64,000 nucleotides of DNA from Candidatus Peribacterales bacterium. Lineage in GTDB: Bacteria > Patescibacteriota > Gracilibacteria > Peribacterales > Peribacteraceae. The position numbers and the translations under genes are program-made. The notes under the pieces were generated by a model. It was not told the DNA's origin. It made no database searches and saw only the letters and a program-made list of their open reading frames with translations. Where the stretch lies: the NCBI GenBank assembly GCA_035289645.1, contig DATDWL010000012.1, forward strand, positions 1,818-65,817. The letters are read 5' to 3'. Numbering within the stretch: the first letter of the stretch is position 1; the number at the start of each line of letters is the position of its first letter. Positions 1 to 64,000 of this stretch are shown piece by piece.

Positions 1-2
1 CC

Positions 3-653
3 CTCCGCGCGCTCCTCGCGCGCGAGGATGTTCGATACTTCCTCCAGAGCATTCGCGGAATATCGCCGGTGCCGGGCATCGGCAATCTCGCACAGAGAGA
101 TACCGGCAGCACTTATAACGTTCTCACACAACGACTCCGCTCGTTCGTCACAAACCTCACCGGAGAAACAGTGCTAGAACAATCAGAAAGCACTCTCTAT
201 GCGACAAGACTCTCGCTCGGAGAGGATCCGAAGACGTACGTGGTCGAGGAGCTTCGCATTGCTCTGCGCGGACCCGGTGGCATTCCACTCGCGAACGCTC
301 CCGCGACGCTCTTCTCGACTCCGAAGAAAACAATTTCCGATGCGGAAGGCATTGCAGAGTTCCAGAATGTCGAAACGGGAGAGCATGAGCTCGAAGTACG
401 AGTGAATGATTCCTTCATCATTCACCGCAAGGTGACTCTGGATGCACCGGATGGATTAACCATAGATCCAAACGTGCCCGTGGATGTCCTTCTGCCGATT
501 GTGAATGTCGTCGTGGAAGATATCGGTCATGGCGCTGCACCGGAAGAGCTTTCATCACTCAGAACTCAGCGCGAGATCCTCCTCGTGATATTGGGATTGA
601 TGCTCTGCACGTTAGGAATTCTCATCCATCGCAGGAAAAAGTACGAGCTATAA
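3..653 (+). CDS. Surface protein, 5'-truncated at window edge; carboxypeptidase-regulatory-like beta-sandwich domain, C-terminal TM helix with basic tail
   Basis: The frame is open from nt 3 up to the GTG at 69, so the ORF probably enters from upstream. Segment TISDAEGIAEFQNVETGEHELEV resembles CarboxypepD_reg-type domains. C-terminus ILLVILGLMLCTLGILIHRRKK is a TM anchor. Confidence 0.5.
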   Translation, partial: LRALLAREDVRYFLQSIRGISPVPGIGNLAQRDTGSTYNVLTQRLRSFVTNLTGETVLEQSESTLYATRLSLGEDPKTYVVEELRIALRGPGGIPLANAPATLFSTPKKTISDAEGIAEFQNVETGEHELEVRVNDSFIIHRKVTLDAPDGLTIDPNVPVDVLLPIVNVVVEDIGHGAAPEELSSLRTQREILLVILGLMLCTLGILIHRRKKYEL

Positions 654-865
654 AAAAATTTGTTGCACAAACGCTTTTTGAATATCGATGTATAAAAACA
701 TGACAGCCTCTTCGACGTTACTATCGAACCAAAGAAATGGAGTAATGGTTGACATGCGAACAGCATGGAAGACAACGACGTTCGTAAGAACTTACAAAAA
801 AGCCCCGAGCGGCATGCGCAGGGGGATATAAAGTGAATGAATACGAAGATCAGATGAAAAACATT

Positions 866-1381
866 CTAGAAGGTATCAGGTGCATATGTACACTTTATCG
901 GATCTTGGAATACCTTAGGATCCGTTTTACCATTCAAAGTATTCTCATCTTTTTGGGCATTACTGCATTGATCCGTATCCATTCGAAAACCTTTCGTCGT
1001 TTTTACCGTGCACGTATACTTCGACGTTGTTCCCTGTCTAGCGCATGATACACTTTTTGTTCCAGGCTTAACTGGTTGAATTTTTACAGCAAGTGCTTTT
1101 GCCTCTTCTTTACTGGTCGCTTCCACATCCTTGATCACTCTTATCCATACACACGTGCAAGTTCCTCTACCAATTCCTTGTGCCATATCATCCTCGGACA
1201 TGGTATCCGGATCACTTATAAAACTTGTGTCATCATCAACAAATTCTTCGGAAGACATTGTGTCGGATGGCGATGACAACGTGGCATCGGAATTGATGAT
1301 TGTACTGTCATCCGCAAAGACGGTCATCGACTGAGCAGCAACCAAGACGGCTCCGGCCATCAAAATCAAACGGAAGTTCAT
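866..1381 (-). CDS. Hypothetical secreted protein
   Basis: 171-aa ORF. N-terminus MNFRLILMAGAVLVAAQSMTVFA looks like a Sec signal peptide. It has an acidic Ser/Asp-rich region and then a Cys-containing domain. No family recognised. Confidence 0.5.
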   Translation of the reverse strand: MNFRLILMAGAVLVAAQSMTVFADDSTIINSDATLSSPSDTMSSEEFVDDDTSFISDPDTMSEDDMAQGIGRGTCTCVWIRVIKDVEATSKEEAKALAVKIQPVKPGTKSVSCARQGTTSKYTCTVKTTKGFRMDTDQCSNAQKDENTLNGKTDPKVFQDPIKCTYAPDTF

Positions 1382-1495
1382 AGAATTTGAAGGAAGAAAT
1401 AGGAGGTGATATTAATACTAATTAATGTATTAGTCAAGTATTGCATTATATATATAATATGATATAACAGCATTGTTCCTCCTTTCCCCTTTTTT

Positions 1496-2626
1496 ATGCA
1501 AAAGCACTCTCTGCAGTTCATTACCATCGTAGCTCTTGCCGTTCTAAGCATCTTCCTGCTTCCGCATGGGGCTCATCTCGAGCCTGTATCCGCCCAAGAG
1601 ACACAGCTCGTAAAACCGGATCTCTCTGTAATAAAGACTGCACCTGCCACTGTTTCGTGGGATGGAATGTATAGCGTCACCTACAGGGTGACAAACCTCG
1701 GCGCTAAGGTAGCACAAGCAAACATGATGGAACCGTATTCCTCCGGCATGACGAATGATCTGACACACGTGTTCATTCCGACGCCTATCACCTTTGCGAG
1801 CCTGAGCGGACCGACGAATCGCGTGAGTTGCGGACGCTTCGGCGGCAACATGCGCTGCCTCTTTATGAAAGGAATAGAGGCAGGCGAGACATTGGAGTTT
1901 TCCCTGCTCTACGAAGTGCTCAAGCGCCCCGTACAGTGCGATGCCATGACGACAACGGCCCCGGCACAAATTCTTCCGGGCATGAACTTTGCGGTATCGA
2001 TCCAATCCAGCCTGAATACCGATGCAAACCCTGCCGATAATACGAGTGGCGCGACACAGGTACGAATCGACTGCACATCTATTGCGGGCGATTTACAGAC
2101 GGAGATCACGGGGCCATCTGCAATCACCGCAGGAGAACAAGCGGAATACATCATCACTCTTCGCAATGTCGGCACAACGACTTCGGCCATGGTTCCTGTG
2201 CAAATTTCCGTACCGCGCGTGGGGTACGATCTCCTCGGCGCACAAAGCATTGAGCCGGGTGGAATATGCAGCAGAGTGCGCGACGATGCCGTATATCAGA
2301 TGACCTGCAGTAACCCGACTGTACGCCTTGCCCCCGCGCAATCCGTGAGTTTCAAAATTCAGGTTCGCGCACGCAGTGCGGACTGTACCAGCGATCAAAT
2401 CACTGCACTCATCAATAAATCATTGCACACGCCGATGGTGAGTTTGAGTGAAATTTACGATGCAAATGATGCAAATAATGCTGCATCCCTTGGCGTCAGC
2501 TGCCTTCCTTCATCGTCATCGTCTTCTTCCACATCGTCTTCAAGTACCTCTTCTTCAAGTTCTTCATCCTCGTCGACTGCTTCATCGAGCTCCTCTTCTT
2601 CGTGCAAGTTTTGGTGTCGGCGGTAA
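1496..2626 (+). CDS. Secreted DUF11-type repeat protein with C-terminal poly-Ser tract
   Basis: Hydrophobic N-terminus. LSVIKTAPATVSWDGMYSVTYRVTNLG and LQTEITGPSAITAGEQAEYIITLRNVG fit the DUF11 conserved-repeat pattern. A ~35-residue Ser-rich tract is followed by CKFWCRR. Confidence 0.6.
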   Translation: MQKHSLQFITIVALAVLSIFLLPHGAHLEPVSAQETQLVKPDLSVIKTAPATVSWDGMYSVTYRVTNLGAKVAQANMMEPYSSGMTNDLTHVFIPTPITFASLSGPTNRVSCGRFGGNMRCLFMKGIEAGETLEFSLLYEVLKRPVQCDAMTTTAPAQILPGMNFAVSIQSSLNTDANPADNTSGATQVRIDCTSIAGDLQTEITGPSAITAGEQAEYIITLRNVGTTTSAMVPVQISVPRVGYDLLGAQSIEPGGICSRVRDDAVYQMTCSNPTVRLAPAQSVSFKIQVRARSADCTSDQITALINKSLHTPMVSLSEIYDANDANNAASLGVSCLPSSSSSSSTSSSSTSSSSSSSSSTASSSSSSSCKFWCRR

Positions 2627-2658
2627 TCAATGAAAGATTAGGAGAGACAATGACAAAT

Positions 2659-2682
2659 GCGCCCCGAGAGGGGCGCTTTTTT
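2659..2682 (+). terminator. Rho-independent terminator
   Basis: GCGCCCC-GAGA-GGGGCGC perfect 7-bp stem followed by TTTTTT, 33 nt after the stop at 2626. Confidence 0.8.
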
Positions 2683-2742
2683 GGCTGGGTCATCGATTTT
2701 GTGTGGCTCTGCAGACTGGGTGTTTTCAGAACTGCGTAGGCT

Positions 2743-3375
2743 TTATGACTCTCTTTCAAATCGTAGACTCGCCCCTCCTGTTTTTGGACTTGGAGGTGGA
2801 TCCTCGGACTCGTCATCTCCAAAGTTCTGATTATTTTCAGTTTCTCTTGCCTGAGAATCTTCGTACATAGCTGCTGCATACAACATCCATCCAATGGTAG
2901 AAATGATATAACCGTAATTGGTACTGTTCAGTTTTTCAGTTGGCGGTCTCTGCGACGAAAGATAATCATCGAAATGCTGATCATGAGAATAGGAGGCAGG
3001 ACCAACAGCAAGTAATCGAGGGTGCTGTCCATATTTGATAATCTCATTGCGGGGAATTTTGTAGAAACGCTGCATACCGGACCGAATCAAGCTTTGATGT
3101 TTCACCAAATACTCGTCCAACTCCTTAGCGACTTCTTCACGATGTGTGTTTGCATGATCGGAAATGTATCTTGAAACTTCCCATAAAGCATCGGGTGAAA
3201 ATTCGCCATGTTCCAGCGCGCTTCTTGTCTGTTCACGGAATAAGTCGCTGGCAGTCCAAATAGCAAGATGTTTCAAGCCATCATTTTTCCCTGGAGCACT
3301 CTCACGCTTATAAATATGACTTCGTGTTTCCTCTGGCATCCCTTGGTAGTTCGAAGGCCCGTACGGTCGAATCAT
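2743..3375 (-). CDS. Hypothetical protein
   Basis: 210-aa ORF with no overlapping competitor of similar length. No family recognised. Confidence 0.4.
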   Translation of the reverse strand: MIRPYGPSNYQGMPEETRSHIYKRESAPGKNDGLKHLAIWTASDLFREQTRSALEHGEFSPDALWEVSRYISDHANTHREEVAKELDEYLVKHQSLIRSGMQRFYKIPRNEIIKYGQHPRLLAVGPASYSHDQHFDDYLSSQRPPTEKLNSTNYGYIISTIGWMLYAAAMYEDSQARETENNQNFGDDESEDPPPSPKTGGASLRFERES

Positions 3376-3411
3376 ATGTATTATTATAACAAATTTATAT
3401 TATTTAGTCTA

Positions 3412-3486
3412 TGGCTCCCGGGGTCGGGATCGAACCGACGACCAATGCGTTAACAGCGCACTGCTCTACCGCTGAGCTACCCGGGA
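3412..3486 (-). tRNA. tRNA-Asn (GTT), CCA encoded
   Basis: The reverse complement folds as a cloverleaf: acceptor TCCCGGG/CCCGGGA, D arm GCTC..GAGC, anticodon stem GTGCG/CGCAT with loop CTGTTAA, T arm GTCGG-TTCGATC-CCGAC, then G-CCA. Confidence 0.9.
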
Positions 3487-3597
3487 AGATGATGAGATAA
3501 AGATCAGATATGAAGAAAAGAGCAAATGAGCTTTTCCTCTAGCCATTATCTATCATCCAACCCCAATTCTCAATTCTTAATTCTTTATTCTTACGGC

Positions 3598-4731
3598 TCA
3601 TCCAAACCAGCCGACACTCCCCTTCTTCTTTGTCACTTTCACCTTCTTGAGGCTTTCTGGGTCTTCTGCAAACTCCTCTCCAGTCTCCCTTTCCAGCACT
3701 CCCTCCGAAATCAAACGGGCGATATCGCGATCCACCGTAATCATGCCCTCCTGTGCCGATGTTTGAATAACGTTCTGGAGTTCGGCCACACGGTTATCGC
3801 GGATGATGTTCGCAACCGCCGGAGAATTTAAAAGCACTTCGCGGACGGCAACACGGCCGCCATCTTTCCTCGGTACAAGCCGCTGAGCGATGACAGCCCT
3901 TAAAGTCATACTGAGCTGCGTACGAATCTGCGACTGCTGATGGGGCGGGAAGACGTCGATGATACGATCAACGGTTTGCGCCGCATTATTCGTATGGAGC
4001 GTTCCAAAAACAAGATGTCCGGTTTCCGCAAGAGTAAGCGCTGCGGCAATGGTTTCCAGATCGCGCATTTCACCAACGAGAATGACATCGGGGTCTTGGC
4101 GTAGGACGCGCCTCATCGCTTCGCCGAACGAGAGGAAGTCTGTTCCAAATTGTCGCTGGCGGATGAGCGCTCTCTTTGCGTGATACATAAACTCCACCGG
4201 ATCTTCGAGCGTGACAATATGGAGCGGGCGTTCTTTGTTGATCTCTTCGATCATGGAAGCAAGGGTCGTCGACTTTCCAGAACCTGTCGGTCCAGTTGCA
4301 AGAACAATGCCACGATCGAGATGAATGAGTTCCCGTACCACGATCGGCATGTGGATATCCTCCATGCTCGGGATAACATCGGGAATGACGCGGGCGACAA
4401 ATCCCATATGCTCCCTTTCAAAATGGCAGTTCACGCGAAAACGCATTCCGCCGGTTATCTGGTACGAAAGATCGATTTCCCTCTCTCGTTCAAATCTCTC
4501 GACCTGCGGCGCCTTTAAGATGCTGCGCACCATTTGTTCGATATCCGTTGGTGTGAGTAAAGGAATTTCGGCCTCCAGTGCTGCATCTCGTTTCGCTTTT
4601 GGATCGATACCAATGGGCAAGATTATTCCATCCACGCGCATCAGCGGCGGCTTTCCTACGGCAAGATGAATATCGGATGCACCAACAGCACTTGCCTTCT
4701 CTAGGAGAACGTCGAGGATTTTTGATATCAC
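3598..4731 (-). CDS. pilT: Type IV pilus retraction ATPase PilT
   Basis: N-terminus ASDIHLAVGKPPLMRVDG, Walker A GPTGSGKSTT, and VGEMRDLETI..TGHLVFGTLHTN are typical of the PilT/PilU family. Length 377 aa. Confidence 0.9.
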   Translation of the reverse strand: MISKILDVLLEKASAVGASDIHLAVGKPPLMRVDGIILPIGIDPKAKRDAALEAEIPLLTPTDIEQMVRSILKAPQVERFEREREIDLSYQITGGMRFRVNCHFEREHMGFVARVIPDVIPSMEDIHMPIVVRELIHLDRGIVLATGPTGSGKSTTLASMIEEINKERPLHIVTLEDPVEFMYHAKRALIRQRQFGTDFLSFGEAMRRVLRQDPDVILVGEMRDLETIAAALTLAETGHLVFGTLHTNNAAQTVDRIIDVFPPHQQSQIRTQLSMTLRAVIAQRLVPRKDGGRVAVREVLLNSPAVANIIRDNRVAELQNVIQTSAQEGMITVDRDIARLISEGVLERETGEEFAEDPESLKKVKVTKKKGSVGWFG

Positions 4732-4751
4732 GTAGATATTATAGCAGATTT

Positions 4752-5048
4752 TTACCGTTTAGAAAAGACGCGGATTTGCTTCTGCTTCGCAGTTTCCCCG
4801 CACAGAATTTCCACGTATCCCCGGGGCACTCCGAACTCCTCCGCAAGAAATCTAATGAGCTCATGATTTGCCTTCCCTTTTTCCGGTGGCGCTGCGATAT
4901 CTATCTTGATTGTTCCATCTTCCATGCATTCTTTGATGTGCGTACGAGATGCACTCGGATGGATCTTCACCCAAAAGAGAATGGCGCCATCGGTACCGCA
5001 TCGCTGAATGAGATGCGCCATCAGTGATGGAGAGGACTGATTACTCAT
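4752..5048 (-). CDS. DUF167 (YggU) family protein
   Basis: IKIDIAAPPEKGKANHELIRFLAEEFGVPRGYVEILCGETAKQKQIRV matches the YggU pattern. Start placed at the ATG forming an ATGA overlap with the trmD stop (5045-5048). The ORF track starts at 5072. Confidence 0.7.
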   Translation of the reverse strand: MSNQSSPSLMAHLIQRCGTDGAILFWVKIHPSASRTHIKECMEDGTIKIDIAAPPEKGKANHELIRFLAEEFGVPRGYVEILCGETAKQKQIRVFSKR

Positions 5049-5698
5049 GGGATCAGATGATCTTTCCTCCACTTCTCAATCTCCGCATGATTGCCGGAAA
5101 GGAGCACATCCGGAACATTAAATCCGCGGAATTCTTCCGGCCTCGTGTAGTGTGGATATTCGCGTTTGCGATCAAGTGCCGGCGAAAAACTTTCTTGAGC
5201 AGATGATTCATCTTTGCCAAGTACTCCCGGAATCTGCCGGGCAATGGCATCGATCAATACCATCGCAGGGAGCTCTCCCCCGGTGAGGACATAGTCGCCG
5301 ATTGAAAGTTCTTCATCGATGTATCCGCCATCGATGATGCGTTGATCGATTCCTTCGTAGCGGCCGCAGAGGAGGAGCAACCATGGATGCCGCGCGAGCT
5401 CTTCCACTTTTTCCTGCGTAAGCCTCTTGCCGCGAGGAGAGAGGTACATGCGATGAGGTTTGCCATCAGAAAGCATCACCGACTCAATCGCCGGCACCAC
5501 GACATCCGCTCTCATCACCATTCCTGCACCGCCTCCATATGGCGAATCATCAACCTGACGGTAGCTCCCAAGGCCAAATTCCTTCAAATCATGGAAACGG
5601 ATATCGATGAGATCTTGTTCCTGCGCACGCTTAAGAATGCTCTCCGTGAGAGGACCCTGGAACATAGCCGGGAAGAGTGTAATGACATCAATGCGCAT
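5045..5698 (-). CDS. trmD: tRNA (guanine37-N1)-methyltransferase
   Basis: MRIDVITLFPAMFQGPL.. N-terminus, YGGGAGMVM motif and SIGDYVLTGGELPAMVLIDA knot region. Confidence 0.92.
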   Translation of the reverse strand: MRIDVITLFPAMFQGPLTESILKRAQEQDLIDIRFHDLKEFGLGSYRQVDDSPYGGGAGMVMRADVVVPAIESVMLSDGKPHRMYLSPRGKRLTQEKVEELARHPWLLLLCGRYEGIDQRIIDGGYIDEELSIGDYVLTGGELPAMVLIDAIARQIPGVLGKDESSAQESFSPALDRKREYPHYTRPEEFRGFNVPDVLLSGNHAEIEKWRKDHLIP

Positions 5699-5799
5699 CG
5701 GAGGATTGTGACTAACACGCGTATCTTATTGTTCTTTCCGCCAAACGCTAATCACTAATCGCTTTTTCTCTCGCATTATCTCTGATAGCCTTTCCTTAT

Positions 5800-6777
5800 A
5801 TGAAACTCCGCCAACTCTTTGATATAGCAATCGAAGCCGGAATCGAATCCGATCCTCGCTCCAAAGACACCATAAGAAAAGAGCTCAAGCGCGTGGATGA
5901 GCGGCATAAACGGATGGAGGGAAAGGAACGCGAGCACATCGATCACGAACGGACATGGAATCCATACCTCGATTCGCGCATCTTAAACGGTACAGGAAAG
6001 GAAGAAGTGAAATATTTGATGATCGGCATCGACATAGAAACATCGGAGCTTTTGCTTGCGGATGAGCTGCGGAGGCGCGGCACAAAAATCGATGCAGTCA
6101 TGTGCCATCATCCGGAAGGTCGTGCGCTTGCGGATCTGGAGAAAGTTATGCATGTACAGATCGACGTCCTTGCGAAGTGCGGCGTTGCGGAAAATCGTGC
6201 AGAAGGATTACTGAGACCGCGGATGGATAAGATTTGGCGGAATATCCATGCGGATAATTTGTTCCGTGTTGAGCGCGCCGCCGAACTCCTCGATATCCCC
6301 TTCTTCGGCTGCCATACAATTACCGATAATTTAGTGTGGGCATTCATGGAAAAGGAAATCTGCCAGAAAAAATTCGATTCGGTGGGTGAGATCATGAACG
6401 CTCTCCTTGAGATTCCAGAGTATGCGGCCTATGCAAAAAAAGGGAATCCTCCGATCCTCGTAAACGGCAACAAAGAAGGTCGACCGGGGAAAATTTTCGC
6501 CAATGAATTTACGGGGGGGACCAATGGACCGGAGGAACTCATGAAGCTTCAGGCGGAAGCGGGAGTCGGAACAGTACTTTCCATGCACGCGACCGAAAAA
6601 ACACTAGAAATAGCAAAAGAACACAATGTGAATATTATCCAATGCTCACATATGGCAAGTGATGCGCTTGGTGTGAACCTCCTCGTCGATATTTGGCAAA
6701 AGAAGGGTGCAAAACTCCATATCTTGCCCATTTCTGGGTATATAAGGGTGGAGAGGAAGGGGCTGAGAGGAAAGTAA
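5800..6777 (+). CDS. NIF3-like dinuclear metal-centre family protein
   Basis: CHHPEG and GCHTITDN motifs resemble the HHP and HTxxD metal ligands of the NIF3/YbgI family. Assignment by motif only. Confidence 0.55.
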   Translation: MKLRQLFDIAIEAGIESDPRSKDTIRKELKRVDERHKRMEGKEREHIDHERTWNPYLDSRILNGTGKEEVKYLMIGIDIETSELLLADELRRRGTKIDAVMCHHPEGRALADLEKVMHVQIDVLAKCGVAENRAEGLLRPRMDKIWRNIHADNLFRVERAAELLDIPFFGCHTITDNLVWAFMEKEICQKKFDSVGEIMNALLEIPEYAAYAKKGNPPILVNGNKEGRPGKIFANEFTGGTNGPEELMKLQAEAGVGTVLSMHATEKTLEIAKEHNVNIIQCSHMASDALGVNLLVDIWQKKGAKLHILPISGYIRVERKGLRGK

Positions 6778-6910
6778 GGGGTGTAAGGAAAATAACGAAA
6801 GTAGATGATTGAGGTTGATTAAACTTCACTTCTCTCCCGTATCTTCCTCACCCTCTCTACTCCCACAAATCTCTTCAAAATTCTCCCCGCTTCTGCTACA
6901 ATACTTCGAG

Positions 6911-7243
6911 ATGAATATCGACCCTCACACAATCCAACAAATACTCATTCGCATCCGCGAACAGCTCCGCTGCCCACAGTGTCGCAAGCATGTGGATATA
7001 AGTATCGAAGGACTGAAAGTCCTTAACGATAATTTTGCAGTGATGCAGGCACAATGCCCAACATGCGATGCGCACATCATGTTGCACGCAACAATTGCAG
7101 TCGTTGCAAAACAGGATGGAGAAAAAGGCGTAGGAAAAAATGCCTCAACAAATCTCATGGTCGATGTCGATGAAATTACGGAGCTTAAAAAGAGTTTGCA
7201 AAGCAGCAACGGATCTTTTTCCAAGATTTTCGGCAATCCCTAA
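6911..7243 (+). CDS. Hypothetical zinc-ribbon protein
   Basis: CPQC..(27 aa)..CPTC pattern. ATG at 6911 preferred over the upstream start at 6809, whose N-terminus is low-complexity. Confidence 0.4.
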   Translation: MNIDPHTIQQILIRIREQLRCPQCRKHVDISIEGLKVLNDNFAVMQAQCPTCDAHIMLHATIAVVAKQDGEKGVGKNASTNLMVDVDEITELKKSLQSSNGSFSKIFGNP

Positions 7244-7323
7244 GTCTCGCACTGCGGCATCTTTCGATCCCCTCACACACTAAAAATACCAATCTGACCC
7301 TACGCATTCCCTTCCCGTTTCCC

Positions 7324-7686
7324 ATGCACTATTTCATCCTCGCAATCGCGCTTGCATCTATTCTCCTCATTGGCTGTTCCATTGGCGGATCGGTAGAGGA
7401 ACGGCAGAAACGGGCACAAGACATCCTCGATTCCACGACGGCGAATATCACTGCGGGAATCGATGAAGCGAAGGAGGCCGCGGGAGAATTACACTCGGAA
7501 ATCACCAATACGTCTATCACCATCGAATCCGCTGCAACACAATTAGGAAAAACCGCACAGGGCGTTCAGAAAGGTGTGGAGAAAATCGGCACAGCGTTAA
7601 AAATAGGAAAGGAGGGTGTGAATGAGGTGCGCAACACCATTCAAACGCCGGATGCACAATCTTCATCGGAGGATTCGGCAGAATGA
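7324..7686 (+). CDS. Putative lipoprotein
   Basis: MHYFILAIALASILLIGCSIGG carries a lipobox-like LIGC after a hydrophobic segment. Confidence 0.5.
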   Translation: MHYFILAIALASILLIGCSIGGSVEERQKRAQDILDSTTANITAGIDEAKEAAGELHSEITNTSITIESAATQLGKTAQGVQKGVEKIGTALKIGKEGVNEVRNTIQTPDAQSSSEDSAE

Positions 7687-7705
7687 TAGTGATACAGTGC
7701 GCACT

Positions 7706-8221
7706 ATGCGCGCATGGCACGCCCCTCTGGAACAAACAGGTTTCACATTGTTGGAGCTTCTTATGGTTGTGGGACTCATTGCAATTCTTGCGGGAATCGT
7801 CATTGTCGCTATCAATCCCACGAAACAACTTGGGAGCACGCGGGATGCAAAACGACGCGCAGAGGTGAATTCCATCCTCAATGCGATTTCGCAATATGCC
7901 ATTGATCACGGTGGCACATTCCCTTGCGATCCTTCGGGATCCCCTTGCGTCGATTCCACGTGGCGCATGCTGGGGAACCAAAGCACCGGATGCGATGAAG
8001 ATTCAACGTGCAATGTCTCCGGCATTGCATCCGCCTGCCTCTTTCTCCGATCGCTCTCCGGCACGTATGTAACAACAATGCCGGGAGATCCGCGTTACGG
8101 CAGCGGCAATGCGCTCTCCGCGAACAGCAAATCTCTTTATCTCGTACAAACCGTCGGAGATCGCATCACCGTACAAGCATGCAAAGCGGAAGTTGATGGG
8201 ATAAGTTCAGTGAGCCGCTAG
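7706..8221 (+). CDS. Type IV pilin / pseudopilin (prepilin-type N-terminal cleavage-methylation domain)
   Basis: MRAWHAPLEQTG|FTLLELLMVVGLIAILAGIVIVAI is the class III signal (G/FTLxE plus hydrophobic helix). ATG at 7706 chosen because the longer ORF (7622) overlaps the preceding gene. Confidence 0.75.
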   Translation: MRAWHAPLEQTGFTLLELLMVVGLIAILAGIVIVAINPTKQLGSTRDAKRRAEVNSILNAISQYAIDHGGTFPCDPSGSPCVDSTWRMLGNQSTGCDEDSTCNVSGIASACLFLRSLSGTYVTTMPGDPRYGSGNALSANSKSLYLVQTVGDRITVQACKAEVDGISSVSR

Positions 8222-8238
8222 TACACTATACTGTCCCC

Positions 8239-9003
8239 ATGGAACGGAAAGGCATTCTCGGCGTACCAATCGATATTCTTTCCAAAGATGATGCCATTCG
8301 CCACGTCACGGCTTTCTGCAGAAGCCAAGGACAATTCCACATTGCTACACCGAATCCGGAAATGCTGGTGGAGGCCACAAAAAATCCTCAATTCAAAAAT
8401 GTTCTCCAGCGCACGTCGCTGAATATTCCAGATGGTATAGGACTCGTATGGGCAATGAAACGAGGGCAATGCGGAGCGACTCAACCCACCCGCATCACCG
8501 GCACCGATCTCCTCCAAAGAATCGCATCATCAGAATCACGTTTGTGTCCTCCGGAAAAAATATTTTTACTCGGTGCTGCCCCCGGCATCGCAGAGCGAGC
8601 TGCCGACGCATTGCGTGTGCTGAATCCTTCAATCAAAGAAATCGGTGTATGGAGTGGATCGCCGAGTAAAGCGGATGAAGAAGAAATTGTTCGCCGCATC
8701 AATGCCTTCTCCCCAACACTCCTCTTTGTTGCATTTGGCGCCCCGGCGCAGGATCTTTGGATTGCACGCAATCTCACAAAGCTGCCATGCATTAAAATCG
8801 CCATGGGAGTGGGCGGAGCGTTCGATTTTCTCGCAGGGAAGAGGAGAAGAGCACCACAATGGATGCAGAAAGGCGGCATCGAATGGCTCTGGAGACTCGC
8901 CTGCGAGCCGCGGAGAATCGGGAGGATCTTGAATGCCGTGATTGTTTTCCCGTTGCTTGTTCTCACGGAAAAAAAACGTCATCGTGAGGATTGCTCACGA
9001 TGA
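8239..9003 (+). CDS. WecB/TagA/CpsF family glycosyltransferase
   Basis: ILGVPIDILSKDDAIRHV..HIATPNPEMLVEA..QDLWIA.. matches the family pattern. Length 254 aa. Confidence 0.8.
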   Translation: MERKGILGVPIDILSKDDAIRHVTAFCRSQGQFHIATPNPEMLVEATKNPQFKNVLQRTSLNIPDGIGLVWAMKRGQCGATQPTRITGTDLLQRIASSESRLCPPEKIFLLGAAPGIAERAADALRVLNPSIKEIGVWSGSPSKADEEEIVRRINAFSPTLLFVAFGAPAQDLWIARNLTKLPCIKIAMGVGGAFDFLAGKRRRAPQWMQKGGIEWLWRLACEPRRIGRILNAVIVFPLLVLTEKKRHREDCSR

Positions 9004-9014
9004 CGTGATCTGTA

Positions 9015-10568
9015 CTATTGCGCTGTTTCTATTACGCGGCGCTCGCGAATCACATTCACTTTAATAACACCCGGATACGCAAGTTGCGCTTCGATTTTCT
9101 GCGCGATGTCCTTTGCAAGTTTTCGCTGCGCCAAATCATCCACTTGTTCCGCATCCACAAACACGCGGACTTCACGTCCGGCGCTGATAGCATAGGCTTT
9201 TTGCACACCGGTGAATGAGCGAGCCACGTCTTCGAGTTCTTTAAGCCTCTGCACATACGCCTCCATGGATTCGCGCCGTGCACCGGGACGGGAACCGCTG
9301 ATCGCGTCGGCTGCGGCAACCACAAACGCTTCCGCCGTTTCCATCGGAATATCTTCGTGGTGCGCCGCCACGCAATGAATGACTTCCGGGCGCACTTTGT
9401 ACCGCTTGCAGATCTCGACACCGATTTCGACGTGTGTGCCTTTTACCTCATGATCGAGTGCCTTGCCAATATCATGGAGTAGGCAGCCCTCGGTCACAAC
9501 CGAAACATCCGCGCCGATTTCTTCCGCCAGCATCCGGCCAAGATGCGCCATTTCGACACTGTGCTTTAGAACGTTCTGGCCGTAACTCGTACGGAATCGC
9601 AACCGTCCGATAATTTTGATGAGATCGGGATGGTAGCCTTTGATTCCAAGCTCCTCGCATGCACGTTCTCCAAACTGCACCATCATCTTTCCGACTTCCT
9701 TCTTCTGCTTCTCTACTTCCTCTTCAATCCGTGCCGGTTGAATGCGTCCATCCTGTACGAGTTTTTCCATGGCGCGTTTTGCCACATACCGTCGCACAAG
9801 ATCGTACCCGGTGATGACAATGGCATCGGGCGTATCATCAATAATTACATCGACACCCGTAGCACGTTCGAACGAGGTAATGTTGCGCCCTTCTTTTCCG
9901 ATAATTCTCCCCTTCATGTCGTCGCTCGGCAACGGAACAACCGTCGCAGTCGATTCTGATGTCACCTCCGATGCATACCGCTGCATCGCCTGTGAAAGTA
10001 GATCACGCGCATGCTCCTCTACCGTACGATCGGATTCCTGCTTCAGAAGATCAACCTGATGCGCAAGGTGCGAGCTGTATTCCTTTTCCACCTCGGCAAG
10101 AAGCTCCTTTTTGGCTTCCTCTTGCGAAAGTTTAGCGACATTTTCGAGCGCCTTCCTCTGCGTTTCTGCGGCAACCGAAAGCTCCTTTCGCAGTGCATCC
10201 GCTGCGTCGTTCTTCTTCTGAAGCGATGCCCGCTCCTCCTTCAGCTCGCCCTCAACTTTCGTTAAGTCCTTTTCCCATTGCTCCAATTTTGCCGATTCCT
10301 TTTCGATCACACTGCGCTCTTCGTGCGCGGCAAGTTTCGCTTCTGCGATAATTTGCTGAGCTTTGGCCTTCGCCTCGGCCTCCGCAGTTTTAAGATCGCC
10401 GCGAGCCGCGGCTACTTTTGATTGAAGAGTCTGGAACTCACGTTCCTGCGACTGAATTTTTTCTTGGAGCTTCTGGCTAATTTTCTCGCCGCTGCCGCGA
10501 GATTTGGCAGCCATAAATCCAACGCCTCCCCCAAGGAGGAGAGCAATAATTCCAATGATGTATTCCAT
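9015..10568 (-). CDS. rny: Ribonuclease Y
   Basis: N-terminal TM helix, long coiled coil, KH segment GRIIGKEGRNITSFERATGVDVIIDD, and HD domain LLHDIGKA..HH. Confidence 0.92.
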   Translation of the reverse strand: MEYIIGIIALLLGGGVGFMAAKSRGSGEKISQKLQEKIQSQEREFQTLQSKVAAARGDLKTAEAEAKAKAQQIIAEAKLAAHEERSVIEKESAKLEQWEKDLTKVEGELKEERASLQKKNDAADALRKELSVAAETQRKALENVAKLSQEEAKKELLAEVEKEYSSHLAHQVDLLKQESDRTVEEHARDLLSQAMQRYASEVTSESTATVVPLPSDDMKGRIIGKEGRNITSFERATGVDVIIDDTPDAIVITGYDLVRRYVAKRAMEKLVQDGRIQPARIEEEVEKQKKEVGKMMVQFGERACEELGIKGYHPDLIKIIGRLRFRTSYGQNVLKHSVEMAHLGRMLAEEIGADVSVVTEGCLLHDIGKALDHEVKGTHVEIGVEICKRYKVRPEVIHCVAAHHEDIPMETAEAFVVAAADAISGSRPGARRESMEAYVQRLKELEDVARSFTGVQKAYAISAGREVRVFVDAEQVDDLAQRKLAKDIAQKIEAQLAYPGVIKVNVIRERRVIETAQ

Positions 10569-10976
10569 AGTGCATGGGGGGTCAGGGATAGAGAACCTCA
10601 GTCACTTAAGCGGAAGGAAAACCTTCCCTGACTTTCTTTGCCGATTATGACTCAAACAAATATCCTAGAGAACGTCGTATGGGAATTGCTCAAAGGGGAA
10701 TAAAGGAGGTTTGAGAGGCGGAAGAAAGAAAACAAAGTGACTGGTATGGGTAAAGTATACATTGCGACCATAGGAATTCACCATGGCAAGGATGTGGCGA
10801 GAAAGAGCAGATTGGAGTCTGTTCAATAGTTTTTTGGCTCTATGAAGACGCTAAATAAAGTTGCGTATTTTTAAATATATTTCATTGAATATTTCTATAG
10901 TGACAGTGAAATCACACCGAATAGTAGAGTTCGTTCTTGGAGAAATTGCATTGCAACGGATACACTCCACCCCTTT

Positions 10977-13900
10977 ATGCCAAGACTGCGTTTGATCATG
11001 GTTATGGCAGCGTGTTTGTTGTGCATGCCGTTCGCGCGGGCTGCAGCGAAGATTGTTCTCTCGGAAATCTTTTGGAGTGGGAGCGATCTTTCCACTGCCG
11101 ATGAATGGATTGAGCTTGTAAATACTGGCTCGGGAACAGCATCATTGAGCGGATGGATGCTCACTCGGATGAGCAGTGGCGAAGAAACACCCATGCTCAT
11201 GATTCCTGCGGGATCATTGATAGAGCCGTTCGGATTCTATTTGATTGGTAACAACAATGAATCCTCCTCGCGACTTGCGATCGAACCAGATTTTGTGGAG
11301 AGCGCTGTCAGTCTTGCAAACACACAGCTTTTCCTTTGGCTCTACGATGATAACGGAACATTGATCGATACCATTGATGATGGCATTGGCACTCCATTTG
11401 CAGGATCGAATGCACTGCCAAAGGCATCGATGGAAAGAATCGATCTTGTTGGGTCGGGACAGATAAAAACGAACTGGCAAACAGCATCTACATTCATCAA
11501 TATCGATGACGGAGCTTCGATGCGTGGCACGCCGCACGCAACAAATGGCTCCGGACCGTCTGTCGATACATTCCCGCCGAGTGAAGCCACAAACTTCGCA
11601 GCAGAAACTCTACAGGAATCTTCATCCGGTACCCTTGCAATCACATGGACACCGAGCACATCGCTCGATCTATTCTCTCAGACACTTCTATGGAACGGCA
11701 CGGGAGTGACGCTATCGCATTCTGCAAGCGGCATCGCACTCACTGGCATAAGCACGGGAGTGACATTTACGCTCCAATCAATTGATCACAGCGGGAATTC
11801 CTCAACCGGCATAACAACAGTGTCGCAGCCATTCCCGAATGTACAAATAACGGAAGTGCTCGCTAATCCTGCAGGTGCTGATGATGCGGAGTGGATCGAA
11901 ATCGCAAATCACGGGTCAGAACAAGTGGAAATCGGCGGATGGATTTTGGATGAAGGGAATTCCCCGGGGAATTACTCATTTCCACACCCTCTTCTGTTGC
12001 AGCCAAACGAACATCGTGCGTTTCCTAAAACAATAACGACTCTCCCACTTGGGAACGATGGAGAAACGCTTACGCTCAAGCGCGGGAACACCATCGTGGA
12101 CACATGGGTCTACGAAGCAACGGAAGAAGAGGTCAGTTTTGGGAGGAGTAAAGAGGATCCACCACTCTTCCTGCCTTTTTGCGTTCCCACAATGAATAAG
12201 CCAAATGATATGATTTCGCCTAATCCAATCATCACGATTCAGAGCGGGAATGTCATTGGCGAGCGCGAAGTATCGCTCAACCTGATTGCAGAGGTGGAAA
12301 CGGGATCAACCGTGCATGCGACATGCCGCTGGCAATACGGAGATGGTTTCACCTCAGAAAGCTGCAATCCCCCCTCGCATACGTTCGGTGCAGCCGGCTC
12401 ATACGAGATTCTCCTCCACTATTCTGATTTCTGCGGGAACGAGATGGTGCGTAGTTTGACTGTAACAGTCACAGAGCCAAACTCTTCAGGAAACACCGCT
12501 CAAAGCAGGAGCGGACAAACTGGTGGCACTGCAGGAATAAGCGGCGGAAAGGAAAGTGGCAATCGCACGAGCTGCAGTCCTGCAGAGTTCGATGGCATCC
12601 GCATCAGCGAGATCTTCCCAAATCCGACGGGCGATGACGCCGATGGAGAGTGGATAGAAATCGAAAATACACTGAGTACGAACGCATCACTCTGCGGGTG
12701 GACGCTTGATGATGGAGAAGATGGCAGCAAACCGTTCGTACTCGATACCTATACTCTTTCGCCGCAATCGCTCCTTGTCCTTGAGCGGAAACAAACAAAG
12801 CTTGCACTCAATAACAGCGACGAATCCGTACGACTCTTCGATCCAAACGGAGAAGTGGAGGACATCGTCATCTATGCAACAAGCGAGGAAGGAAAGAGTT
12901 TCGCACTGCGCGAGGATGATCTTTTTGTTTGGACTCCATTCGTCACGCCCGGCAGCACCAATGAATTCCGCACGGCGGAACGAAAAGGAGCGACTCAATC
13001 CATCGTCATTTCTGCTGTTCTCCCAAATCCCGATGGCAACGACGAAGGGAATGAGTGGATTGAACTTACGAATGTGGGAATGGTGCCAATCGATCTCTTT
13101 GGTTGGAGCCTTGCGAATGCAAAGGGCAATGCGTACGTCATGCCAAAAATGAAGATGCAACCACATGAAGTACGACGGTTGACCAGTGATCGAACAAGCA
13201 TCACGCTCACAAACACCATTGATGAAGCACGTCTGTATGATTCACTGGCAAACCTCATTTCTCTTCTCGGATGGTCAAATGCAATTTCCGGGAGAACCTA
13301 CTTTCCATCGAGGGTAGGAGAAAGGATCGGTGCTGAGGTTGTTTCGGTTGTTGATGGCGATACGATCGATGTGGACATCGGTGGAATACGCGAACGAGTC
13401 CGCATGATCGGAATCGATACGCCAGAAACCGTTCATCCGAAAAAATCCATCGAAAAATTCGGAAGAGAAGCCAGTGAATTTACAAAAAAGATACTCCTCG
13501 GAAAAAATATTTTTCTGGAATTCGATGAGGAAGAACGCGACAAGTACAACCGCATGCTCGCGTATGTGCTTTTGATGGATGGCACAAATGTGAACGGTGA
13601 ATTGATCCGTCGAGGATTTGCATATGCATATCTCCGCTTCCCCTTTGCATATTCTGCGCTTTTTCGTGCATACGAAGATGAGGCAAGAAAAGCAAAAATC
13701 GGACTCTGGGCGGATGAGGAAGCGACAGACGAAATCATCGAAACAAAAAAAGGCATCGAGGAAGAAGCGACAAAAGCACAAGGAATCGTAACCGGATCGG
13801 GCATGACAACATCGGGAAGCACACTGTCTGGGAGCATGCTCATCGCTGATGATAAACCCGTAGCTGCACCATATACAGCGCCACTACAGGAGAATCCATT

Positions 13901-14642
13901 TTCCGAAATCATGAGCAATCCACCGATGGATGGACTCTTGCACGATCTTGGCGAATATCTGGAGCTCGCAAATCCGACTGATGAGCCGCACTCACTCGCA
14001 GGATGGATTCTGGATGATGATCCGCAAGGAAGCAGCAAGAGAAAAACTCTTGATGCGCGATATGTGATCGAGCCGCAGGGATATCTTCTCCTTTGCAAAA
14101 GTGACGAATGTGATCTGCCTCTTGGGATCTCGCTCAACAATGATGGCGAAGAGCTTTCTCTTGCATCGCCGGATGGCAATCAAATATTTTCCGTTGCGTA
14201 TCCCAAAATACAACGCGGCGAATCGTATGCAATTCACAAAAATGAATGGTGCGTTTCTTCTCTCATCACCCCCCGCGCGCCAAATATATGCCAACAATCA
14301 ACAATGATTTCCGACTCGGTGCAGCAGAAAAAAATAAGTGACGCTACGAACACCGTCATTGCCAATCAAACATATCGACACAGTACACTCAGAAAAAAAT
14401 ATCGAAATATCGTGATGAAAGATGCTCAATCAGATAGAGCCATACAGCTGCATCCGCTCCTCGCTCCACTCGTGAAAAAAGAGGAAAGACTGAGTATAAA
14501 ACAATCAATATCACCATCACGAATGGAGATCCTCCGGCTCTCTGCCACAGGAATAGCAATGTCGTTCTTTGTCCTTGGTACTGCTTTGACGCGTAAAAAG
14601 ACCATCTCCCCCACTCCACAAAACGCCTCAATTCCTGTATAA
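10977..14642 (+). CDS. Cell-surface multi-domain nuclease: five lamin-tail domains, PKD-like domain, staphylococcal (thermo)nuclease domain, C-terminal LSATG+TM+basic signal
   Basis: LTD signatures: SEIFWSG..DEWIELVNTG, ITEVLANPAGADDAEWIEIANHG, ISEIFPNPTGDDADGEWIEIEN, ISAVLPNPDGNDEGNEWIELTNVG, FSEIMSNPP..GEYLELANPT. SNase core: VVDGDTIDV..RVRMIGIDTPE..KFGREA..NRMLAYV..NGELIRRGFAYAY. PKD-like: WQYGDG..HTFGAAGSYEI. Confidence 0.85.
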   Translation: MPRLRLIMVMAACLLCMPFARAAAKIVLSEIFWSGSDLSTADEWIELVNTGSGTASLSGWMLTRMSSGEETPMLMIPAGSLIEPFGFYLIGNNNESSSRLAIEPDFVESAVSLANTQLFLWLYDDNGTLIDTIDDGIGTPFAGSNALPKASMERIDLVGSGQIKTNWQTASTFINIDDGASMRGTPHATNGSGPSVDTFPPSEATNFAAETLQESSSGTLAITWTPSTSLDLFSQTLLWNGTGVTLSHSASGIALTGISTGVTFTLQSIDHSGNSSTGITTVSQPFPNVQITEVLANPAGADDAEWIEIANHGSEQVEIGGWILDEGNSPGNYSFPHPLLLQPNEHRAFPKTITTLPLGNDGETLTLKRGNTIVDTWVYEATEEEVSFGRSKEDPPLFLPFCVPTMNKPNDMISPNPIITIQSGNVIGEREVSLNLIAEVETGSTVHATCRWQYGDGFTSESCNPPSHTFGAAGSYEILLHYSDFCGNEMVRSLTVTVTEPNSSGNTAQSRSGQTGGTAGISGGKESGNRTSCSPAEFDGIRISEIFPNPTGDDADGEWIEIENTLSTNASLCGWTLDDGEDGSKPFVLDTYTLSPQSLLVLERKQTKLALNNSDESVRLFDPNGEVEDIVIYATSEEGKSFALREDDLFVWTPFVTPGSTNEFRTAERKGATQSIVISAVLPNPDGNDEGNEWIELTNVGMVPIDLFGWSLANAKGNAYVMPKMKMQPHEVRRLTSDRTSITLTNTIDEARLYDSLANLISLLGWSNAISGRTYFPSRVGERIGAEVVSVVDGDTIDVDIGGIRERVRMIGIDTPETVHPKKSIEKFGREASEFTKKILLGKNIFLEFDEEERDKYNRMLAYVLLMDGTNVNGELIRRGFAYAYLRFPFAYSALFRAYEDEARKAKIGLWADEEATDEIIETKKGIEEEATKAQGIVTGSGMTTSGSTLSGSMLIADDKPVAAPYTAPLQENPFSEIMSNPPMDGLLHDLGEYLELANPTDEPHSLAGWILDDDPQGSSKRKTLDARYVIEPQGYLLLCKSDECDLPLGISLNNDGEELSLASPDGNQIFSVAYPKIQRGESYAIHKNEWCVSSLITPRAPNICQQSTMISDSVQQKKISDATNTVIANQTYRHSTLRKKYRNIVMKDAQSDRAIQLHPLLAPLVKKEERLSIKQSISPSRMEILRLSATGIAMSFFVLGTALTRKKTISPTPQNASIPV

Positions 14643-14666
14643 TGGTTGGATTTATCGAGCCTAAAA

Positions 14667-15764
14667 ATGACACAAAAATACATACCGCACTTCTACCCGG
14701 CAACGATCGTGCTTGCATCGCTGATGCTGAGCATCGTATCGCCCGTGTACGCAGCAGAAACATGGGTGAAGGAAGAACACAGCGCGATCCTCACGGCTTA
14801 CTACTCACCCGAACCGAATCAGGAGAAATATTATCTTGGGAGCTACGCCGCAGATACGATCTTCAATGGTCAAGGAATTCAGGGCGCCGATGGCACGAAA
14901 GTGTATCCCGGCATGATGGCAGCATCGGATGAAATTCCCTTTGGAGCACGCATCGAAGTACCGGGACTCAATATTGTAGGAACGGTTCATGATCGTGGAG
15001 GAAGAATCGAAACAGGAAATGACGGAGTGATACGAGTGGATGTATGGATGGGCAAAGGCAAAGAGGGATTGGCCCGTGCACTGCAATTTGGCGTGCAGAA
15101 GCATGCAGTGACCGTCTACGTTCCAAAAACCATGGAGGTTCCGGAGGAAAGGCTTAGCCTCAGCACTTTCCCCGCCCCGTTAAGCGTACTAAAGACACTG
15201 CCGGGTGAGTCGCAAGCTCTGGTTCGTAGCGAAAACAATGCGCAATATGGTGATACGAGTATTCTCGTAACATCGATTCAACATGCACTGGAAAAGCTTG
15301 GTTATTTTGATCATCCCATTACGACGTACTTCGGCGATGTGACGAAAGAATCACTCACAACGTTTTTGCGCGATGCGGGAATCGAAGGAAGTGGCGACAG
15401 TGGAGATCAAGCAACACGGGAGACTCTCGCTGCACATATCGAACTCACGGGAACATTGGAATCACCGGAACTTAATGATGAAACGCTCCTCGAGGGCAAC
15501 GATGGCCATGCTGTCCGCATACTGCAGCGCCTCCTCAAGCTCCTTGGCTACTACAACGGTGACATTGATGGAGAATATGATCAGGAGTTGATGAGCATCG
15601 TATACAAATTCCAACAGGAAAAAAATATCGTCACTTCTCCGGCAGATACGGGAGCGGGCATTGTCGGTCCGCAGACACGGAGGGCGCTCATTACTTCGTG
15701 GCGCGAGTACCGTATTACAAAGCGCGGGGGCGCAGATGATGTCGTAGCAATGCTCTTCGAATAA
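14667..15764 (+). CDS. 3D-domain protein with two peptidoglycan-binding (PG_binding_1-like) repeats
   Basis: LTAYYSPEPNQ..GADGTKVYPGMMAASDEIPFGARIEVPGL..GTVHDRGGRI fits the 3D (MltA-like) domain. IQHALEKLGYFD and LQRLLKLLGYYNGDIDGEYD fit PG-binding repeats. ATG at 14667 preferred to TTG at 14646. Confidence 0.75.
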   Translation: MTQKYIPHFYPATIVLASLMLSIVSPVYAAETWVKEEHSAILTAYYSPEPNQEKYYLGSYAADTIFNGQGIQGADGTKVYPGMMAASDEIPFGARIEVPGLNIVGTVHDRGGRIETGNDGVIRVDVWMGKGKEGLARALQFGVQKHAVTVYVPKTMEVPEERLSLSTFPAPLSVLKTLPGESQALVRSENNAQYGDTSILVTSIQHALEKLGYFDHPITTYFGDVTKESLTTFLRDAGIEGSGDSGDQATRETLAAHIELTGTLESPELNDETLLEGNDGHAVRILQRLLKLLGYYNGDIDGEYDQELMSIVYKFQQEKNIVTSPADTGAGIVGPQTRRALITSWREYRITKRGGADDVVAMLFE

Positions 15765-15783
15765 GGATGATATACTGTGGCTG

Positions 15784-16824
15784 ATGCGACGATTGTCGAT
15801 CACCCTTGTGTTCCTCGTGCTTGTCCCCCACTCAGCGTTTGCGGAAGAGTTTGTCACGCGTGCGGAAGGGCTCCGGATGATATGGGAACCGCTCAAGCGG
15901 CCAGCTGAGGAAACGCGCGAGCCGCAGTTCACCGATGTTTCGCCGGATCATCCTGAGTTTGCAATCATCCGATTCGCGAAAGCACGAGGCATGGTGGAAG
16001 ACGGATCGCAGTTTTATCCGGACGATACTCTCCATTTGAATGCAGCGCTCCTCTGGCTCCTGCAGACGCGGAATGTCGATGCGTGGGAAAATATCCGTTA
16101 CGAAACGCTCTCCACATATGTGGAACAATATGCACTGCTTCCCGATCAAGCGGCATTAGATGCAAATCCACCGCTTAAGTCACAAGAACTCAGAACACTC
16201 ATCGATACATTGGATTTGGCTCTGCGAAGCGAAATACACACTGTGAGCTACTACAGCGATGAATTCGCCGGCGATCACACGGCATTCGGTGAGATTTTTG
16301 ATCCGAATGCGCTCACGGCAGCACATCGCACACTCCCGCATAACACGCTCGTGAAAGTAACAAATACCGAAAACGAAAAGAGTGTCACCGTACGCATTAA
16401 TGATCGCGGACCCTACATAGAAGGAAGAGATATGGATCTCTCACGCGCAGCATTTTCGCGCATCACATCGACCAACCACGGTGTAATCGGGAATGTACGC
16501 TTCGAGCGCCTCGGGAGCGCCGTGGAAGTTGCAAACGACGCTCTCTGCAGCGATACATACTTCCAACGTCGTGTCGGCGACACTCTCTTTACGCCCGGCA
16601 TTCCGGCAACAATTCCGGTTGGCACCGTCCTCACGATCACGGCGGATCATGCATTCCTCACTCCTCTCCTCAGATTGCCGGGTGACCGCGTTCGACGTTC
16701 TAACGAATGGAAGGAAACTCTGACTCTCTCATTTAAAAAGGAAGGAATCGCAACGGTGGTGCTGCAGACAGATGCGGGGAGGAAACGGCGATTGAGGACG
16801 AAGGTTGTTAGCGGATGTTTATGA
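15784..16824 (+). CDS. rlpA: RlpA-like (DPBB) lytic transglycosylase family protein
   Basis: VSYYSDEFAGDHTAFGEIFDPNALTAAHRTLPHNTLVKVTNTENEKSVTVRINDRGPYIEGRDMDLSRAAF is the RlpA double-psi beta-barrel signature. Confidence 0.8.
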   Translation: MRRLSITLVFLVLVPHSAFAEEFVTRAEGLRMIWEPLKRPAEETREPQFTDVSPDHPEFAIIRFAKARGMVEDGSQFYPDDTLHLNAALLWLLQTRNVDAWENIRYETLSTYVEQYALLPDQAALDANPPLKSQELRTLIDTLDLALRSEIHTVSYYSDEFAGDHTAFGEIFDPNALTAAHRTLPHNTLVKVTNTENEKSVTVRINDRGPYIEGRDMDLSRAAFSRITSTNHGVIGNVRFERLGSAVEVANDALCSDTYFQRRVGDTLFTPGIPATIPVGTVLTITADHAFLTPLLRLPGDRVRRSNEWKETLTLSFKKEGIATVVLQTDAGRKRRLRTKVVSGCL

Positions 16825-16867
16825 ATATGATGTTGAATCGTCGCTCTACGAAGCCAAATATCTTCGA

Positions 16868-17497
16868 TTACAGCGGCTCCTTCTTTGGAATGCCGATATC
16901 GCGAGGAAACTCGCTTGGAAGCATCGCGGTCTTTTGGAAGAGGAGAATCTGCCGCGTTCCATAATCACCGGGGAGCGTATATTCGCGTCGCTCGGCAAGT
17001 CTGGTTTTCAGCTGCATCCTCGCTTGGATGGAAGCAACAAGTTCCTCTTCGATCGTCAAACTCTTCCAGCACATAAGAGTCCCCCCCACCCGCGCGAATG
17101 GACTCATGAACTCAAGAAGCGTGGCAAGCGGCGCAACCGCACGGCTCAATACAAAATCAAATTGTTCTCGGAATGAATTATCTCTCCCCAGCTCCTCAGC
17201 ACGCCCAACCACGAGATCAACATTCGTAAGCCCGAGGGTATTGATGATTCTCTGCACGGCATCGATTTTCTTCGTTGTCGAATCGAGTCCGGTAAACCTC
17301 GTATACGGAAAAAGGATGGCAAGCGGCAACAGAGGAAATCCTCCACCGGTGCCAAGATCGAGCACACTGGTCATCCTGCCAAATTCTGCTTGATGGATGC
17401 CAACTATCGAATCCAAAATATTTCCATGCCAGCACTGCTCCTCTGTCCGATACGCGGAGAGATTGATCTTCGTGTTCTCCGTAAGGAACAGCGCCAT
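16868..17497 (-). CDS. rsmG: 16S rRNA (guanine527-N7)-methyltransferase
   Basis: VLDLGTGGGFPLLPLAILFP SAM motif, RAVAPL motif, ~209 aa. Typical GidB/RsmG. Confidence 0.85.
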   Translation of the reverse strand: MALFLTENTKINLSAYRTEEQCWHGNILDSIVGIHQAEFGRMTSVLDLGTGGGFPLLPLAILFPYTRFTGLDSTTKKIDAVQRIINTLGLTNVDLVVGRAEELGRDNSFREQFDFVLSRAVAPLATLLEFMSPFARVGGTLMCWKSLTIEEELVASIQARMQLKTRLAERREYTLPGDYGTRQILLFQKTAMLPSEFPRDIGIPKKEPL

Positions 17498-17576
17498 AAG
17501 CTCCTTGAGCCGCTGATTTTGATCGGAAGAAGTATCTATGGCGCGATGCTACGCAGTGTGGTTCCATATGGTCAAG

Positions 17577-18212
17577 ATGAGCGACATTCTCTCCCTCATG
17601 AAACAGGCGGACGCGATTATCACCGATAGTCATATCGTAGGCACCTCAGGCAAGCATATGAGTGTCTACATCAACAAAGACGCTCTGTACCCTCATACCG
17701 AAATGGCAAGCGATGTTGGAAGAATGATGGCGGAGAAGTACAAAGATGCAGGGGTGGAAGTTGTGGTGGGTCCGATGCTCGGCGGAATTATTTTGAGCCA
17801 GTGGACGGCATACCATCTCACGAAGATGACAGGGAAGGAGGTCTTATCGGTGTATACGGAAAAGGATGCAGAAGGAAATCAGATCTTTTCGCGACGGCGC
17901 TATGATCGCTTTGTGAAGGGAAAAAAGACGTTGGTTGTCGAAGATATTACAAATACCGGAGGCTCGGCGAAGAAAGTCGTAGAGACCGTGAAAGCCGCAG
18001 GGGGAATCATCGTGGCACTCTGCGTGATGGTGAACCGCGATCCCAAAAATATTACATCGGAAACCATGGGTGCACCGTTTGATGCGCTCGGCATCATCGA
18101 AGCGGAAGCATACGATGAATCAACATGTCCCCTCTGTAAAAAGGGAGTGCCAATTAATACGGAAGTTGGGCATGGAAAAGCATACTTAGCAAAGAAAAAC
18201 GAACGCTCTTGA
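17577..18212 (+). CDS. Phosphoribosyltransferase (orotate PRTase-like)
   Basis: PRPP-binding motif TLVVEDITNTGGSAKK. ATG at 17577 (MSDIL..) preferred to 17538. Confidence 0.7.
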   Translation: MSDILSLMKQADAIITDSHIVGTSGKHMSVYINKDALYPHTEMASDVGRMMAEKYKDAGVEVVVGPMLGGIILSQWTAYHLTKMTGKEVLSVYTEKDAEGNQIFSRRRYDRFVKGKKTLVVEDITNTGGSAKKVVETVKAAGGIIVALCVMVNRDPKNITSETMGAPFDALGIIEAEAYDESTCPLCKKGVPINTEVGHGKAYLAKKNERS

Positions 18213-18252
18213 TGTCATCACATGACATAAGGTCTCACTGATCGAAACCGAA

Positions 18253-18329
18253 TGGTACCCGCGGCAGGATTCGAACCCACGACCTCCTGGTCCGAAGCCA
18301 GGCGCTCTATCCAGCTGAGCTACGCGGGC
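18253..18329 (-). tRNA. tRNA-Arg (TCG), CCA encoded
   Basis: Reverse complement: acceptor GCCCGCG/CGCGGGT, D arm GCTC..GAGC, anticodon stem CCTGG/CCAGG with loop CTTCGGA, T loop TTCGAAT (T stem has two G-U pairs), A-CCA. Confidence 0.85.
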
Positions 18330-18456
18330 GGGTTATGAGAGGAAATGAGCAAAGAAGCGGCACGCGCCTCGACCATCATACCGTGAATAACAGAAGGCTG
18401 CTTACCGAAGAAAAGCGTGTTCGTGATGTATGAACCGTACCTGCTACACTTTCTCC

Positions 18457-18795
18457 ATGACCTTCGATGATGATCAGAAGCGGAAGGCGTTGAGGGAAAA
18501 GGAGCAACGAGCGGATTTCGAAGGCAAAGCAGAGATCCAAAAACTGCAGCGCGAGATCGAGGCTGCAAAGCAGAGGGAAGAGCGTTCTGCTCTCCAACGA
18601 CAGATTCTCCAGAAGGAACTGAAAGAACAAGAGAAAAAAAGTGCTCCGACAAAAACAAAAAAGCGGGAAGTGCAATCTTCTGATGATCATGTTGGAGATG
18701 CCAAAACGTTCGTCGAAACCGAGCAAGAACGTCAAAAGACAATCAATCAGGCGCTAACGCAAGCGCCGAGCGAAGAGGGAGAATCACAAGGGTAA
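18457..18795 (+). CDS. Hypothetical charged coiled-coil protein
   Basis: Lys/Glu/Gln-rich ORF. An antisense ORF of similar length exists (18320-18742), so coding status is uncertain. Confidence 0.35.
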   Translation: MTFDDDQKRKALREKEQRADFEGKAEIQKLQREIEAAKQREERSALQRQILQKELKEQEKKSAPTKTKKREVQSSDDHVGDAKTFVETEQERQKTINQALTQAPSEEGESQG

Positions 18796-18910
18796 GCCAA
18801 AAAATACTGCAAAAGACTGCAAGTGGTTTTAATGGCTCAAATATAGGTTTTTGAGCAAATCTATGCTAAAATCATAAGATTTCTTCAAACAAAACATAAA
18901 ACATAATTCC

Positions 18911-20140
18911 ATGTCGCTTCACTCACTGATGTTCGGATGGGAATATCCGCCTAAGCACTTAGGAGGACTCGGTGTTGCATGTCAGGGAATCGTACAAGGC
19001 CTTTTGAAACATGGCGCACGAGTGACTCTTGTACTGCCACATGGAGGAATCGATTCGAGTGAAAATCTTGACATCAAATTTCCCACAGAATCGCGCCTCA
19101 AAGAAATGCGAATCAAGAGCATGTTGCAACCGTACGATTCTCCAGCAACATTCAACGAACGACTGGCACAGGAAATCACCAAAAATCCTCGCGCCGATGT
19201 GAACCTCTACGGCAAGGATCTCGGCGAAGCCGTATGGGAATACGAAGAACTCGCCGTAGAACTCACAAAAGAAATTAAGCCCGATGTTGTCCACAGCCAT
19301 GATTGGATGACGCTTGGAGCTGGAAGACGTGCGGCGCGCTACCATCGCGTACCGCTCGTTGCACAGGTTCATGCGACGGAACTCGATCGAACGGACAATA
19401 AACCCAATATGTGGATCTACGAGAAAGAGCAAAAAGGCCTGCATGCCGCAGATCACATCATTGCTGTTAGCAATTACACCAAAGAAATCCTCGTGCGAGA
19501 GTATGGCATACGAGCCTCTAAAATTGATGTCGTCCATAATGGCGCTCCATTCGCTGCAACATCGGAGAATATGGCTCCAAAGTTATCACAAGGAAATACG
19601 AACCATCCCATGGTGCTCTTCATCGGAAGATTAACAGTGCAAAAAGGGCCATTCCACTTTTTAGAAGCAGCTCGAACTGTGCACAACATGAATCCGGATG
19701 TTCGTTTTGTGATGGCGGGCGATGGTTATCTCCTCTCGGAATTGATGGAGAGATCGCTCAGCATGGGACTCCATGATGCAGTGATTTTCGCAGGAAAAGT
19801 ATCAAATCACGAAGCACGAAAATTGTACGAGCATGCATCCTGCTTCGTCATGCCATCGATATCGGAACCGTTCGGCCTTGTTGCACTGGAAGCGATTGCC
19901 CATGGCACACCGGTCATTTTGAGCAAGCAATCAGGTGTGAGGGAAGTAGTGCCACATTCCCTTCTCGTTGATTTCTGGGATACGGAAAAATTAGCTGATT
20001 GCATTCTGACGGTACTCCGCGAAACGCCTCTCGCTCTCCAGTTGCAATCCGAAGCGCCCAGAGTGCTCCAACACCTCACATGGGAAAACCAAGCTGCAAA
20101 AATCCTCTCGGTCTACGACAAAGCCCGTATCAATCTGTGA
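18911..20140 (+). CDS. Glycogen-synthase-like GT-B glycosyltransferase (GT4/GT5)
   Basis: N-terminal EYPPKHLGGLGVACQG resembles the KxGGL motif of glucan synthases. C-terminal PSISEPFGLVALEAIAHGTPVI is the GT-B EX7E region. Confidence 0.8.
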   Translation: MSLHSLMFGWEYPPKHLGGLGVACQGIVQGLLKHGARVTLVLPHGGIDSSENLDIKFPTESRLKEMRIKSMLQPYDSPATFNERLAQEITKNPRADVNLYGKDLGEAVWEYEELAVELTKEIKPDVVHSHDWMTLGAGRRAARYHRVPLVAQVHATELDRTDNKPNMWIYEKEQKGLHAADHIIAVSNYTKEILVREYGIRASKIDVVHNGAPFAATSENMAPKLSQGNTNHPMVLFIGRLTVQKGPFHFLEAARTVHNMNPDVRFVMAGDGYLLSELMERSLSMGLHDAVIFAGKVSNHEARKLYEHASCFVMPSISEPFGLVALEAIAHGTPVILSKQSGVREVVPHSLLVDFWDTEKLADCILTVLRETPLALQLQSEAPRVLQHLTWENQAAKILSVYDKARINL

Positions 20141-20189
20141 GTTTTAAACTCAACAAACATAACAAACTCAATCCCCTTCCCCTCTTCCC

Positions 20190-21467
20190 ATGGATGCCCC
20201 CCTCATCTCCTTCTACTTCCAAGTCCACCAGCCCTATCGTTTGCGTGATCTCCGAATTACGGAAATCGGGCGCGAAGGCATGACGTATTTCGATGAAGAG
20301 AAGAACCGCGCCGTGTTCCGTAAAGTTGCGGAGAAGTGTTACCTGCCCGCGAACCGATTGATGCTCGAGCTCCTCAATCGCCACGAGAACTTCGCCATAT
20401 CGTATTCACTCTCGGGCGTGTTCTTGGAGCAATGCGAAGAGTACGGGGCGGATGTCCTTGATTCATTCCGCGCTCTCGCACGCACCGGAAAAGTGGAGTT
20501 CCTGGCAGAGACGTACTACCATTCGCTCTCGGCGCTATCCTCGATTGAGGAATTCTGTGAGCAGGTGGAAAAACATGTAGCCAAAATCGAAACCTTGTTC
20601 GATCAACGACCAACAATCTTCCGCAATACCGAGCTTGTGTTCAGCAACGAAATTGCAGAAACCGTGAGGCTCCTCGGCTTCCAGGGCATCCTTGCAGAAG
20701 GAGCGGATCATTTGCTCTACGGCAGAACGCCAAATCAACCATACACAATTCCAAAATTCGATCTGCCGGAGGATCGCAAAGCGATCATTCAAAAACACAA
20801 AATTCACCGCAAACCAGTGAATGAAATCTCGGTCCTTTTGAAGAATTACCGTTTGAGCGATGATGTGGCCTTTCGATTTTCCGATCGCTCATGGGTGGGG
20901 TTTCCTCTCCATGCGGATACATTCACAAATTGGCTCACCGCAAGCGGCGGTCATTCGGTGAATTTATACATGGATTACGAAACATTCGGCGAGCACCAGT
21001 GGGAAGATACCGGCATTTTTGAGTTCCTTCGCGCTCTGCCTGCGATGTGGGCCGCATGGAACATAGGCACAGCAACGCCGAGCGCCGTGATTAAAGCATG
21101 GGGCAAGCGCCCGAAGGATATTTTTGATGCGCATGCGCATGTGTCATGGGCGGATATCGAACGTGATCTCTCGGCTTGGCGCGGGAATAGAATTCAGGAA
21201 GCGGCATTCGCCGGCATTTATGGACTCGAAGATGCGGTGAAAAATGCGCACGACGAAGGATTGCTCACGATGTGGCGCAAACTCCAGACCTCCGATCACT
21301 TCTACTACATGTGCACAAAGTACTGGAGCGATGGCGATGTGCATAAATATTTCTCACCGTACGAATCGCCGTACGAAGCGTATAGGCGCTACAGCCATGC
21401 GCTCTGCGACTTGAAGGCTAAGCTTGAAAAAATTCAGACACTCGAAACTATGAAAGTTCAAAAATAA
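20190..21467 (+). CDS. Glycoside hydrolase family 57 (alpha-amylase/glucan-processing)
   Basis: ISFYFQVHQPYRL N-terminal signature and ..MDYETFGEHQWE.. catalytic region typical of GH57. Confidence 0.85.
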   Translation: MDAPLISFYFQVHQPYRLRDLRITEIGREGMTYFDEEKNRAVFRKVAEKCYLPANRLMLELLNRHENFAISYSLSGVFLEQCEEYGADVLDSFRALARTGKVEFLAETYYHSLSALSSIEEFCEQVEKHVAKIETLFDQRPTIFRNTELVFSNEIAETVRLLGFQGILAEGADHLLYGRTPNQPYTIPKFDLPEDRKAIIQKHKIHRKPVNEISVLLKNYRLSDDVAFRFSDRSWVGFPLHADTFTNWLTASGGHSVNLYMDYETFGEHQWEDTGIFEFLRALPAMWAAWNIGTATPSAVIKAWGKRPKDIFDAHAHVSWADIERDLSAWRGNRIQEAAFAGIYGLEDAVKNAHDEGLLTMWRKLQTSDHFYYMCTKYWSDGDVHKYFSPYESPYEAYRRYSHALCDLKAKLEKIQTLETMKVQK

Positions 21468-21487
21468 TTTTCGCATTCCTCCACTCT

Positions 21488-23464
21488 ATGCCACGCTCAC
21501 TCGTCCTCGGTAATGGCCACGTCCTTGCAACATTCGACCAAGATCTTCTGCTCCGCGATCTGTATTACCCGTATGTTGGCGAGGAAGATCATACGACCTA
21601 CGGACACAAGCACCGCATTGGATTTTTTATGGAAGGACATCCCTTTTCGTGGCTGGATGATGGATCGTGGAAAATCGAACCTCGCTACGGCGATGACTCA
21701 CTCATCGGCATTTCGCGGATGACGAATGAAAAATTAGGACTGACAATCGAAGCGCACGATTTCGTCCATAGCGTTAAAAATATCCTCGTGCGCAGATTTC
21801 ATATTCGCTCGCTCCGCACGGAAGTGCGCGTACTGAAGGTGTATTTCCATCACGATCTCCATATTTTTGGCGATAAACAGAAAGACACTGCTTTCTACGA
21901 ACCGGCAACCAACTCTATTATCCATTATCGCAAAAATCGATACTTCCTCGTCGCCGGCCAATCCGGTGAGGATGGCATGACATCGTTTACGACGGGAAAA
22001 AGCGAATACAGGCAGCTCGAAGGTACGTGGCGCGACGCCGAAGACGGCATCCTCAGTAAAAATTCCATCGAGCAGGGCTCGGTGGATTCCACGGTGGAAT
22101 TTCGTTGTACGGTAAAAAATGATGGCGAAGCCATTGTCGAGTACTGGCTTTGCATGGGAACATCACTGAAGGAAGTTCTTAAACTCCACGATTATGTTTT
22201 GGAGGAAACGACGGAACAAATGCAGAGAGGCACGCGGAACTATTGGAAGAGTTGGGTACACAAGAAAAGCAAAACGGGAGAAACAATGGACGCAAAGCTT
22301 GTCGATCTCTTCAAGCGGAGCCTCCTTATTATTCGGACACAGACCGATAATCACGGCGGCATACTCGCGGCAAACGACAGCGATATCATGCGCTTTAACC
22401 GCGATACCTACACCTATGTCTGGCCGCGCGATGGCGCGTTTGTCTCGATCGCCATGGATGAAGCTGGCTATCACGAAATGACACGTCGTTTCTTCCGCTT
22501 CTGCTGCAGCGTGCAAACCGAGGAGGGCTACATGCTCCATAAATATAATCCCGATGGCACGCCCGGTTCTTCGTGGCACCCATGGTGGAAGAACGGAGAG
22601 ATGCAACTCCCGATTCAAGAAGATGAAACTGCGCTGATCTTGCATGCGGTGTGGCATCACTTTTCGCTCTTCAGCGACTTTGAATGGCTGCAGGAGATGT
22701 ACGAATGCTTCGTGAAGAAGGCAGCGGGATTTATGATGAGCTACCGCGAAAAAGGCACGAATCTTCCGCTTTCAAGTTACGATCCATGGGAAGAACATAA
22801 CGGAATCTTCACGTACACATCGGCAACGGTGTATGCGGGGCTCCTCGCTGCAGCGAATATTTCGCAGGCGCTCGGCCATGTGACTCATGCAGAGCGGTAC
22901 CACACGGCAGCGGATGAAATGCGAGAAGCAATTCTGTTCCATTTGTTCGATGAAAAAGCAGGACGGTTCGTGAAGAAGATCCAAAGGCGCGATGGCAAAG
23001 AAGTGGAGCGCGACCTCACGCCGGATGCCAGTATTTTACTCATTTGGAAATTCGGTCTCCTCCCACCCACAGACCCTCGAATGGATTCCACGATGAAACA
23101 ATTGGAATCGGCACTTCGGGTGCGCACAGCCGTTGGTGGATATGCGCGCTATCCGCGGGATTTTTACCAATTTAACTACAAGCACTCCGATGGCGTCCCA
23201 GGCAATCCATGGATTATTACGACGCTCTGGATTGCACAGTGGAAAATAGCGATTGCAAAAAACATGGGAGATTTAAAAGAACCACTCTCACTCCTCCATT
23301 GGGCCGCAAGCAAAGCCACCCCTGCGGGTATTCTGCCGGAGCAGCTTGATCCCCACACAGGAGCGCATCTTTCGGTCGCACCGCTCACGTGGAGCCATGC
23401 GGTGTATGTGGAAACATTCCTCCAGTACGTTGCAAAAGAGGCGGAGTTTAAAGGAGCCGCATGA
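21488..23464 (+). CDS. Glycoside hydrolase family 15 (glucoamylase-like)
   Basis: LGNGHVLATFD.. N-domain. YTYVWPRDGAF, WHPWW, PLSSYDPWEE and ILPEQLDPHTG are the GH15 (alpha/alpha)6 barrel signatures. Confidence 0.88.
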   Translation: MPRSLVLGNGHVLATFDQDLLLRDLYYPYVGEEDHTTYGHKHRIGFFMEGHPFSWLDDGSWKIEPRYGDDSLIGISRMTNEKLGLTIEAHDFVHSVKNILVRRFHIRSLRTEVRVLKVYFHHDLHIFGDKQKDTAFYEPATNSIIHYRKNRYFLVAGQSGEDGMTSFTTGKSEYRQLEGTWRDAEDGILSKNSIEQGSVDSTVEFRCTVKNDGEAIVEYWLCMGTSLKEVLKLHDYVLEETTEQMQRGTRNYWKSWVHKKSKTGETMDAKLVDLFKRSLLIIRTQTDNHGGILAANDSDIMRFNRDTYTYVWPRDGAFVSIAMDEAGYHEMTRRFFRFCCSVQTEEGYMLHKYNPDGTPGSSWHPWWKNGEMQLPIQEDETALILHAVWHHFSLFSDFEWLQEMYECFVKKAAGFMMSYREKGTNLPLSSYDPWEEHNGIFTYTSATVYAGLLAAANISQALGHVTHAERYHTAADEMREAILFHLFDEKAGRFVKKIQRRDGKEVERDLTPDASILLIWKFGLLPPTDPRMDSTMKQLESALRVRTAVGGYARYPRDFYQFNYKHSDGVPGNPWIITTLWIAQWKIAIAKNMGDLKEPLSLLHWAASKATPAGILPEQLDPHTGAHLSVAPLTWSHAVYVETFLQYVAKEAEFKGAA

Positions 23465-23924
23465 TGTATTCCTTCACATTGGAAAAAATTTCCGTTCGAT
23501 CATCGAGCGCTTCGACTTCCGTACGCGTAAACCACCGAATTTCCCGGCCTTCGTTTTCCGAAAGCGTAACCGCCTGCGATTCATCGATGAGTTTCGCATG
23601 GTAGAGAAAATCCATATGTTCGTGCGCTGGCTCACCTCGCTCCTCGCTTGCCGAAATATTTTCGAGCAGCATCGCGATCGGCTTCTTCAGCATTTTTCCT
23701 TCTTGCGGATTCAATTGGAAAAGATCTTCGTATTCATCACCGATGATTTCGATGTCTAATCCTGTTTCTTCTTTACACTCGCGTTTGGCTGCATCCTCCG
23801 GCGTTTCATCAGGATCGATGTGTCCGCCGGGCGGCATCCAACGAGCGAGGCGCTTATGCCACAGGAGGAGCGTCCGTGACTGCGAGTCGATGATGAAGGC
23901 GGTGGCGGTGAAGTGCTTTTTCAT
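23448..23924 (-). CDS. NUDIX hydrolase
   Basis: Nudix box GGHIDPDETPEDAAKRECKEETGL. ATG at 23924 (MKKHFTATAFII) preferred over 24011. Confidence 0.75.
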   Translation of the reverse strand: MKKHFTATAFIIDSQSRTLLLWHKRLARWMPPGGHIDPDETPEDAAKRECKEETGLDIEIIGDEYEDLFQLNPQEGKMLKKPIAMLLENISASEERGEPAHEHMDFLYHAKLIDESQAVTLSENEGREIRWFTRTEVEALDDRTEIFSNVKEYIMRLL

Positions 23925-24102
23925 GGGAAATGTGAGGATAATGATACTGTAGTTTTTTGACAAGAATGAGCCGAAATATCCATTGGATGCATTCTGTAAA
24001 AACCATGTCAAATACCTATGACATACCTAAAATAGGGCACTCTTGTTTTCCAAAAACAAGAGGTGTAGACCGCGCGTGAATTAATCTTTTCCCCACTTCT
24101 CT

Positions 24103-24303
24103 ATGAGTATCATCGCGCAACAGACTAAAGATCTATCTGCTCCACAAATGAGGGTAGATGGCACCCGACCTGAAACTACAGTCAATGGCACGGACAGCAA
24201 TCGTGAAAGTGAGCAAGCGGAGCAAATGCGTATCAGCCTTGAAAAAGAGCTAGCAGATTCACGTGCTCATTTGGGTTCGTCAGTGCTTGGTCTCCATCAT
24301 TAA
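24103..24303 (+). CDS. Hypothetical small protein (doubtful)
   Basis: 66-aa ORF in an otherwise empty gap. No family or signal recognised. Confidence 0.2.
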   Translation: MSIIAQQTKDLSAPQMRVDGTRPETTVNGTDSNRESEQAEQMRISLEKELADSRAHLGSSVLGLHH

Positions 24304-25266
24304 TTATCTCACTCGAAGGACAAGAATCTCCGGCGGTGCAAAAAGTCGCGCGCGCGGTCCTGTCTCCCCCACTCCGCGGGTGATCGCAAGCGTGGTGTTT
24401 TGGTCGATGGCAAAAATTCCCTGATCGTACGAGCGTGAAAGCTCTGTAGGGAGCGATGGAACAGGGCCGATGATCGGTAAACGAATTTGCCCGCCATGCG
24501 TATGGCCGGCAACAATCAGATTTGCATAGGACGATTGGTTTTGGAGAATCACGCTTGGATCATGCGCAATGAGGATGAGAGATGATTTTTGAGTCGTATC
24601 CGGGAGCGCTGATTCAAGATCGTTATGACCAGAGCATTCATCATCAACACCGGCGATAAAGAGCGGACCGCCCTGCTCCAGAACGACCTCGGCGAATGCA
24701 TTACTCAGCACCTTCACACCCGAGCGCTCCAAGGCTCTCCGCACAACCTGCGATCCATCGAACGTTCCATAGAACGTCCTTCCTCCTCCTTTATGGGGAA
24801 TACAATTGTATTCATGGTTTCCAAGAACGCCAAAAACTCCATAGCGTGTGTGGAGATTTTCGAGGGGAGAAAGACGATCGGCGGGATCGGCTCCGTGATA
24901 AATAAAATCTCCGGCAAGTAGAACAAAATCCGGCGAAATCGCATTGACCTTGTCGACGAGTCTCCTCACAAATCGCTCCCCCTTATACGGACCCACATGG
25001 AGATCGCTGAGAACGACAATCGTGAGATCGCTTGCTGTTGGAAGTTTCACCTCTGCCTCGGTGATCGTAATGAGCTGCGGCTCGATGAATGAGCCGTAGA
25101 ACACTGTAAGTGAAATGAGGACACCACACGTTCCAAGCAGCAAGCGCTGCCATAATAGCCATCCCACTGATCGATTCGCCAACCACACGAGTATCACTCC
25201 GCCTCCAATGAGGAGAAGAATAAGAACATCCCAAAACAGAGACACCGTGAGGTACGTCCAAAGCAT
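24304..25266 (-). CDS. Membrane-anchored metallophosphoesterase (calcineurin-like)
   Basis: Two to three N-terminal TM helices. Motifs LSDLHVG, GDFIYHG, GNHEY, GHTHGGQ. Confidence 0.8.
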   Translation of the reverse strand: MLWTYLTVSLFWDVLILLLIGGGVILVWLANRSVGWLLWQRLLLGTCGVLISLTVFYGSFIEPQLITITEAEVKLPTASDLTIVVLSDLHVGPYKGERFVRRLVDKVNAISPDFVLLAGDFIYHGADPADRLSPLENLHTRYGVFGVLGNHEYNCIPHKGGGRTFYGTFDGSQVVRRALERSGVKVLSNAFAEVVLEQGGPLFIAGVDDECSGHNDLESALPDTTQKSSLILIAHDPSVILQNQSSYANLIVAGHTHGGQIRLPIIGPVPSLPTELSRSYDQGIFAIDQNTTLAITRGVGETGPRARLFAPPEILVLRVR

Positions 25267-25293
25267 CGCCCCCTATGGTACACTTGTTCGCGC

Positions 25294-25791
25294 ATGAAAA
25301 AGCACGCAAATTATCAACATTCTAGGGTTGCACTCGCCACAGATCATGCGGGATATACACTGAAAGAGATACTGAAGAAACACATGGTGGAGAATGGCAT
25401 CGATGTCGTCGATGTTGGAACATTCAGCGAGGAATCCATCGATTATCCGATCATCGCAAAAAAAATCGCCGAGGTGATGCTGGGGGAAAAGATTCCGGGA
25501 GTGTTTCTTGGCGGTTCTGGTCTTGGCGAATGTATTGCGGGCAACAAAATCTCTGGCGTCAGAGCGGTTCGCTGTACGAGTGCGGAAGATGCCATCATGG
25601 GGAGAAGACACAATGATGCCAATATGCTGAATCTGGGCGGCCGGATGATCAAAGGAACGGATGCGAAAAAGATTCTCGATGCATTTCTCGTCACGCCATT
25701 CGATGGCGATCCCTCTTCTAAAGAAGAGGGCGAACGCCATGTGCGGAGAATAAAGGAACTCCACGAGATGGATGGATATCCGTACCCATAA
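25294..25791 (+). CDS. rpiB: Ribose-5-phosphate isomerase B
   Basis: RVALATDHAGYTLKE.. and GSGLGECIAGNK.. are typical RpiB/LacAB. Confidence 0.88.
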   Translation: MKKHANYQHSRVALATDHAGYTLKEILKKHMVENGIDVVDVGTFSEESIDYPIIAKKIAEVMLGEKIPGVFLGGSGLGECIAGNKISGVRAVRCTSAEDAIMGRRHNDANMLNLGGRMIKGTDAKKILDAFLVTPFDGDPSSKEEGERHVRRIKELHEMDGYPYP

Positions 25792-25796
25792 TTGCA

Positions 25797-26429
25797 ATGT
25801 TTAAACTCATCATTACTCCCTCCATTCTCTCTGCAGATTTTTCCCGCCTGCAAGAGGAAGTAGATTCCGTAGCTCCCTATGCGGATTGGCTGCAGGTGGA
25901 TGTGATGGATGGCCATTTTGTGCCGAATTTGAGCTTTGGGGCGCCGGTGATGAAGGCAATCAAAACCACTCTTCCGCTCGATGTGCATCTGATGGTGAGC
26001 AACCCCTCCGATCGCATTGATGAATTTGTGGAAGCGGGTGCAACGCACATCACATTCCATGCGGAAGCCGTACCAGTGAGAAGTGATCAAGAACAGTTAA
26101 TTGCAAGGATCCGAGGAAAGGGCTGCACCGCAGGCATTGCAGTGAATCCGGAGACATCGCTTGATGCTATTCAAACGATGGACATCGATCTTGTTCTTTG
26201 CATGACCGTGCATCCGGGGTTCGGCGGACAAGGATTCATCGAAAGCGTCATCGCAAAAATCAAAGACCTCCACTTGCAGCATCCTGACGTCATGATCCAA
26301 GTAGATGGTGGCATCACGGCAGAAACCGGCAAACGCTGCCGCGAGGCGGGTGCGAATAATTTGGTTGCGGGGAGTTATATTTTTAAAAGTAAGGATCGGA
26401 AAAAGGCCATTGAGTCCCTCAGAAAATAG
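25797..26429 (+). CDS. rpe: Ribulose-phosphate 3-epimerase
   Basis: PSILSADFSRLQEEV..LQVDVMDGHFVPNLSFG..MTVHPGFGGQ.. canonical Rpe motifs. Confidence 0.9.
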   Translation: MFKLIITPSILSADFSRLQEEVDSVAPYADWLQVDVMDGHFVPNLSFGAPVMKAIKTTLPLDVHLMVSNPSDRIDEFVEAGATHITFHAEAVPVRSDQEQLIARIRGKGCTAGIAVNPETSLDAIQTMDIDLVLCMTVHPGFGGQGFIESVIAKIKDLHLQHPDVMIQVDGGITAETGKRCREAGANNLVAGSYIFKSKDRKKAIESLRK

Positions 26430-26456
26430 CCGCTCCTGATCTGCTACACTCTGCCC

Positions 26457-27173
26457 ATGCTCTCCCTGAAGAATATTTCATGGAAGGATGGCACGAAAAT
26501 CCTCATCGAAGACCTTACATGCGATATTGCCCCCTGCGAATGCGTCGCCATCGATCTTCCTGATGATCATGCGATAAAAATATTGGTCCAGCTCCTCATG
26601 GGGGAAAAAACATTGCAAACAGGCGGCATTTTTATCGACGGCATTCCGCTCGGGAAACTGACACCAAGGCTGCTCCAATTCTACCGGCGCAGTATTGGCA
26701 TCGTGCTCCCCACGGAAGAATTGTTGATGGATCGCTCCGTAGCGGAAAATATAGCGCTACCACTCCGCGCGCGCGGTATGAGCACAAGAAACAAACATGA
26801 GAAAATAGAAACAATTCTCGCCAAGATTGATCTGCAGGGAAAGGAGTCGATGCTGCTTCGTCATCTTTCGCACGCCGAACAGAGGTGTGTCGCCTTCGCC
26901 GTTGCGCTCGTCGCTGATCCTCAAATTCTGTACATCGAAGACATTGGGAATGATTCCTCCGATGCAGAAACACAGGCCATGATAGATACGTTGCTCCAGG
27001 AAGCCATGAATCGGGAAACATCCATTATTATCGCCACCCGCACGAGTGATCGCTTTGCCTCACTCCGCCCGCGCGTCATTTCGCGGAGGGGAGAGACAAA
27101 GACATCGGAAAAATTAGGAGAAACCCACTGGAAAACTGCCGAAAGAACACGCATCATTCCGACTGCCTTATGA
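26457..27173 (+). CDS. FtsE-like ABC ATPase homologue with degenerate catalytic motifs
   Basis: Collinear with FtsE (LLMDRSVAENIALPL vs E. coli LLMDRTVYDNVAIPL). Walker A position reads DLPDDHAIK, signature reads LSHAEQ, Walker B region reads ILYIEDIG, H-loop reads ATRT. Confidence 0.6.
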   Translation: MLSLKNISWKDGTKILIEDLTCDIAPCECVAIDLPDDHAIKILVQLLMGEKTLQTGGIFIDGIPLGKLTPRLLQFYRRSIGIVLPTEELLMDRSVAENIALPLRARGMSTRNKHEKIETILAKIDLQGKESMLLRHLSHAEQRCVAFAVALVADPQILYIEDIGNDSSDAETQAMIDTLLQEAMNRETSIIIATRTSDRFASLRPRVISRRGETKTSEKLGETHWKTAERTRIIPTAL

Positions 27174-28210
27174 CTTTGCCTCTGCCAAACTCCGGCACCG
27201 ATTACGCCGCTGCAGGAGTTGATATTGCACGGGGGGACGAAGCCGTACGACGGCTGAAAAAGCATGTGGAGAGCACATTCAACAAGAATGTTCTCAGAGG
27301 TGTTGGTGCATTTGCCGGAGCTCTGGATGCTGAAGAACTCAAACGTATGGATGAACCCGTGCTGCTTGCAAGTACCGATGGCGTCGGTACAAAGACGATG
27401 ATCGCGGAGCGCGCGGGAAAATGGGAAGGAATCGGCCACGATATTGTGAACCATGGCGCGAATGATCTTGTCTGCCAAGGAGGACGCGCGATCCTCTTCC
27501 TCGATTACATCGCCGCAAGCCATCTTGATCCAGCAGTAGTAGAGATTCTCGTGAAAAGCATGAGTGATGCCTGCAGAGCAATCGGCTGCGTCCTCATCGG
27601 CGGCGAAACAGCCGAGATGCCAAAAGTGTATTCGGAGGGCGCCTACGATGTCGCAGGAACAATCATTGGCATTACCGAGCGGAGTGCCATGATTTCTGGT
27701 GGGATGATGGAGGAAGGTGATGTTCTCATCGCGCTCCCGAGCAACGGCTTGCATACAAACGGATACTCGCTGGCACGGAAGGTACTCCTTGATGATGCGA
27801 AAATGGATTTGAATGCGATGAATGCGGAGCTCGGTGAATCCGTCGCCGATGCACTCTTAAAACCACACACTCTCTATGCGCCAATTGTGCTCGCGCTCCA
27901 CAAAGAATTCGGCCTCAATGGCGTTGCGCATATTACAGGCGGAGGCATTGCGGGGAATTTGATTCGCATTATTCCGGAAAGCCTCGGTGCCAGAATCGAA
28001 AAAAAGTTGATCCGGAGACTCCCGATCTTCAATCTCATTCAAACAAAAGGAAATGTAAGTGAGGAAGCGATGTTCGAAGCGATGAATATGGGTGTCGGAA
28101 TGATTCTCGTCTGCAAACGGGAGCAGCAGAAAAAGGTGCTTTCTCTAGCACCCGGAGCGTATATGATAGGGAAAATTGTCGATGAAAGTGGTGTTTCTCT
28201 TATTAATTGA
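27170..28210 (+). CDS. purM: Phosphoribosylformylglycinamidine cyclo-ligase (AIR synthetase)
   Basis: DYAAAGVDI.., LLASTDGVGTK, GHDIVNHGANDL and GGETAEMP are the PurM signatures. The start overlaps the upstream stop (ATGA). Confidence 0.88.
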   Translation: MTLPLPNSGTDYAAAGVDIARGDEAVRRLKKHVESTFNKNVLRGVGAFAGALDAEELKRMDEPVLLASTDGVGTKTMIAERAGKWEGIGHDIVNHGANDLVCQGGRAILFLDYIAASHLDPAVVEILVKSMSDACRAIGCVLIGGETAEMPKVYSEGAYDVAGTIIGITERSAMISGGMMEEGDVLIALPSNGLHTNGYSLARKVLLDDAKMDLNAMNAELGESVADALLKPHTLYAPIVLALHKEFGLNGVAHITGGGIAGNLIRIIPESLGARIEKKLIRRLPIFNLIQTKGNVSEEAMFEAMNMGVGMILVCKREQQKKVLSLAPGAYMIGKIVDESGVSLIN

Positions 28211-28241
28211 CACAAAAGTAGTATTATTGTTAAATAATTTC

Positions 28242-29231
28242 ATGCCAAATTACCGAAATGTCGATGTTTCCCCTCTTTTTCGGGCAGCCGGCCTAGAGAC
28301 GAGAGGCTTACAACCGATCCATGAAACTTCGAAGATGTATCCTTTTAAAAATGGAGATGTCACGCAGAACTGGTCGTACTTTATGATCTCTGGTCTCAGA
28401 AAGTTACAGGAAACACTGGTGCAAAATTATCAAAAACTCCCTGAGAACATAGGCATTGTTGGAATAGGAAGCGGGGTCGAAGGCATTGCTGCGGCAAGAA
28501 TTTTCCATGAATCGATACGGCGGCTCTTTGTTACGGACATTGATCAGAAAATTCTTGAGGGTGCTGTCTCCAATATAAAGAGGAATGTCGATACAAAAAA
28601 AGTAGAAGTTGTTGGCCATGTCGGATCATTTGCAGAACCGCTCGAAGCGAAAGAAGTACAACTTGATCTCATCGCCGGCAACGTGCCGAATTTGCCATCG
28701 GCGCAAGATCAAAAACTAAGGTCCGGTGCAGATTTAGGAACATTCATGCCGCGTGGATTGTACGAGAAATACACTCCGCCCGAAAAATTTGTGAAGTGGG
28801 CGCTTGGCGCACAGTATGCTTACCTCACCAGTGCTTCCCGTGTCGTACGGGAGGGGGGATCTGCTTTAACACTCGTCGGTGGAAGATTTCCCTTACCGCT
28901 CGTAAAAGAGCTTTTCGAAGCAGCTGGATTTGGAAGCTCAAACGAAGTGATAGCAGGATACAAAGAACAAACGGAACCAGAGCCTGATTTTAAGGGATAC
29001 AGCAAATTTGAAGCCGGATTCACTGATGTGTCGTTTGATTTCTACGTGCAAAAAGCAGCAGAGCAGATTCTGGCAAATGCGAATATCGAGAATCCAACGA
29101 GCAGACACACGGGGGTACAAATTAAAGGTGTACTGAAGGATCAGAGGAAATCTGCACTCGCGGCACTTGTTCTATACCCGCAAGGTATTTCATGCGGCCA
29201 TACGGTGCACCTGTTCCAAGGAGTAAAATGA
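28242..29231 (+). CDS. Class I SAM-dependent methyltransferase-fold protein
   Basis: Motif I-like IVGIGSGVEGIAAA, acidic motif II LFVTDID, motif IV-like IAGNVPNLP (NPPY-like). ATG at 28242 preferred to 28176. Confidence 0.55.
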   Translation: MPNYRNVDVSPLFRAAGLETRGLQPIHETSKMYPFKNGDVTQNWSYFMISGLRKLQETLVQNYQKLPENIGIVGIGSGVEGIAAARIFHESIRRLFVTDIDQKILEGAVSNIKRNVDTKKVEVVGHVGSFAEPLEAKEVQLDLIAGNVPNLPSAQDQKLRSGADLGTFMPRGLYEKYTPPEKFVKWALGAQYAYLTSASRVVREGGSALTLVGGRFPLPLVKELFEAAGFGSSNEVIAGYKEQTEPEPDFKGYSKFEAGFTDVSFDFYVQKAAEQILANANIENPTSRHTGVQIKGVLKDQRKSALAALVLYPQGISCGHTVHLFQGVK

Positions 29232-30115
29232 AGGCGCCCGGAAACACTCCATGTATTCGACTTCCAGAATGGGAATCCACACTCGGACTCGATGGCATAT
29301 GGGTAAAAGATGAAAGCGCAAATCCAACGGGGACATACAAAGATCGACGAAGTGCAGCCATTGTGCAACAAGCAACAAAACAACTGGTGGATAAACTTGT
29401 CCTCATATCTGCCGGCAATGCGGCGTACAGTCTTGCAAAGTATGCAGAGGATTCGGGCATCGAAGTACATGCCGTTATCGATCGCAATTTAACGGCAGGT
29501 ATTAAGAGTGTCCTGCAAAGAGTGTGTAAACAGGTGATCGAAGTGGAATTAGGGGCAAAATTACTCCAATCGGATGAGCTTATTGCAATGGTTCGTACAT
29601 CACCGGGGGAATTAATTTGGAATGTCAGCAATGGTTTCCATGATGCATACAAGCAAATCGTTCTTGAATTACAAAGAGATCTTCCTCATCAGCCAGATTC
29701 CATCGCCATGCCATTTGGAGGTGGCGAAGCAATGGTCGGCGTGGCATTGGGTGTTGCTGATGCAAGATGGCAGGACAGGACAACAGTCGTCGGGTTTCAT
29801 AACAATCAATCAGAACGGTTAAAAACCAGTGCTTTCTGCAAAGCATATGTCACTTATCTACGTGCTGACAAAATGCCTTGCACCCCTGTTATCGATATGA
29901 CAACCTCCGAGCCCCTAGATGGCGTACAACGGAACTATGTCCCCGCAGGTCTTCGGGTAGAAGAAGCGGGAAGTAATACTTTTCAGGCCGTTCGTGTCTT
30001 CGCTCATAATGATCGGCAAGAGAATAAAGTCGGCAACCATTTTGGAAAAAACATCGTCATTGTGAACTCAGGGTACGGCAAAGTACTCGAGGAGGCGGGA
30101 ATGGCGAATACATGA
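29228..30115 (+). CDS. Fold-type II PLP-dependent enzyme (Thr-synthase/Cys-synthase superfamily)
   Basis: WVKDESANPTGTYKDRRS carries the Schiff-base Lys context (xTGSFKDR-like). Also SAGNAA and PFGGGE loops. The ATG at 29228 forms ATGA with the upstream stop. Confidence 0.65.
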   Translation: MKAPGNTPCIRLPEWESTLGLDGIWVKDESANPTGTYKDRRSAAIVQQATKQLVDKLVLISAGNAAYSLAKYAEDSGIEVHAVIDRNLTAGIKSVLQRVCKQVIEVELGAKLLQSDELIAMVRTSPGELIWNVSNGFHDAYKQIVLELQRDLPHQPDSIAMPFGGGEAMVGVALGVADARWQDRTTVVGFHNNQSERLKTSAFCKAYVTYLRADKMPCTPVIDMTTSEPLDGVQRNYVPAGLRVEEAGSNTFQAVRVFAHNDRQENKVGNHFGKNIVIVNSGYGKVLEEAGMANT

Positions 30116-30134
30116 TGACAGAAGAAAAAAGAGG

Positions 30135-31244
30135 GTGTACAATCGTAACCCTATGCCTGTTTCCCTCATCAATGCCTCACTCGCGTGGGCAACGCTCAAT
30201 CTCCTCACAAAGAAGCGCTACGATTTTTTGATGGAAACATACGGTTCGCTTGAGGAAGCATGGGCACACCTCGATCAAACGATGCTGAAGCAACTTGGAT
30301 GTAGAGAGGAAACAATCCTGAAAACACTCAACGAGGTAGAAGAGCTTGATCTTTCCGCACACGAAAAATTTCTTACGAAGAGCAGCATTCGACTTATCGT
30401 GATGAATGATGAAGAGTATCCGGAGGCCCTGCGCGATATTGCCGATCCTCCTGTATTTCTCTTCGCACGGGGAAATCTGGCACTCCTCCGTGAGCCGATG
30501 ATTGCCGTAGTTGGGACGAGGAATATGAGTGCATATGGGCGACGAATCATTTCCACATTCGTGCCAGAATTTATTCGTGCAGGATTTGTAACCGTGAGCG
30601 GCCTTGCGATCGGCATCGATGCGGAAGTGGCGAAGGAAACAATGGCGGCGGGAGGAAAAACCATCGCAGTGCTTGGTGCTGGCCTTGGTGCCATCTATCC
30701 CAAAGCGAATGCAAGACTTGCGGATGAAATCGTCGCGCACGATGGACTCCTCCTCACCGAGTACCCACTGCACATCGCGCCCGATAAATACACATTTCCC
30801 GCACGCAACCGAATAATTGCTGGAATAAGCCTAGGAACGCTCGTTGCGGAAGCGGCGGCACAGAGCGGTTCTCTGATTACAGCGAGCCTTGCACTCGAAT
30901 ATGGCAAAGAGGTATTTGCCGTTCCCGGACCCATCTTTGATCCCAATATGGAAGGAACACACCACTTGATTCAAAAGAGCGGAGCAAAACTTGTGGCATC
31001 GGCACAGGATGTCCTTGTGGAACTTGGCGTTATCGTGCCATCAGAAAGCCAAAAATCAACCTACCATCCGCAAACTCCCGATGAAGAACTCCTGCAAAAA
31101 AATCTCACCACAATGCCACAAAGCGTAGATACCCTTGCAGAGAAATCAGGCATGCCTATTTCCTCGATCAATGCCACTCTCACGCTGATGGAATTGAAGG
31201 GTGGAGCGAAGAATGTGGGGAGCGGGCAGTGGGTGCATTTATGA
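30135..31244 (+). CDS. dprA: DNA-processing protein A (DNA protecting protein)
   Basis: VVGTRNMSAYG..VSGLAIGIDAEVAKETMAAGGKTIAVLGAGL..FPARNRIIAG.. Rossmann core, plus C-terminal winged-helix-like tail. Confidence 0.85.
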   Translation: MYNRNPMPVSLINASLAWATLNLLTKKRYDFLMETYGSLEEAWAHLDQTMLKQLGCREETILKTLNEVEELDLSAHEKFLTKSSIRLIVMNDEEYPEALRDIADPPVFLFARGNLALLREPMIAVVGTRNMSAYGRRIISTFVPEFIRAGFVTVSGLAIGIDAEVAKETMAAGGKTIAVLGAGLGAIYPKANARLADEIVAHDGLLLTEYPLHIAPDKYTFPARNRIIAGISLGTLVAEAAAQSGSLITASLALEYGKEVFAVPGPIFDPNMEGTHHLIQKSGAKLVASAQDVLVELGVIVPSESQKSTYHPQTPDEELLQKNLTTMPQSVDTLAEKSGMPISSINATLTLMELKGGAKNVGSGQWVHL

Positions 31245-31358
31245 TTAACATTGATGGTTTGCTTGTAGCTGGTTTTCTCGATGTTCTAGCAAACCAATAA
31301 ACCATCACCCCGTTCTCATCTTGAAGCAAAAAACCTTTGTTTCCGCTATACTGTCCTC

Positions 31359-31541
31359 ATGTGGCCATTTCGCTGCAAGCATAAGAAGTGTTCCCGGCTC
31401 GAAAAACTGATCACAGGGCTTGTAATCGGCGGGGCGATTGGATCGATCGTCGGAAAAACCCTCATGGATCACATGCGGGAGGAGAAGGAAAAAGAAGAAA
31501 AGAACGAAGAAACCGATATCGAAGAAAGTGACGAGGAATAG
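31359..31541 (+). CDS. Hypothetical small membrane protein
   Basis: 60 aa. One Gly-rich TM helix (LITGLVIGGAIGSIVG) followed by an acidic tail. Confidence 0.3.
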   Translation: MWPFRCKHKKCSRLEKLITGLVIGGAIGSIVGKTLMDHMREEKEKEEKNEETDIEESDEE

Positions 31542-31548
31542 TTTCTTG

Positions 31549-32553
31549 CTACAAGTACTTCGCCTTATTCACATTATGGGCGTCATTTGTCTCCGCATAA
31601 TGAATAAGCCCACCGCTGCCATGGAGGTAGTACCAGTACAGTGATTCTTCCGGATGGAGAGCTGCGCGAATACTTGCAAGACCGGGGCTTGCGATTGGTC
31701 CGGGGGGCAAACCTGCGTATTTCCTCGTGTTATAGCGGGAATCAATTTCGAGATCTTTCTTCGTGAGTGGCTCCGTCTCTTTCCCAAGGACGTAGCGTAT
31801 GGTCGCATCCACCGCTAATCCCTGCTTCGCATCAAATCGTTTCCAGAGAATGCCGGCAATCACAGGACGTTCTATATCGTTTGCAGCTTCCCGCTCGATG
31901 AGCGATGCCATGATGATGATGTCGCCAAGTGAACGTTTCGATAAAACCAAATCATCATTGAGCCCGTTCATCACGCGATCACGGAATGTGCCGAGCATGC
32001 GCTCCAGAAAAAACTTTGCAACAAATTCATTCGGATCAACATAGTACGTATCTGGGAAGAGATATCCCTCTAATCGTCCACTCATGCCATTGTTGCCGGA
32101 AGAATCGGGGAGGAAATCAAATGAGGAAAAATCGCACTGGTCGTTGGCGCACTCAAGGATTTCATTTAGTTGAATCAGCCCTTTTGTCGCAAGAAGTGCA
32201 TCAATTTGCCGAATCGTAAAGCCCTCGGGGATCGTGATAACGCTCTGCCCCCCTTGTGTTTCGCGTAAAATTTTCGCAATATCCGCAAAGCGAGAGCCAG
32301 GTGGGATCTCAAACGTTCCCGTACGAATGCCGGTATCGAGCCCCTGCGATTGCAAGTACCATCGGAAGACCGTTGCCGAGGAAATCACTCCTCTCTCTTT
32401 GAGCTCCGTTGCAATATCTCGCACCGTCATGCCACTCATGATGTGGATCTCTGTCGCAAGACTCCCCTCTTCCGTCCCGATCATTTGAACGGAAAAAATG
32501 GTTGCTCCAAAAGAAAGGAGGAAAAGAAAGAGGAGGATGCGGAGGAATTTCAT
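31549..32553 (-). CDS. mltG: Endolytic murein transglycosylase MltG (YceG-like)
   Basis: N-terminal TM, LysM-like segment, ASLIEREA catalytic region, YNTRKYAGLPPGPIASPG, YYL..G..HYAET. ATG at 32553 preferred to TTG at 32583. Confidence 0.85.
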   Translation of the reverse strand: MKFLRILLFLFLLSFGATIFSVQMIGTEEGSLATEIHIMSGMTVRDIATELKERGVISSATVFRWYLQSQGLDTGIRTGTFEIPPGSRFADIAKILRETQGGQSVITIPEGFTIRQIDALLATKGLIQLNEILECANDQCDFSSFDFLPDSSGNNGMSGRLEGYLFPDTYYVDPNEFVAKFFLERMLGTFRDRVMNGLNDDLVLSKRSLGDIIIMASLIEREAANDIERPVIAGILWKRFDAKQGLAVDATIRYVLGKETEPLTKKDLEIDSRYNTRKYAGLPPGPIASPGLASIRAALHPEESLYWYYLHGSGGLIHYAETNDAHNVNKAKYL

Positions 32554-32705
32554 TGGAGGAAGTATACAGCTTTCTTCGAGCAAACGAGCTCATGCGAAGC
32601 ATGAGCGAGTAAGTCGAGAAGCATAAAAAAGACAAAGCTTCTCGAATCGCTCAGCCCTGCAGGGCTTCGCTCGTTCCCACCTTGGCGGGCAGGCGAAGAA
32701 AACAA

Positions 32706-32987
32706 TTATTGACCTAGCCCCAACTCACCCATCACTCCCTGCATCTTCTCCGCCGCTACAATCTGCGCTTTATTCATCGCACGATTGAGCGCATCTTTGA
32801 GTAAATCTGGAATCTGTTCTCGAGGAACATCAGGCAAAATCTGGATGGAAACAACCTTCTGTTCGCCATCCACAATAACGGTGACTCCGCGAGCCTCTGC
32901 CTCGATATGGATCGTCCGAAGCTCCTTTTTAGCCTGTTTCGCCTGTTTCTGCAGGCGGTACATATCTTTGGCTTTTTGGAACACCAT
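32706..32987 (-). CDS. ybaB: YbaB/EbfC family nucleoid-associated protein
   Basis: 93 aa. MYRLQKQAKQAKKEL..EAEARGVTVIVDGEQKVVSIQI.. is the family pattern. Confidence 0.8.
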   Translation of the reverse strand: MVFQKAKDMYRLQKQAKQAKKELRTIHIEAEARGVTVIVDGEQKVVSIQILPDVPREQIPDLLKDALNRAMNKAQIVAAEKMQGVMGELGLGQ

Positions 32988-33126
32988 ACGAAGAGTATAG
33001 AACGAATCATGGGGAAAACGAAGAATCCATCAGCAATTTTCTACTTCATATCCATTCAATTTTTGATCCTAGGCCTCTCTACACCTCATTCATCACTACT
33101 CAAAATTTGAGCTGAGAAAATAGAAA

Positions 33127-35757
33127 TCAAGTCAACCCTATCCGATCCCCAATCTCCTGATCCACAAAGACCTTCTTCCTCCCGTACTTCATGCGGCTGT
33201 ATTCTTTAACAAGCCCCGCCATTTTAAGATCCTTTCCTGTTTCGTCCCAAATCGTTTCCATGGAAAACGGGCGCGAGGTTGTGTTGTTGATGTTCAATTT
33301 GATGTAGCACTTGTAGTTTGCAATACCGATCACATCCTGCTCGCTGAGTACCGGTGCGTATTCCTTGGCCATATACTCCGCATCTTCGGCGCCGATCTTA
33401 AAACTTTGCATGGTACCGACGTTACCGAAGACCGCATCGCGGAGCTTCGTATTCTGCTGCTCGTAGGCAGAAGTTTTTGCAACAAGCTGACCGATGTATT
33501 GGTGAGCCATGATGAGCGAGAGATGATACTTGCGAGCTTCGGAAAGAATTGTTGCAAATGCATCGGTGGTGAAGTTTTGGAATTCGTCGACGTAGAGGTA
33601 AAAATCTTTTCGTTGATCTTCCGGAACATCTGCGCGACTGAGTGCTGCCATATTCACTTTGTTCACGAAAATGAGGCCGAGGAGCTGCGCATTGGTATCG
33701 CCAATTTTTCCTTTGGAAAGATTCACGAGAAGCACCTTTTCTTCATCCATAATCTGCCGGACATCGAATGCGGATTTTGGCTGTCCGATGATGTTTCTGA
33801 TGGTGGTATTCGTGATGAAGGGACCGAATTTCGCCGAAAAGTATGGAATCATTTCCTCTTTTTCGCGCGCACCGGTCTTGGCGATTTCGTGCTCCCAGAA
33901 ACTTCGAACAACTGGATTCTTACACTTACTAACTTTGTAGCGCTGGAATTCGTCATCAACGTACAAGCGCGGCACATCGATGAGAGTTGCCCCTTCCTCC
34001 TCATCATCCATGAGCGTTAAGCAACCATTTCGGAAGTAGTGTTGAATACGGGGGCCGAAGATTTCGTTACCGAAGAGCTTGATGAAAATTTCCATGGCAT
34101 CGAGCGAGGCGCGGTCTTTCTCTTCATCCGAATGCGCCTCAAGAAGATTGAGTCCCATCGGGCGCTCGGTATCGGAAGGATTAAAAATGATCACATCTTT
34201 CGCGCGCTCCTTCGGCACATACATCAGCACATCTTCGATGAGGTCCCCATGGGGATCAACAAGGCACATTCCTTTGCCCCGCTGCAAATCTTGGCGGGCG
34301 CAATAACTAAGAAAGACCGATTTTCCCGTACCGGATTTCCCGATGATGTAGTGATGCCGCGTGCGATCGTGATCCATAATGCGCACGTCGCTAAGCTGCC
34401 CTCGATACCGATTGCGGCCAATGAGGATACCTTCGGTCGGCAAATCCGCAGGAGGTGGCAAGACCTTGTACTGAATCCATTCAATGATTGGAATTTTGTT
34501 ATAACGGCTGTCCGGGAAGTGATAAATCGTTGCAAGTTCCTGCTCTGTCAGCAAACATGTTGAATGGAAAAATCCGTTGATTCGATGCTTCCAAAGCCAA
34601 TGGATAAGCGGTGCATTGAGTCGATATGGCAAAATATCAACAAGCATCCTATGGTTATCGAACCAGTTGCCATACTGGTCTTTAAACACGTTAAACGCCA
34701 CCTGCAGGTTGCTCGTAATTTCGACCGCCTTCTGCGTCGTCGTGGACGAAGCCAAAATACGCACCGAACAGTGGAACCCGCTCATCCCGGCCTTCTGTCC
34801 CATACGCTTGTAGAGTTCTTCTTCCGGTTGGATCATACGCACGAAAGAATCTCCTTGCGTTGCGCCGGGAGCGAATGTTGTCCTGTCCGCTTCACCGGGA
34901 ATAAGAATAGCCCCCACAATGCTGCCGATTGTTCCAAGGAGCGGGATTCCCTCCAGAAATGCTGCAAAACCACCCGCCTTTTTTCCCTTAAACGATCGTG
35001 AGGCATATTTCTTTACGCTCTTCTGCCACGAATCGCTAAACGTAGGATTGAGGATAATCTGCACAGTCGCTTTATCGGTATCTTGGAGTTTACTGAGCAC
35101 GTTCGTCACATCGTTGAGCGGATCATCTTGCATATTTTCGTATCCGCGAATCGGAAAAATGTACTTCTTATGGAGCTTCATGTAATACCCAACGAGGGCT
35201 GATCCCTTCGGCCATACATCGGGGGTGGATTTCTCCGGTGTAACCTCCGCCTGTGAATAGAACGAAGTAATTTGTTTCTCCACGATTCCTGCAAGTTGTT
35301 TTCTCACCACGATGTAAAACTTGATCTGATTTTTCTCCACAAAAAACTCAAAGCTCATAGTATTAAACCGCCAAATCCACGTATGCAGCACTGTCCATAC
35401 ATCGAGTGTTTTTACTTCCCAAAGCGCACGGAACAGCTGCTCCATGATCGCAATTTTCTCCTTCCAGTCTTTTTCCGTTCGTTTCTCTTCATCCACCTTG
35501 CTATCGTTTCGCGGGAGAAGCACTTTGAGCGTAACAAGATTTCGTGAATGCATGACTGCGTAGAAAAATCGCAGACCGTTCTTCACAATCACGCTCCACA
35601 CAAACCATATGGTGAGCAGAAAAAGCGTCCGATCGAGCGGATTCTCCATAAACCATGTCCATACAATGTGCCATACAGGAAGCTTGAGGATCCATGACCC
35701 TCCCGCAATGAGGAGGAGGATGACCGGCCAGAAGAAGAGGCGAAGAAACGTAATCAT
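33127..35757 (-). CDS. Membrane-anchored TraD/VirD4/TrwB-like (type IV coupling protein-like) P-loop ATPase
   Basis: N-terminal TM helices plus an internal one. Walker A IIGKSGTGKS, Walker B FYLYVDEFQNF, then ARKYHLSLIMAHQYIGQL. HerA/FtsK-clade architecture. Confidence 0.75.
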   Translation of the reverse strand: MITFLRLFFWPVILLLIAGGSWILKLPVWHIVWTWFMENPLDRTLFLLTIWFVWSVIVKNGLRFFYAVMHSRNLVTLKVLLPRNDSKVDEEKRTEKDWKEKIAIMEQLFRALWEVKTLDVWTVLHTWIWRFNTMSFEFFVEKNQIKFYIVVRKQLAGIVEKQITSFYSQAEVTPEKSTPDVWPKGSALVGYYMKLHKKYIFPIRGYENMQDDPLNDVTNVLSKLQDTDKATVQIILNPTFSDSWQKSVKKYASRSFKGKKAGGFAAFLEGIPLLGTIGSIVGAILIPGEADRTTFAPGATQGDSFVRMIQPEEELYKRMGQKAGMSGFHCSVRILASSTTTQKAVEITSNLQVAFNVFKDQYGNWFDNHRMLVDILPYRLNAPLIHWLWKHRINGFFHSTCLLTEQELATIYHFPDSRYNKIPIIEWIQYKVLPPPADLPTEGILIGRNRYRGQLSDVRIMDHDRTRHHYIIGKSGTGKSVFLSYCARQDLQRGKGMCLVDPHGDLIEDVLMYVPKERAKDVIIFNPSDTERPMGLNLLEAHSDEEKDRASLDAMEIFIKLFGNEIFGPRIQHYFRNGCLTLMDDEEEGATLIDVPRLYVDDEFQRYKVSKCKNPVVRSFWEHEIAKTGAREKEEMIPYFSAKFGPFITNTTIRNIIGQPKSAFDVRQIMDEEKVLLVNLSKGKIGDTNAQLLGLIFVNKVNMAALSRADVPEDQRKDFYLYVDEFQNFTTDAFATILSEARKYHLSLIMAHQYIGQLVAKTSAYEQQNTKLRDAVFGNVGTMQSFKIGAEDAEYMAKEYAPVLSEQDVIGIANYKCYIKLNINNTTSRPFSMETIWDETGKDLKMAGLVKEYSRMKYGRKKVFVDQEIGDRIGLT

Positions 35758-35775
35758 GGAATGAATGCGGGTATC

Positions 35776-36513
35776 TTACACCCGTAATGTGAGAAGTATG
35801 GGTAAGTGATCGGACGCAAGTACGGGGAGCACCTCAAGATCCTCGATCGGAAGATCTTCCGAACAAAGAAAGAGATCCAAAGCGCGCGTAGGATGCGCCG
35901 ATGGAAATGTAAGATCATGAAGGGTGTTGATGATTTTTAACCGGCACGAGACGATGATGTCCGTCAGTTCATCCACACCATTAAAAATGTTGAAGTCGCC
36001 GCAAAGAATCACATGTCGGCGGCAACTAATAATGTCGCGAATTTCCTTCAACTGCGATGCTCTCGTTTTACGTCGGAGTGAAAGATGCGCCACAAGGAGC
36101 GAAATCTCCTCCGTGAGGCGCACCTCGTACACGAGCTTTTTAGCACCATGCCGGAGGTAATGCGCAGAAAATGGAAAATCTTTCCGAGCAAAATACCCGC
36201 TGAGATTTCCGCGAAAATACGGGAGATGCCCAAGCATGCTGTTGCGACCGTATTTATTCCGGAATGTGTGCACGGGATACTCCCATAGGCGCTGGATGAA
36301 CCGCTTCACGCGGCGAACTTCCACAAAGCAACAGAGATCGGGCTGCACCTCGTCCACCATTCGATCAATCATTGTTAGTACATCGGCAATCACCCGCTTT
36401 GGCGTATAGACGTAGCGCAAACAATGCATGGCGTAGTCGGCGAGCGATCCGCGCATGCCGGTACAGTAGCCAACATTGTAGAAAAGGATGCGGGTCGTTT
36501 CGCCTTGCGGCAT
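35776..36513 (-). CDS. Endonuclease/exonuclease/phosphatase (EEP) family protein
   Basis: ILFYNVGY.., CCFVEV, ILCGDFN and C-terminal ASDHLPILLTL are the EEP catalytic motifs. Its stop lies 18 nt from the start of the downstream ATPase. Confidence 0.7.
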   Translation of the reverse strand: MPQGETTRILFYNVGYCTGMRGSLADYAMHCLRYVYTPKRVIADVLTMIDRMVDEVQPDLCCFVEVRRVKRFIQRLWEYPVHTFRNKYGRNSMLGHLPYFRGNLSGYFARKDFPFSAHYLRHGAKKLVYEVRLTEEISLLVAHLSLRRKTRASQLKEIRDIISCRRHVILCGDFNIFNGVDELTDIIVSCRLKIINTLHDLTFPSAHPTRALDLFLCSEDLPIEDLEVLPVLASDHLPILLTLRV

Positions 36514-36556
36514 AACAGTTGTGGAATGTGTATTTTGGTATAATTATACCACAGAT

Positions 36557-37573
36557 ATGCCAATTCCGCTCCTCATCTCCAACCTCACCAATATCCGATA
36601 CCTCACAGGGGTTGCAATGACGTTTGGGATGATGATCGTGGATGGGCGAAAGCGTTCGCTCTTTGTGGATAGCCGCTACATCGAAAAAGCCACAAAGGAA
36701 TGCGTCAAAGGCATCGCAGTGCTTCCGATGGATGACTTGGAGCAGTGCATAGCATCCTATAAACGCATGCGATTTGAGTCGGAGGATGTGAGCGTTGCCC
36801 GTCTTCTGCGATGGGAAAAAAGATACCGCAAAACACGATTCGTACCCTCCACGGGAGTGATTGAGGAGGGGAGAAGAGTGAAGAACGCAGCGGAAATTCG
36901 ATCAATTAAAAAAGCATGCAGCATCACAGATCGTGTCATGATGGAGATACCCGTCTTCCTGCACACCCGAGGAATCACGGAAAAAAAACTCGCCTTGCTC
37001 ATCGAAAATCTTTCGAGAGATATCGGTGCCGATGCCATGGCGTTCGATACAATCGTTGCCTTCGGGAATCACACCGCCCGCCCTCACCACTCCCCCACCG
37101 ATCGATTACTGGAAAAAAACGACATCGTTCAAATCGACATGGGAGTAAAAGTAAATGGTTACTGTTCGGATTGTTCGCGCGTTTTCTTTGTAGGAAATGT
37201 ATCGGAAGAACAGCGCAGAGTATTTATTCTTCTTGTGAAGATCGTGGCCAAATGTACGAAGAGAGCTCGATCTGGCGCAACGAACCACACTCTAGATCTC
37301 TGTGCGCGAAAGATGCTCGGCAAATACGAGCCATGCTTCACGCACGGTCTTGGTCATGGCGTTGGACTGGAAATTCATGAAGGTGCGTCGATTAGTACTC
37401 GCGCACCGAAACAGACGATAAAGAAGAACGAAGTGATCACCATCGAACCCGGCATATACCTCCCGGGCAAATTTGGCATGCGGGTCGAAGATACGATTCT
37501 GGTGCAAAACTCCGGAGGAAAAACGCTCACTTTCTGCAGTAAATTATTGCCGAAGGGCTGCAAGAACGGCTAG
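36557..37573 (+). CDS. pepP: Xaa-Pro aminopeptidase (M24B)
   Basis: FDTIVAFGNHTARPHH, DMGVKVNGYCSDCSR, HGLGHGVGLEIHE, EPGIY..G..GMRVEDT metal-ligand pattern. Confidence 0.8.
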   Translation: MPIPLLISNLTNIRYLTGVAMTFGMMIVDGRKRSLFVDSRYIEKATKECVKGIAVLPMDDLEQCIASYKRMRFESEDVSVARLLRWEKRYRKTRFVPSTGVIEEGRRVKNAAEIRSIKKACSITDRVMMEIPVFLHTRGITEKKLALLIENLSRDIGADAMAFDTIVAFGNHTARPHHSPTDRLLEKNDIVQIDMGVKVNGYCSDCSRVFFVGNVSEEQRRVFILLVKIVAKCTKRARSGATNHTLDLCARKMLGKYEPCFTHGLGHGVGLEIHEGASISTRAPKQTIKKNEVITIEPGIYLPGKFGMRVEDTILVQNSGGKTLTFCSKLLPKGCKNG

Positions 37574-37586
37574 TATCAGCCATAGC

Positions 37587-37829
37587 ATGGACGAAGACAC
37601 TCCACCAAAGTTACTCTCCGCTGCGGAAATCGTCGCAATGCATAGAGCAGAGCAATGGGAAGCGGGTCAAAGGAAAATATCACCCGGCGTGTACATTGCC
37701 GTTGCAACTTTGGTCTTCACGGCAACCATTGCCATAGCTTCTCTTATGCACTACGCGTCTCAAGGAGAGAAGAAAGACGGGAAATCGGGATCTCCTCCTG
37801 CTTCAGTGAGTCCCGATCACGAACCGTGA
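37587..37829 (+). CDS. Hypothetical small membrane protein (doubtful)
   Basis: 80 aa with one TM helix. Its 3' end overlaps the convergent glyQS 3' end by 86 nt. Confidence 0.25.
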   Translation: MDEDTPPKLLSAAEIVAMHRAEQWEAGQRKISPGVYIAVATLVFTATIAIASLMHYASQGEKKDGKSGSPPASVSPDHEP

Positions 37830-39153
37830 CGTGGTCTTTTTTGCACTGCTTGTCATCATCGCCAATGGTTCCAAAATCAACCGTGATGCAGGTAGGCGTA
37901 CCAATTTCATCTTGCCTGCGGTAGCGCTTACCAATGGAACCCGTGACATCAAAATCAAGACGAAGATCTAAGTTCGTATTGAGGAGTTCATATACCTCCT
38001 GTGCTTTTTTCACGAGTCTTTCGTCTTTGCTTAAGGGAAGGATGGCAACTTGTACCGGGGCAAGGCGCGGATGGAATTTCATCACAATGCGATCTTCCCC
38101 GTTGTCGAGCTTCTCTTCGTGATACGCATCGAGGAGGATGACAAGCGTCAGGCGAGAGAGTCCAAATGTCGGCTCGATGACATGGGGGATGAATTTCTCA
38201 TTCGTATCCGGATCCGTGTATTGTAAATCTTCCCCGCTTTGTTCCATATGATTTTTAAGATCAAAATCCGTTCGATAGGCGAGGCCGAAGAGCTCTTTCC
38301 ATCCGAATGGCGTCTCGTACTCCACATCAACTGTCCGTTTCGAATAGTGCGAAAGCTCGTCTTCCGTGTGTTGTCGCACACGGAGCTTCTTTGCATCGAC
38401 CCCCAAATCATTGAGCCACTTTTGCTGTTCTTTAAGCCAAAAATCAAAATACTGCTCCCAGTCTCCTTCGCGGATAAAGTATTCAAATTCCATGAGATCG
38501 AACTCGAGCGTTCGGAAAATGAAGTTCCCGGGTGTGATCTCGTTTCGGAATGCTTTGCCCGTAGATGCGATACCAAACGGTAGACGCTTGCGCGTCGTCG
38601 TGAGAACATTTTTAAAGTTGACGAACATCGCCTGCGCAATTTCTCCTCGAAGATAAATATCGCGACTCTCCCCCCCTTCGATTGCGCCAAATGAGGTTCG
38701 GAAAAGGAGATTGAACGTTCTTGCTTCCGTAAATTTTCCTTTGGCGCCGCATCGAGGGCATGCAATTTTCTTCTCGCTGATGATGGCTGTGAGCTCTTTT
38801 GGTAAAAGTCCATCGGCTTTCATCTCTGGGAATTTCTCCTCGATCAGATGATCCGCGCGAAACCGCGCCTTGCATTCTTTGCAGTCGATCATCGCATCGT
38901 TGAAGTTTGCAACGTGCCCACTCGCTTCCCACACTTTCGGGTTCATCATAATTGCGGCGTCGATCATCACCATATCCTGCCGTTTATAAATGAACCGCTT
39001 CAGCCAGAAGTTCCGGATGTTTTCCTTTAAAACCGCACCTAAAGGGCCAAAATCCCAACTATTGGCAAGACCGCCGTAAATCTCGGACCCAGGGAACACA
39101 AAGCCGCGGCGTTTGCTGAGAGAAACGATCTGATCGAGGGATGTCGCTGCCAT
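37744..39153 (-). CDS. glyQS: Glycine--tRNA ligase (class II, homodimeric type)
   Basis: LSKRRGFVFPGSEIYGGLANSWDFGPLG, RPETAQ-equivalent RGEIAQAMF, Zn-like CKECK..CPRCG insertion, C-terminal anticodon-binding domain. ATG at 39153 preferred. Confidence 0.9.
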   Translation of the reverse strand: MAATSLDQIVSLSKRRGFVFPGSEIYGGLANSWDFGPLGAVLKENIRNFWLKRFIYKRQDMVMIDAAIMMNPKVWEASGHVANFNDAMIDCKECKARFRADHLIEEKFPEMKADGLLPKELTAIISEKKIACPRCGAKGKFTEARTFNLLFRTSFGAIEGGESRDIYLRGEIAQAMFVNFKNVLTTTRKRLPFGIASTGKAFRNEITPGNFIFRTLEFDLMEFEYFIREGDWEQYFDFWLKEQQKWLNDLGVDAKKLRVRQHTEDELSHYSKRTVDVEYETPFGWKELFGLAYRTDFDLKNHMEQSGEDLQYTDPDTNEKFIPHVIEPTFGLSRLTLVILLDAYHEEKLDNGEDRIVMKFHPRLAPVQVAILPLSKDERLVKKAQEVYELLNTNLDLRLDFDVTGSIGKRYRRQDEIGTPTCITVDFGTIGDDDKQCKKDHVTVRDRDSLKQEEIPISRLSSLLETRSA

Positions 39154-39228
39154 AGGTAAAGAATAGCAGAATCTATACCATCCCCCATCATTGCCCGCCA
39201 TCTAAATCTCGTCTACAATCGAACACTA

Positions 39229-40593
39229 ATGGCCGATCCTAAATATCGCACCCCCAAGGGCACATACGACATCCTCCCCGAGCTGCAGCAATACCATACG
39301 TACATCAAAAAGGCCGTTCGCCATCGGGCTCGCCAAGCGGGATTTAAGCGGATTGATACGCCGATATTCGAGAATCGTGAAGTGTTCGATCGCGGCGTCG
39401 GTCTGCATACCGATATCGTCGAAAAAGAACTTTTTACGGTGGCACGAAAGGGTTCTGCTTTAGATGATAAAGATAGCGAAAAGGATGCATGGGCGCTGCG
39501 GCCAGAACCAACCGCTCCGATCTGCCGCGCTTACATCGAACACGGTATGCACCTATTGCCGCAGCCGGTACAGCTCTACGTCATGGGCCCCATGTTCCGG
39601 TATGATCGTCCGCAAAAGGGGCGCTTTCGCGAGTTTCGACAATTTGGATTCGAGGCCATCGGCATTGCGGATCCGAGTATCGATGCGCAACTTATTAACG
39701 TCCTCAGTCACATCTTTAAAGATTTACAAATCTTTGATCGACTCAAGCTCCAGATCAATAACATCGGCGATGCTGAAAGCCGCCAGGCATTCAAACAGGC
39801 TCTGCTCGACTTCTTTGTAGGAAAAGAACGAAATCTCTGCGAGGATTGCCAGCGACGCCTCCAATCAAATTCGCTGAGAATTCTCGATTGCAAAAATGAG
39901 GACTGTCGAATCCTTGTCAAAATGGCTCCGAAGCTTGTGAACCACGTAAAAAAGGAAAGTCGGGAGTTTCATGAGACTCTTCTTGAATACCTCACCGAGT
40001 ACAAAATCCCCTACGAAGAAAATGCAAATCTTGTTCGCGGTCTAGATTATTACAATCAAACCGTTTTTGAGTTTTGGGATGCTTCGTTGGGCGCACAGAA
40101 TTCTGTCGCAGGCGGAGGAAGATACGACGGCCTCATCGAGCTCCTCGGCGGCCCCAACACCCCCGCAATCGGCTTTGGCTGCGGTATGGAGAGAGTGGTC
40201 TACCATATGAAGGAAGTCGGCGTCGCTCCACCTATGAAGGATCAAGTGGATGTTTTTGTGGCACAACTCGGTCCCGAAGCAAAAAAGAAGTGTCTACTCT
40301 TGATCGAGGCGCTTCGCGAAATGGGAGTCCATACAATCGGCGCACTCGGCGAGGCAAGCTTGAAGAGCCAAATGCGTCTCGCGGATAAATTTGAGTCTCG
40401 CTACACACTGCTTCTTGGACAAATGGAAGTGAAAGAGAACACCATCATCCTGCGGGATATGAAGGCGGGAAAACAATCTTCAATGAAGTTTAGCGAAGCG
40501 ATCCCCAAAGTCATCGAACTCCTTGGTGCGAATACATTGGATACATACACCATCAAAGATCATCTGGGCGGATTTAAGCAGGAAATTGAGTGA
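39229..40593 (+). CDS. hisS: Histidine--tRNA ligase
   Basis: PKGTYDILP, LRPEPTAPICRAY, MFRYDRPQKGRFREFRQFG, GGGRYDGL motifs. Confidence 0.92.
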   Translation: MADPKYRTPKGTYDILPELQQYHTYIKKAVRHRARQAGFKRIDTPIFENREVFDRGVGLHTDIVEKELFTVARKGSALDDKDSEKDAWALRPEPTAPICRAYIEHGMHLLPQPVQLYVMGPMFRYDRPQKGRFREFRQFGFEAIGIADPSIDAQLINVLSHIFKDLQIFDRLKLQINNIGDAESRQAFKQALLDFFVGKERNLCEDCQRRLQSNSLRILDCKNEDCRILVKMAPKLVNHVKKESREFHETLLEYLTEYKIPYEENANLVRGLDYYNQTVFEFWDASLGAQNSVAGGGRYDGLIELLGGPNTPAIGFGCGMERVVYHMKEVGVAPPMKDQVDVFVAQLGPEAKKKCLLLIEALREMGVHTIGALGEASLKSQMRLADKFESRYTLLLGQMEVKENTIILRDMKAGKQSSMKFSEAIPKVIELLGANTLDTYTIKDHLGGFKQEIE

Positions 40594-40607
40594 TGTATCT
40601 GTGCTGA

Positions 40608-42779
<2,172 letters not shown>

Positions 42780-42803
42780 TCATATTCCTTCACAAATATC
42801 AAT

Positions 42804-43670
42804 ATGAAACATCCGAATCGTTCGTCTGTTCTTATTGGTGCTGCGCTGCTCGGCATTGTTGCCGTCATTGCCATTATTCTTAGCGTCACTCGCGATAATA
42901 GCCTCACTGCCGAAGTAACATCGAGTTTGCAGACACAAAGCGGACTCCAGTGCCCAACCCCGATACAAGGGAAATATCCCTCTGCGACATATGTTGGAAA
43001 TGGGGAACATCCCCACAAAGCAAAAGCCGTAGAGCTCGCACAAGCAAACGCAATGCAAAAATACATGATGGATGGGACGAACGGTCCTGCGACAATCATA
43101 AAGGCTGCAACCACTGACCTCTCGGCGAAGTGCAGTGCTCATCCTGATTGTAAAGGCCCTCTCCCCGGACAAGCCCTTTGCAATAGTCTCACGACCGATG
43201 AAAAGATCGCCGGATGTCCTGCGTCCGCAACAATAACTCAGGATCTAGGTACCACCAGCAAACCATTTTGGAAAGCACAGGTAACTTGCTCGTGGGAATT
43301 CACTTGTAAAAATACCTGCGAAGCTGATGGCTGCCCCGATGCTCTTAAGGAGGCAGGAGGTACAGTCGATTATCCAGTCAATAATCCTACGGAATTGCTG
43401 CAAAGACAGCAGCAGTGTGCTGCATGGGCTGCAAATAATCGACCAGAGTGTGGTAGTAAAAGTTGCACCGCTGTGTCGTATAAAGATGGAATGGTGAACA
43501 AGGGCGGCAAGGCGTGGTGTCAATCCATCGCAATTTGCAAAAAAAACATAGTCGATAATTCAGTACCTCCTTCGACCACTATTCCTCCATCAAGCGGTGG
43601 GCAGGGTGGTACGAATGCATCATCTCCAATGCCACCTGCGGTGCCTGGACAGACCACCACGATGCCATAA
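42804..43670 (+). CDS. Hypothetical Cys-rich secreted/anchored protein
   Basis: N-terminal TM/signal (VLIGAALLGIVAVIAIIL), many Cys, Pro/Ser/Thr-rich C-terminus. Confidence 0.5.
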   Translation: MKHPNRSSVLIGAALLGIVAVIAIILSVTRDNSLTAEVTSSLQTQSGLQCPTPIQGKYPSATYVGNGEHPHKAKAVELAQANAMQKYMMDGTNGPATIIKAATTDLSAKCSAHPDCKGPLPGQALCNSLTTDEKIAGCPASATITQDLGTTSKPFWKAQVTCSWEFTCKNTCEADGCPDALKEAGGTVDYPVNNPTELLQRQQQCAAWAANNRPECGSKSCTAVSYKDGMVNKGGKAWCQSIAICKKNIVDNSVPPSTTIPPSSGGQGGTNASSPMPPAVPGQTTTMP

Positions 43671-43690
43671 AAAAATTCAGAAGAACAAAG

Positions 43691-43717
43691 AGAGCGGGTC
43701 ACCCCCGCTCTTTTTTT
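43691..43717 (+). terminator. Rho-independent terminator, possibly bidirectional (also follows secY)
   Basis: AGAGCGGG-TCACC-CCCGCTCT followed by a T7 run. An A-rich run precedes it on the other side. Confidence 0.75.
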
Positions 43718-45005
43718 ATGCAAGTTTTTCGTAATCATGCGCGAGGAGTTGCGCATTGATCTGACGGATGAGCTCGAGCACGACGCCAACGACAATGATC
43801 ATTCCGGAACCGGAGATGATGAGATCTTGTGAGCTGAGCGATGAATACTTAGTGAAGATGAGCGGCACAATGGCGATGGTGCCAAGGAAAACGCCACCCC
43901 ACAGATTGAGGTGGTTGCTCGTTTTTGCCAACACTTCCGCTGTGGAACGTCCCGGACGAATGCCGGGAATAAAGCCGCCGCGCTTCTGAATATCTTCCGC
44001 TATCTGCTCCGGACGGAATGTCACCGACACGTAGAAGTACGTGAAAAGAAGAACAAGAGCAAAATAGAGAACAATGTAGAGCGTGGAGGGATTATTGGCA
44101 TTCAGATTCTCATTAATAAACTGCACCAAGCGCGCGAAGCGGGGCGCGGTCTGGAGGAATTGAGCGATAATCCCCGGGAACGTAATGAGTGAAACCGCGA
44201 AAATGATGGGGATCATGCCCGCTTGATTAATGCGAATGGGAATGCCGCCTTGCACTCCGCGTCCCGCACCCTGGTTCGCATAGGTAATGGGGATGAGGCG
44301 GTGTGCTTCGGTAAAGAGCACGACAGCAATAAGAAGGAGAACTGAGAGAATCGAGAAGAAGATGAATGGCCCCTGCTTGCCGGCACCCGAAACAAACATA
44401 TTGCTGAGCGTTGCAGGAATGCCGGAAACAATCCCTGTAAAGATGATGAGCGAGATCCCGTTGCCAATTCCCTTCTCTGTCATCACCTCCCCCATCCACA
44501 TGAGGAAGAGCGCACCAGAGGCAACAATGATCATAGGGGCAAGCACTCCCGGGAACGATGTATCGATCAATTGGCCTCCAAGCTGTGCTGCACCGGAATT
44601 GAGGAGGAGGAGAAAACCGTAGCTCTGAAGAAACGCGAGCGGGAACGTGAGGTAACGGGTGTAGCGGTTAATCTTTTGTTGTCCCTGTTGTCCTTCTTTT
44701 GCCATTGCCTCAAGCTTGGGGAAAATGACTGTGCAAAGTTGCAGGATGATGGAGGCATTAATGTACGGAGAAAGACCGAGGAGAACGATCGAAAAATTAT
44801 CGATGGCTCCTCCCGTGAGCGCTGCAAAAACTCCCAGTGCTCCACCGGTGCCACGAGCACTGAGGAAGTTCCGGAGTGCAGTCTCATCCGCGCCAGGCAC
44901 GGGAATATGAGCAACGATTCTGTAGAGAACAAGGAGCGCCAAAGTGATGAGGATGCGTTTGCGCAAATCCTCGGATTTCCAAAGCTGATGGAGATAGCGA
45001 AACAT
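43716..45005 (-). CDS. secY: Preprotein translocase subunit SecY
   Basis: 10-TM pattern, LRKRILITLALLVLYRI..PGAD N-terminus. Located downstream of rplO. Confidence 0.93.
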   Translation of the reverse strand: MFRYLHQLWKSEDLRKRILITLALLVLYRIVAHIPVPGADETALRNFLSARGTGGALGVFAALTGGAIDNFSIVLLGLSPYINASIILQLCTVIFPKLEAMAKEGQQGQQKINRYTRYLTFPLAFLQSYGFLLLLNSGAAQLGGQLIDTSFPGVLAPMIIVASGALFLMWMGEVMTEKGIGNGISLIIFTGIVSGIPATLSNMFVSGAGKQGPFIFFSILSVLLLIAVVLFTEAHRLIPITYANQGAGRGVQGGIPIRINQAGMIPIIFAVSLITFPGIIAQFLQTAPRFARLVQFINENLNANNPSTLYIVLYFALVLLFTYFYVSVTFRPEQIAEDIQKRGGFIPGIRPGRSTAEVLAKTSNHLNLWGGVFLGTIAIVPLIFTKYSSLSSQDLIISGSGMIIVVGVVLELIRQINAQLLAHDYEKLA

Positions 45006-45451
45006 TAGACAAAAGTCACGGAACCGCCTGCTTTTAGAATTGCTTCACGGGCGCTTTTACTCGCCGCATTCACTGTCAGATCAAATTTCTTTGTCACCTT
45101 TCCTTCTCCTAAAATCTTCACAGGCAGTGCGCCATCGACAACGCGCGACTCCCGCAGTGATGCAAGATCGTACGCACCAGCCGGGAGAACTTCCTCCAAA
45201 GTGCCAATATTCACGACTTCGAATGTTTCGCGCGTGGGATTTGTAAATCCTCCAAGCTTCGGCTGCCTCCGGATCATTGGCACCTGACCTCCTTCGAATC
45301 CAATGGGCTTTCCTCGTCCCGCTCGTGCTTGCTCCCCCTTACACCCATGGCAACTGAACGTGCCACGGCGCGACCCGTTGCCGCGACCAACGCGGACTCT
45401 GCCTTTTCGTGCGCCTTTGGCTGGCTGAAGCGTATTGAGCATGTGGAGCAT
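45005..45451 (-). CDS. rplO: 50S ribosomal protein L15
   Basis: LNTLQPAKGARKGRVRVGRGNGS..G.KGEQARAG. Confidence 0.9.
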   Translation of the reverse strand: MLHMLNTLQPAKGARKGRVRVGRGNGSRRGTFSCHGCKGEQARAGRGKPIGFEGGQVPMIRRQPKLGGFTNPTRETFEVVNIGTLEEVLPAGAYDLASLRESRVVDGALPVKILGEGKVTKKFDLTVNAASKSAREAILKAGGSVTFV

Positions 45452-45529
45452 ACGGTAGCAGGAGAAAAGCCTATAGAAAAGGGTTTTGAAGGAATATTTT
45501 CGAATGTCTCCCGTACCTACCTTACTTTT

Positions 45530-46048
45530 TTACCCCTTCTTTTCCACCGCCTGTTTCGGCTTCCGAAGCAGCGCCAATGCCTGTATGGCGGCCTGCGCAT
45601 TCACCACAGTATTGCTTGTCCCATACCTTTTGCTCAGAACATTTTTGACGCCAGCAAGATCAAGAATCGGTCGCAAGGCGCCACCGGCGATGATTCCCGT
45701 TCCCGTTGATGCAGGGAGCAGACGAATACGCGCGGCCTTGAATTTATGATCGATGGCATGCGGGATAGTATCTTTGATGATCGGAACATCGATCATATGG
45801 CGCTTTGCATCGGAAACAGCTTTTTGAACCGCACTCTGTACTTCGCCGCTTTTCCCCATGCCGATCCCCACCTTGCCTTTGCGATTACCAATAACGACCG
45901 TTGCACGGAACCGCATACGACGACCCCCCTTCACCACACGCGTAACGCGCGCCACTTGCAGTACATGCTCATCAAACTCCTTGGGTTCGCGATCACGCCT
46001 GCCACGATCTTTCCCTTTGCGCCGATCATCTTTGGTCGATTTTGCCAT
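45530..46048 (-). CDS. rpsE: 30S ribosomal protein S5
   Basis: RVTRVVKGGRRMRFRATVVIGNRKGKVGIGMGKS. Confidence 0.92.
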   Translation of the reverse strand: MAKSTKDDRRKGKDRGRRDREPKEFDEHVLQVARVTRVVKGGRRMRFRATVVIGNRKGKVGIGMGKSGEVQSAVQKAVSDAKRHMIDVPIIKDTIPHAIDHKFKAARIRLLPASTGTGIIAGGALRPILDLAGVKNVLSKRYGTSNTVVNAQAAIQALALLRKPKQAVEKKG

Positions 46049-46071
46049 GGAAAGAAAAAGGAGAGGAAGAA

Positions 46072-46413
46072 CTAAAACTCAAGACCACCTTCGCGTGCCG
46101 CATCTGCCAAAGCCTTTACGCGACCGTGATACTTGTAACCCGAGCGATCAAAAATGACCGTGCCAATCTTGGCTTTCTTTGCTTTGTCGGCAATTAACTT
46201 CCCCAGCTTTGTAGCCCCCTCCGTTGTCAGCGTAGCATTGATCTCTTTCAAAGAGGCGGAAACAAGCGTCTTCCCCGCTGCATCATCAATGAGTTGCACA
46301 TACATACCCCTCAGAGAACGGTAAACGCTCATGCGAGGACGCTCCAGAGTCCCATGGATACGGGAGCGAATGCGGCGCTTTCTGCGAAGCCGATGTTGGA
46401 GCTTAGGAAGCAT
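46072..46413 (-). CDS. rplR: 50S ribosomal protein L18
   Basis: RRKRRIRSRI.G...RPRMSVYRSLRGMYVQLIDD. Confidence 0.9.
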   Translation of the reverse strand: MLPKLQHRLRRKRRIRSRIHGTLERPRMSVYRSLRGMYVQLIDDAAGKTLVSASLKEINATLTTEGATKLGKLIADKAKKAKIGTVIFDRSGYKYHGRVKALADAAREGGLEF

Positions 46414-46422
46414 GGTGAGAAA

Positions 46423-46977
46423 TTATTCGGTGCCTTTGGCGGCAGCTTTACCGACTTTCCGTGGCACAAATTCACCGACGTAGCGGATACCTTTTCCTTT
46501 GTATGGCTCTGGCGGGCGGTAACTGCGGATATCGGCAGCTACTTGTCCTACCTTCGCTTTGTCGATTCCGGTGATAGTGAGAATTTGCTTGTTCTCCGCA
46601 TCATTCTGGATATCGATTCCTTCCGGCGCTTTAAACTCGACCGGATGCGAGAATCCAAGACTGAGCGAAACTGATTTTCCCTTCGCCTGCGCCTTATACC
46701 CCACACCAATGATCTCGAGCTTTTTCACGTACCCTGCACTCACTCCTTCGATCATGTTCGCAAGCAACTGGCGCACAAGCCCATGGCGCGCCCGCGAGGA
46801 TCGCTCATCATTCTTTCTTTCGACGACAACGAATTGACCGTCGACCTTCACAGAAATTTCTGGCAAGAGCGGAATTTTCAATTCTCCCTTGGGACCCTTT
46901 ACAGACAACAGAGCGCCCTTCACTTCGACAGTGACTCCTGCGGGAACCGGTACTGGCTTTTTTCCTATGCGAGACAT
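46423..46977 (-). CDS. rplF: 50S ribosomal protein L6
   Basis: MSRIGKKPVPVPAGVTVEV. The ATG at 46977 abuts the rpsH stop; the longer ORF (to 47082) overlaps rpsH. Confidence 0.9.
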   Translation of the reverse strand: MSRIGKKPVPVPAGVTVEVKGALLSVKGPKGELKIPLLPEISVKVDGQFVVVERKNDERSSRARHGLVRQLLANMIEGVSAGYVKKLEIIGVGYKAQAKGKSVSLSLGFSHPVEFKAPEGIDIQNDAENKQILTITGIDKAKVGQVAADIRSYRPPEPYKGKGIRYVGEFVPRKVGKAAAKGTE

Positions 46978-46978
46978 G

Positions 46979-47365
46979 TCATGAGATGGTACAGAGAATT
47001 TCTCCACCGACATTTTGGGCTTTCGCTTCACGATCGGAAAGCACGCCTTTGCTTGTTGTGAGTACGGCAATACCGAATCCACTGAGAACGGGCCTCAGCG
47101 CACTTTTGCCGCTGTACAGGCGTCGTCCGGGAGCACTCACGCGCAGGAGAGCGAGTTTCGGATACTCGGGGCTAAACGTGATCGTGATTATTTTGTCTTT
47201 TCCTTCTCCCTCTATGGATACGTCTGCAATAAAACCTTCGCGCTTCAGCACATCGCAAATCTCTTCCTTGTGCCGCGACCACGGGCACACGCACGAAGAG
47301 GAGCGCACATGCTGGGCATTGCGCATTCGTGTGAGCATATCGCCAATGGGATCAGAGACAGGCAT
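46979..47365 (-). CDS. rpsH: 30S ribosomal protein S8
   Basis: MPVSDPIGDMLTRMRNAQ. Confidence 0.92.
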   Translation of the reverse strand: MPVSDPIGDMLTRMRNAQHVRSSSCVCPWSRHKEEICDVLKREGFIADVSIEGEGKDKIITITFSPEYPKLALLRVSAPGRRLYSGKSALRPVLSGFGIAVLTTSKGVLSDREAKAQNVGGEILCTIS

Positions 47366-47375
47366 AAGAAGAGGG

Positions 47376-47600
47376 TTACCAGGATGCTTTTGTCACACCG
47401 GGCACTTCCCCGTTTGCCGCAAGTTCGCGGAAACAGATTCGGCAAATGCCGAAGAAACCAATATAGCCGCGCGGGCGGCCACAGAATTCACAACGATTGT
47501 AAACGCGAGTCGGAAATTTTGGCTTACGACCCTCCTGCAGTGCCTTAAGGTACTGCTCTTTGTGCATCTTTTGCTTATGGACAATCGCTGTACGAGCCAT
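47376..47600 (-). CDS. rpsN: 30S ribosomal protein S14, zinc-binding (type Z-like)
   Basis: [34 protein letters not shown] (CxxC..CxxC). Confidence 0.88.
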
Positions 47601-47674
47601 GGAGAGTGAGAAAATAACTCGGGAAGTATAGGGTCTAAAATGAACAGGGGGAAGACAAAAAGCGGAAAAACTGC

Positions 47675-48265
47675 CTATTCTTGGTCCTTCGACTTCTTAC
47701 CGGAACCGCGTTCCGCTTCCTTGCGGAAAGGTATTCCAATCTCTTCAAACAGCATGCGGGAGGCATCGTCACCGGTTGATTTTGTTGCAATGGTAATTTG
47801 CATACCGAAGAGCCGGGAGGCATCGGATGGTGGCGTTACTTCCGGGAATACGGTGTGCTCCCGCAGTCCGATTGAATAATTACCATGACCATCGAGCGCG
47901 GCAGGAACGCCACGAAAATCGCGGACGCGAGGGAGTGCAATATGCACAAGCTTGTCGAGGAACGCCTCCATATGTTTCCCGCGGAGCGTGACAACGGCGC
48001 CGACGACGGAGCCTTCGCGGATTTTAAAGTTACTCACCGCCTTGCGTGCGAGACGAAAGACGGGCTTCTGGCCGGTAATTTGCTTAAGACTTTCGGCAAT
48101 ATATTCCCTCATTTCCTTACTATCCATTTTGGCAATGTTGATTCCAACGTTCACCACCACCTTCTCGATACGCGGAACCGCAAGTGCGTTTTTGACGCCG
48201 AGGCGCTTTTTGAGTGAATCCGTGATCGGACCGCGAAGCCTATCGTGGAGGGAGCTGAATGCCAT
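47675..48265 (-). CDS. rplE: 50S ribosomal protein L5
   Basis: [35 protein letters not shown]. Confidence 0.92.
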
Positions 48266-48270
48266 ACGTA

Positions 48271-48669
48271 TTATGCGGAAGTGGAGGAAGATTTCTTTTT
48301 CGAATCTGCCGTTTTTTCCTGCGGCTTCTCATCGCCCTCTATGAGCTTTTTTAGCTTCTTGCCAGTCACCAATTGCTCGCCGCTTTTCTTGGCAAAACGC
48401 TCCTTCACATTATCCTTTATTCTGTAGCCGATGCGTGTTGGCTTTTTTGTCTTCGGGTCCACAGCCATGACATTACTCACATGAATCGATGCTTCGTAAC
48501 GTACGACTCTGCCTGGCGACTGGGATGTTTTGCGGATATGGCGCGTACGCATATTAATGCCAGCAACAACCACGCGTCCCTGCTCCTGGAGAACCCGGAG
48601 GATGCGCCCCGTCTTGCTCTTATCTTTGCCAGTGATGATAACGACGAGATCGCCGGTATGGAGCCTCAT
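48271..48669 (-). CDS. rplX: 50S ribosomal protein L24 (with Lys-rich C-terminal extension)
   Basis: [29 protein letters not shown] motif. Confidence 0.9.
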
Positions 48670-49034
48670 AAAACATCGGGGGCTAAAGAGACGATTTTCT
48701 GATAACCGCGTGTACGGAGTTCGCGCGCAACCGGACCGAAGACGCGCGTTCCTTTTGGTTCGCCGTCACCACCAATAATGACGCAGGCGTTTTCGTCGAA
48801 CCGGATACCACTGCCATCACTCCGATGCGTCATATCCTTCGTACGAACGATGACCGCCTTCTCCACTGCCTTTTTCTTCACGATGCCGCGAGGCGTTGCT
48901 TCTTTTACCGCAACAACGATGACATCGCCGATATGCGCATAGCGCCTTCGTGTACCACCGAGCACCTTGATGCACTGCACCAGTTTGGCGCCCGTATTAT
49001 CTGCAACGGCAAGATATGTCTGTTGCTGAATCAT
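48666..49034 (-). CDS. rplN: 50S ribosomal protein L14
   Basis: [17 protein letters not shown].. Confidence 0.95.
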
Positions 49035-49345
49035 TATGCTATAGGGGAAAGAGTTTTTCTCTTACCGGATGCTGTCGCAAGCTCTTCTTCCAAGGATTCC
49101 TGCTGCGTGAGTCCGGCAGCAAGCACTTCGATGACTTTAAAGTGTTTGCGCTTACTCAATGGTTTGCATTCGCCAATAAGCACCATATCGCCTTCGTGCA
49201 CAGACATACCATTTGTATCCGCAAGAAACTTTTTACTGACAGGAAACCTCTTCTTGTAGATCGGATGAGTCACATAGCGAGTCACCACCACTGCAACGGT
49301 ATTCTGCATCTTTGCCGATGTAACGGTGCCCTTTTTTGTGCGCAT
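49034..49345 (-). CDS. rpsQ: 30S ribosomal protein S17
   Basis: [34 protein letters not shown] at 49345 chosen because the longer ORF overlaps rpmC. Confidence 0.85.
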
Positions 49346-49370
49346 GGGATGAAGAAAAGAGAGGAGTGAA

Positions 49371-49649
49371 TTAACGCCGCGAAGCGGCTTTTGTCTCGGC
49401 GACATCGGGTTTCTTGGCCGCCGGAGCAGGCATGGTAGAGCGAGAAGCTTGCATCCGCAACGAAGAAAGCACCGTAAACATGCGAGCAAGCTGGCGCTTA
49501 GCATCGTTGAGAAGATGAGTATTTTTTTCGGATCCGCCACCTATGCCGTGATGCAAGCGGGCAATCACATGGCGCTGCTCATCGATTTCTCTCAGGAGAT
49601 CGCTTTCCTGCATATTCAGAAGCTCGACCATGGTGAGAATTTTCGTCAT
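49371..49649 (-). CDS. rpmC: 50S ribosomal protein L29 (C-terminally extended)
   Basis: Position between rplP and rps[25 protein letters not shown] pattern. Confidence 0.8.
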
Positions 49650-50065
49650 GAACGGATGCGGTACACAGTCTTTGTTGTAACGGGAAGCTTATGCGAGGCT
49701 AAGCGCAACGCTTCGCGTGCGGATTCGGGAGTGAGACCGTCGAGTTCGAACAAAATCGTGCCGGGTTTTACCAACGCAACGTAATATTCCACGGAACCCT
49801 TTCCCGATCCCATCGGCACCTCGGCAGCCTTGCGAGTGATTGGCTTGTGGGGAAAAATGCGAATCCAGATTTTTCCTCCTCGCTTTAGGTTATGCGTCAT
49901 TGCTCGTCTTGCAGCCTCGATCTGTCGCGACGTAATCTCTCCCGGTTCCAAAGCCTTTAACCCCACCGAGCCGAATGCAAGTTGAGCACCGCGAGTCGCC
50001 TTGCCGCGGAACGATCCGCGGAGGCGGTGCTGTTTCCGATACTTGGTCTTAATGGGTTGCAGCAT
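49646..50065 (-). CDS. rplP: 50S ribosomal protein L16
   Basis: [16 protein letters not shown].. Confidence 0.95.
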
Positions 50066-50071
50066 AAATAA

Positions 50072-50737
50072 TCAGGAGAGTTCGATGGAAGCAGACTGGG
50101 CTTCTTGGACTTTTTTAAACACCATTCCGGTATACACCCACACCTTGACTCCAATCGTTCCGTAACCCGTCATGGAATGGACGACGGCAAATTGAATATT
50201 GGCGCGAAGGGTATGGAGCGGGACATTGCCGTCTTTAAAGAGATCAGCACGTGCGATCTCCGCACCGTTCAAACGGCCGGCGACGCGCACTTTTACCCCA
50301 AGAACGCCAGCTTGCATCGCCTTTTCGATTCCCATCTTCACCGCTCGCCGGTAGGGCATCCTCCGCTCAATTTGTCCTTTAATCGTCTCGGCAATAACGT
50401 AGGCATTGGCATCGGGATTTCGGATCTCACGAATATTCACTTCGAAAGGTTCATGGAATTTTAGTTCGAGGCTCTTTCGGAGCTCTTCGATTGCCGCACC
50501 CTGCTTGCCGATAATAATGCCCGGCTTGCTCGTATGAATGGCAACGGACACCTTCTTCGTCCGATCAATCTCGATACGCGAAACTCCGGCATCCTTCACC
50601 TTGTCCATGATGAAGCGTCGAATGAAGACGTCATCACGGAAGATTTGCCCGTATTTCTTTCGTCCAGCAAACCACATACTCGGCCACTGCGTCGTAATGC
50701 CGAGTCGGAAGCCGTTGGGGTTTACTTTTTGTCCCAT
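50072..50737 (-). CDS. rpsC: 30S ribosomal protein S3
   Basis: MGQKVNPNGFRLGI.. KH domain. Confidence 0.95.
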   Translation of the reverse strand: MGQKVNPNGFRLGITTQWPSMWFAGRKKYGQIFRDDVFIRRFIMDKVKDAGVSRIEIDRTKKVSVAIHTSKPGIIIGKQGAAIEELRKSLELKFHEPFEVNIREIRNPDANAYVIAETIKGQIERRMPYRRAVKMGIEKAMQAGVLGVKVRVAGRLNGAEIARADLFKDGNVPLHTLRANIQFAVVHSMTGYGTIGVKVWVYTGMVFKKVQEAQSASIELS

Positions 50738-50752
50738 AGAGGAGAGGAAGAG

Positions 50753-51289
50753 TTATTCGCCGCGCGAATTGTGGCGGAAAGTACTAAAGGTATTGGCATC
50801 ACGGATATCCTGAGTCCCGGCACTCGCATCATCATTCTGAGCATCCCTTTTCGTTGGATTCCCCGGAGCCTGTGCAATGGGGCCTGCAACAATTTCCGCT
50901 TCGAGCGGCTTCTTCTCCGAAGATTTTTGCTTCTTCACTTCCTTCTCCTTCTTACCTGCGGGAACAATCACGCCAAGTTTGACAGTGATGTGACTCGTAA
51001 ACTTATCAATCGGCCGAGATCGACCACGTGCCATGGGAATGGCGCGCTGATATGCCGGCCCTCTGTTAACAATAAGCTCTTTGATATAGAGATCTTTCCT
51101 CTTTTGCCCGTCGTTCTGCTCGGCATTCGCCATGGCGGAATACACTACTTTATAGAGAATGAGAGCGCCTTTTTTTGGCAGCTTTTGGAGAGTTGATAAT
51201 GCATCCACAACGCTCATACGACGAATCATCGCCGCAACGAGATTCGTTTTTTTGGGAGCAAGCCGAACTTGGCGAAGATGCGCTTTCAT
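50753..51289 (-). CDS. rplV: 50S ribosomal protein L22 (long C-terminal extension)
   Basis: MKAHLRQVRLAPKKTNLVAAMIR.. then an extension of about 60 aa. Confidence 0.9.
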   Translation of the reverse strand: MKAHLRQVRLAPKKTNLVAAMIRRMSVVDALSTLQKLPKKGALILYKVVYSAMANAEQNDGQKRKDLYIKELIVNRGPAYQRAIPMARGRSRPIDKFTSHITVKLGVIVPAGKKEKEVKKQKSSEKKPLEAEIVAGPIAQAPGNPTKRDAQNDDASAGTQDIRDANTFSTFRHNSRGE

Positions 51290-51295
51290 AAATAA

Positions 51296-51628
51296 TTATT
51301 TCTTCGGTGCGGAAGGAGCCGGTACCGGTGCTCCGGCTGTGGCAACACCGGCAGCCTGAGCCGCCGCCATTTTACCGCCGTGCACTCTGAATTTACGCGT
51401 GTAAGAGAACTCTCCAAGTTTGTGTCCCACCATCTGCTCCGTGATATACACGGGAAGAAAATCTTTACCGTTATGGACAGCAAAGGTGAATCCCACGAAC
51501 TCTGGCGGCACGTCCGATCGACGCGACCAGGTTTTGATGATCCGCTTATCGCCCTTCTCGATCATTTGCATGACCTTCTTGTAGAGCTTTGGATCAACGT
51601 ATGGGCCTTTTTTGGAGGAGCGAGCCAT
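51296..51628 (-). CDS. rpsS: 30S ribosomal protein S19 (Ala/Pro-rich C-terminal tail)
   Basis: [22 protein letters not shown]. Confidence 0.93.
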
Positions 51629-51659
51629 GGGTGATAGAAAATAGACTGAAGAGTAGGAG

Positions 51660-51739
51660 GTATTACGTATTATGTATTATGTATTGAACGATACCTGGTA
51701 ATTCATACCTGATACCTAATACCTGATACCTGATACCCG
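51660..51739. repeat. Heptad-periodic inverted repeat in the rplB-rpsS spacer
   Basis: Plus strand: four heptads GTATTAC/GTATTAT/GTATTAT/GTATTGA (51660-51687), 3-nt gap, then seven in-register heptads ATACCTG/GTAATTC/ATACCTG/ATACCTA/ATACCTG/ATACCTG/ATACCCG (51691-51739). GTAT and ATAC cores are complementary. Confidence 0.85.
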
Positions 51740-51783
51740 TGTTGGAGAGGATAGATTGCATAGAAGCAAAAACAAAGGAAGAA

Positions 51784-52638
51784 CTACCGTTTTCTCCGCC
51801 CCAATTTCTTCGGGCGGCGACGGACGATCCATCGATTCGAAGGATGTTTTCGGCTGCGGGTCGGCACTCCATACGCCGGCTTTCCCCAGGGAGTCTTTGG
51901 TCCCTTCAAACCAATCGGCGAGTGTCCCTCCCCTCCTCCATGCGGGTGATCCACAGCGTTCATCGATTTTCCAAGTACCTTCGGACGGCGTCCCATCCAG
52001 CGCGTACGTCCGGCCTTTCCGATATTTACCAAGTTATGCTCGCCATTGCTCACGATGCCAATCGAGGCGTAACACGTTTTAGGCACATACCGAACCTCAC
52101 CACTTGGCAACTGCACCTGAGCATACTCACCATCGAGCGATGTGAGTGTTGCAGATGATCCTGCACTGCGACACACGGTCCCTTTCTTGCCCATTTCGAT
52201 TTGCACATTGTAGATCTTAAATCCGACAGGAATATGCATGAGCTGCATGCGATTTCCCGTTTTGATCTTCGTTCGCTCTGCACACACGATCGTATCTCCG
52301 ACTTTCATCCCTTCGGGAGCAAGAACGTAGCGACGCTCACCGTCGTTGTACATTGCGAGCGCAATCCAAGCACTGCGATTTGGATCGTACTCGATGGAAC
52401 GGATTGCCGCCGGAATCCCCTGCTTGTCGGCTTGCTGAAAATCAACAATGCGTGCAAGGCGCTTATGGCCGCCACCGCGCCTTCGCACGGTGACATGTCC
52501 GAACCCGTTACGACCGGAAATTCGTTTCTTGCCATAGGTGAGCGATTTATCGGGTTTGATCTTTGTCAGTACCGAGTAATCGATCATCGTCATCTGCCTG
52601 CGGCCGGGAGTCGTCGGCTTGAATGTTTTGAGCACCAT
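51784..52638 (-). CDS. rplB: 50S ribosomal protein L2
   Basis: MVLKTFKPTTPGRR..HPHGGGEG. Confidence 0.95.
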   Translation of the reverse strand: MVLKTFKPTTPGRRQMTMIDYSVLTKIKPDKSLTYGKKRISGRNGFGHVTVRRRGGGHKRLARIVDFQQADKQGIPAAIRSIEYDPNRSAWIALAMYNDGERRYVLAPEGMKVGDTIVCAERTKIKTGNRMQLMHIPVGFKIYNVQIEMGKKGTVCRSAGSSATLTSLDGEYAQVQLPSGEVRYVPKTCYASIGIVSNGEHNLVNIGKAGRTRWMGRRPKVLGKSMNAVDHPHGGGEGHSPIGLKGPKTPWGKPAYGVPTRSRKHPSNRWIVRRRPKKLGRRKR

Positions 52639-52640
52639 AT

Positions 52641-52937
52641 TTACGAAGTGATGGAAGTGAGATCAAGAGCTTTACTCTTCTCTGTAAGAGTCACGAGGGC
52701 ACGGCGTTCTGCCTCCCTTTTTTCGATGAACTTACCGCGTCCGATCATCCGGCGTTTGGGGACGACCTTGAGTATGCGCACTTTTATCGGCTCCACCCCA
52801 TAATGAATTCGCAGCGCGTTTTTCACATCCACCTTCGTTGCATCCGCATGAATGCGGAGCACGTATGTACGACCGATCTTCAGACGCTCTGCTTTTTCGG
52901 TGACAACGGAGCCGAGAATGACTGTTGTAAGATTCAT
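52641..52937 (-). CDS. rplW: 50S ribosomal protein L23
   Basis: Position between rplD and rplB. ..VTEKAERL..YVLRIHADATKVDVKNAL. Confidence 0.88.
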   Translation of the reverse strand: MNLTTVILGSVVTEKAERLKIGRTYVLRIHADATKVDVKNALRIHYGVEPIKVRILKVVPKRRMIGRGKFIEKREAERRALVTLTEKSKALDLTSITS

Positions 52938-53638
52938 TTCGAGGAAGGAGAGGAAGAGGCTGCTGCTTTTTTCATTTTTGGCTTCGTCTCCATCTTCACT
53001 TTCTTATTCTTGATGGAAAAAATATCCTCGGCTGCCTTCAGCGCTTCTACTAGGAAAATAAGAGTATGGGCGCCAAGGACATCCTCTGGATTAAGGTACT
53101 GCGCCAGTATCGTCTTCACGCCGGGAACATTCCTGGCTCCGCGCTCCAGCGCCTCCATGTGGGAAGGCATAATGAATACGATTTTGCGACCGGGAGAGAC
53201 AGGAAGTTTTATCAAAAGAGAAACGAGGGACTTTGTCTTGTGATCGCTGTCGTACGTTTCGAGTCCGATGATACGGCCGGCCTTCGCGCTCGCCGTTAGA
53301 CAGGAAAAGAGGGCATTGCGGCGCATTTGCCTCGGCATGGCTTTCACAAAGTTTCGTTCGTTCCGAGGGCCAAATGCTTTTGCTCCTCCTTTAAGGAGGT
53401 TCGCACTGGCAGAGCCACGTCGTGCACGACCTGTTCCTTTTTGCTGGTAGAGCTTTCGCGTACTTGCGGTCACTTCGCTCCTCGTTTTTACATGGGCAAT
53501 GGGCTTCCTGCGATTGCTTTGCTGACGAACCAACGCTTCATGCATGAGCCCTGTATTAATTGGTGCATCGAAGAGTTGAGGTGGGAGTTCCATCGTCCCC
53601 TTTTTTGCGCCGGTACTGGTGTAGACATCAATGGTCAT
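52934..53638 (-). CDS. rplD: 50S ribosomal protein L4 (Lys-rich C-terminal extension)
   Basis: ..QKGTGRARRGS...LLKGGAKAFGP.. Confidence 0.9.
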   Translation of the reverse strand: MTIDVYTSTGAKKGTMELPPQLFDAPINTGLMHEALVRQQSNRRKPIAHVKTRSEVTASTRKLYQQKGTGRARRGSASANLLKGGAKAFGPRNERNFVKAMPRQMRRNALFSCLTASAKAGRIIGLETYDSDHKTKSLVSLLIKLPVSPGRKIVFIMPSHMEALERGARNVPGVKTILAQYLNPEDVLGAHTLIFLVEALKAAEDIFSIKNKKVKMETKPKMKKAAASSSPSSK

Positions 53639-54246
53639 TTCTGTTCAGGAAGAGATTCGATATTGATAATAACCGTAGAACCATTGGGACCCGGCACAGG
53701 ACCTTTCACCGCAATCACGTTCTCCGCGGGATCCGAAATTACCACAGAACAATTATGGAGGGTGATTTGATCGCTCCCCATGCGTCCCGGGAGCTTCTTA
53801 CCACTCTGCACACGACCAGGCTTGGCGCGGCATCCGACTGATCCTGGTTCTCTGTGCTGGTGCGAACCATGCGTCCAAGGACCTGCGGAAAAGTTATAAC
53901 GCTTGATGACACCGGCAAATCCCTTCCCCTTGGAGACACCGACGACCGACACCATGCTCTCTGGAGGAATAAGTTCTGCAGTAAGAGTTTTTCCTACTTC
54001 ATATCCTTCGAGTGAAGGAACTTGGAATTCCCTCTCACAGGCAAAGCGTGTGTGCTCCTTTCCCTTTCTCGTCTTCCATTTCTTTCCCTGAATACCAAGA
54101 ACAAGGGCATCATACCCATCGCGATCCTTCATACGATGACGAACGACCGTATTTGGGTCTACCTTTAAATATGTCACAGGGACGACCGTGCCATCTTCTT
54201 GAAAGACGCGTGACATGCCGATTTTGGTCGTAATGAGTCCAAGCAT
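53635..54246 (-). CDS. rplC: 50S ribosomal protein L3
   Basis: MLGLITTKIGMSRVF..GKGFAGVIKRYNF. Confidence 0.93.
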   Translation of the reverse strand: MLGLITTKIGMSRVFQEDGTVVPVTYLKVDPNTVVRHRMKDRDGYDALVLGIQGKKWKTRKGKEHTRFACEREFQVPSLEGYEVGKTLTAELIPPESMVSVVGVSKGKGFAGVIKRYNFSAGPWTHGSHQHREPGSVGCRAKPGRVQSGKKLPGRMGSDQITLHNCSVVISDPAENVIAVKGPVPGPNGSTVIINIESLPEQK

Positions 54247-54418
54247 GGATTCAGAGGTTCAGGTCTGGCTTATCAGCTTTCCTCGACCGAGTCCGTCCGC
54301 CTAAGGCGGATGGACGAGTGGAGAGGCTGAGGCAGGACACAATGAACAAAAGCCGGGGAACTGTACCTGCCGCTTGACCCTTCCGCAAGGAATTTGAGGT
54401 AAAAAATGCAGATAATAC

Positions 54419-55201
54419 TCATTCGGCACGCGAATGTCCTGTCCACCCCGGGGGAGTGTCGCCGTCGTTTTCGTACCAAGACTGGAATCCATCGCCAATA
54501 ATGGAAACATCAATGTCGCCGTCGTTATCAACATCTTCGGTCGAAACGCTAAGAACACCACTTGATCCATTCGCAATCGAATGACGCCGCGATCCTGTTA
54601 ATCCGCCATTTTCGAACCACACAATGGCATCGCGATCGAATTGCACTTCGACACGATCTTTATCACCATCGCCATCCAAATCACCAAATGCACTTTGGAT
54701 GATAACTTGATGGGGAGAATCCTCCTCTGCATCTTCCGGCAACATCGTCATAGTCCGAATCGTGCGCCGCGTGGGAGTGGGCGGAGACGATGACGAACTT
54801 GGTATCTGTTCTTCACTGATTTTTCCACCTTCTTCCACAGCCTCTTCTGCTTCCCCTCCCCTTACTTCTAACTGCTCCTCTTCACCACCCCGCAATGAAA
54901 ATAATAATTTCAAATCATCCCATCGTTGTTTTCCCCACTGCACTACATGCATCACCCACGATGTGCTCTTGTGCCATACCCACGTCGCACTCCATTCAAC
55001 ATCCATCAAAAAAGGCTGTATTCGCTCATCCCACAGCACCACTTCCACCACTTGAATAAATGATTGTTGTGGCGCATCGACATTTTTTTCGCGCTCACGA
55101 ATGACGATGAACAGAGACCATGCGACAAGACACACGATGAGGAAGATGAATATCCTGCCCAAGGTGAGTGAAAGCTTTATACGTCGATACATGATCAACA
55201 T
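54419..55201 (-). CDS. N-terminally anchored FG-GAP/VCBS-like repeat protein
   Basis: TM helix IFIFLIVCLVAWSLFIVI. DLDGDGDKDRV..FENGG and DVDNDGDIDVSI..WYEND fit FG-GAP calcium-binding repeats. Confidence 0.6.
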   Translation of the reverse strand: MLIMYRRIKLSLTLGRIFIFLIVCLVAWSLFIVIREREKNVDAPQQSFIQVVEVVLWDERIQPFLMDVEWSATWVWHKSTSWVMHVVQWGKQRWDDLKLLFSLRGGEEEQLEVRGGEAEEAVEEGGKISEEQIPSSSSSPPTPTRRTIRTMTMLPEDAEEDSPHQVIIQSAFGDLDGDGDKDRVEVQFDRDAIVWFENGGLTGSRRHSIANGSSGVLSVSTEDVDNDGDIDVSIIGDGFQSWYENDGDTPPGWTGHSRAE

Positions 55202-55312
55202 AGTACGACACAGCGCCTATGAGCGCGAGCAAGCCTGATACGTGACTAAAAACATACGTGTAAGAAAAAACCGGGCACTGGCCCGGCTTTTCTATAGATG
55301 ATCAAATGAGTT

Positions 55313-56476
55313 TTATTCAATCAAACATGCGGCGCTGCAACCGTCACCATCGATCATATTGCCATCATCGCACGTCTCTGGAGCTTCGAGGATTCCATTC
55401 CCACAGGAAGCAGCGTCGACAGGAGCGGATTCCGCGGAAGAAGATGATGCATCGGGAAGTGTTGGAACAATAATCTGGCACATGCTCGGTGATCCCGCGC
55501 ACTCCCAACCAGATTCAATGGTGCACGCAACAGAGCAACCATCATCCGCCACGGTATTGCCATCATCGCATGTTTCGGTACCGCGCATCGTTCCATCGCC
55601 ACAGACTGGCGCAGGATCATCGGCAACATTGCGAGGATCGGTTTCACCCGCATCAACAACACCATCATGGTCAGCGTCTTCGGCGCCATCGAGCGCTCCG
55701 CCGCCATCCGTATCAGCACTCTGCGGATTTGTTTCCCCGGCATCCACGATGCCATCGCCATTGAGGTCTTCGACGCCGTTATGCAAACCATCCTGATCGC
55801 TGTCAAGACAGGACACGCGGTACACTGCATCTGCATCGCCGAGTGAAGTGCCATCGACCATCACGTAGTAACGCTTACTGCCATGGAGCTGCATCGGCGA
55901 GCCATCGGCTTCCTTTGTATCGAGTGCTCCGTACTGTTCTCCTGTAACTGCAAGTTCGGCAGGAGAAAGCCAAAATCTACCATCGAAGAGTTCTCGACCG
56001 GTTTTTCCTGCCTTCCTATTATTGGTTTCTTGATTTGAGTATTCATATCCCCATGAACGGATGCTGCCAAACGTGTGCGCCATCGTAACATCGATAGCGG
56101 GCGCAATGTCATCGGGACAATCAAAAATCACGTGTGCATCGGCCGGTGCGATAAATCCGCGTGCAGCTTCTGCCTTCGTGAAGTAGTGGATCTGAATTCC
56201 TCCTTGTTCTCCAATAAGTTGCGCAGAGAAATCAGGACTTGGTTGCTCAATTGGTTCGAGTGCCAGCGTTGGGACAAAGAGTGATTGTACCGATAGCGCT
56301 TCGGCAACGGGAGTGGATGACTCCCCGCCAACCTGTGCCACCTCGGCTGTTCCTTGTCGGAGATAGAGGAAAACGACAATACCAATAAGTGCTACGAGGA
56401 GGATGACCTCACACACGACTCGTACGACTGGGAATGGTTCATCATCCTGGAATGTTGGAGTGCTTGATTCGAGCAT
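55313..56476 (-). CDS. N-terminally anchored protein with thrombospondin type-3-like Ca-binding repeats and two Cys-rich CxDG(N) repeats
   Basis: DSDQDGLHNGVEDLNGDGIVDAGETNPQSADTDGGG..DADHDGVVDAGETDP. CGDGTMRGTETCDDGNTVADDGCSVACTIE and CGNGILEAPETCDDGNMIDGDGCSAACLIE. Confidence 0.6.
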   Translation of the reverse strand: MLESSTPTFQDDEPFPVVRVVCEVILLVALIGIVVFLYLRQGTAEVAQVGGESSTPVAEALSVQSLFVPTLALEPIEQPSPDFSAQLIGEQGGIQIHYFTKAEAARGFIAPADAHVIFDCPDDIAPAIDVTMAHTFGSIRSWGYEYSNQETNNRKAGKTGRELFDGRFWLSPAELAVTGEQYGALDTKEADGSPMQLHGSKRYYVMVDGTSLGDADAVYRVSCLDSDQDGLHNGVEDLNGDGIVDAGETNPQSADTDGGGALDGAEDADHDGVVDAGETDPRNVADDPAPVCGDGTMRGTETCDDGNTVADDGCSVACTIESGWECAGSPSMCQIIVPTLPDASSSSAESAPVDAASCGNGILEAPETCDDGNMIDGDGCSAACLIE

Positions 56477-56494
56477 AAAAAGAGTTGGAAAAAA

Positions 56495-57079
56495 TTAACG
56501 GGAATGGAGTGAGCGCACTCTTGTATAAAGGAGCGCACCACAGGTGAAAGTGAAACTGAAAATTGCAGGAATCGCAAGAGGCAGTCCTGTTGGAGCAAGC
56601 GGCGCGGCGCGGTGAACGGATTCCATTGTCTCGATTGGAGGAGCTCGACGCACGGCATGGGGAACCGGTGTCGGCAATGGAGTCTCCTCTTCTTCGACGA
56701 GTGGACGATCCGGAATACGCACCGCTCGGTTATCGCTCTCTGGAAGATTTTCATCGCTTAACATTCTCGGCCGCGCGATATTATTACTCTGAAATACTTC
56801 CGCACGCGGATCATCATGGACATCACCCGGCGTTCCTGCAGGATGCGGCGTATGACCTTGTATTGTAGAACTGGGTAAAGACGGACGAAGAGGAATCAAC
56901 GCATCGGACCCAGGCGAAGCAGGGGCAGAAGCGGAAGAAGACGAAATAGAACTCGATGATCCGCCGGTTTCTTCTTCATCACCCTGCAAAAATTGCCCGG
57001 GTGTGATGTACGCAAAGGCACTTTCTGCTGAAGAAAACGCAGTAAACATGACGAGGGCGAAACGTAGGAAAATAATCAT
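56495..57079 (-). CDS. Secreted Pro/Ser-rich protein with C-terminal LAPTG + hydrophobic + basic (sortase-type) signal
   Basis: Signal peptide MIIFLRFALVMFTAFSSAESAFA. C-terminus LAPTG-LPLAIPAIFSFTFTCGALLY-TRVRSLHSR. Confidence 0.5.
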   Translation of the reverse strand: MIIFLRFALVMFTAFSSAESAFAYITPGQFLQGDEEETGGSSSSISSSSASAPASPGSDALIPLRPSLPSSTIQGHTPHPAGTPGDVHDDPRAEVFQSNNIARPRMLSDENLPESDNRAVRIPDRPLVEEEETPLPTPVPHAVRRAPPIETMESVHRAAPLAPTGLPLAIPAIFSFTFTCGALLYTRVRSLHSR

Positions 57080-57145
57080 GGGTATGTATGTTACTTATAT
57101 TATACATTATTATTATAATATTTCAAGCACCTCCTATGTGCACTA

Positions 57146-58708
57146 CTAAAGTGAATAGGTAACTCCTCTCTCCGGCATCACAATATCCGCGGTCATGGAT
57201 TTTTTCATGCGCTCCATCAGCGCAAGCATCCCCTGCTCTTCCCCGTGCACAAGGAATAATTTTTTCACCCCTTGGATAGCGGTGATGTACGAATCAAGAT
57301 CACGCATATCCGCATGGCCGGAGTACGCGTTGATGTAGACGGTTTCCGCACGCTTGCGATACTCTTGATCGAAGATGCGAACGGTGGAAATGGATTTTTC
57401 GATGATGCGGCGCCCGAGCGTGTTTTCCGCCATGTAGCCGACAGCGAGCACCGTGGATTTTGGATCTTCGATGTAATTTGTCAGATGGTGGCGGATGCGG
57501 CCGCCTTCGCACATGCCGGAGCCCGCCATAATGATCATGGGGCCGGAATACGTGTTCAATTTTTTACTCTCCTCCACGGAGGTCGTATATCGCACAAGTG
57601 AAAACTGGAATGGATTATGGGCGCGCGAGAGGAATTGTTCGTACATCGCGCGGTCGTAGCACTCCGGATGCTTCATAAAAATTTCCGTCACGCGGGAGGC
57701 GAGGGGCGAATCAATGATGATGGGAACCTCGGGAATGTTCTTCTCGTCCCAGAGGAGATGCAGATCGTAGAGAATCTCCTGCGTTCGTTCGAGTGAAAAC
57801 GCAGGGATCAGCACCTTTCCTCCCCGCGCGACAGTCCGTTGTATGACTTCTGCAAGGCGGTGTTTTGCGGTGAGAACATCCTCGTGGAGACGATTACCAT
57901 ACGTGCTCTCGCAAATGAGCATATCGACGGGCGGCATCGGTTCTGGATCGCGAATAATGGGAAGAGTTGCTCGACCAAGATCGCCACTGAAGCCAATACG
58001 AAGAACTGGTACGTCATGCTGAGTGGAGCGACCCTGAGCCGCGTCGAAGGGGAGCGAAATCGAAGCATCTCGCATTAACATCGATGCTGAATCTCCTGAT
58101 CCTTGCGACGTGCTTCGACTACGTTCCGCCCCGCTCTGGGGGGCTTCACTTCGCTCAGCATGACGTACATGACGTAATTGATCTATCTCCAATACCACCA
58201 TCGCAGCGCCAAGCACATGCCCTGCATCTAAAAATTTTGCTTTGATGCCGGGTAATACCTCAAACCATTCACTGTAATTCTTGCCAACAAAAAGTTCTGC
58301 GCAGTTCGCTGCATCTTCTTGCGTGTAGAGCGGCCCCTCGCACGCCATCATCGTATCGGCACAGTGCTTGCGGAAAAATTCCTCATCTTTCTCCTGCAGG
58401 TATCCCCCATCCTGCAACATAACGGGGGCAAGATCCTTCGTCGCATAGGTGCAATAGATTGGACCGCGATACCCGCGCTTATGGAGAACGGGGATGCGTC
58501 CCACATGATCCATATGGGCATGTGTGAGGATAACAGCATCGATATCCTTCGATGGATCGAATACAAATGTTGAATTTTTTTCCGCAGACGCTTTGCGGCT
58601 TCCTTGAAACAATCCGCAATCAAGGAGAATGCGATGCGCGCCGATCTGGAGTTCGTGGCAAGAGCCTGTTACCTCCCGGGCCGCACCGTGGGAAATTAGC
58701 TTCATCAC
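57146..58708 (-). CDS. MBL-fold beta-CASP RNA-metabolising hydrolase (RNase J/CPSF-like) carrying an in-frame ~53-aa insertion
   Basis: GAAREVTGSCHEL, ILTHAHMDHVGRIP, DAGHVLGAA, FSGDLGR, ESTYGNRLH, C-terminal GHAD.. motifs. Confidence 0.85.
   Translation of the reverse strand: MMKLISHGAAREVTGSCHELQIGAHRILLDCGLFQGSRKASAEKNSTFVFDPSKDIDAVILTHAHMDHVGRIPVLHKRGYRGPIYCTYATKDLAPVMLQDGGYLQEKDEEFFRKHCADTMMACEGPLYTQEDAANCAELFVGKNYSEWFEVLPGIKAKFLDAGHVLGAAMVVLEIDQLRHVRHAERSEAPQSGAERSRSTSQGSGDSASMLMRDASISLPFDAAQGRSTQHDVPVLRIGFSGDLGRATLPIIRDPEPMPPVDMLICESTYGNRLHEDVLTAKHRLAEVIQRTVARGGKVLIPAFSLERTQEILYDLHLLWDEKNIPEVPIIIDSPLASRVTEIFMKHPECYDRAMYEQFLSRAHNPFQFSLVRYTTSVEESKKLNTYSGPMIIMAGSGMCEGGRIRHHLTNYIEDPKSTVLAVGYMAENTLGRRIIEKSISTVRIFDQEYRKRAETVYINAYSGHADMRDLDSYITAIQGVKKLFLVHGEEQGMLALMERMKKSMTADIVMPERGVTYSL
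58009..58168. mobile_element. MITE-like palindromic element inserted in frame in the beta-CASP gene
   Basis: Perfect 15-bp terminal inverted repeats GTACGTCATGCTGAG (58009-58023) and CTCAGCATGACGTAC (58154-58168). Interior carries CCTGAGC-CGC-GTCGAAGG (58033-58050). Confidence 0.7.
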
Positions 58709-58762
58709 AATGATTGTACACGAACAATGGCACTCACATTGTTACAATCAGCCATCTCAACC

Positions 58763-59233
58763 TTACTCTTCCATTTGGAGTAAATACTCGAGCATTTTTC
58801 GACGATTCTGTTTGCTTGCATGCATTACATTATCGGGATCAATACCCACTACTCTTCCCATGACTTCATCTCGAGGATTCTCGTCACCTCTCCTAAGGAG
58901 AAGCAAGGTTCTTATTTCTGCCCTTGATCTCAACCGGCCACCCCGCACATCAGGGATAAAAATGGGCTGCTTCCAAAAAAAAGTAAATTGATCGATGCGT
59001 CCGAAATCTTCTAATACTACATCACCTCGAAGTACTGGGTAATCGTGACACGCGAACGATTGCCCTCGTATTCCTAAGTTGCCCTCCTGCGCTTCTCCGA
59101 ACAGATAGCGATCTGATCCGGAACGAATAGCGCTATTACCGTACCGCTGCTTTAGGTAACGCAAACCCTGCGTGTACGTAGTATCGATGTACGCATCACA
59201 ATTGTTTCCAATGGGTCGAATGCGTTCATGCAT
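58763..59233 (-). CDS. Hypothetical protein
   Basis: 156-aa ORF. No family recognised. Confidence 0.4.
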   Translation of the reverse strand: MHERIRPIGNNCDAYIDTTYTQGLRYLKQRYGNSAIRSGSDRYLFGEAQEGNLGIRGQSFACHDYPVLRGDVVLEDFGRIDQFTFFWKQPIFIPDVRGGRLRSRAEIRTLLLLRRGDENPRDEVMGRVVGIDPDNVMHASKQNRRKMLEYLLQMEE

Positions 59234-59329
59234 AGGAAAAACAAGAAAATGATGAGTGGCGCATTATACATGGATGTATCGAGAAGGGTCAACTAGGATT
59301 CTCTGTGACTTCTTAGTAGAATTGGCTGG

Positions 59330-60868
59330 ATGAAAGCAGAATCTCATCAGGCAACACAAGGAGAAGATCTAAGCCGCTCATCACTCAGCATTCTCTGCTG
59401 CGTGTTTGTTCTTCTTACATCCTTCTTCACATACTTCTTCCACTACGATCAGCCCCAAGCGCCATTCTGGGACGAAAACTACTACATTACGGATGCCGAG
59501 AGGATTTTGAATGGCGTGTTTTTCATGCAGATTCATCCACCGCTCGGCAAATTACTCATTGCTGCCGGAGAGGCAATATTTGACCCCAATGAGAGTGATG
59601 CGCAGTTTTTAGAAACAGAACATGCGGGGGAATTCCCCCAAGATTTTTCGTTTGTTGGATACCGATTTTTTCCCGCACTCCTCGGATGGCTCACCGTTCC
59701 CCTCTTCTTCCTGTGCCTCCTGCTTTTAACGCGGAATCCCCTTGTCGCAACGCTCCTCTCGTTCCTCATTATTTTTGATAATGCACTCCTCGTCCATAGC
59801 CGGGGCGCCATGCTGGATGCTCCGCTGCATTTCTTCTTTGTGCTCACTTGCCTCCTGTTTCTCCTCCTTGTTCATACGAAGAACCGGAGCAAAATTTTCC
59901 TGTGGCTCTCCGGCGGCCTTGGCATCAGCATCGGTCTTGCTGTAGCAACAAAGATGAACGGAGCTATCCTCTTCTTGTTCTTCCCTGCACTCCTCTGGCA
60001 CCTGCGAAGAGAATGGAAATCCGCACTTGCAACATGCGTTCTTAGCGGCAGCGCACTTTTGATTGCATTCATGGGCGTCTGGTATGTACACCTCAGCCGC
60101 ATGGAAATCATTCGTCCTGCACTGCGGGATAGCGGTTGGTACACGGCTTCGGAAGAATATAAGGAAATTCTGCAGCAAGGCGCTCAACGCTCGCTCCTCG
60201 CATTCCCCATCATGCTTCGCGATCATCTGCAGTACGCGCCATTCTACAATCAAGGAATCCCCAAGTTGGATCTTTGCAAACCCGATGAGAACGGCAGCCC
60301 TGTGTTTCTCTGGCCGTTTGGCGTCAGCACCATTAACTATCGGTGGGCGTCGGCTGGTGAAAATACGTATCGCTACCTTTACCTCGTTCCAAATCCTGCC
60401 ATATGGTTTGTGGGACTTATGGGAATTCTTCTCTCTGCCGCATTCCTCCTCTCCCCTCTCTTCGGAGCGAAGCGCTCATTGTATGTTGATCGTGAACGAG
60501 CATTCATTGGCACTGTATTCCTGATGATCTATATGGGATACGTCGCAACGTTCAGCATGATGGACCGCGTCCACTTCCTCTATAGCTACTTCCCGGCGCT
60601 CATCATAAGTTTCCTACTCTTTGGCATCGTCTTCTCCTCCGTACGGGCAATCGGCTCCTTCCACTTCACAGAGGAGCGAAAAACCCTCGTCGCCATGTTC
60701 CTTGCCTGCCTCATTTTCCTCTGCTTCCAAATCTATCGCCCATTCACCTATTACGAACCGATCACGAATGATGCCGTAAAAAATCGATCGATCCTCAGGC
60801 TCTGGAACCTCCATTGCGTTGGGTGCGAAAAGCCAAGCTCAATCGTGCGACATCAGTGTGATGCATGA
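59330..60868 (+). CDS. GT39/PMT-family (dolichyl-phosphate-mannose-protein mannosyltransferase-like) membrane glycosyltransferase
   Basis: More than 10 TM helices. First-loop motif FWDENYYITDAERIL..IHPPLGKLLIA resembles the DE-containing loop 1 of the PMT/ArnT-type GT-C fold. Confidence 0.7.
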   Translation: MKAESHQATQGEDLSRSSLSILCCVFVLLTSFFTYFFHYDQPQAPFWDENYYITDAERILNGVFFMQIHPPLGKLLIAAGEAIFDPNESDAQFLETEHAGEFPQDFSFVGYRFFPALLGWLTVPLFFLCLLLLTRNPLVATLLSFLIIFDNALLVHSRGAMLDAPLHFFFVLTCLLFLLLVHTKNRSKIFLWLSGGLGISIGLAVATKMNGAILFLFFPALLWHLRREWKSALATCVLSGSALLIAFMGVWYVHLSRMEIIRPALRDSGWYTASEEYKEILQQGAQRSLLAFPIMLRDHLQYAPFYNQGIPKLDLCKPDENGSPVFLWPFGVSTINYRWASAGENTYRYLYLVPNPAIWFVGLMGILLSAAFLLSPLFGAKRSLYVDRERAFIGTVFLMIYMGYVATFSMMDRVHFLYSYFPALIISFLLFGIVFSSVRAIGSFHFTEERKTLVAMFLACLIFLCFQIYRPFTYYEPITNDAVKNRSILRLWNLHCVGCEKPSSIVRHQCDA

Positions 60869-61001
60869 GGTCGGGTGGAAATTCTAAGCAATAAGCACTA
60901 CGTTCTAAAACAGTTTAGTGCTTAGAATTTAAGATTTAGGGCTCCCATGCTCATTTTTTGAAACAAAAAAATTGACTCTCAATCAGACTTGATTAGAGTG
61001 A

Positions 61002-61406
61002 ATGACTATGGAGGATCGTTCTATGCCAAGAAATCGGCTGGGAAAGTACTTTGCAAAACTGGATGGATTACAAAAACCTGATGAAGATCCCAACGATTCA
61101 TTCCCGCCATATCAGTCCGATGATATCAATCATTGGCATGATAACCATGAGCCACCACCGCCACCAGAATCTCCGCCCGCACTTCTCACAACTAAGAGAG
61201 ATCTATTATTCATTCGTACAGCCATTATTGCTGTGCTTATCGGTATCGGATTTCTTGGTCCATGTGGGGCACAATTTTGTGTGCGCCAAAAACAAATGAG
61301 AGTGAAAGCAGAAAAAGACCTCATGGGACAAGGTAAGTTGATTGATCAGTTGCGTGAAAGGGTGAAGTCGCTCGAGGAGGAACTACGAGACGCTAAAAAA
61401 AAATGA
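61002..61406 (+). CDS. Hypothetical single-pass membrane protein with C-terminal coiled coil
   Basis: Pro-rich segment, TM IIAVLIGIGFLG, then KLIDQLRERVKSLEEELRDAKKK. Confidence 0.4.
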   Translation: MTMEDRSMPRNRLGKYFAKLDGLQKPDEDPNDSFPPYQSDDINHWHDNHEPPPPPESPPALLTTKRDLLFIRTAIIAVLIGIGFLGPCGAQFCVRQKQMRVKAEKDLMGQGKLIDQLRERVKSLEEELRDAKKK

Positions 61407-61464
61407 TTGTCGGCTCATCCAGGAATCGAACATCAAAAATAGGTACAACAAAAAAGCCCTTCAT

Positions 61465-61578
61465 CTTGGCGGCGGCCTACTCTGGCGTGACGCATATCAC
61501 ACTACCATCGGCGCTCCCGGGCTTAACTGCCGTGTTCGGGATGGGAACGGGTGTACCCCCGGGGCTAAAACCACCAAG
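61465..61578 (-). rRNA. rrf: 5S rRNA
   Basis: The reverse complement reads CTTGGTGG..CCCGTTCCCATCCCGAACACGGCAGTTAAGCCC..GCGCCGATGGTAGT..GCCAGAGTAGGCCGCCGCCAAG, with paired termini. Confidence 0.9.
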
Positions 61579-61888
61579 ATAAAGGGCTTTGAACATCTAT
61601 TATAAAGAGGACAACCCCGCACCGGCATCCGCCTAGACGGACGACCGGTGCGAAGCAAATGTCCACATACTGCTTGCCTTACGACACATGAACAGCGATT
61701 TCCGTGCACACCCTCCTCCATTTACCCGAAGGCAAACGAAGAAGAGTAAAAGAAATGTCCTTGCTTTGAAAATCAAAGCAATCGCCCGTTCGTACTCCTA
61801 AGCTCAACACCTTGCGGTGCGTACACCTTGGAGCCGATCTAGCTCGTATTCTTCGAGCGGGCTTATGGGGAAAACTGATCTTGGGAGG

Positions 61889-61940
<52 letters not shown>

Positions 61941-62052
61941 TGCAATGCCACTGACGTGACAACAGGTACACCAGCGGTTCGTCCACTCCGGTCCTCTCGT
62001 ACTAGGAGCAGGTTCCCGCAGTTTTCCAAACGATAACGGAAGGTAGAGGCCA

Positions 62053-62097
<45 letters not shown>

Positions 62098-62110
62098 TGG
62101 CGAACAGCCA

Positions 62111-62169
<59 letters not shown>

Positions 62170-63052
62170 GCGCCGTCGCTGTGGGCGCTTGGGCGCGATA
62201 AGCCTGTTATCCCTAGCGTAACTTTTATCCGATGAGCGACAACCCACCCACGTGGTAAGAGCACAATAAATTATGCTCAGGTTGCCGGATCACTTTCGCC
62301 CGCTTTCGCGGCTGCTCGGCTCGTTGGCCTTACAGTGAGGCTGACTTGTGCGAATACACTTTCGCGCCGATTTCCATCCGGCGTAAGTCAACCATTGCGC
62401 GCCTCCGTTACTTTTTAGGAGGCAACCGCCCCAGTCAAACTACCCAGTAAGCACTGTCCTGCGGCATGTTTCATACACACAGTGAGAATCATCGGAACAC
62501 AAGGGTGGTATCTCAAGGTTGGCTCCACCCCGACCAAAGCCGGAGCTTCAAAGCCTCCCACCTATCCTGCGCAAGCAAACCAATGACTCAATGCCAACTT
62601 ATAGTAAAGCTGCATAGGGTCTTTTCGCCTTTCCGTTATGTGCACGGCATTTTTACCGTGTTTGCAATTTCACCGGGACTCGCGTCGAGACAGTGACCAG
62701 ACCGTTATACCATTCGTGCGGGTCGGAACTTCATTTCGTGTGGGAAACCTACGGTTTCCCCCACGGGCCCCCTTCCCTAACAAAGTATCGCTCCAGCGCG
62801 GCAGAGCCGCGCTTCGCGATGTCCTTTATATTGAAGTGGACTCGTAGGTTCCTTCCGGTGGCGAACCGGAAACTCAGGATCAAACCTGATCGCACATGAC
62901 GCCTGAAAGTGTCATCCCGAGTGATTTTGCGGAGCAAAATCGTATCGAGGGACACCTGACGATTGTTTTTTAATGAGCGCTCGATTGCGCACTCCCCTCT
63001 GTCGTCAGAGGGATCGGACTATATCATCATCCTTATAAGTGTCATCCTGCCT

Positions 63053-63088
63053 GCCCGGCGTAGTTCCGCAGCGCGGGACGAAGACGGG
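63053..63088. repeat. Hairpin module copy 1 (GYCSGSCGTAG-hairpin-CGAAGNYGG)
   Basis: GCCCGGCGTAG-TTCCGCAGCGCGGGA-CGAAGACGGG. Confidence 0.6.
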
Positions 63089-63178
63089 AGTAGCCCGAAT
63101 CCGCCTAAGCGGACGAGGGCGTAACGAAGGATGTTCCTTCATTTAGGACGCGTCGCGTGTAGTCTCTGAGGAGCCCAA

Positions 63179-63394
63179 TTATTCATTCCGTCCATTATAG
63201 CTAGGATGCTCATAAGGATGCTTTTTGTGCATCAATTCATGAATCCTTTTTCTCTCAGATTCGGTAATTTCATCATCTGAGATATCTTCTAAACGGAACA
63301 GTTCATTATACTCACTATTAGTAATGTATTCTGACCCCAAAGCTTTAATGTCTTCATCAGACATGTACCCTGGTTTCTTTTCCATATCTTTCAT
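63179..63394 (-). CDS. Intron-borne small acidic ORF, function unknown
   Basis: 71-aa ORF in a visibly AT-rich patch inside the intervening sequence. No LAGLIDADG, GIY-YIG, HNH or His-Cys motif visible. Confidence 0.3.
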   Translation of the reverse strand: MKDMEKKPGYMSDEDIKALGSEYITNSEYNELFRLEDISDDEITESERKRIHELMHKKHPYEHPSYNGRNE

Positions 63395-63778
63395 AGTGAG
63401 ATTTGGGAATAAATAATGGTTTCCTGCTGATTGTCCGCAGCAGACGGATTATCACTAAACACATTATACACTTAAATGTAATAATATGTCAAGTACCGCT
63501 GCATACTCGGATATTCCAGCATATAGCGACGTTTTGCACTGTTTATATGAATGGCCTGATGCGCATGATCTGGTGATCGATGCGACCCCGCCTCCGCCTG
63601 AGCGCAGTTTATCCTGAGCTTGTCGAAGGAGCGGGCAGGCAACGGACTGATTCATCCCGCATTCGCGGGACAGTTCGACTTACATTAGGTTGGCAAAAAA
63701 TGCAGTTGAAATGAAAGAGATCATCGCGGAATCGTCCGTGATATTCCCCGTGTCTCACGGGGAAGACTCGTACCCTTG

Positions 63779-63814
63779 TCCGCCGTAGCCCCGCATGTGC
63801 GGGGCGAAGGTGGA
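63779..63814. repeat. Hairpin module copy 2
   Basis: GTCCGCCGTAG-CCCCGCATGTGCGGGG-CGAAGGTGG. Confidence 0.6.
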
Positions 63815-63873
63815 AAAAACACATTCTGAAAATTCCTCAGTGCTGATTCTTTCGAACCATTCGGGCAAGTATT

Positions 63874-63921
63874 GCCTCGGCGTAGTCTCGGCATCACGAA
63901 GTGATGACGGACGAAGCCGGG
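63874..63921. repeat. Hairpin module copy 3
   Basis: GCCTCGGCGTAG-TCTCGGCATCACGAAGTGATGACGGA-CGAAGCCGGG. Confidence 0.6.
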
Positions 63922-63927
63922 CCGACC

Positions 63928-63947
63928 ACCCGACAAGGAATTTCGCT
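63928..63947 (-). rRNA. rrl: 20-nt 23S micro-exon (E. coli 1932-1951 equivalent)
   Basis: Minus strand AGCGAAATTCCTTGTCGGGT is identical to the E. coli block containing U1939. Confidence 0.8.
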
Positions 63948-64000
63948 CATCGATGTTACAACCTATTTTCATAGGTGCGTCAACATTTCTGTTAACGTCT
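63948..64000 (-). other. 3' end of a second intervening sequence at 23S site L1931 (extends beyond window)
   Basis: Sequence upstream of AGCGAAATTCC (..AACATCGATG) does not match the expected CCTAAGGT. The element ends in G (63948). Confidence 0.6.

What the first reader, a model, noticed from the sequence alone, without database searches (positions are those of the whole stretch)
58009..58168. Palindromic MITE-like element inserted in frame inside a conserved beta-CASP RNase gene
The beta-CASP gene (57146-58708, minus) is conserved on both sides of a ~160-bp segment. That segment is bounded by perfect 15-bp inverted repeats, GTACGTCATGCTGAG and CTCAGCATGACGTAC. It translates without a stop as VRHAERSEAPQSGAERSRSTSQGSGDSASMLMRDASISLPFDAAQGRSTQHDV. 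It sits between the DAGHVLGAA..LEI strand and the FSGDLGR motif, where family members normally have only a short turn. So a DNA-level repeat element appears to have been domesticated or tolerated as a ~53-aa surface loop in a probably essential RNA-processing enzyme. Under equal codon usage an open frame of this length has only about an 8% chance. Frame preservation adds another factor of about 1/3. Together these suggest selection.
Basis: partly seen in the sequence, partly recalled or inferred. Interest (0 to 1): 0.7.

Follow-up and report, generated by a model that had tools for sequence, protein, structure and literature searches.

The report
Miniature nuclease-cassette palindrome inside RNase gene
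A 160-base hairpin-forming repeat, a stripped-down copy of a small GIY-YIG nuclease cassette that is scattered through these tiny Peregrinibacteria (CPR) genomes, sits in frame in a surface loop of an RNA-processing enzyme and is read through as a floppy 53-residue loop, the same phenomenon long known from Rickettsia palindromic elements.

Summary
Window 58009-58168 is a 160-bp nested palindrome with perfect 15-bp termini. It lies in frame in a beta-CASP/MBL RNase gene (57146-58708, minus), at a beta-hairpin turn between the AGH and GD metal-ligand motifs.

It belongs to a dispersed repeat family. Its termini (Y-ACGTCATGCTGAGCG ... CGCTCAGCATGACGT-R) match more than 120 loci in many phyla. The exact subfamily recurs in related metagenomic contigs, both intergenic and in frame in PriA, SecA, Fmt and a nucleotidyltransferase.

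Two full-length copies (L172, L219) carry a 103-aa GIY-YIG nuclease gene between the same arms, and a Hymenobacter homologue (L012) lies between hairpins with the same termini. The window element is therefore an internal-deletion, MITE-like derivative.

This matches the CGTC-tagged REP/RPE class (Di Nocera 2013) and the hairpin-ssn-hairpin architecture of Ssn single-strand nucleases (Chenal 2025).

The insert is not selected as a peptide. Its three codon positions are equally conserved, and its fourfold-degenerate sites are 75-94% identical where the host gene's are saturated. AlphaFold models it as disordered.

It is a tolerated selfish element, not a domesticated loop. It is a new member of a known kind, first seen here in CPR bacteria. 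One thing is unexplained: 30 of 35 internal insertions among 120 orthologues hit this same turn.

The parts
57146..58708 (-). Host gene: a beta-CASP / metallo-beta-lactamase RNase similar to TTHA0252. It is 520 aa from GTG, or 519 aa from the ATG at 58705.
   Evidence: ORF. Pfam Beta-Casp, RMMBL and Lactamase_B. PDB TTHA0252 E = 2e-85. AlphaFold model pLDDT 85.7 with Foldseek TMt 0.88 to TTHA0252.
58010..58167 (-). The 158-bp miniature palindromic element. It consists of two inverted CGTCAT-tagged hairpin arms and a short loop, read in frame as ..RHAERSEAPQSGAERSRSTSQGSGDSASMLMRDASISLPFDAAQGRSTQHDV.
   Evidence: The arms align at 80-85% to both arms of the GIY-YIG cassettes L172 and L219.
58104..58167 (-). 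Arm on the gene's 5' side (the 'left arm' of the cassette): TACGTCATGCTGAGCGAAGTGAAGCCCCCCAGAGCGGGGCGGAACGTAGTCGAAGCACGTCGCA. It has a CGTC tag, AT at the start of the stem, a nested GCCCC/GGGGC hairpin, and the inner module GTCGAAGCACGTCGC.
   Evidence: The inner module was used as the search pattern.
58075..58103 (-). Central loop or spacer. In full-length copies this is where a segment of about 360 bp, made up of the 5'UTR and the GIY-YIG ORF, lies. The motif (T)TAATGCGAG is shared with the 5'UTR and start codon of full-length copies.
58010..58074 (-). Arm on the gene's 3' side (the 'right arm'): TGCGAGATGCTTCGATTTCGCTCCCCTTCGACGCGGCTCAGGGTCGCTCCACTCAGCATGACGTA in gene sense.
58168..58176 (-). 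A 9-bp tandem duplication of the element terminus (TACGTCATG in gene sense). It adds 3 codons.
   Evidence: repeat D2. Absent from L002, L003 and L004.
58199..58228 (-). Codons for DAGHVLGAAM, the conserved MBL His-motif strand just upstream of the insert.
57971..57994 (-). Codons for GFSGDLGR, the conserved MBL Asp-motif strand just downstream of the insert.

Best explanation
The segment is a miniature, non-autonomous member of a dispersed family of nested palindromic repeats. Each arm is a CGTCAT-tagged hairpin of the CGTC-REP / Ssn-related-motif type. The full-length form is a cassette, arm - 103-aa single-domain GIY-YIG nuclease gene - inverted arm. The window copy has lost the roughly 360 bp between the arms (5'UTR and nuclease ORF), probably by deletion at the short repeat TGCGA.

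An ancestor of this Peribacterales clade acquired a copy in the solvent-exposed beta-hairpin turn between the AGH and GD metal-binding motifs of the beta-CASP RNase. Only a copy in the one stop-free frame could survive in this gene, so it is translated as a disordered, Ser/Arg/Glu-rich loop of about 53 aa that the enzyme tolerates.

The sequence is kept or renewed as DNA rather than as protein. Copies at this site exchange modules with copies elsewhere, are replaced by other subfamilies, or are deleted, leaving atypical scar-like turns.

**Shown:** family membership, the cassette relationship, dispersal, presence/absence at the site, nucleotide-level rather than codon-level conservation, and loop placement.

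**Inferred:** that the cognate GIY-YIG nuclease, by analogy with Ssn enzymes that cut single-stranded DNA a few bases upstream of such hairpins, drives spread and turnover through cleavage followed by recombination or repair.
For: The hosts include Hymenobacter, Chloroflexota, Armatimonadota, Acidobacteriota, a cyanobacterium and Peribacteria. My rough estimate of the chance expectation for this 22-base pattern in that collection is about 2. The copies share the modular architecture GTCATGCTGAGCG-(GNAGC)n-CGAAGCATCTC-stem-loop and its mirror. The unconstrained base before GTC is C or T in 88% of 248 arms.
2. **The same subfamily elsewhere.** The inner-module pattern retrieved about 13 related copies.
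   - Only two of them, L167 and L149, are in beta-CASP genes.
   - Others are in frame in an NTP_transferase (L203), in PriA (L166, L191/L160), in Fmt (L195) and in SecA (L161).
   - L156, L144 and L145 have no spanning ORF and are probably intergenic.
3. **Full-length copies.** L172 9458-9937 and L219 carry a Pfam GIY-YIG ORF (E = 5.9e-18) between the same arms. A 43%-identical GIY-YIG gene in Hymenobacter (L012) is flanked by the same termini.
4. **Derivation by deletion.** The window arms align to both cassette arms at 80-85% identity. L144 keeps the first 9 codons (FWVYIL) fused directly to the right arm, an independent deletion derivative.
5. **Polymorphism at the site.** The insert is present in the window, L002, L003 and L004. 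It is absent in P0003 (91% identical outside the insert), P0007 and P0011. Other palindromes occupy the site in P0006 (a different CGTCAT-type dimer) and P0008.
6. **Conservation pattern.** Fourfold-degenerate sites in the host gene are 29-45% identical. In the element they are 75-94% identical, with no codon periodicity.
7. **Copies at different loci.** The copy in the L203 nucleotidyltransferase gene is 89% identical to the L003 beta-CASP copy. The beta-CASP copies are only 64-82% identical to one another. Modules are mosaic between copies.
8. **Structure.** Only residues 188-230 have pLDDT below 50, and the fold is otherwise intact.
9. **Literature.**
   - CGTC-tagged REPs include Rickettsia RPE-4 and RPE-6, form head-to-head dimers, occur in frame inside genes, and have no known transposase (PMC3733652).
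   - Ssn GIY-YIG nucleases are flanked by CGTCAT hairpin repeats and cut single-stranded DNA just upstream of them (PMC11893778).
Against: - Only one copy exists in this 64-kb window, and there is no GIY-YIG gene in it. Activity in this particular genome is therefore unproven.
- The termini do not match the published degenerate SRM search motif.
- Whether the L172 nuclease belongs to cd10448 (Ssn proper) could not be tested. Its nearest solved relatives are UPF0213 proteins at E of about 1e-9.
- No target-site duplication or target consensus was found, so the insertion mechanism is unknown.
- Nucleotide-level conservation could in principle reflect a function of the hairpin in this mRNA.
- The extreme concentration of insertions at this one turn (30 of 35) is not fully explained by tolerance alone.
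Confidence: 0.8

Rival explanations
1. Domesticated loop. The inserted peptide has acquired a function in the RNase, such as partner binding or regulation, and is kept by selection on the protein.
For: The insert is in frame and free of stop codons in four orthologues. The same turn carries inserts in 30 of 120 orthologues.
Against: - Codon positions are equally conserved, and amino-acid identity in the insert (49-73%) is lower than in the flanking gene (75-83%).
- The inserts at this turn are unrelated in sequence and length, and one is a simple tandem repeat.
- The closest relative lacks the insert.
- The segment is predicted to be disordered.
- The same peptide occurs in PriA, SecA, Fmt and a nucleotidyltransferase.
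Confidence: 0.05
2. Functional nucleic-acid structure. The hairpin is kept inside this mRNA or gene because it regulates the gene, for example as a site of autoregulatory cleavage, a translational pause, or a recombination or replication signal. Different palindromes would be recruited convergently to the same place.
For: - Nucleotide-level conservation is far above that of the host gene's synonymous sites.
- The fold z-score is strong.
- Several different palindromes occupy the same turn in close relatives.
- The window has no other such element.
Against: - The same conservation is seen in copies in unrelated genes and in intergenic DNA, so it is a property of the family and not of this gene.
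- Non-palindromic inserts also occupy the turn (L222, L221).
- Many close relatives do without any insert.
- No Rfam family matches.
Confidence: 0.08
3. Site-specific homing. Elements of this family are actively targeted to this position of the beta-CASP gene, so the four orthologous copies and the other subfamilies at the site are independent recent insertions and not one old insertion that has been maintained.
For: - 30 of 35 internal insertions fall at this turn.
- At least three different CGTCAT-type subfamilies occupy it (window type, L127, L223).
- The elements are far less diverged than the host genes' synonymous sites.
- The L203 copy is closer to the L003 copy than the orthologous-site copies are to each other.
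Against: - The junctions differ by small indels, and no conserved target sequence or duplication is seen.
- Empty alleles in the clade lack the canonical xE-xG-K turn, which looks like a deletion scar and argues for an old insertion followed by loss.
- Other kinds of insert use the same turn, which points to tolerance.
- The family inserts at many other places.
Confidence: 0.12
4. Assembly chimera, intein or intron. The segment is not really part of the expressed gene.
For: None beyond the unusual appearance of the segment.
Against: - The same insert is at the same site in independent assemblies from different samples.
- The exact window protein is recorded on 4 contigs.
- At 53 aa with no intein motifs, it is too small to be an intein.
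- There is no Rfam intron hit.
- The frame is preserved in every intragenic copy.
Confidence: 0.01

Closest known systems
Rickettsia palindromic elements (RPEs; Ogata et al. 2000 from my own knowledge; RPE-1, RPE-4 and RPE-6 as discussed in PMC3733652)
   Same: Both are palindromic repeats of roughly 100-150 bp, dispersed in a small genome of a host-dependent bacterium. Both are inserted in frame in many conserved genes and are translated as extra surface segments that the protein tolerates. RPE-4 and RPE-6 end in the same CGTC tag.
   Different: The host is a different phylum (CPR/Peregrinibacteria). The sequence subfamily is different. Here the parent cassette with a GIY-YIG gene was found directly, together with empty and filled sites. 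Copy density appears much lower, at one copy in 64 kb.
CGTC-tagged REP superfamily (Di Nocera, De Gregorio & Rocco 2013, PMC3733652)
   Same: Both have a terminal CGTC/TGTC tag, a stem that begins with AT, and head-to-head dimers that can fold into one long hairpin. Both are mostly intergenic with some in-frame intragenic copies, including copies in replication and repair genes (PriA here). No transposase is known.
   Different: The published units are short, with 8-9 bp stems and 4-5 nt loops. Here each arm is about 65 nt with nested hairpins and tandem G-A mismatches. The family was not reported from CPR, Chloroflexota, Armatimonadota or Acidobacteriota.
Ssn single-strand-specific GIY-YIG nucleases and their NTS/SRM hairpin repeats (Chenal et al. 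2025, PMC11893778)
   Same: Both involve a single-domain GIY-YIG gene of about 100 aa flanked on both sides by inverted hairpin repeats that start with CGTCAT (NTS = CGTCATTCCCGCG...GCGGGAATC). Both have many solo repeats elsewhere in the genome. That paper noted the IS-like architecture.
   Different: The termini here (CGTCATGCTGAGCG...CGAAGCAY) fail the published degenerate SRM motif. Membership of the protein in cd10448 is untested. That paper does not describe gene-less deletion derivatives or in-frame intragenic copies; those are the new points here.
REPINs and RAYT (Bertels & Rainey 2011, PMC3116915)
   Same: Both are inverted doublets of hairpin repeats that behave as a replicating unit and are associated with a single-copy nuclease or transposase gene flanked by the same repeats.
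   Different: REPINs have a GTAG tag and a Y1 (HUH) transposase. Here the tag is CGTC and the protein is a GIY-YIG nuclease.
Classical bacterial MITEs (e.g. Correia elements; reviewed in PMC10969869)
   Same: Both are small, have terminal inverted repeats, are non-autonomous, arise by internal deletion of a longer element, and are sometimes found in frame within genes.
   Different: No target-site duplication is seen. The parent has no DDE transposase. The whole element is a nested palindrome, not only its ends.

Membership tests
CGTC-tagged REP superfamily | An unpaired CGTC (or TGTC) tetranucleotide at the outer end of each hairpin. | tested here: met
   The window arms read aCGTC-ATGCTGAG. 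In 248 arms from 124 family members, the base before GTC, which the search did not constrain, is C in 50% and T in 38%.
CGTC-tagged REP superfamily | The stem starts with A-T residues, and the units are arranged as head-to-head dimers. | tested here: met
   CGTC is followed by AT in all copies. The two arms are inverted with their tags outward.
CGTC-tagged REP superfamily | A short unit with an 8-9 bp stem, a 4-5 nt loop and a CCA-like tail. | tested here: not met
   The arms are about 65 nt with nested hairpins, and the closing half, AGCAY, lies 15-30 nt away. No CCA tail is present.
Ssn / SRM system | The repeat matches the published degenerate SRM motif HGTCWYN(0-2)YYVSBRHN(0-5)WNVSBRGN(0-2)RNCYNB. 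| tested here: not met
   A regular expression built from the motif matches the Neisseria NTS. It matches neither the window termini nor the family consensus, and it has 0 hits in the window.
Ssn / SRM system | A single-domain GIY-YIG gene of about 100 aa flanked 5' and 3' by inverted copies of the repeat. | tested here: met
   Seen in L172, L219 and L012. GTCATGCTGAG lies 80-104 bp upstream and CTCAGCATGAC 74-114 bp downstream. Pfam GIY-YIG E = 5.9e-18.
Ssn / SRM system | The nuclease belongs to CDD family cd10448 and cuts only single-stranded DNA next to its hairpin. | not testable with these tools
   No CDD library was available. NCBIfam gave nothing useful. The nearest PDB relatives are UPF0213 proteins. 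Testing cleavage needs biochemistry.
Rickettsia-type palindromic element phenomenon (RPE-like) | A dispersed palindromic repeat found in frame in several unrelated conserved genes. | tested here: met
   The repeat is in frame in the beta-CASP gene, PriA, SecA, Fmt and an NTP_transferase, always in the same reading frame.
Rickettsia-type palindromic element phenomenon (RPE-like) | The encoded segment lies on the protein surface, away from the fold core. | tested here: met
   The insert extends a beta-hairpin turn. Only residues 188-230 have pLDDT below 50, and the rest superposes on TTHA0252 with TMt 0.88.
Rickettsia-type palindromic element phenomenon (RPE-like) | Sequence homology to the named RPE families. 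| not tested
   No RPE sequences were compared. Only the shared CGTC tag is known, from PMC3733652.
Classical MITE | Terminal inverted repeats together with a target-site duplication. | tested here: not met
   Terminal inverted repeats are present. No direct repeat flanks any of about 12 copies, and no target consensus emerges.
Classical MITE | An internal-deletion derivative of a longer, gene-carrying element with the same ends. | tested here: met
   The window arms align to the L172 and L219 cassette arms. L144 is an intermediate that keeps 9 codons of the ORF.
beta-CASP RNase (host gene) | An MBL domain followed by Beta-Casp and RMMBL domains, with the conserved His and Asp motifs. | tested here: met

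The most novel reading that the evidence does not exclude
The arm - GIY-YIG - arm cassettes (Ssn-type) may be true selfish mobile elements that generate gene-less miniature copies able to enter coding sequence. If so, the resident hairpin turns its site into a hot spot where nuclease-induced breaks drive replacement, module swapping and excision. This would supply the missing 'transposase' for CGTC-REP/RPE elements. It would also explain why one turn of this gene has been hit again and again. The filled, empty and replaced alleles found here at 91-95% protein identity would make that directly testable.
Probability: 0.35. Interest if true: 0.7.

Novelty: new member of a known kind. Interest (0 to 1): 0.45.

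Why it matters
- **Extends a known oddity to a new group.** Selfish palindromic DNA written into essential proteins has been a Rickettsia and Wolbachia phenomenon. These data extend it to ultra-small CPR bacteria, where mobile repeats are thought to be scarce.
- **Links the miniature repeat to its parent.** In natural sequences, the miniature palindrome can be tied to a GIY-YIG nuclease cassette of the recently described Ssn type. How CGTC-tagged REPs and RPEs spread is still unknown. The deletion intermediates and the filled, empty and replaced alleles found here are the material needed to test whether the nuclease drives spread.
- **Practical points.**
  - The repeat variant found here escapes the published SRM search motif, so surveys based on that motif undercount these repeats.
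  - The repeat-encoded peptides (RHAERSE..RSRSTSQG..AQHDV) are annotation noise in proteins from metagenomes.

Tried and rejected
- **Rfam.** A scan of 57900-58300 at E up to 10 gave only chance snoRNA hits. It is not a known RNA family.
- **Other copies in the window.** blastn, a terminus search with 3 mismatches, the GTCANNNYGAGC pattern and a window-wide inverted-repeat scan found none.
- **Peptide search.** A profile search of the big protein database with the four insert peptides (A1) returned nothing, not even the window's own protein. I treat this as a limit of the tool (word index, low complexity), not as evidence of absence. The question was answered by DNA pattern scans instead.
- **Literature search by exact sequence.** Searching for exact terminus strings found only unrelated primers.
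- **Intrinsic coding-friendliness.** I tested whether the family is inherently free of stop codons. It is not. Open-frame frequency is close to that of shuffles, and only 2 of 124 copies from other phyla are spanned by an ORF. One of them (L113) was inspected and looks spurious.
- **Target-site duplication or target consensus.** None was found.
- **Family assignment of the GIY-YIG protein.** NCBIfam gave nothing useful.
- **All inserts at this turn being palindromic elements.** Rejected. L222 is an AAATTCC-type tandem repeat, and L221 is GC-rich without CGTCAT ends.
- **ATGCGAG as pure ORF remnant.** I first read the ATGCGAG in the short forms as simply the ORF start. It is also the first bases of the right-arm stem (GCGAG/GCGAC). 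The deletion-at-TGCGA model is therefore plausible but not proven.
Full report
**1. The observation**

The + strand of the window reads GTACGTCATGCTGAG at 58009-58023 and CTCAGCATGACGTAC at 58154-58168. The inverted repeat extends to 23 nt at 87% complementarity. A second inner pair lies at 58051-58074 / 58104-58127, so the whole 160 bp is a nested palindrome.

As RNA, in gene sense, it folds at -78.2 kcal/mol (z = -5.9). As DNA it folds with z = -4.5. None of 200 shuffles did as well in either case.

The segment lies inside ORF 57146-58708 on the minus strand. Pfam finds Lactamase_B, Beta-Casp (E = 1.9e-41) and RMMBL. The best solved relative is the Thermus RNase TTHA0252 (E = 2e-85).

The terminus is tandemly duplicated: CATGACGTA x2 at 58159-58176.

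**2. Relatives of the host gene**

The gene belongs to Candidatus Peregrinibacteria/Peribacterales, judging by the names that sources give to its homologues.

In an alignment of the 120 best homologues, most are about 465 aa. They have a tight turn (LEI-xE-xG-K-xxRIGFSGDLGR) where the window protein carries its insert.

DNA of eight close orthologues was fetched. The findings were:
- A homologous element with the same termini, (T/C)ACGTCATGCTGAG...CTCAGCATGACGT(A/G), lies at the same site in L002, L003 and L004.
- These come from independent assemblies of different samples, so the insert is not a chimera.
- With the insert masked, the closest relative of the window protein is P0003 (91% identical), and it has no insert.
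- P0005 carries the element. It is 95% identical to P0008, which carries a different palindrome, and 93% identical to P0007, which carries nothing.
- P0006 carries a 66-bp palindrome with variant ends (GTGTCATCCCGAGCG...CGCTCAGGGTGACAC). Its 91% relative P0011 is empty.
- The empty alleles P0003 and P0007 lack the canonical xE-xG-K turn (DQQS, DATPRLF). This looks like a deletion scar.

**3. What is being conserved**

In the flanking gene, identity between carriers at codon positions 1, 2 and 3 is about 0.83/0.89/0.47. Fourfold-degenerate sites are 29-45% identical, which means they are saturated.

Inside the element, the three positions are equally conserved (0.64-0.87). Fourfold-degenerate sites are 75-94% identical. 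Amino-acid identity (49-73%) is below that of the rest of the protein.

The insert is therefore not evolving as a protein-coding sequence. It is conserved, or renewed, as DNA.

**4. The repeat family**

There is no second copy in the 64-kb window.

The hosts include:
- many Hymenobacter genomes;
- Chloroflexota;
- a Fimbriimonadales genome with many copies;
- Acidobacteriota;
- Calothrix and Mucilaginibacter;
- one Peribacteria genome (L061).

All copies share a modular mirror architecture: GTCATGCTGAGCG-(GNAGC)n-CGAAGCATCTC-stem-loop and its reverse complement. Variants change the triplet after GTCA together with its partner (GTCAcccTGAG..CGAAGgggT, GTCAtccTGAG...). The base before GTC was not fixed by the search, yet it is C or T in 88% of arms.

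In these genomes the elements are almost all intergenic. Only 2 of 124 are spanned by an ORF, and the one inspected (L113) looks spurious. The L061 copy fills the gap between two co-directional genes. Open frames are about as frequent as in shuffled controls.

**5. The exact subfamily and its parent**

I scanned metagenome contigs with the inner module shared by the four orthologous copies, GTCGAAGCNCGTCGCAAGG. This returned 91 stretches, and about 13 share extended similarity with the window element.

Two of them are beta-CASP orthologues. The others are elsewhere:
- in frame in an NTP_transferase gene (L203);
- at the same position of two PriA orthologues (L166, L191/L160);
- as half elements in Fmt (L195) and in the C-terminal linker of SecA (L161);
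- with no spanning ORF, so probably intergenic (L156, L144, L145).

Every intragenic copy is read in the same frame, RHAERSE..RSRSTSQG..AQHDV.

Two loci hold the full-length form. L172 9458-9937 and L219 have the same left arm, then a short leader, then a 103-aa ORF (MRTFWVYILRCGDGSYYIGVTGNLEERI...REKQLQGWSRKKKEALI) that is a Pfam GIY-YIG domain (E = 5.9e-18), then the same right arm.

Further support for the parent-derivative relationship:
- The window arms align to both arms of these cassettes at 80-85% identity over 65-79 nt. The roughly 360 bp between the cassette arms is missing from the window element.
- L144 is an intermediate that keeps the first nine codons fused to the right arm.
- In Hymenobacter sp. 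BT190 (L012), a 43%-identical GIY-YIG gene is flanked by hairpins with the same termini. The association between nuclease and repeat therefore holds across phyla.

**6. Turnover**

Copies are mosaic.
- L002, L004, L144, L155 and L195 share one left-arm module.
- The window, L003, L203, L166 and L191 share another.
- Right-arm variants group the window with L002, and L003 with L004.

The copy in the L203 nucleotidyltransferase gene is 89% identical to the L003 beta-CASP copy. The beta-CASP copies are only 64-82% identical to each other. This fits a multi-copy family that recombines or converts. It explains why the element is far less diverged than the host gene's silent sites.

**7. Placement in the protein**

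An AlphaFold2 model built from 65 orthologues has mean pLDDT 85.7 and pTM 0.86. The only segment below 50 is 188-230, which is the insert. It lies between strand 168-174 (..VVLEI) and strand 235-239 (RIGFS). The model superposes on TTHA0252 with TM 0.88 and on CPSF73-type enzymes.

The insert extends a beta-hairpin between the AGH and GD metal-ligand motifs and is predicted to be disordered.

**8. Comparison with what is known**

Di Nocera et al. 2013 (PMC3733652) defined CGTC-tagged REPs. Their features are:
- a CGTC/TGTC tag;
- stems that start with AT;
- head-to-head dimers that can fold as one hairpin;
- members that include Neisseria dRS3 and Rickettsia RPE-4 and RPE-6;
- in-frame intragenic copies, often in replication and repair genes;
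- no known transposase.

Chenal et al. 2025 (PMC11893778) showed that single-domain GIY-YIG proteins (Ssn, cd10448) are flanked by CGTCAT-hairpin repeats (NTS/SRM). These proteins bind the repeats only as single-stranded DNA and cut a few bases upstream. The authors remarked that the repeat-gene-repeat layout looks like an insertion sequence, without showing mobility.

The element here fits both descriptions in tag, orientation, dimer form and gene association. It differs in three ways:
- The arms are long and nested.
- The termini fail the published degenerate SRM motif.
- The CDD family of the nuclease could not be checked.

The closest analogy for the in-frame behaviour is the Rickettsia palindromic element.

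**9. Mechanism**

Shown:
- The segment is a miniature derivative of a GIY-YIG cassette.
- The family is dispersed.
- The insert is polymorphic at this site.
- It is conserved at the DNA level.
- It sits in a tolerated surface loop.

Inferred:
- The cognate nuclease nicks single-stranded DNA beside the arms.
- Repair or recombination then copies, swaps or removes elements.
- A resident hairpin makes its own site prone to further events.
- The open frame is survivorship in a probably essential gene.

Unexplained:
- Among 120 orthologues, 30 of 35 internal insertions of 6 aa or more fall in this one turn. They include at least three different CGTCAT-type subfamilies (window type, L127, L223), another palindrome (L126), a GC-rich segment (L221) and a tandem repeat (L222).
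- Structural tolerance plus turnover at an occupied site is my preferred reading. Active targeting is not excluded.

**10. Verdict**

The 'MITE-like element tolerated in a loop' reading is right in outline. 'Domestication' or selection on the peptide is not supported.

It is a new member of a known kind, the CGTC-REP / RPE / Ssn-associated hairpin repeats. It is of moderate interest because of the CPR host, the direct link between the miniature element and its nuclease cassette, and the striking hot spot.

Noticed in passing
window 58159-58176: The element terminus is tandemly duplicated (CATGACGTA x2, which is TACGTCATG x2 in gene sense), adding three codons (L-R-H-V-R-H). L002 has a related partial duplication at the other end (GACGTACGTCCC). 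These may be footprints of cleavage and repair, or of slippage at the base of the hairpin.
   Followed up: partly
L203, L166, L191/L160, L195, L161 (metagenome loci): The same element subfamily lies in frame in an NTP_transferase, PriA (two orthologues, same site), Fmt (C-terminal domain) and SecA (between the scaffold domain and the SEC-C zinc motif). It is always in the host gene's orientation and always in the RHAERSE..RSRSTSQG..AQHDV frame, even though the opposite orientation also has one open frame.
   Followed up: partly
L172 9458-9937; L219 (minus strand, about 7880-8370); L012 1450-1925: Full-length cassettes: a GIY-YIG nuclease ORF of about 100 aa flanked by the same inverted hairpin arms. 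They occur in Peribacterales-like contigs and, at 43% protein identity, in Hymenobacter sp. BT190.
   Followed up: yes
beta-CASP orthologues P0005, P0013 (after core position 23) and P0026, P0036 (after core position 152): 8-aa inserts PSTGSGQV / SMSSGQD / HSTSSGQA / PSTSSGQG occur at two other positions. They look like peptides encoded by yet another short repeat.
   Followed up: no
L126 (P0008), L222 (P0043), L221 (P0026), L223 (P0024), L220 (P0010), at the same hairpin turn: The same turn holds unrelated inserts in other lineages:
- a GCGATTAGCG/CGCTAACCGC palindrome (L126);
- an AAATTCC-type tandem repeat (L222);
- a GC-rich segment (L221);
- another CGTCAT/TGTCA-type dimer (L223);
- a decayed copy of the window type with the same left junction as L003 (L220).
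   Followed up: partly
window 55313-57079 and 59330-60868; L001, L003, L125, L128: Gene order is conserved around the RNase: a PMT-family glycosyltransferase lies divergently upstream, cysteine-rich DUF4215/CLIPPER repeat proteins lie downstream, and the ribosomal protein operon (L3, L4, L23...) follows.
   Followed up: no
L220 1253-1960: A LAGLIDADG_2 homing-endonuclease-like ORF lies about 800 bp upstream of the beta-CASP gene in one orthologous locus.
   Followed up: no
window 58348-58378 / 58577-58607: A 31-nt inverted repeat at 71% complementarity, with 198 nt between the arms, lies inside the 5' part of the same gene. It is weak and probably due to chance.
   Followed up: no
family-wide (L005-L124): The outer hairpin of each arm can be drawn as ATGCT-GA-GC-GNA-GC-GA-AGCAT, that is, with tandem G-A mismatches and a GNA triloop, like the very stable d(GCGAAGC) mini-hairpin. 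Variants change the triplet after GTCA together with its partner (ccc/ggg, tcc/gga). This covariation was not counted formally.
   Followed up: no

Follow-up and report, generated by a model that had tools for sequence, protein, structure and literature searches.

Tandem group I introns and micro-exons in the 23S rRNA gene of a Peribacteria-like bacterium

The window, that is, the whole 64-kb stretch of DNA analyzed here, ends within a 23S rRNA gene on the minus strand, in which two inserts are separated by merely 20 nt of conserved rRNA sequence. Such a locus raises the question of what the inserts are and how so short an exon could be ligated to its neighbors. The tandem 23S introns found here are real but largely ordinary, and their arrangement has already been documented for bacteria of the candidate phyla radiation (CPR).

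Layout of the 23S rRNA gene

The Rfam model LSU_rRNA_bacteria matches positions 61782-62663 with 840 bits, and reading of the minus strand extends this match from the Rfam end through AAGUUCCGACC... to 62731, the first base of AAGTTCCGACC and the 5' edge of the 23S 3' exon (Table 1). The exact E. coli 1932-1951 block, AGCGAAATTCCTTGTCGGGT, is found on the same strand at 63947-63928, beyond an insert of 1196 nt, and the 53 nt upstream of it (64000-63948) are again non-rRNA. An earlier sequence-only reading had described the break in collinearity at 62731, the displaced block and the non-rRNA stretch up to the window end, all of which were confirmed by our reading and by alignment with E. coli. 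It also gave the 3' exon 956 nt; the exon is indeed collinear to the 3' end, but its length according to Rfam is about 950 nt, to model position 2912.

When spliced in silico, the 3' exon, the 20-nt exon and a further 14-nt exon from an overlapping contig (see below) yield a product whose full length aligns with the 23S gene in 5426/5426 E. coli genomes. In the annotated rrl gene of NZ_CP027340 (2903 nt), the first base of this sequence falls on position 1917, which would be A1918 in the canonical 2904-nt numbering. This offset agrees with U at each of the known pseudouridines 1911, 1915 and 1917. With the A1918 numbering, the spliced alignment sets the junctions after U1931 and after U1951. 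The 3' exon shares 82-88% identity with Peribacteria/Peregrinibacteria 23S genes versus about 72% with those of other phyla. The window thus very probably ends inside the single-copy-type 23S gene of a Peribacteria-like bacterium (Peregrinibacteria, CPR), with introns at 1931 and 1951 and one more at 1917 on an overlapping contig of the same population.

Table 1. Positions of the features discussed, in window coordinates.
Feature	Position	Strand	Details or basis
5S rRNA	61464-61578		Downstream of 23S 3' exon; Rfam match
23S rRNA 3' exon (E. coli 1952 to 3' end)	61782-62731	-	Rfam, sequence reading and in-silico spliced alignment
L1951 insert, supported as group I intron, 1196 nt	62732-63927	-	Starts GGUCGG; ends with omega-G at 62732
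P9 (63012-62995, loop ACGA), P9a, A-rich linker, P9.1 hairpins, 3' extension to omega-G	62732-63012	-	
Catalytic core 3' half: P7 5' strand, P3 3' strand, P8, J8/7, P7 3' strand	63017-63164	-	
71-codon sense ORF in L6 loop	63179-63394	-	ORF listing
P3 5' strand (63531-63526), P4 (63521-63516/63430-63425), P5 (63511-63508/63437-63434)	63425-63531	-	
Perfect sigma-70-type consensus TTGACA-18 nt-TATAAT in P5 extension	63463-63492	-	Motif match
P2 hairpin UGGUUC-GAAA-GAAUCA, GNRA loop	63844-63859	-	
Internal guide region	63861-63870	-	Sequence and family alignment A1
20-nt micro-exon AGCGAAAUUCCUUGUCGGGU (E. coli 1932-1951)	63928-63947	-	
L1931 insert, supported as group I intron, last 53 nt	63948-64000	-	Two GAAA-capped hairpins; omega-G at 63948

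Structure of the inserts

The L1951 insert matches the group I intron model RF00028 over 62995-63333 with 35.1 bits (E = 1e-6), which lies under the gathering score of 50 because of large peripheral insertions; a compact member of the same family, L010, scores 62.3 bits and exceeds this threshold. Within the match, J6/7-P7 UCAGAGACUACACG and J8/7-P7' GAUGAUAUAGUCC are aligned to the consensus with high posterior probability. The core is made up of P3, in which CGUCGC pairs with GCGACG (63156-63151), P6, in which CCCAA (63407-63403) pairs with UUGGG (63178-63174), P7, formed by GACUA (63164-63160) and UAGUC (63021-63017), and P8 (63149-63145 with 63033-63029), which encloses an insert of about 110 nt. 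As had been proposed, GCCCGA, some 60 nt into the insert (63866-63861; intron positions 62-67), can act as the P1 guide by pairing with exon UCGGGU, with a U1951-G pair at the splice site, while ACUU (63870-63867), directly before it, pairs with AAGU of the 3' exon as P10. Also confirmed were the U that closes the 5' exon at L1951 and the terminal G of each insert (62732 and 63948).

For the covariation analysis, the window intron was aligned with 17 L1951 introns of Peribacteria/Peregrinibacteria (alignment A1, 18 sequences), on which a hand-drawn structure of 75 pairs, comprising P1, P10, P2, P2.1, P3-P9 and P9.1, was scored. Paired cells account for 92.9% in A1, versus 34.6-42.0% with the partners slid, and 39 pairs are changed on both sides; none of 500 shuffles matched A1 in its paired fraction, its count of compensated pairs or its covariation score. 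Compensated pairs occur in each of P3, P7, P8 and P9 and in the helices from P9 to the 3' end (11-16), while P4 and the J6/7 and J8/7 columns are invariant. In P2, all six pairs show compensatory changes and 99% of cells are paired. The P1 and P10 helices are 95-100% paired, P10 reaching 100% over the 18 sequences. GCCCGA is invariant at five of its six positions, its 3'-terminal A pairing in 13 of 18 sequences, and ACUU at three of four, the first base being A in 15 and G in three. Moreover, the U at the 5' splice site, the opposing G in P1 and the omega-G are each present in 18/18. These data support the L1951 insert as a group I intron with core, P1, P10 and omega-G, as judged from sequence and predicted pairing.

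In the L1951 intron, a conserved core of about 400 nt has been extended to 1196 nt, both by hairpins in L1, P2.1, P5, P8 and the 3' tail that are specific to the lineage and by an L6 insert, which carries an ORF where a LAGLIDADG endonuclease gene is usual. The extension between the P5 strands is A+T-rich, and the 3' extension past P9.1 is about 150 nt long and lineage-specific. The window's L9 loop is ACGA, as opposed to the GNRA loop GCGA of the rest of the family and of contig L002, and this might weaken a tertiary contact. A UUCG...CUAC module is present three times within the intron, and elsewhere in the 64 kb it is not found together with a hairpin, so that a REP/MITE-type genome-wide repeat was rejected; a stricter structural search for the hairpin repeat had a high background.

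The L1931 insert is cut by the window end, and most of it was seen only on L001, a 1.6-kb metagenome contig that is identical to the window across their overlap. On this contig, the whole intron measures 283 nt (L001 positions 102-384) and matches RF00028 with 50.3 bits (E = 3e-11; gathering score 50). Its guide GCCUUAG pairs with exon CUAAGGU as P1, while CGUU pairs with AGCG as P10, and GCCTTAG is also present near the 5' end of at least 11 other L1931 inserts. The L1931 insert is hence likewise supported as a group I intron, as the sequence-only reading had held for both inserts. Upstream of it, L001 carries the 14-nt exon (1918-1931) and then the 3' end of a third intron at L1917, with GAAGAUAUAGUCCGAUC, which was likewise observed only there, beyond the window end. 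A metagenome scan for the rest of the 23S gene returned no contig beyond the one already known. The L1931 and L1951 introns have near-identical P4-P6 and J6/7 sequences but different P3 helices (CUCAAC/GUUGGG versus CGUCGC/GCGACG), and their P7 helices differ by one compensated pair.

Splicing of the micro-exons and alternative explanations

According to the proposed mechanism, each intron would fold as a group I ribozyme after transcription, and its internal guide would form P1 with the final 6-7 nt of the preceding exon, the splice site being marked by a U-G wobble. Cleavage at this site by an external guanosine would release the exon end, which P10 would align with the first 4 nt of the following exon; its attack after the terminal G would then join the exons. 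The 20-nt exon contributes its first 4 nt to the L1931 intron as the P10 partner and its last 6 nt to the L1951 intron as the P1 partner. Because the 20-nt and 14-nt micro-exons have just enough length to carry P10 for the 5' intron and P1 for the 3' intron, each intron could be spliced independently and in any order, restoring helices 69-71 of the mature 23S rRNA. Self-splicing with exon ligation is thus predicted from sequence features, and ligation of the micro-exon, previously presented as a puzzle, would need no special mechanism.

The alternative that survives best leaves the introns real and concerns their join to the 64-kb contig, which is quite possibly, though not probably, a chimera: within conserved 23S sequence near 62040-62121, the assembly would have switched from one Peribacteria population to a related one. 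A sister contig, L125 (JGI 3300002502), is 100% identical to the window over 49330-62121, and all 26 differences between the two lie within 62122-62662, inside the 23S gene, several of them being compensated pairs. From there on, L125 has a different 23S variant and intron set, with a 958-nt L1951 intron, a 746-nt L1931 intron bearing a LAGLIDADG gene and no L1917 intron; in the same sample, the window's intron variant is present only on the separate contig L001, and contig L003 represents another mosaic. However, L125 could equally be the chimeric contig, and the pattern would look the same after genuine recombination, for example if intron homing had co-converted the flanking exon. Assembly may therefore have created the link between the window's intron set and the flanking genes, but the intron finding is unaffected, since introns at L1931 and L1951 around the 20-nt exon are present in both variants.

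A second, rather unlikely alternative accepts the group I introns but not the neutrality of their tandem arrangement: neighboring introns with very similar cores would sometimes co-act or use distal splice sites, so that the 20-nt or 14-nt exon is skipped, defective 23S rRNA is made and ribosome output is lowered. Exon skipping has been observed for the 23-nt exon of phage Twort orf142 and the 34-nt exon between the Coxiella 23S introns, and was reproduced with tandem Tetrahymena introns (PMC10136302); the near-identical P4-P6 and J6/7 of the two introns here are in line with it. On the other hand, the guides differ (GCCUUAG versus GCCCGA), as do P3 and one compensated P7 pair, and differentiated splice-site recognition elements favor exon inclusion (PMC10136302).

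It is very improbable, in turn, that the inserts are intervening sequences (IVSs), either retained or removed by RNase III-type fragmentation without ligation, leaving the 20-nt piece lost or the 23S rRNA fragmented. Besides introns, CPR rRNA genes do contain insertions that have been interpreted as RNase III-type IVSs (PMC11270868), and a Simkania L1931 group I intron was reported as unspliced by a reference cited in PMC1995217. However, the known IVS sites are 23IS2 and 23IS4 (PMC11270868), while the inserts here lie at 1931 and 1951, and no inverted repeat or long stem joins the ends of 62732-63927. In the L1951 insert, the group I core is complete and covaries, and P1, P10 and omega-G are all in place; moreover, a 23S rRNA without 1932-1951 (helices 70/71) would lack a universally conserved part. 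A group II intron was rejected, as a permissive Rfam scan of 61400-64000 detected no group II family. Ligation of the micro-exons by independent group I splicing stays the preferred reading.

Intron cargo, occurrence elsewhere and known systems

The L1951 insert had been described as palindromic and devoid of a homing endonuclease gene. No endonuclease is indeed present, but the palindromes are peripheral hairpins of the intron, and the L6 loop holds a 71-codon ORF, the only long sense ORF of the insert, whose length exceeds that in 99.4% of shuffles. A Pfam search of its 71-aa product gave no match and no homing endonuclease motif, and among 5.8 billion and 1.8 billion proteins no relative other than itself was found; a degenerate endonuclease was rejected on these grounds. 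A single-sequence AlphaFold model has three helices (pLDDT 70), for which a PDB fold search returned no match at E < 5. As for the window's introns in general, no LAGLIDADG, GIY-YIG or HNH endonuclease was found, and the 283-nt L1931 intron is too small for one, while L1951 introns outside the Peribacteria family encode LAGLIDADG proteins of about 150 aa.

The sigma-70-type consensus in the P5 extension, which lies 69 nt upstream of the L6 ORF start, is the sole 12/12 match in the whole window on both strands, and a match of at least 10/12 occurs at the same place in nine of the ten ORF-bearing family introns versus none of the eight compact ones, which suggests that it may act as a promoter. 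L6 ORFs of 50-90 codons are open in every long-L6 member of the family, their sequences being unrelated between members, and no significant similarity between those of different members was found outside the part overlapping the conserved RNA core. It is tentatively proposed, as a somewhat doubtful reading, that the Peribacteria L1951 family has replaced the homing endonuclease gene with a small cassette of a P5 sigma-70-type promoter and a short L6 ORF. If real, this cassette would represent a novel type of cargo for an intron. Should the L6 ORFs be expressed, orphan proteins that evolve rapidly would be produced within the rRNA operon, with the rRNA intron as their carrier.

In a scan of species-representative genomes, both L1931 and L1951 inserts were found at at least 17 loci and all three inserts at at least six, belonging to Actinomycetota, Omnitrophota and a gammaproteobacterial MAG. 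The counts are lower bounds, as the search pattern matched the common A1952G variant (GAGTTCC) as well, and the window's own genome was absent among the matches listed. The locus provides a structurally validated example of three group I introns within 34 nt of the bacterial 23S helix 69-71 region, with micro-exons of 14 and 20 nt. CPR rRNA annotation and alignment pipelines must remove these introns at the exact junctions. In addition, introns packed so closely offer a natural system in which to ask how tandem ribozymes whose cores are nearly identical avoid micro-exon skipping; work on this question has hitherto been confined to Twort, Coxiella and engineered Tetrahymena constructs.

According to previous studies, both L1931 and L1951 are group I intron sites in bacteria (PMC1995217), as the sequence-only reading had stated. 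In CPR bacteria, the 23S group I hot spots 23IS6-8 correspond to positions 1917, 1931 and 1952, and 222 group I introns are ORF-less (Tsurumaki et al. 2024, PMC11270868); these hot spots were first noted by Brown et al. 2015, as cited in PMC11270868. The present locus agrees with that survey in its three sites, host radiation, several introns per gene and common ORF-less introns, and two introns 20 nt apart, which had been thought unusual, are not unusual for such organisms (PMC11270868). Unlike the present locus, the survey reports mostly LAGLIDADG_1 genes at these sites, and it describes no three adjacent introns with 14-nt and 20-nt exons, no Peribacteria L1951 subfamily and no non-endonuclease L6 ORFs (PMC11270868).

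Other systems are similar in part. Coxiella burnetii carries two group I introns in the helix 69-71 region, Cbu.L1917 and Cbu.L1951, with a 34-nt exon between them and one of them at L1951; however, its L1951 intron is 720 nt long and encodes a 157-aa LAGLIDADG protein (PMC1995217), it lacks an L1931 intron, and its exon skipping was shown experimentally (PMC10136302). Synechococcus sp. C9 has L1917 and L1931 introns in one gene, which implies that 1918-1931 is a 14-nt exon there too (Haugen et al. 2007, PMC1995217), but its introns L1917, L1931 and L2593 all carry full-length LAGLIDADG genes and none lies at L1951 (PMC1995217). Finally, introns 2 and 3 of phage Twort orf142 are similar group I introns around a 23-nt micro-exon, although they reside in a protein-coding phage gene for which exon skipping has been documented (PMC10136302).

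[quoted passage not shown] Reading this strand bore out the 1196-nt insert and the exact 1932-1951 block at 63928-63947, both of which had been proposed by a sequence-only reading, and the last 53 nt between this block and the window end are non-rRNA. When joined in silico, the exons aligned end to end to 23S rRNA in all of the 5426 complete E. coli genomes (5426/5426). The spliced sequence begins with the A of AACGG, which falls on position 1917 of the 2903-nt rrl annotated in NZ_CP027340. We take this base as A1918 in canonical numbering and, therefore, the breaks fall after U1931 and after U1951, as had been claimed. This assignment fits the 23S pseudouridines 1911, 1915 and 1917, which are all U. 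As well, a 35-nt loop in the 3' exon (62229-62265, minus strand; 10 nt in the bacterial model, near model positions 2430-2440) represents a minor expansion segment rather than an intron.

Four short metagenome contigs encode the same 71-codon ORF as the insert. One of them, L001 (1619 nt, JGI 3300002502), matches the window without differences across the overlap and reaches 331 nt further (window position = 64332 - L001 position). Upstream of the 14-nt exon on L001 is the 3' end of another insert, with GAAGAUAUAGUCCGAUC and G as its final base. Inserts at 1917, 1931 and 1951 are therefore present in this rRNA gene variant. Its three introns fall within 34 nt of exon, a tighter packing than was visible to the sequence-only reading. 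The window 23S 3' exon is 82-88% identical to Peribacteria/Peregrinibacteria genomes and about 72% to other phyla, and the host is therefore a Peribacteria-like bacterium of the candidate phyla radiation (CPR).

Features of the rRNA region on the window, on contig L001 and on the window's sister contig L125
Feature	Coordinates	Strand	Remarks
5S rRNA	window 61464-61578	-	at window end
23S rRNA 3' part	window 61782-62663	-	Rfam LSU_rRNA_bacteria, 840 bits
L1951 insert	window 62732-63927	-	1196 nt, adjoins 23S 3' exon
71-codon ORF	window 63179-63394	-	in L6 of the intron
Hairpin module	window 63878-63919	-	
Hairpin module	window 63780-63813	-	
Hairpin module	window 63054-63088	-	
20-nt exon	window 63947-63928	-	AGCGAAAUUCCUUGUCGGGU, upstream of the 1196-nt insert
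14-nt exon	L001 88-101		AACGGUCCUAAGGU, E. coli 1918-1931, precedes L1931 insert
L1931 insert	L001 102-384		283 nt
1931-site insert	L125 14379-15124	-	no terminal G

Group I identity and anatomy of the L1951 intron

In a permissive Rfam scan, positions 62995-63333 of the L1951 insert matched the group I intron model RF00028 (gathering score 50) with 35.1 bits (E = 1e-6), and the J6/7-P7 (UCAGAGACUACACG) and J8/7-P7' (GAUGAUAUAGUCC) hallmarks were aligned with high confidence. The L1931 insert on L001 reached 50.3 bits and a compact family member of 404 nt (L010) 62.3 bits, and the window copy falls under the threshold solely because of its large insertions. Covariation was tested in 18 aligned introns of the Peribacteria/Peregrinibacteria L1951 subfamily, with P1, P10, P2, P2.1, P3-P9 and P9.1 drawn by hand from the window sequence. 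In this alignment, 92.9% of cells were paired, compared with 34.6-42.0% when the 3' partners were slid by 1-3 columns, and 39 pairs changed on both sides. The observed paired fraction, compensated-pair number and covariation score were matched by none of 500 shuffles, and the count of further pair types by two of 500. Compensated pairs are present in P2, P3, P7, P8, P9 and the P9.1 hairpins; no variation was seen in P4 or in most of P1, P10 and P7. The RF00028 matches and, for L1951, the covarying structure support the group I identity of the L1931 and L1951 inserts; the earlier observation is confirmed and its interpretation supported. The L9 tetraloop at 63001-63004 (minus strand) is ACGA, the same as in L001, L003 and L004, and that of contig L002 (1213-1216) is GCGA, the GNRA consensus of the family, which is a single-base polymorphism at a probable tertiary-contact loop.

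Relatives were sought in species-representative genomes as 1932-1951 blocks without the following A. The matches listed comprised 119 loci, of which many were just the A1952G variant and about 45 had genuine L1951 inserts. One subfamily, which starts GGUCG ... ACUUGCCCGAA, followed by a GNRA hairpin and then GCACUGAGGAAU, was found only in Candidatus Peribacteria/Peregrinibacteria genomes among the matches listed.

Compared with compact family members (about 400-450 nt), the window copy is enlarged at six points. In L1, a 45-nt hairpin separates GGUCGG from the guide; the P2.1 region is longer; P5 bears an A+T-rich extension; L6 contributes 251 nt that hold the ORF and are closed by CCCAA/UUGGG; P8 gains about 110 nt; and in the 3' tail about 150 nt follow the conserved GGAACC. 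The palindromic repeats noticed earlier include a hairpin module, CGGC-UUCG-UC...GA-CUAC-GCCG, with three copies in the intron. A genome-wide repeat was rejected, because the module has no copy elsewhere in the 64-kb window. Other family members have the same module in P6 or P8, and overall the peripheral helix that holds it differs between members (L1, P2.1, P6, P8). Its base is conserved, with a U-A between pyrimidine mismatches, whereas its tip varies; it might act as a receptor for a tertiary contact or bind a protein. Among the scanned loci, it was also seen in L013:4263, L040:4069, L079, L103 and L120.

The sole perfect TTGACA-18-TATAAT in the window (63492-63463, minus strand) is a sigma-70 consensus in the P5 extension, on the same strand as the intron and followed 69 nt downstream by the 71-codon ORF. 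Nine of 10 long-L6 (ORF-bearing) family introns match it at 10/12 or better in the corresponding position, versus none of eight compact ones. All 10 long L6 inserts (the window, L027, L038, L049, L075, L103, L113, L115, L122 and L125) retain an open sense frame of 50-80 codons, which greatly exceeds the ORF lengths in shuffled sequences (P 0.000 to 0.078). These ORFs showed no detectable similarity to each other, and no relatives were found in Pfam or in two very large protein collections; the one in the window, an orphan, is predicted to form three helices. The lack of Pfam relatives agrees with the claimed absence of a homing endonuclease gene from the L1951 insert, and the motif and ORFs suggest that a promoter and small-ORF cassette might replace such a gene in the L1951 family.

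Proposed joining of the short exons and variation between contigs

In the 14-nt exon, CUAAGGU pairs with GCCUUAG of the L1931 intron. The first four bases of the 20-nt exon, AGCG, pair with CGUU directly 5' of the L1931 guide (P10), and its last six, UCGGGU, form P1 with the L1951 guide GCCCGA. The latter pairing had already been proposed, and its site matches the guide position found, about 60 nt into the insert instead of about 15 because of the 45-nt L1 hairpin. From these P1/P10 pairings, we infer that the standard two-step mechanism would suffice for the micro-exon, whose ligation had been raised as a question, and that the introns could splice in any order. Skipping of a short exon between tandem group I introns has been seen in phage Twort (23 nt) and in Coxiella (34 nt) and was recreated with engineered Tetrahymena introns, and exon inclusion is favoured by differentiated splice-site recognition elements (PMC10136302). 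The adjacent L1931 and L1951 introns are almost identical in P4-P6 and J6/7 and differ in the guide, P3 and one compensated P7 pair.

The sister contig L125, which shares its JGI sample with L001, is 100% identical to window 49330-62121 (12.8 kb). All 26 differences, several of them compensated pairs, lie in 62122-62662 (L125 12793-13333), about 540 nt of intron-adjoining 23S exon. Its introns also differ: the one at L1951 measures 958 nt, the one at L1931 measures 746 nt and holds a LAGLIDADG gene, and L1917 has none. This change from identity to 26 differences and a different intron set fits two readings. One is an assembly join, in which window or L125 passes from one related population to another within a conserved part of the 23S; the other is that closely related strains differ by a swapped rRNA segment, the outcome expected of intron homing accompanied by exon co-conversion. 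A further mosaic is L003 (1-170 versus L001 295-460), which shares the L1951 intron with its ORF but differs in the L1 hairpin and has an L1931 intron 3' tail that is about 10-15% diverged. The finding is unaffected by the assembly question, because both variants retain the L1931/L1951 pair.

In several other genomes, 1931-site inserts are without G directly before A1932, e.g., ...GAAGACGAUC/AGCG (L125, L027, L011, L029, L035, L059, L084, L103 and L114). The L125 insert is without the GCCUUAG guide, yet has a group I core and the LAGLIDADG gene, with putative splice sites.

Comparison with known introns

L1931 and L1951 inserts, and hence the identical 20-nt exon, occur together at no fewer than 17 loci in the species-representative genomes, and all three inserts at at least six, including Acidimicrobiaceae (L034, L092), Actinomycetota (L051, L086), Omnitrophota (L067) and a gammaproteobacterial MAG (L046). 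According to a previous study, 82% of CPR 23S genes have insertions, with up to 16 per single rRNA gene, 222 ORF-less group I introns were found in 23S, and the CPR hot spots are 1917, 1931 and 1952 (Tsurumaki et al. 2024, PMC11270868), to which the 1917, 1931 and 1951 inserts of the window and L001 correspond. The arrangement, which had been regarded as unusual, is therefore a case of a documented phenomenon. L1931 introns were reported in Simkania, Thermotoga and Synechococcus, and an L1951 intron in Coxiella; moreover, Synechococcus C9 carries L1917 and L1931 together (Haugen et al. 2007, PMC1995217), the same pair as on L001.
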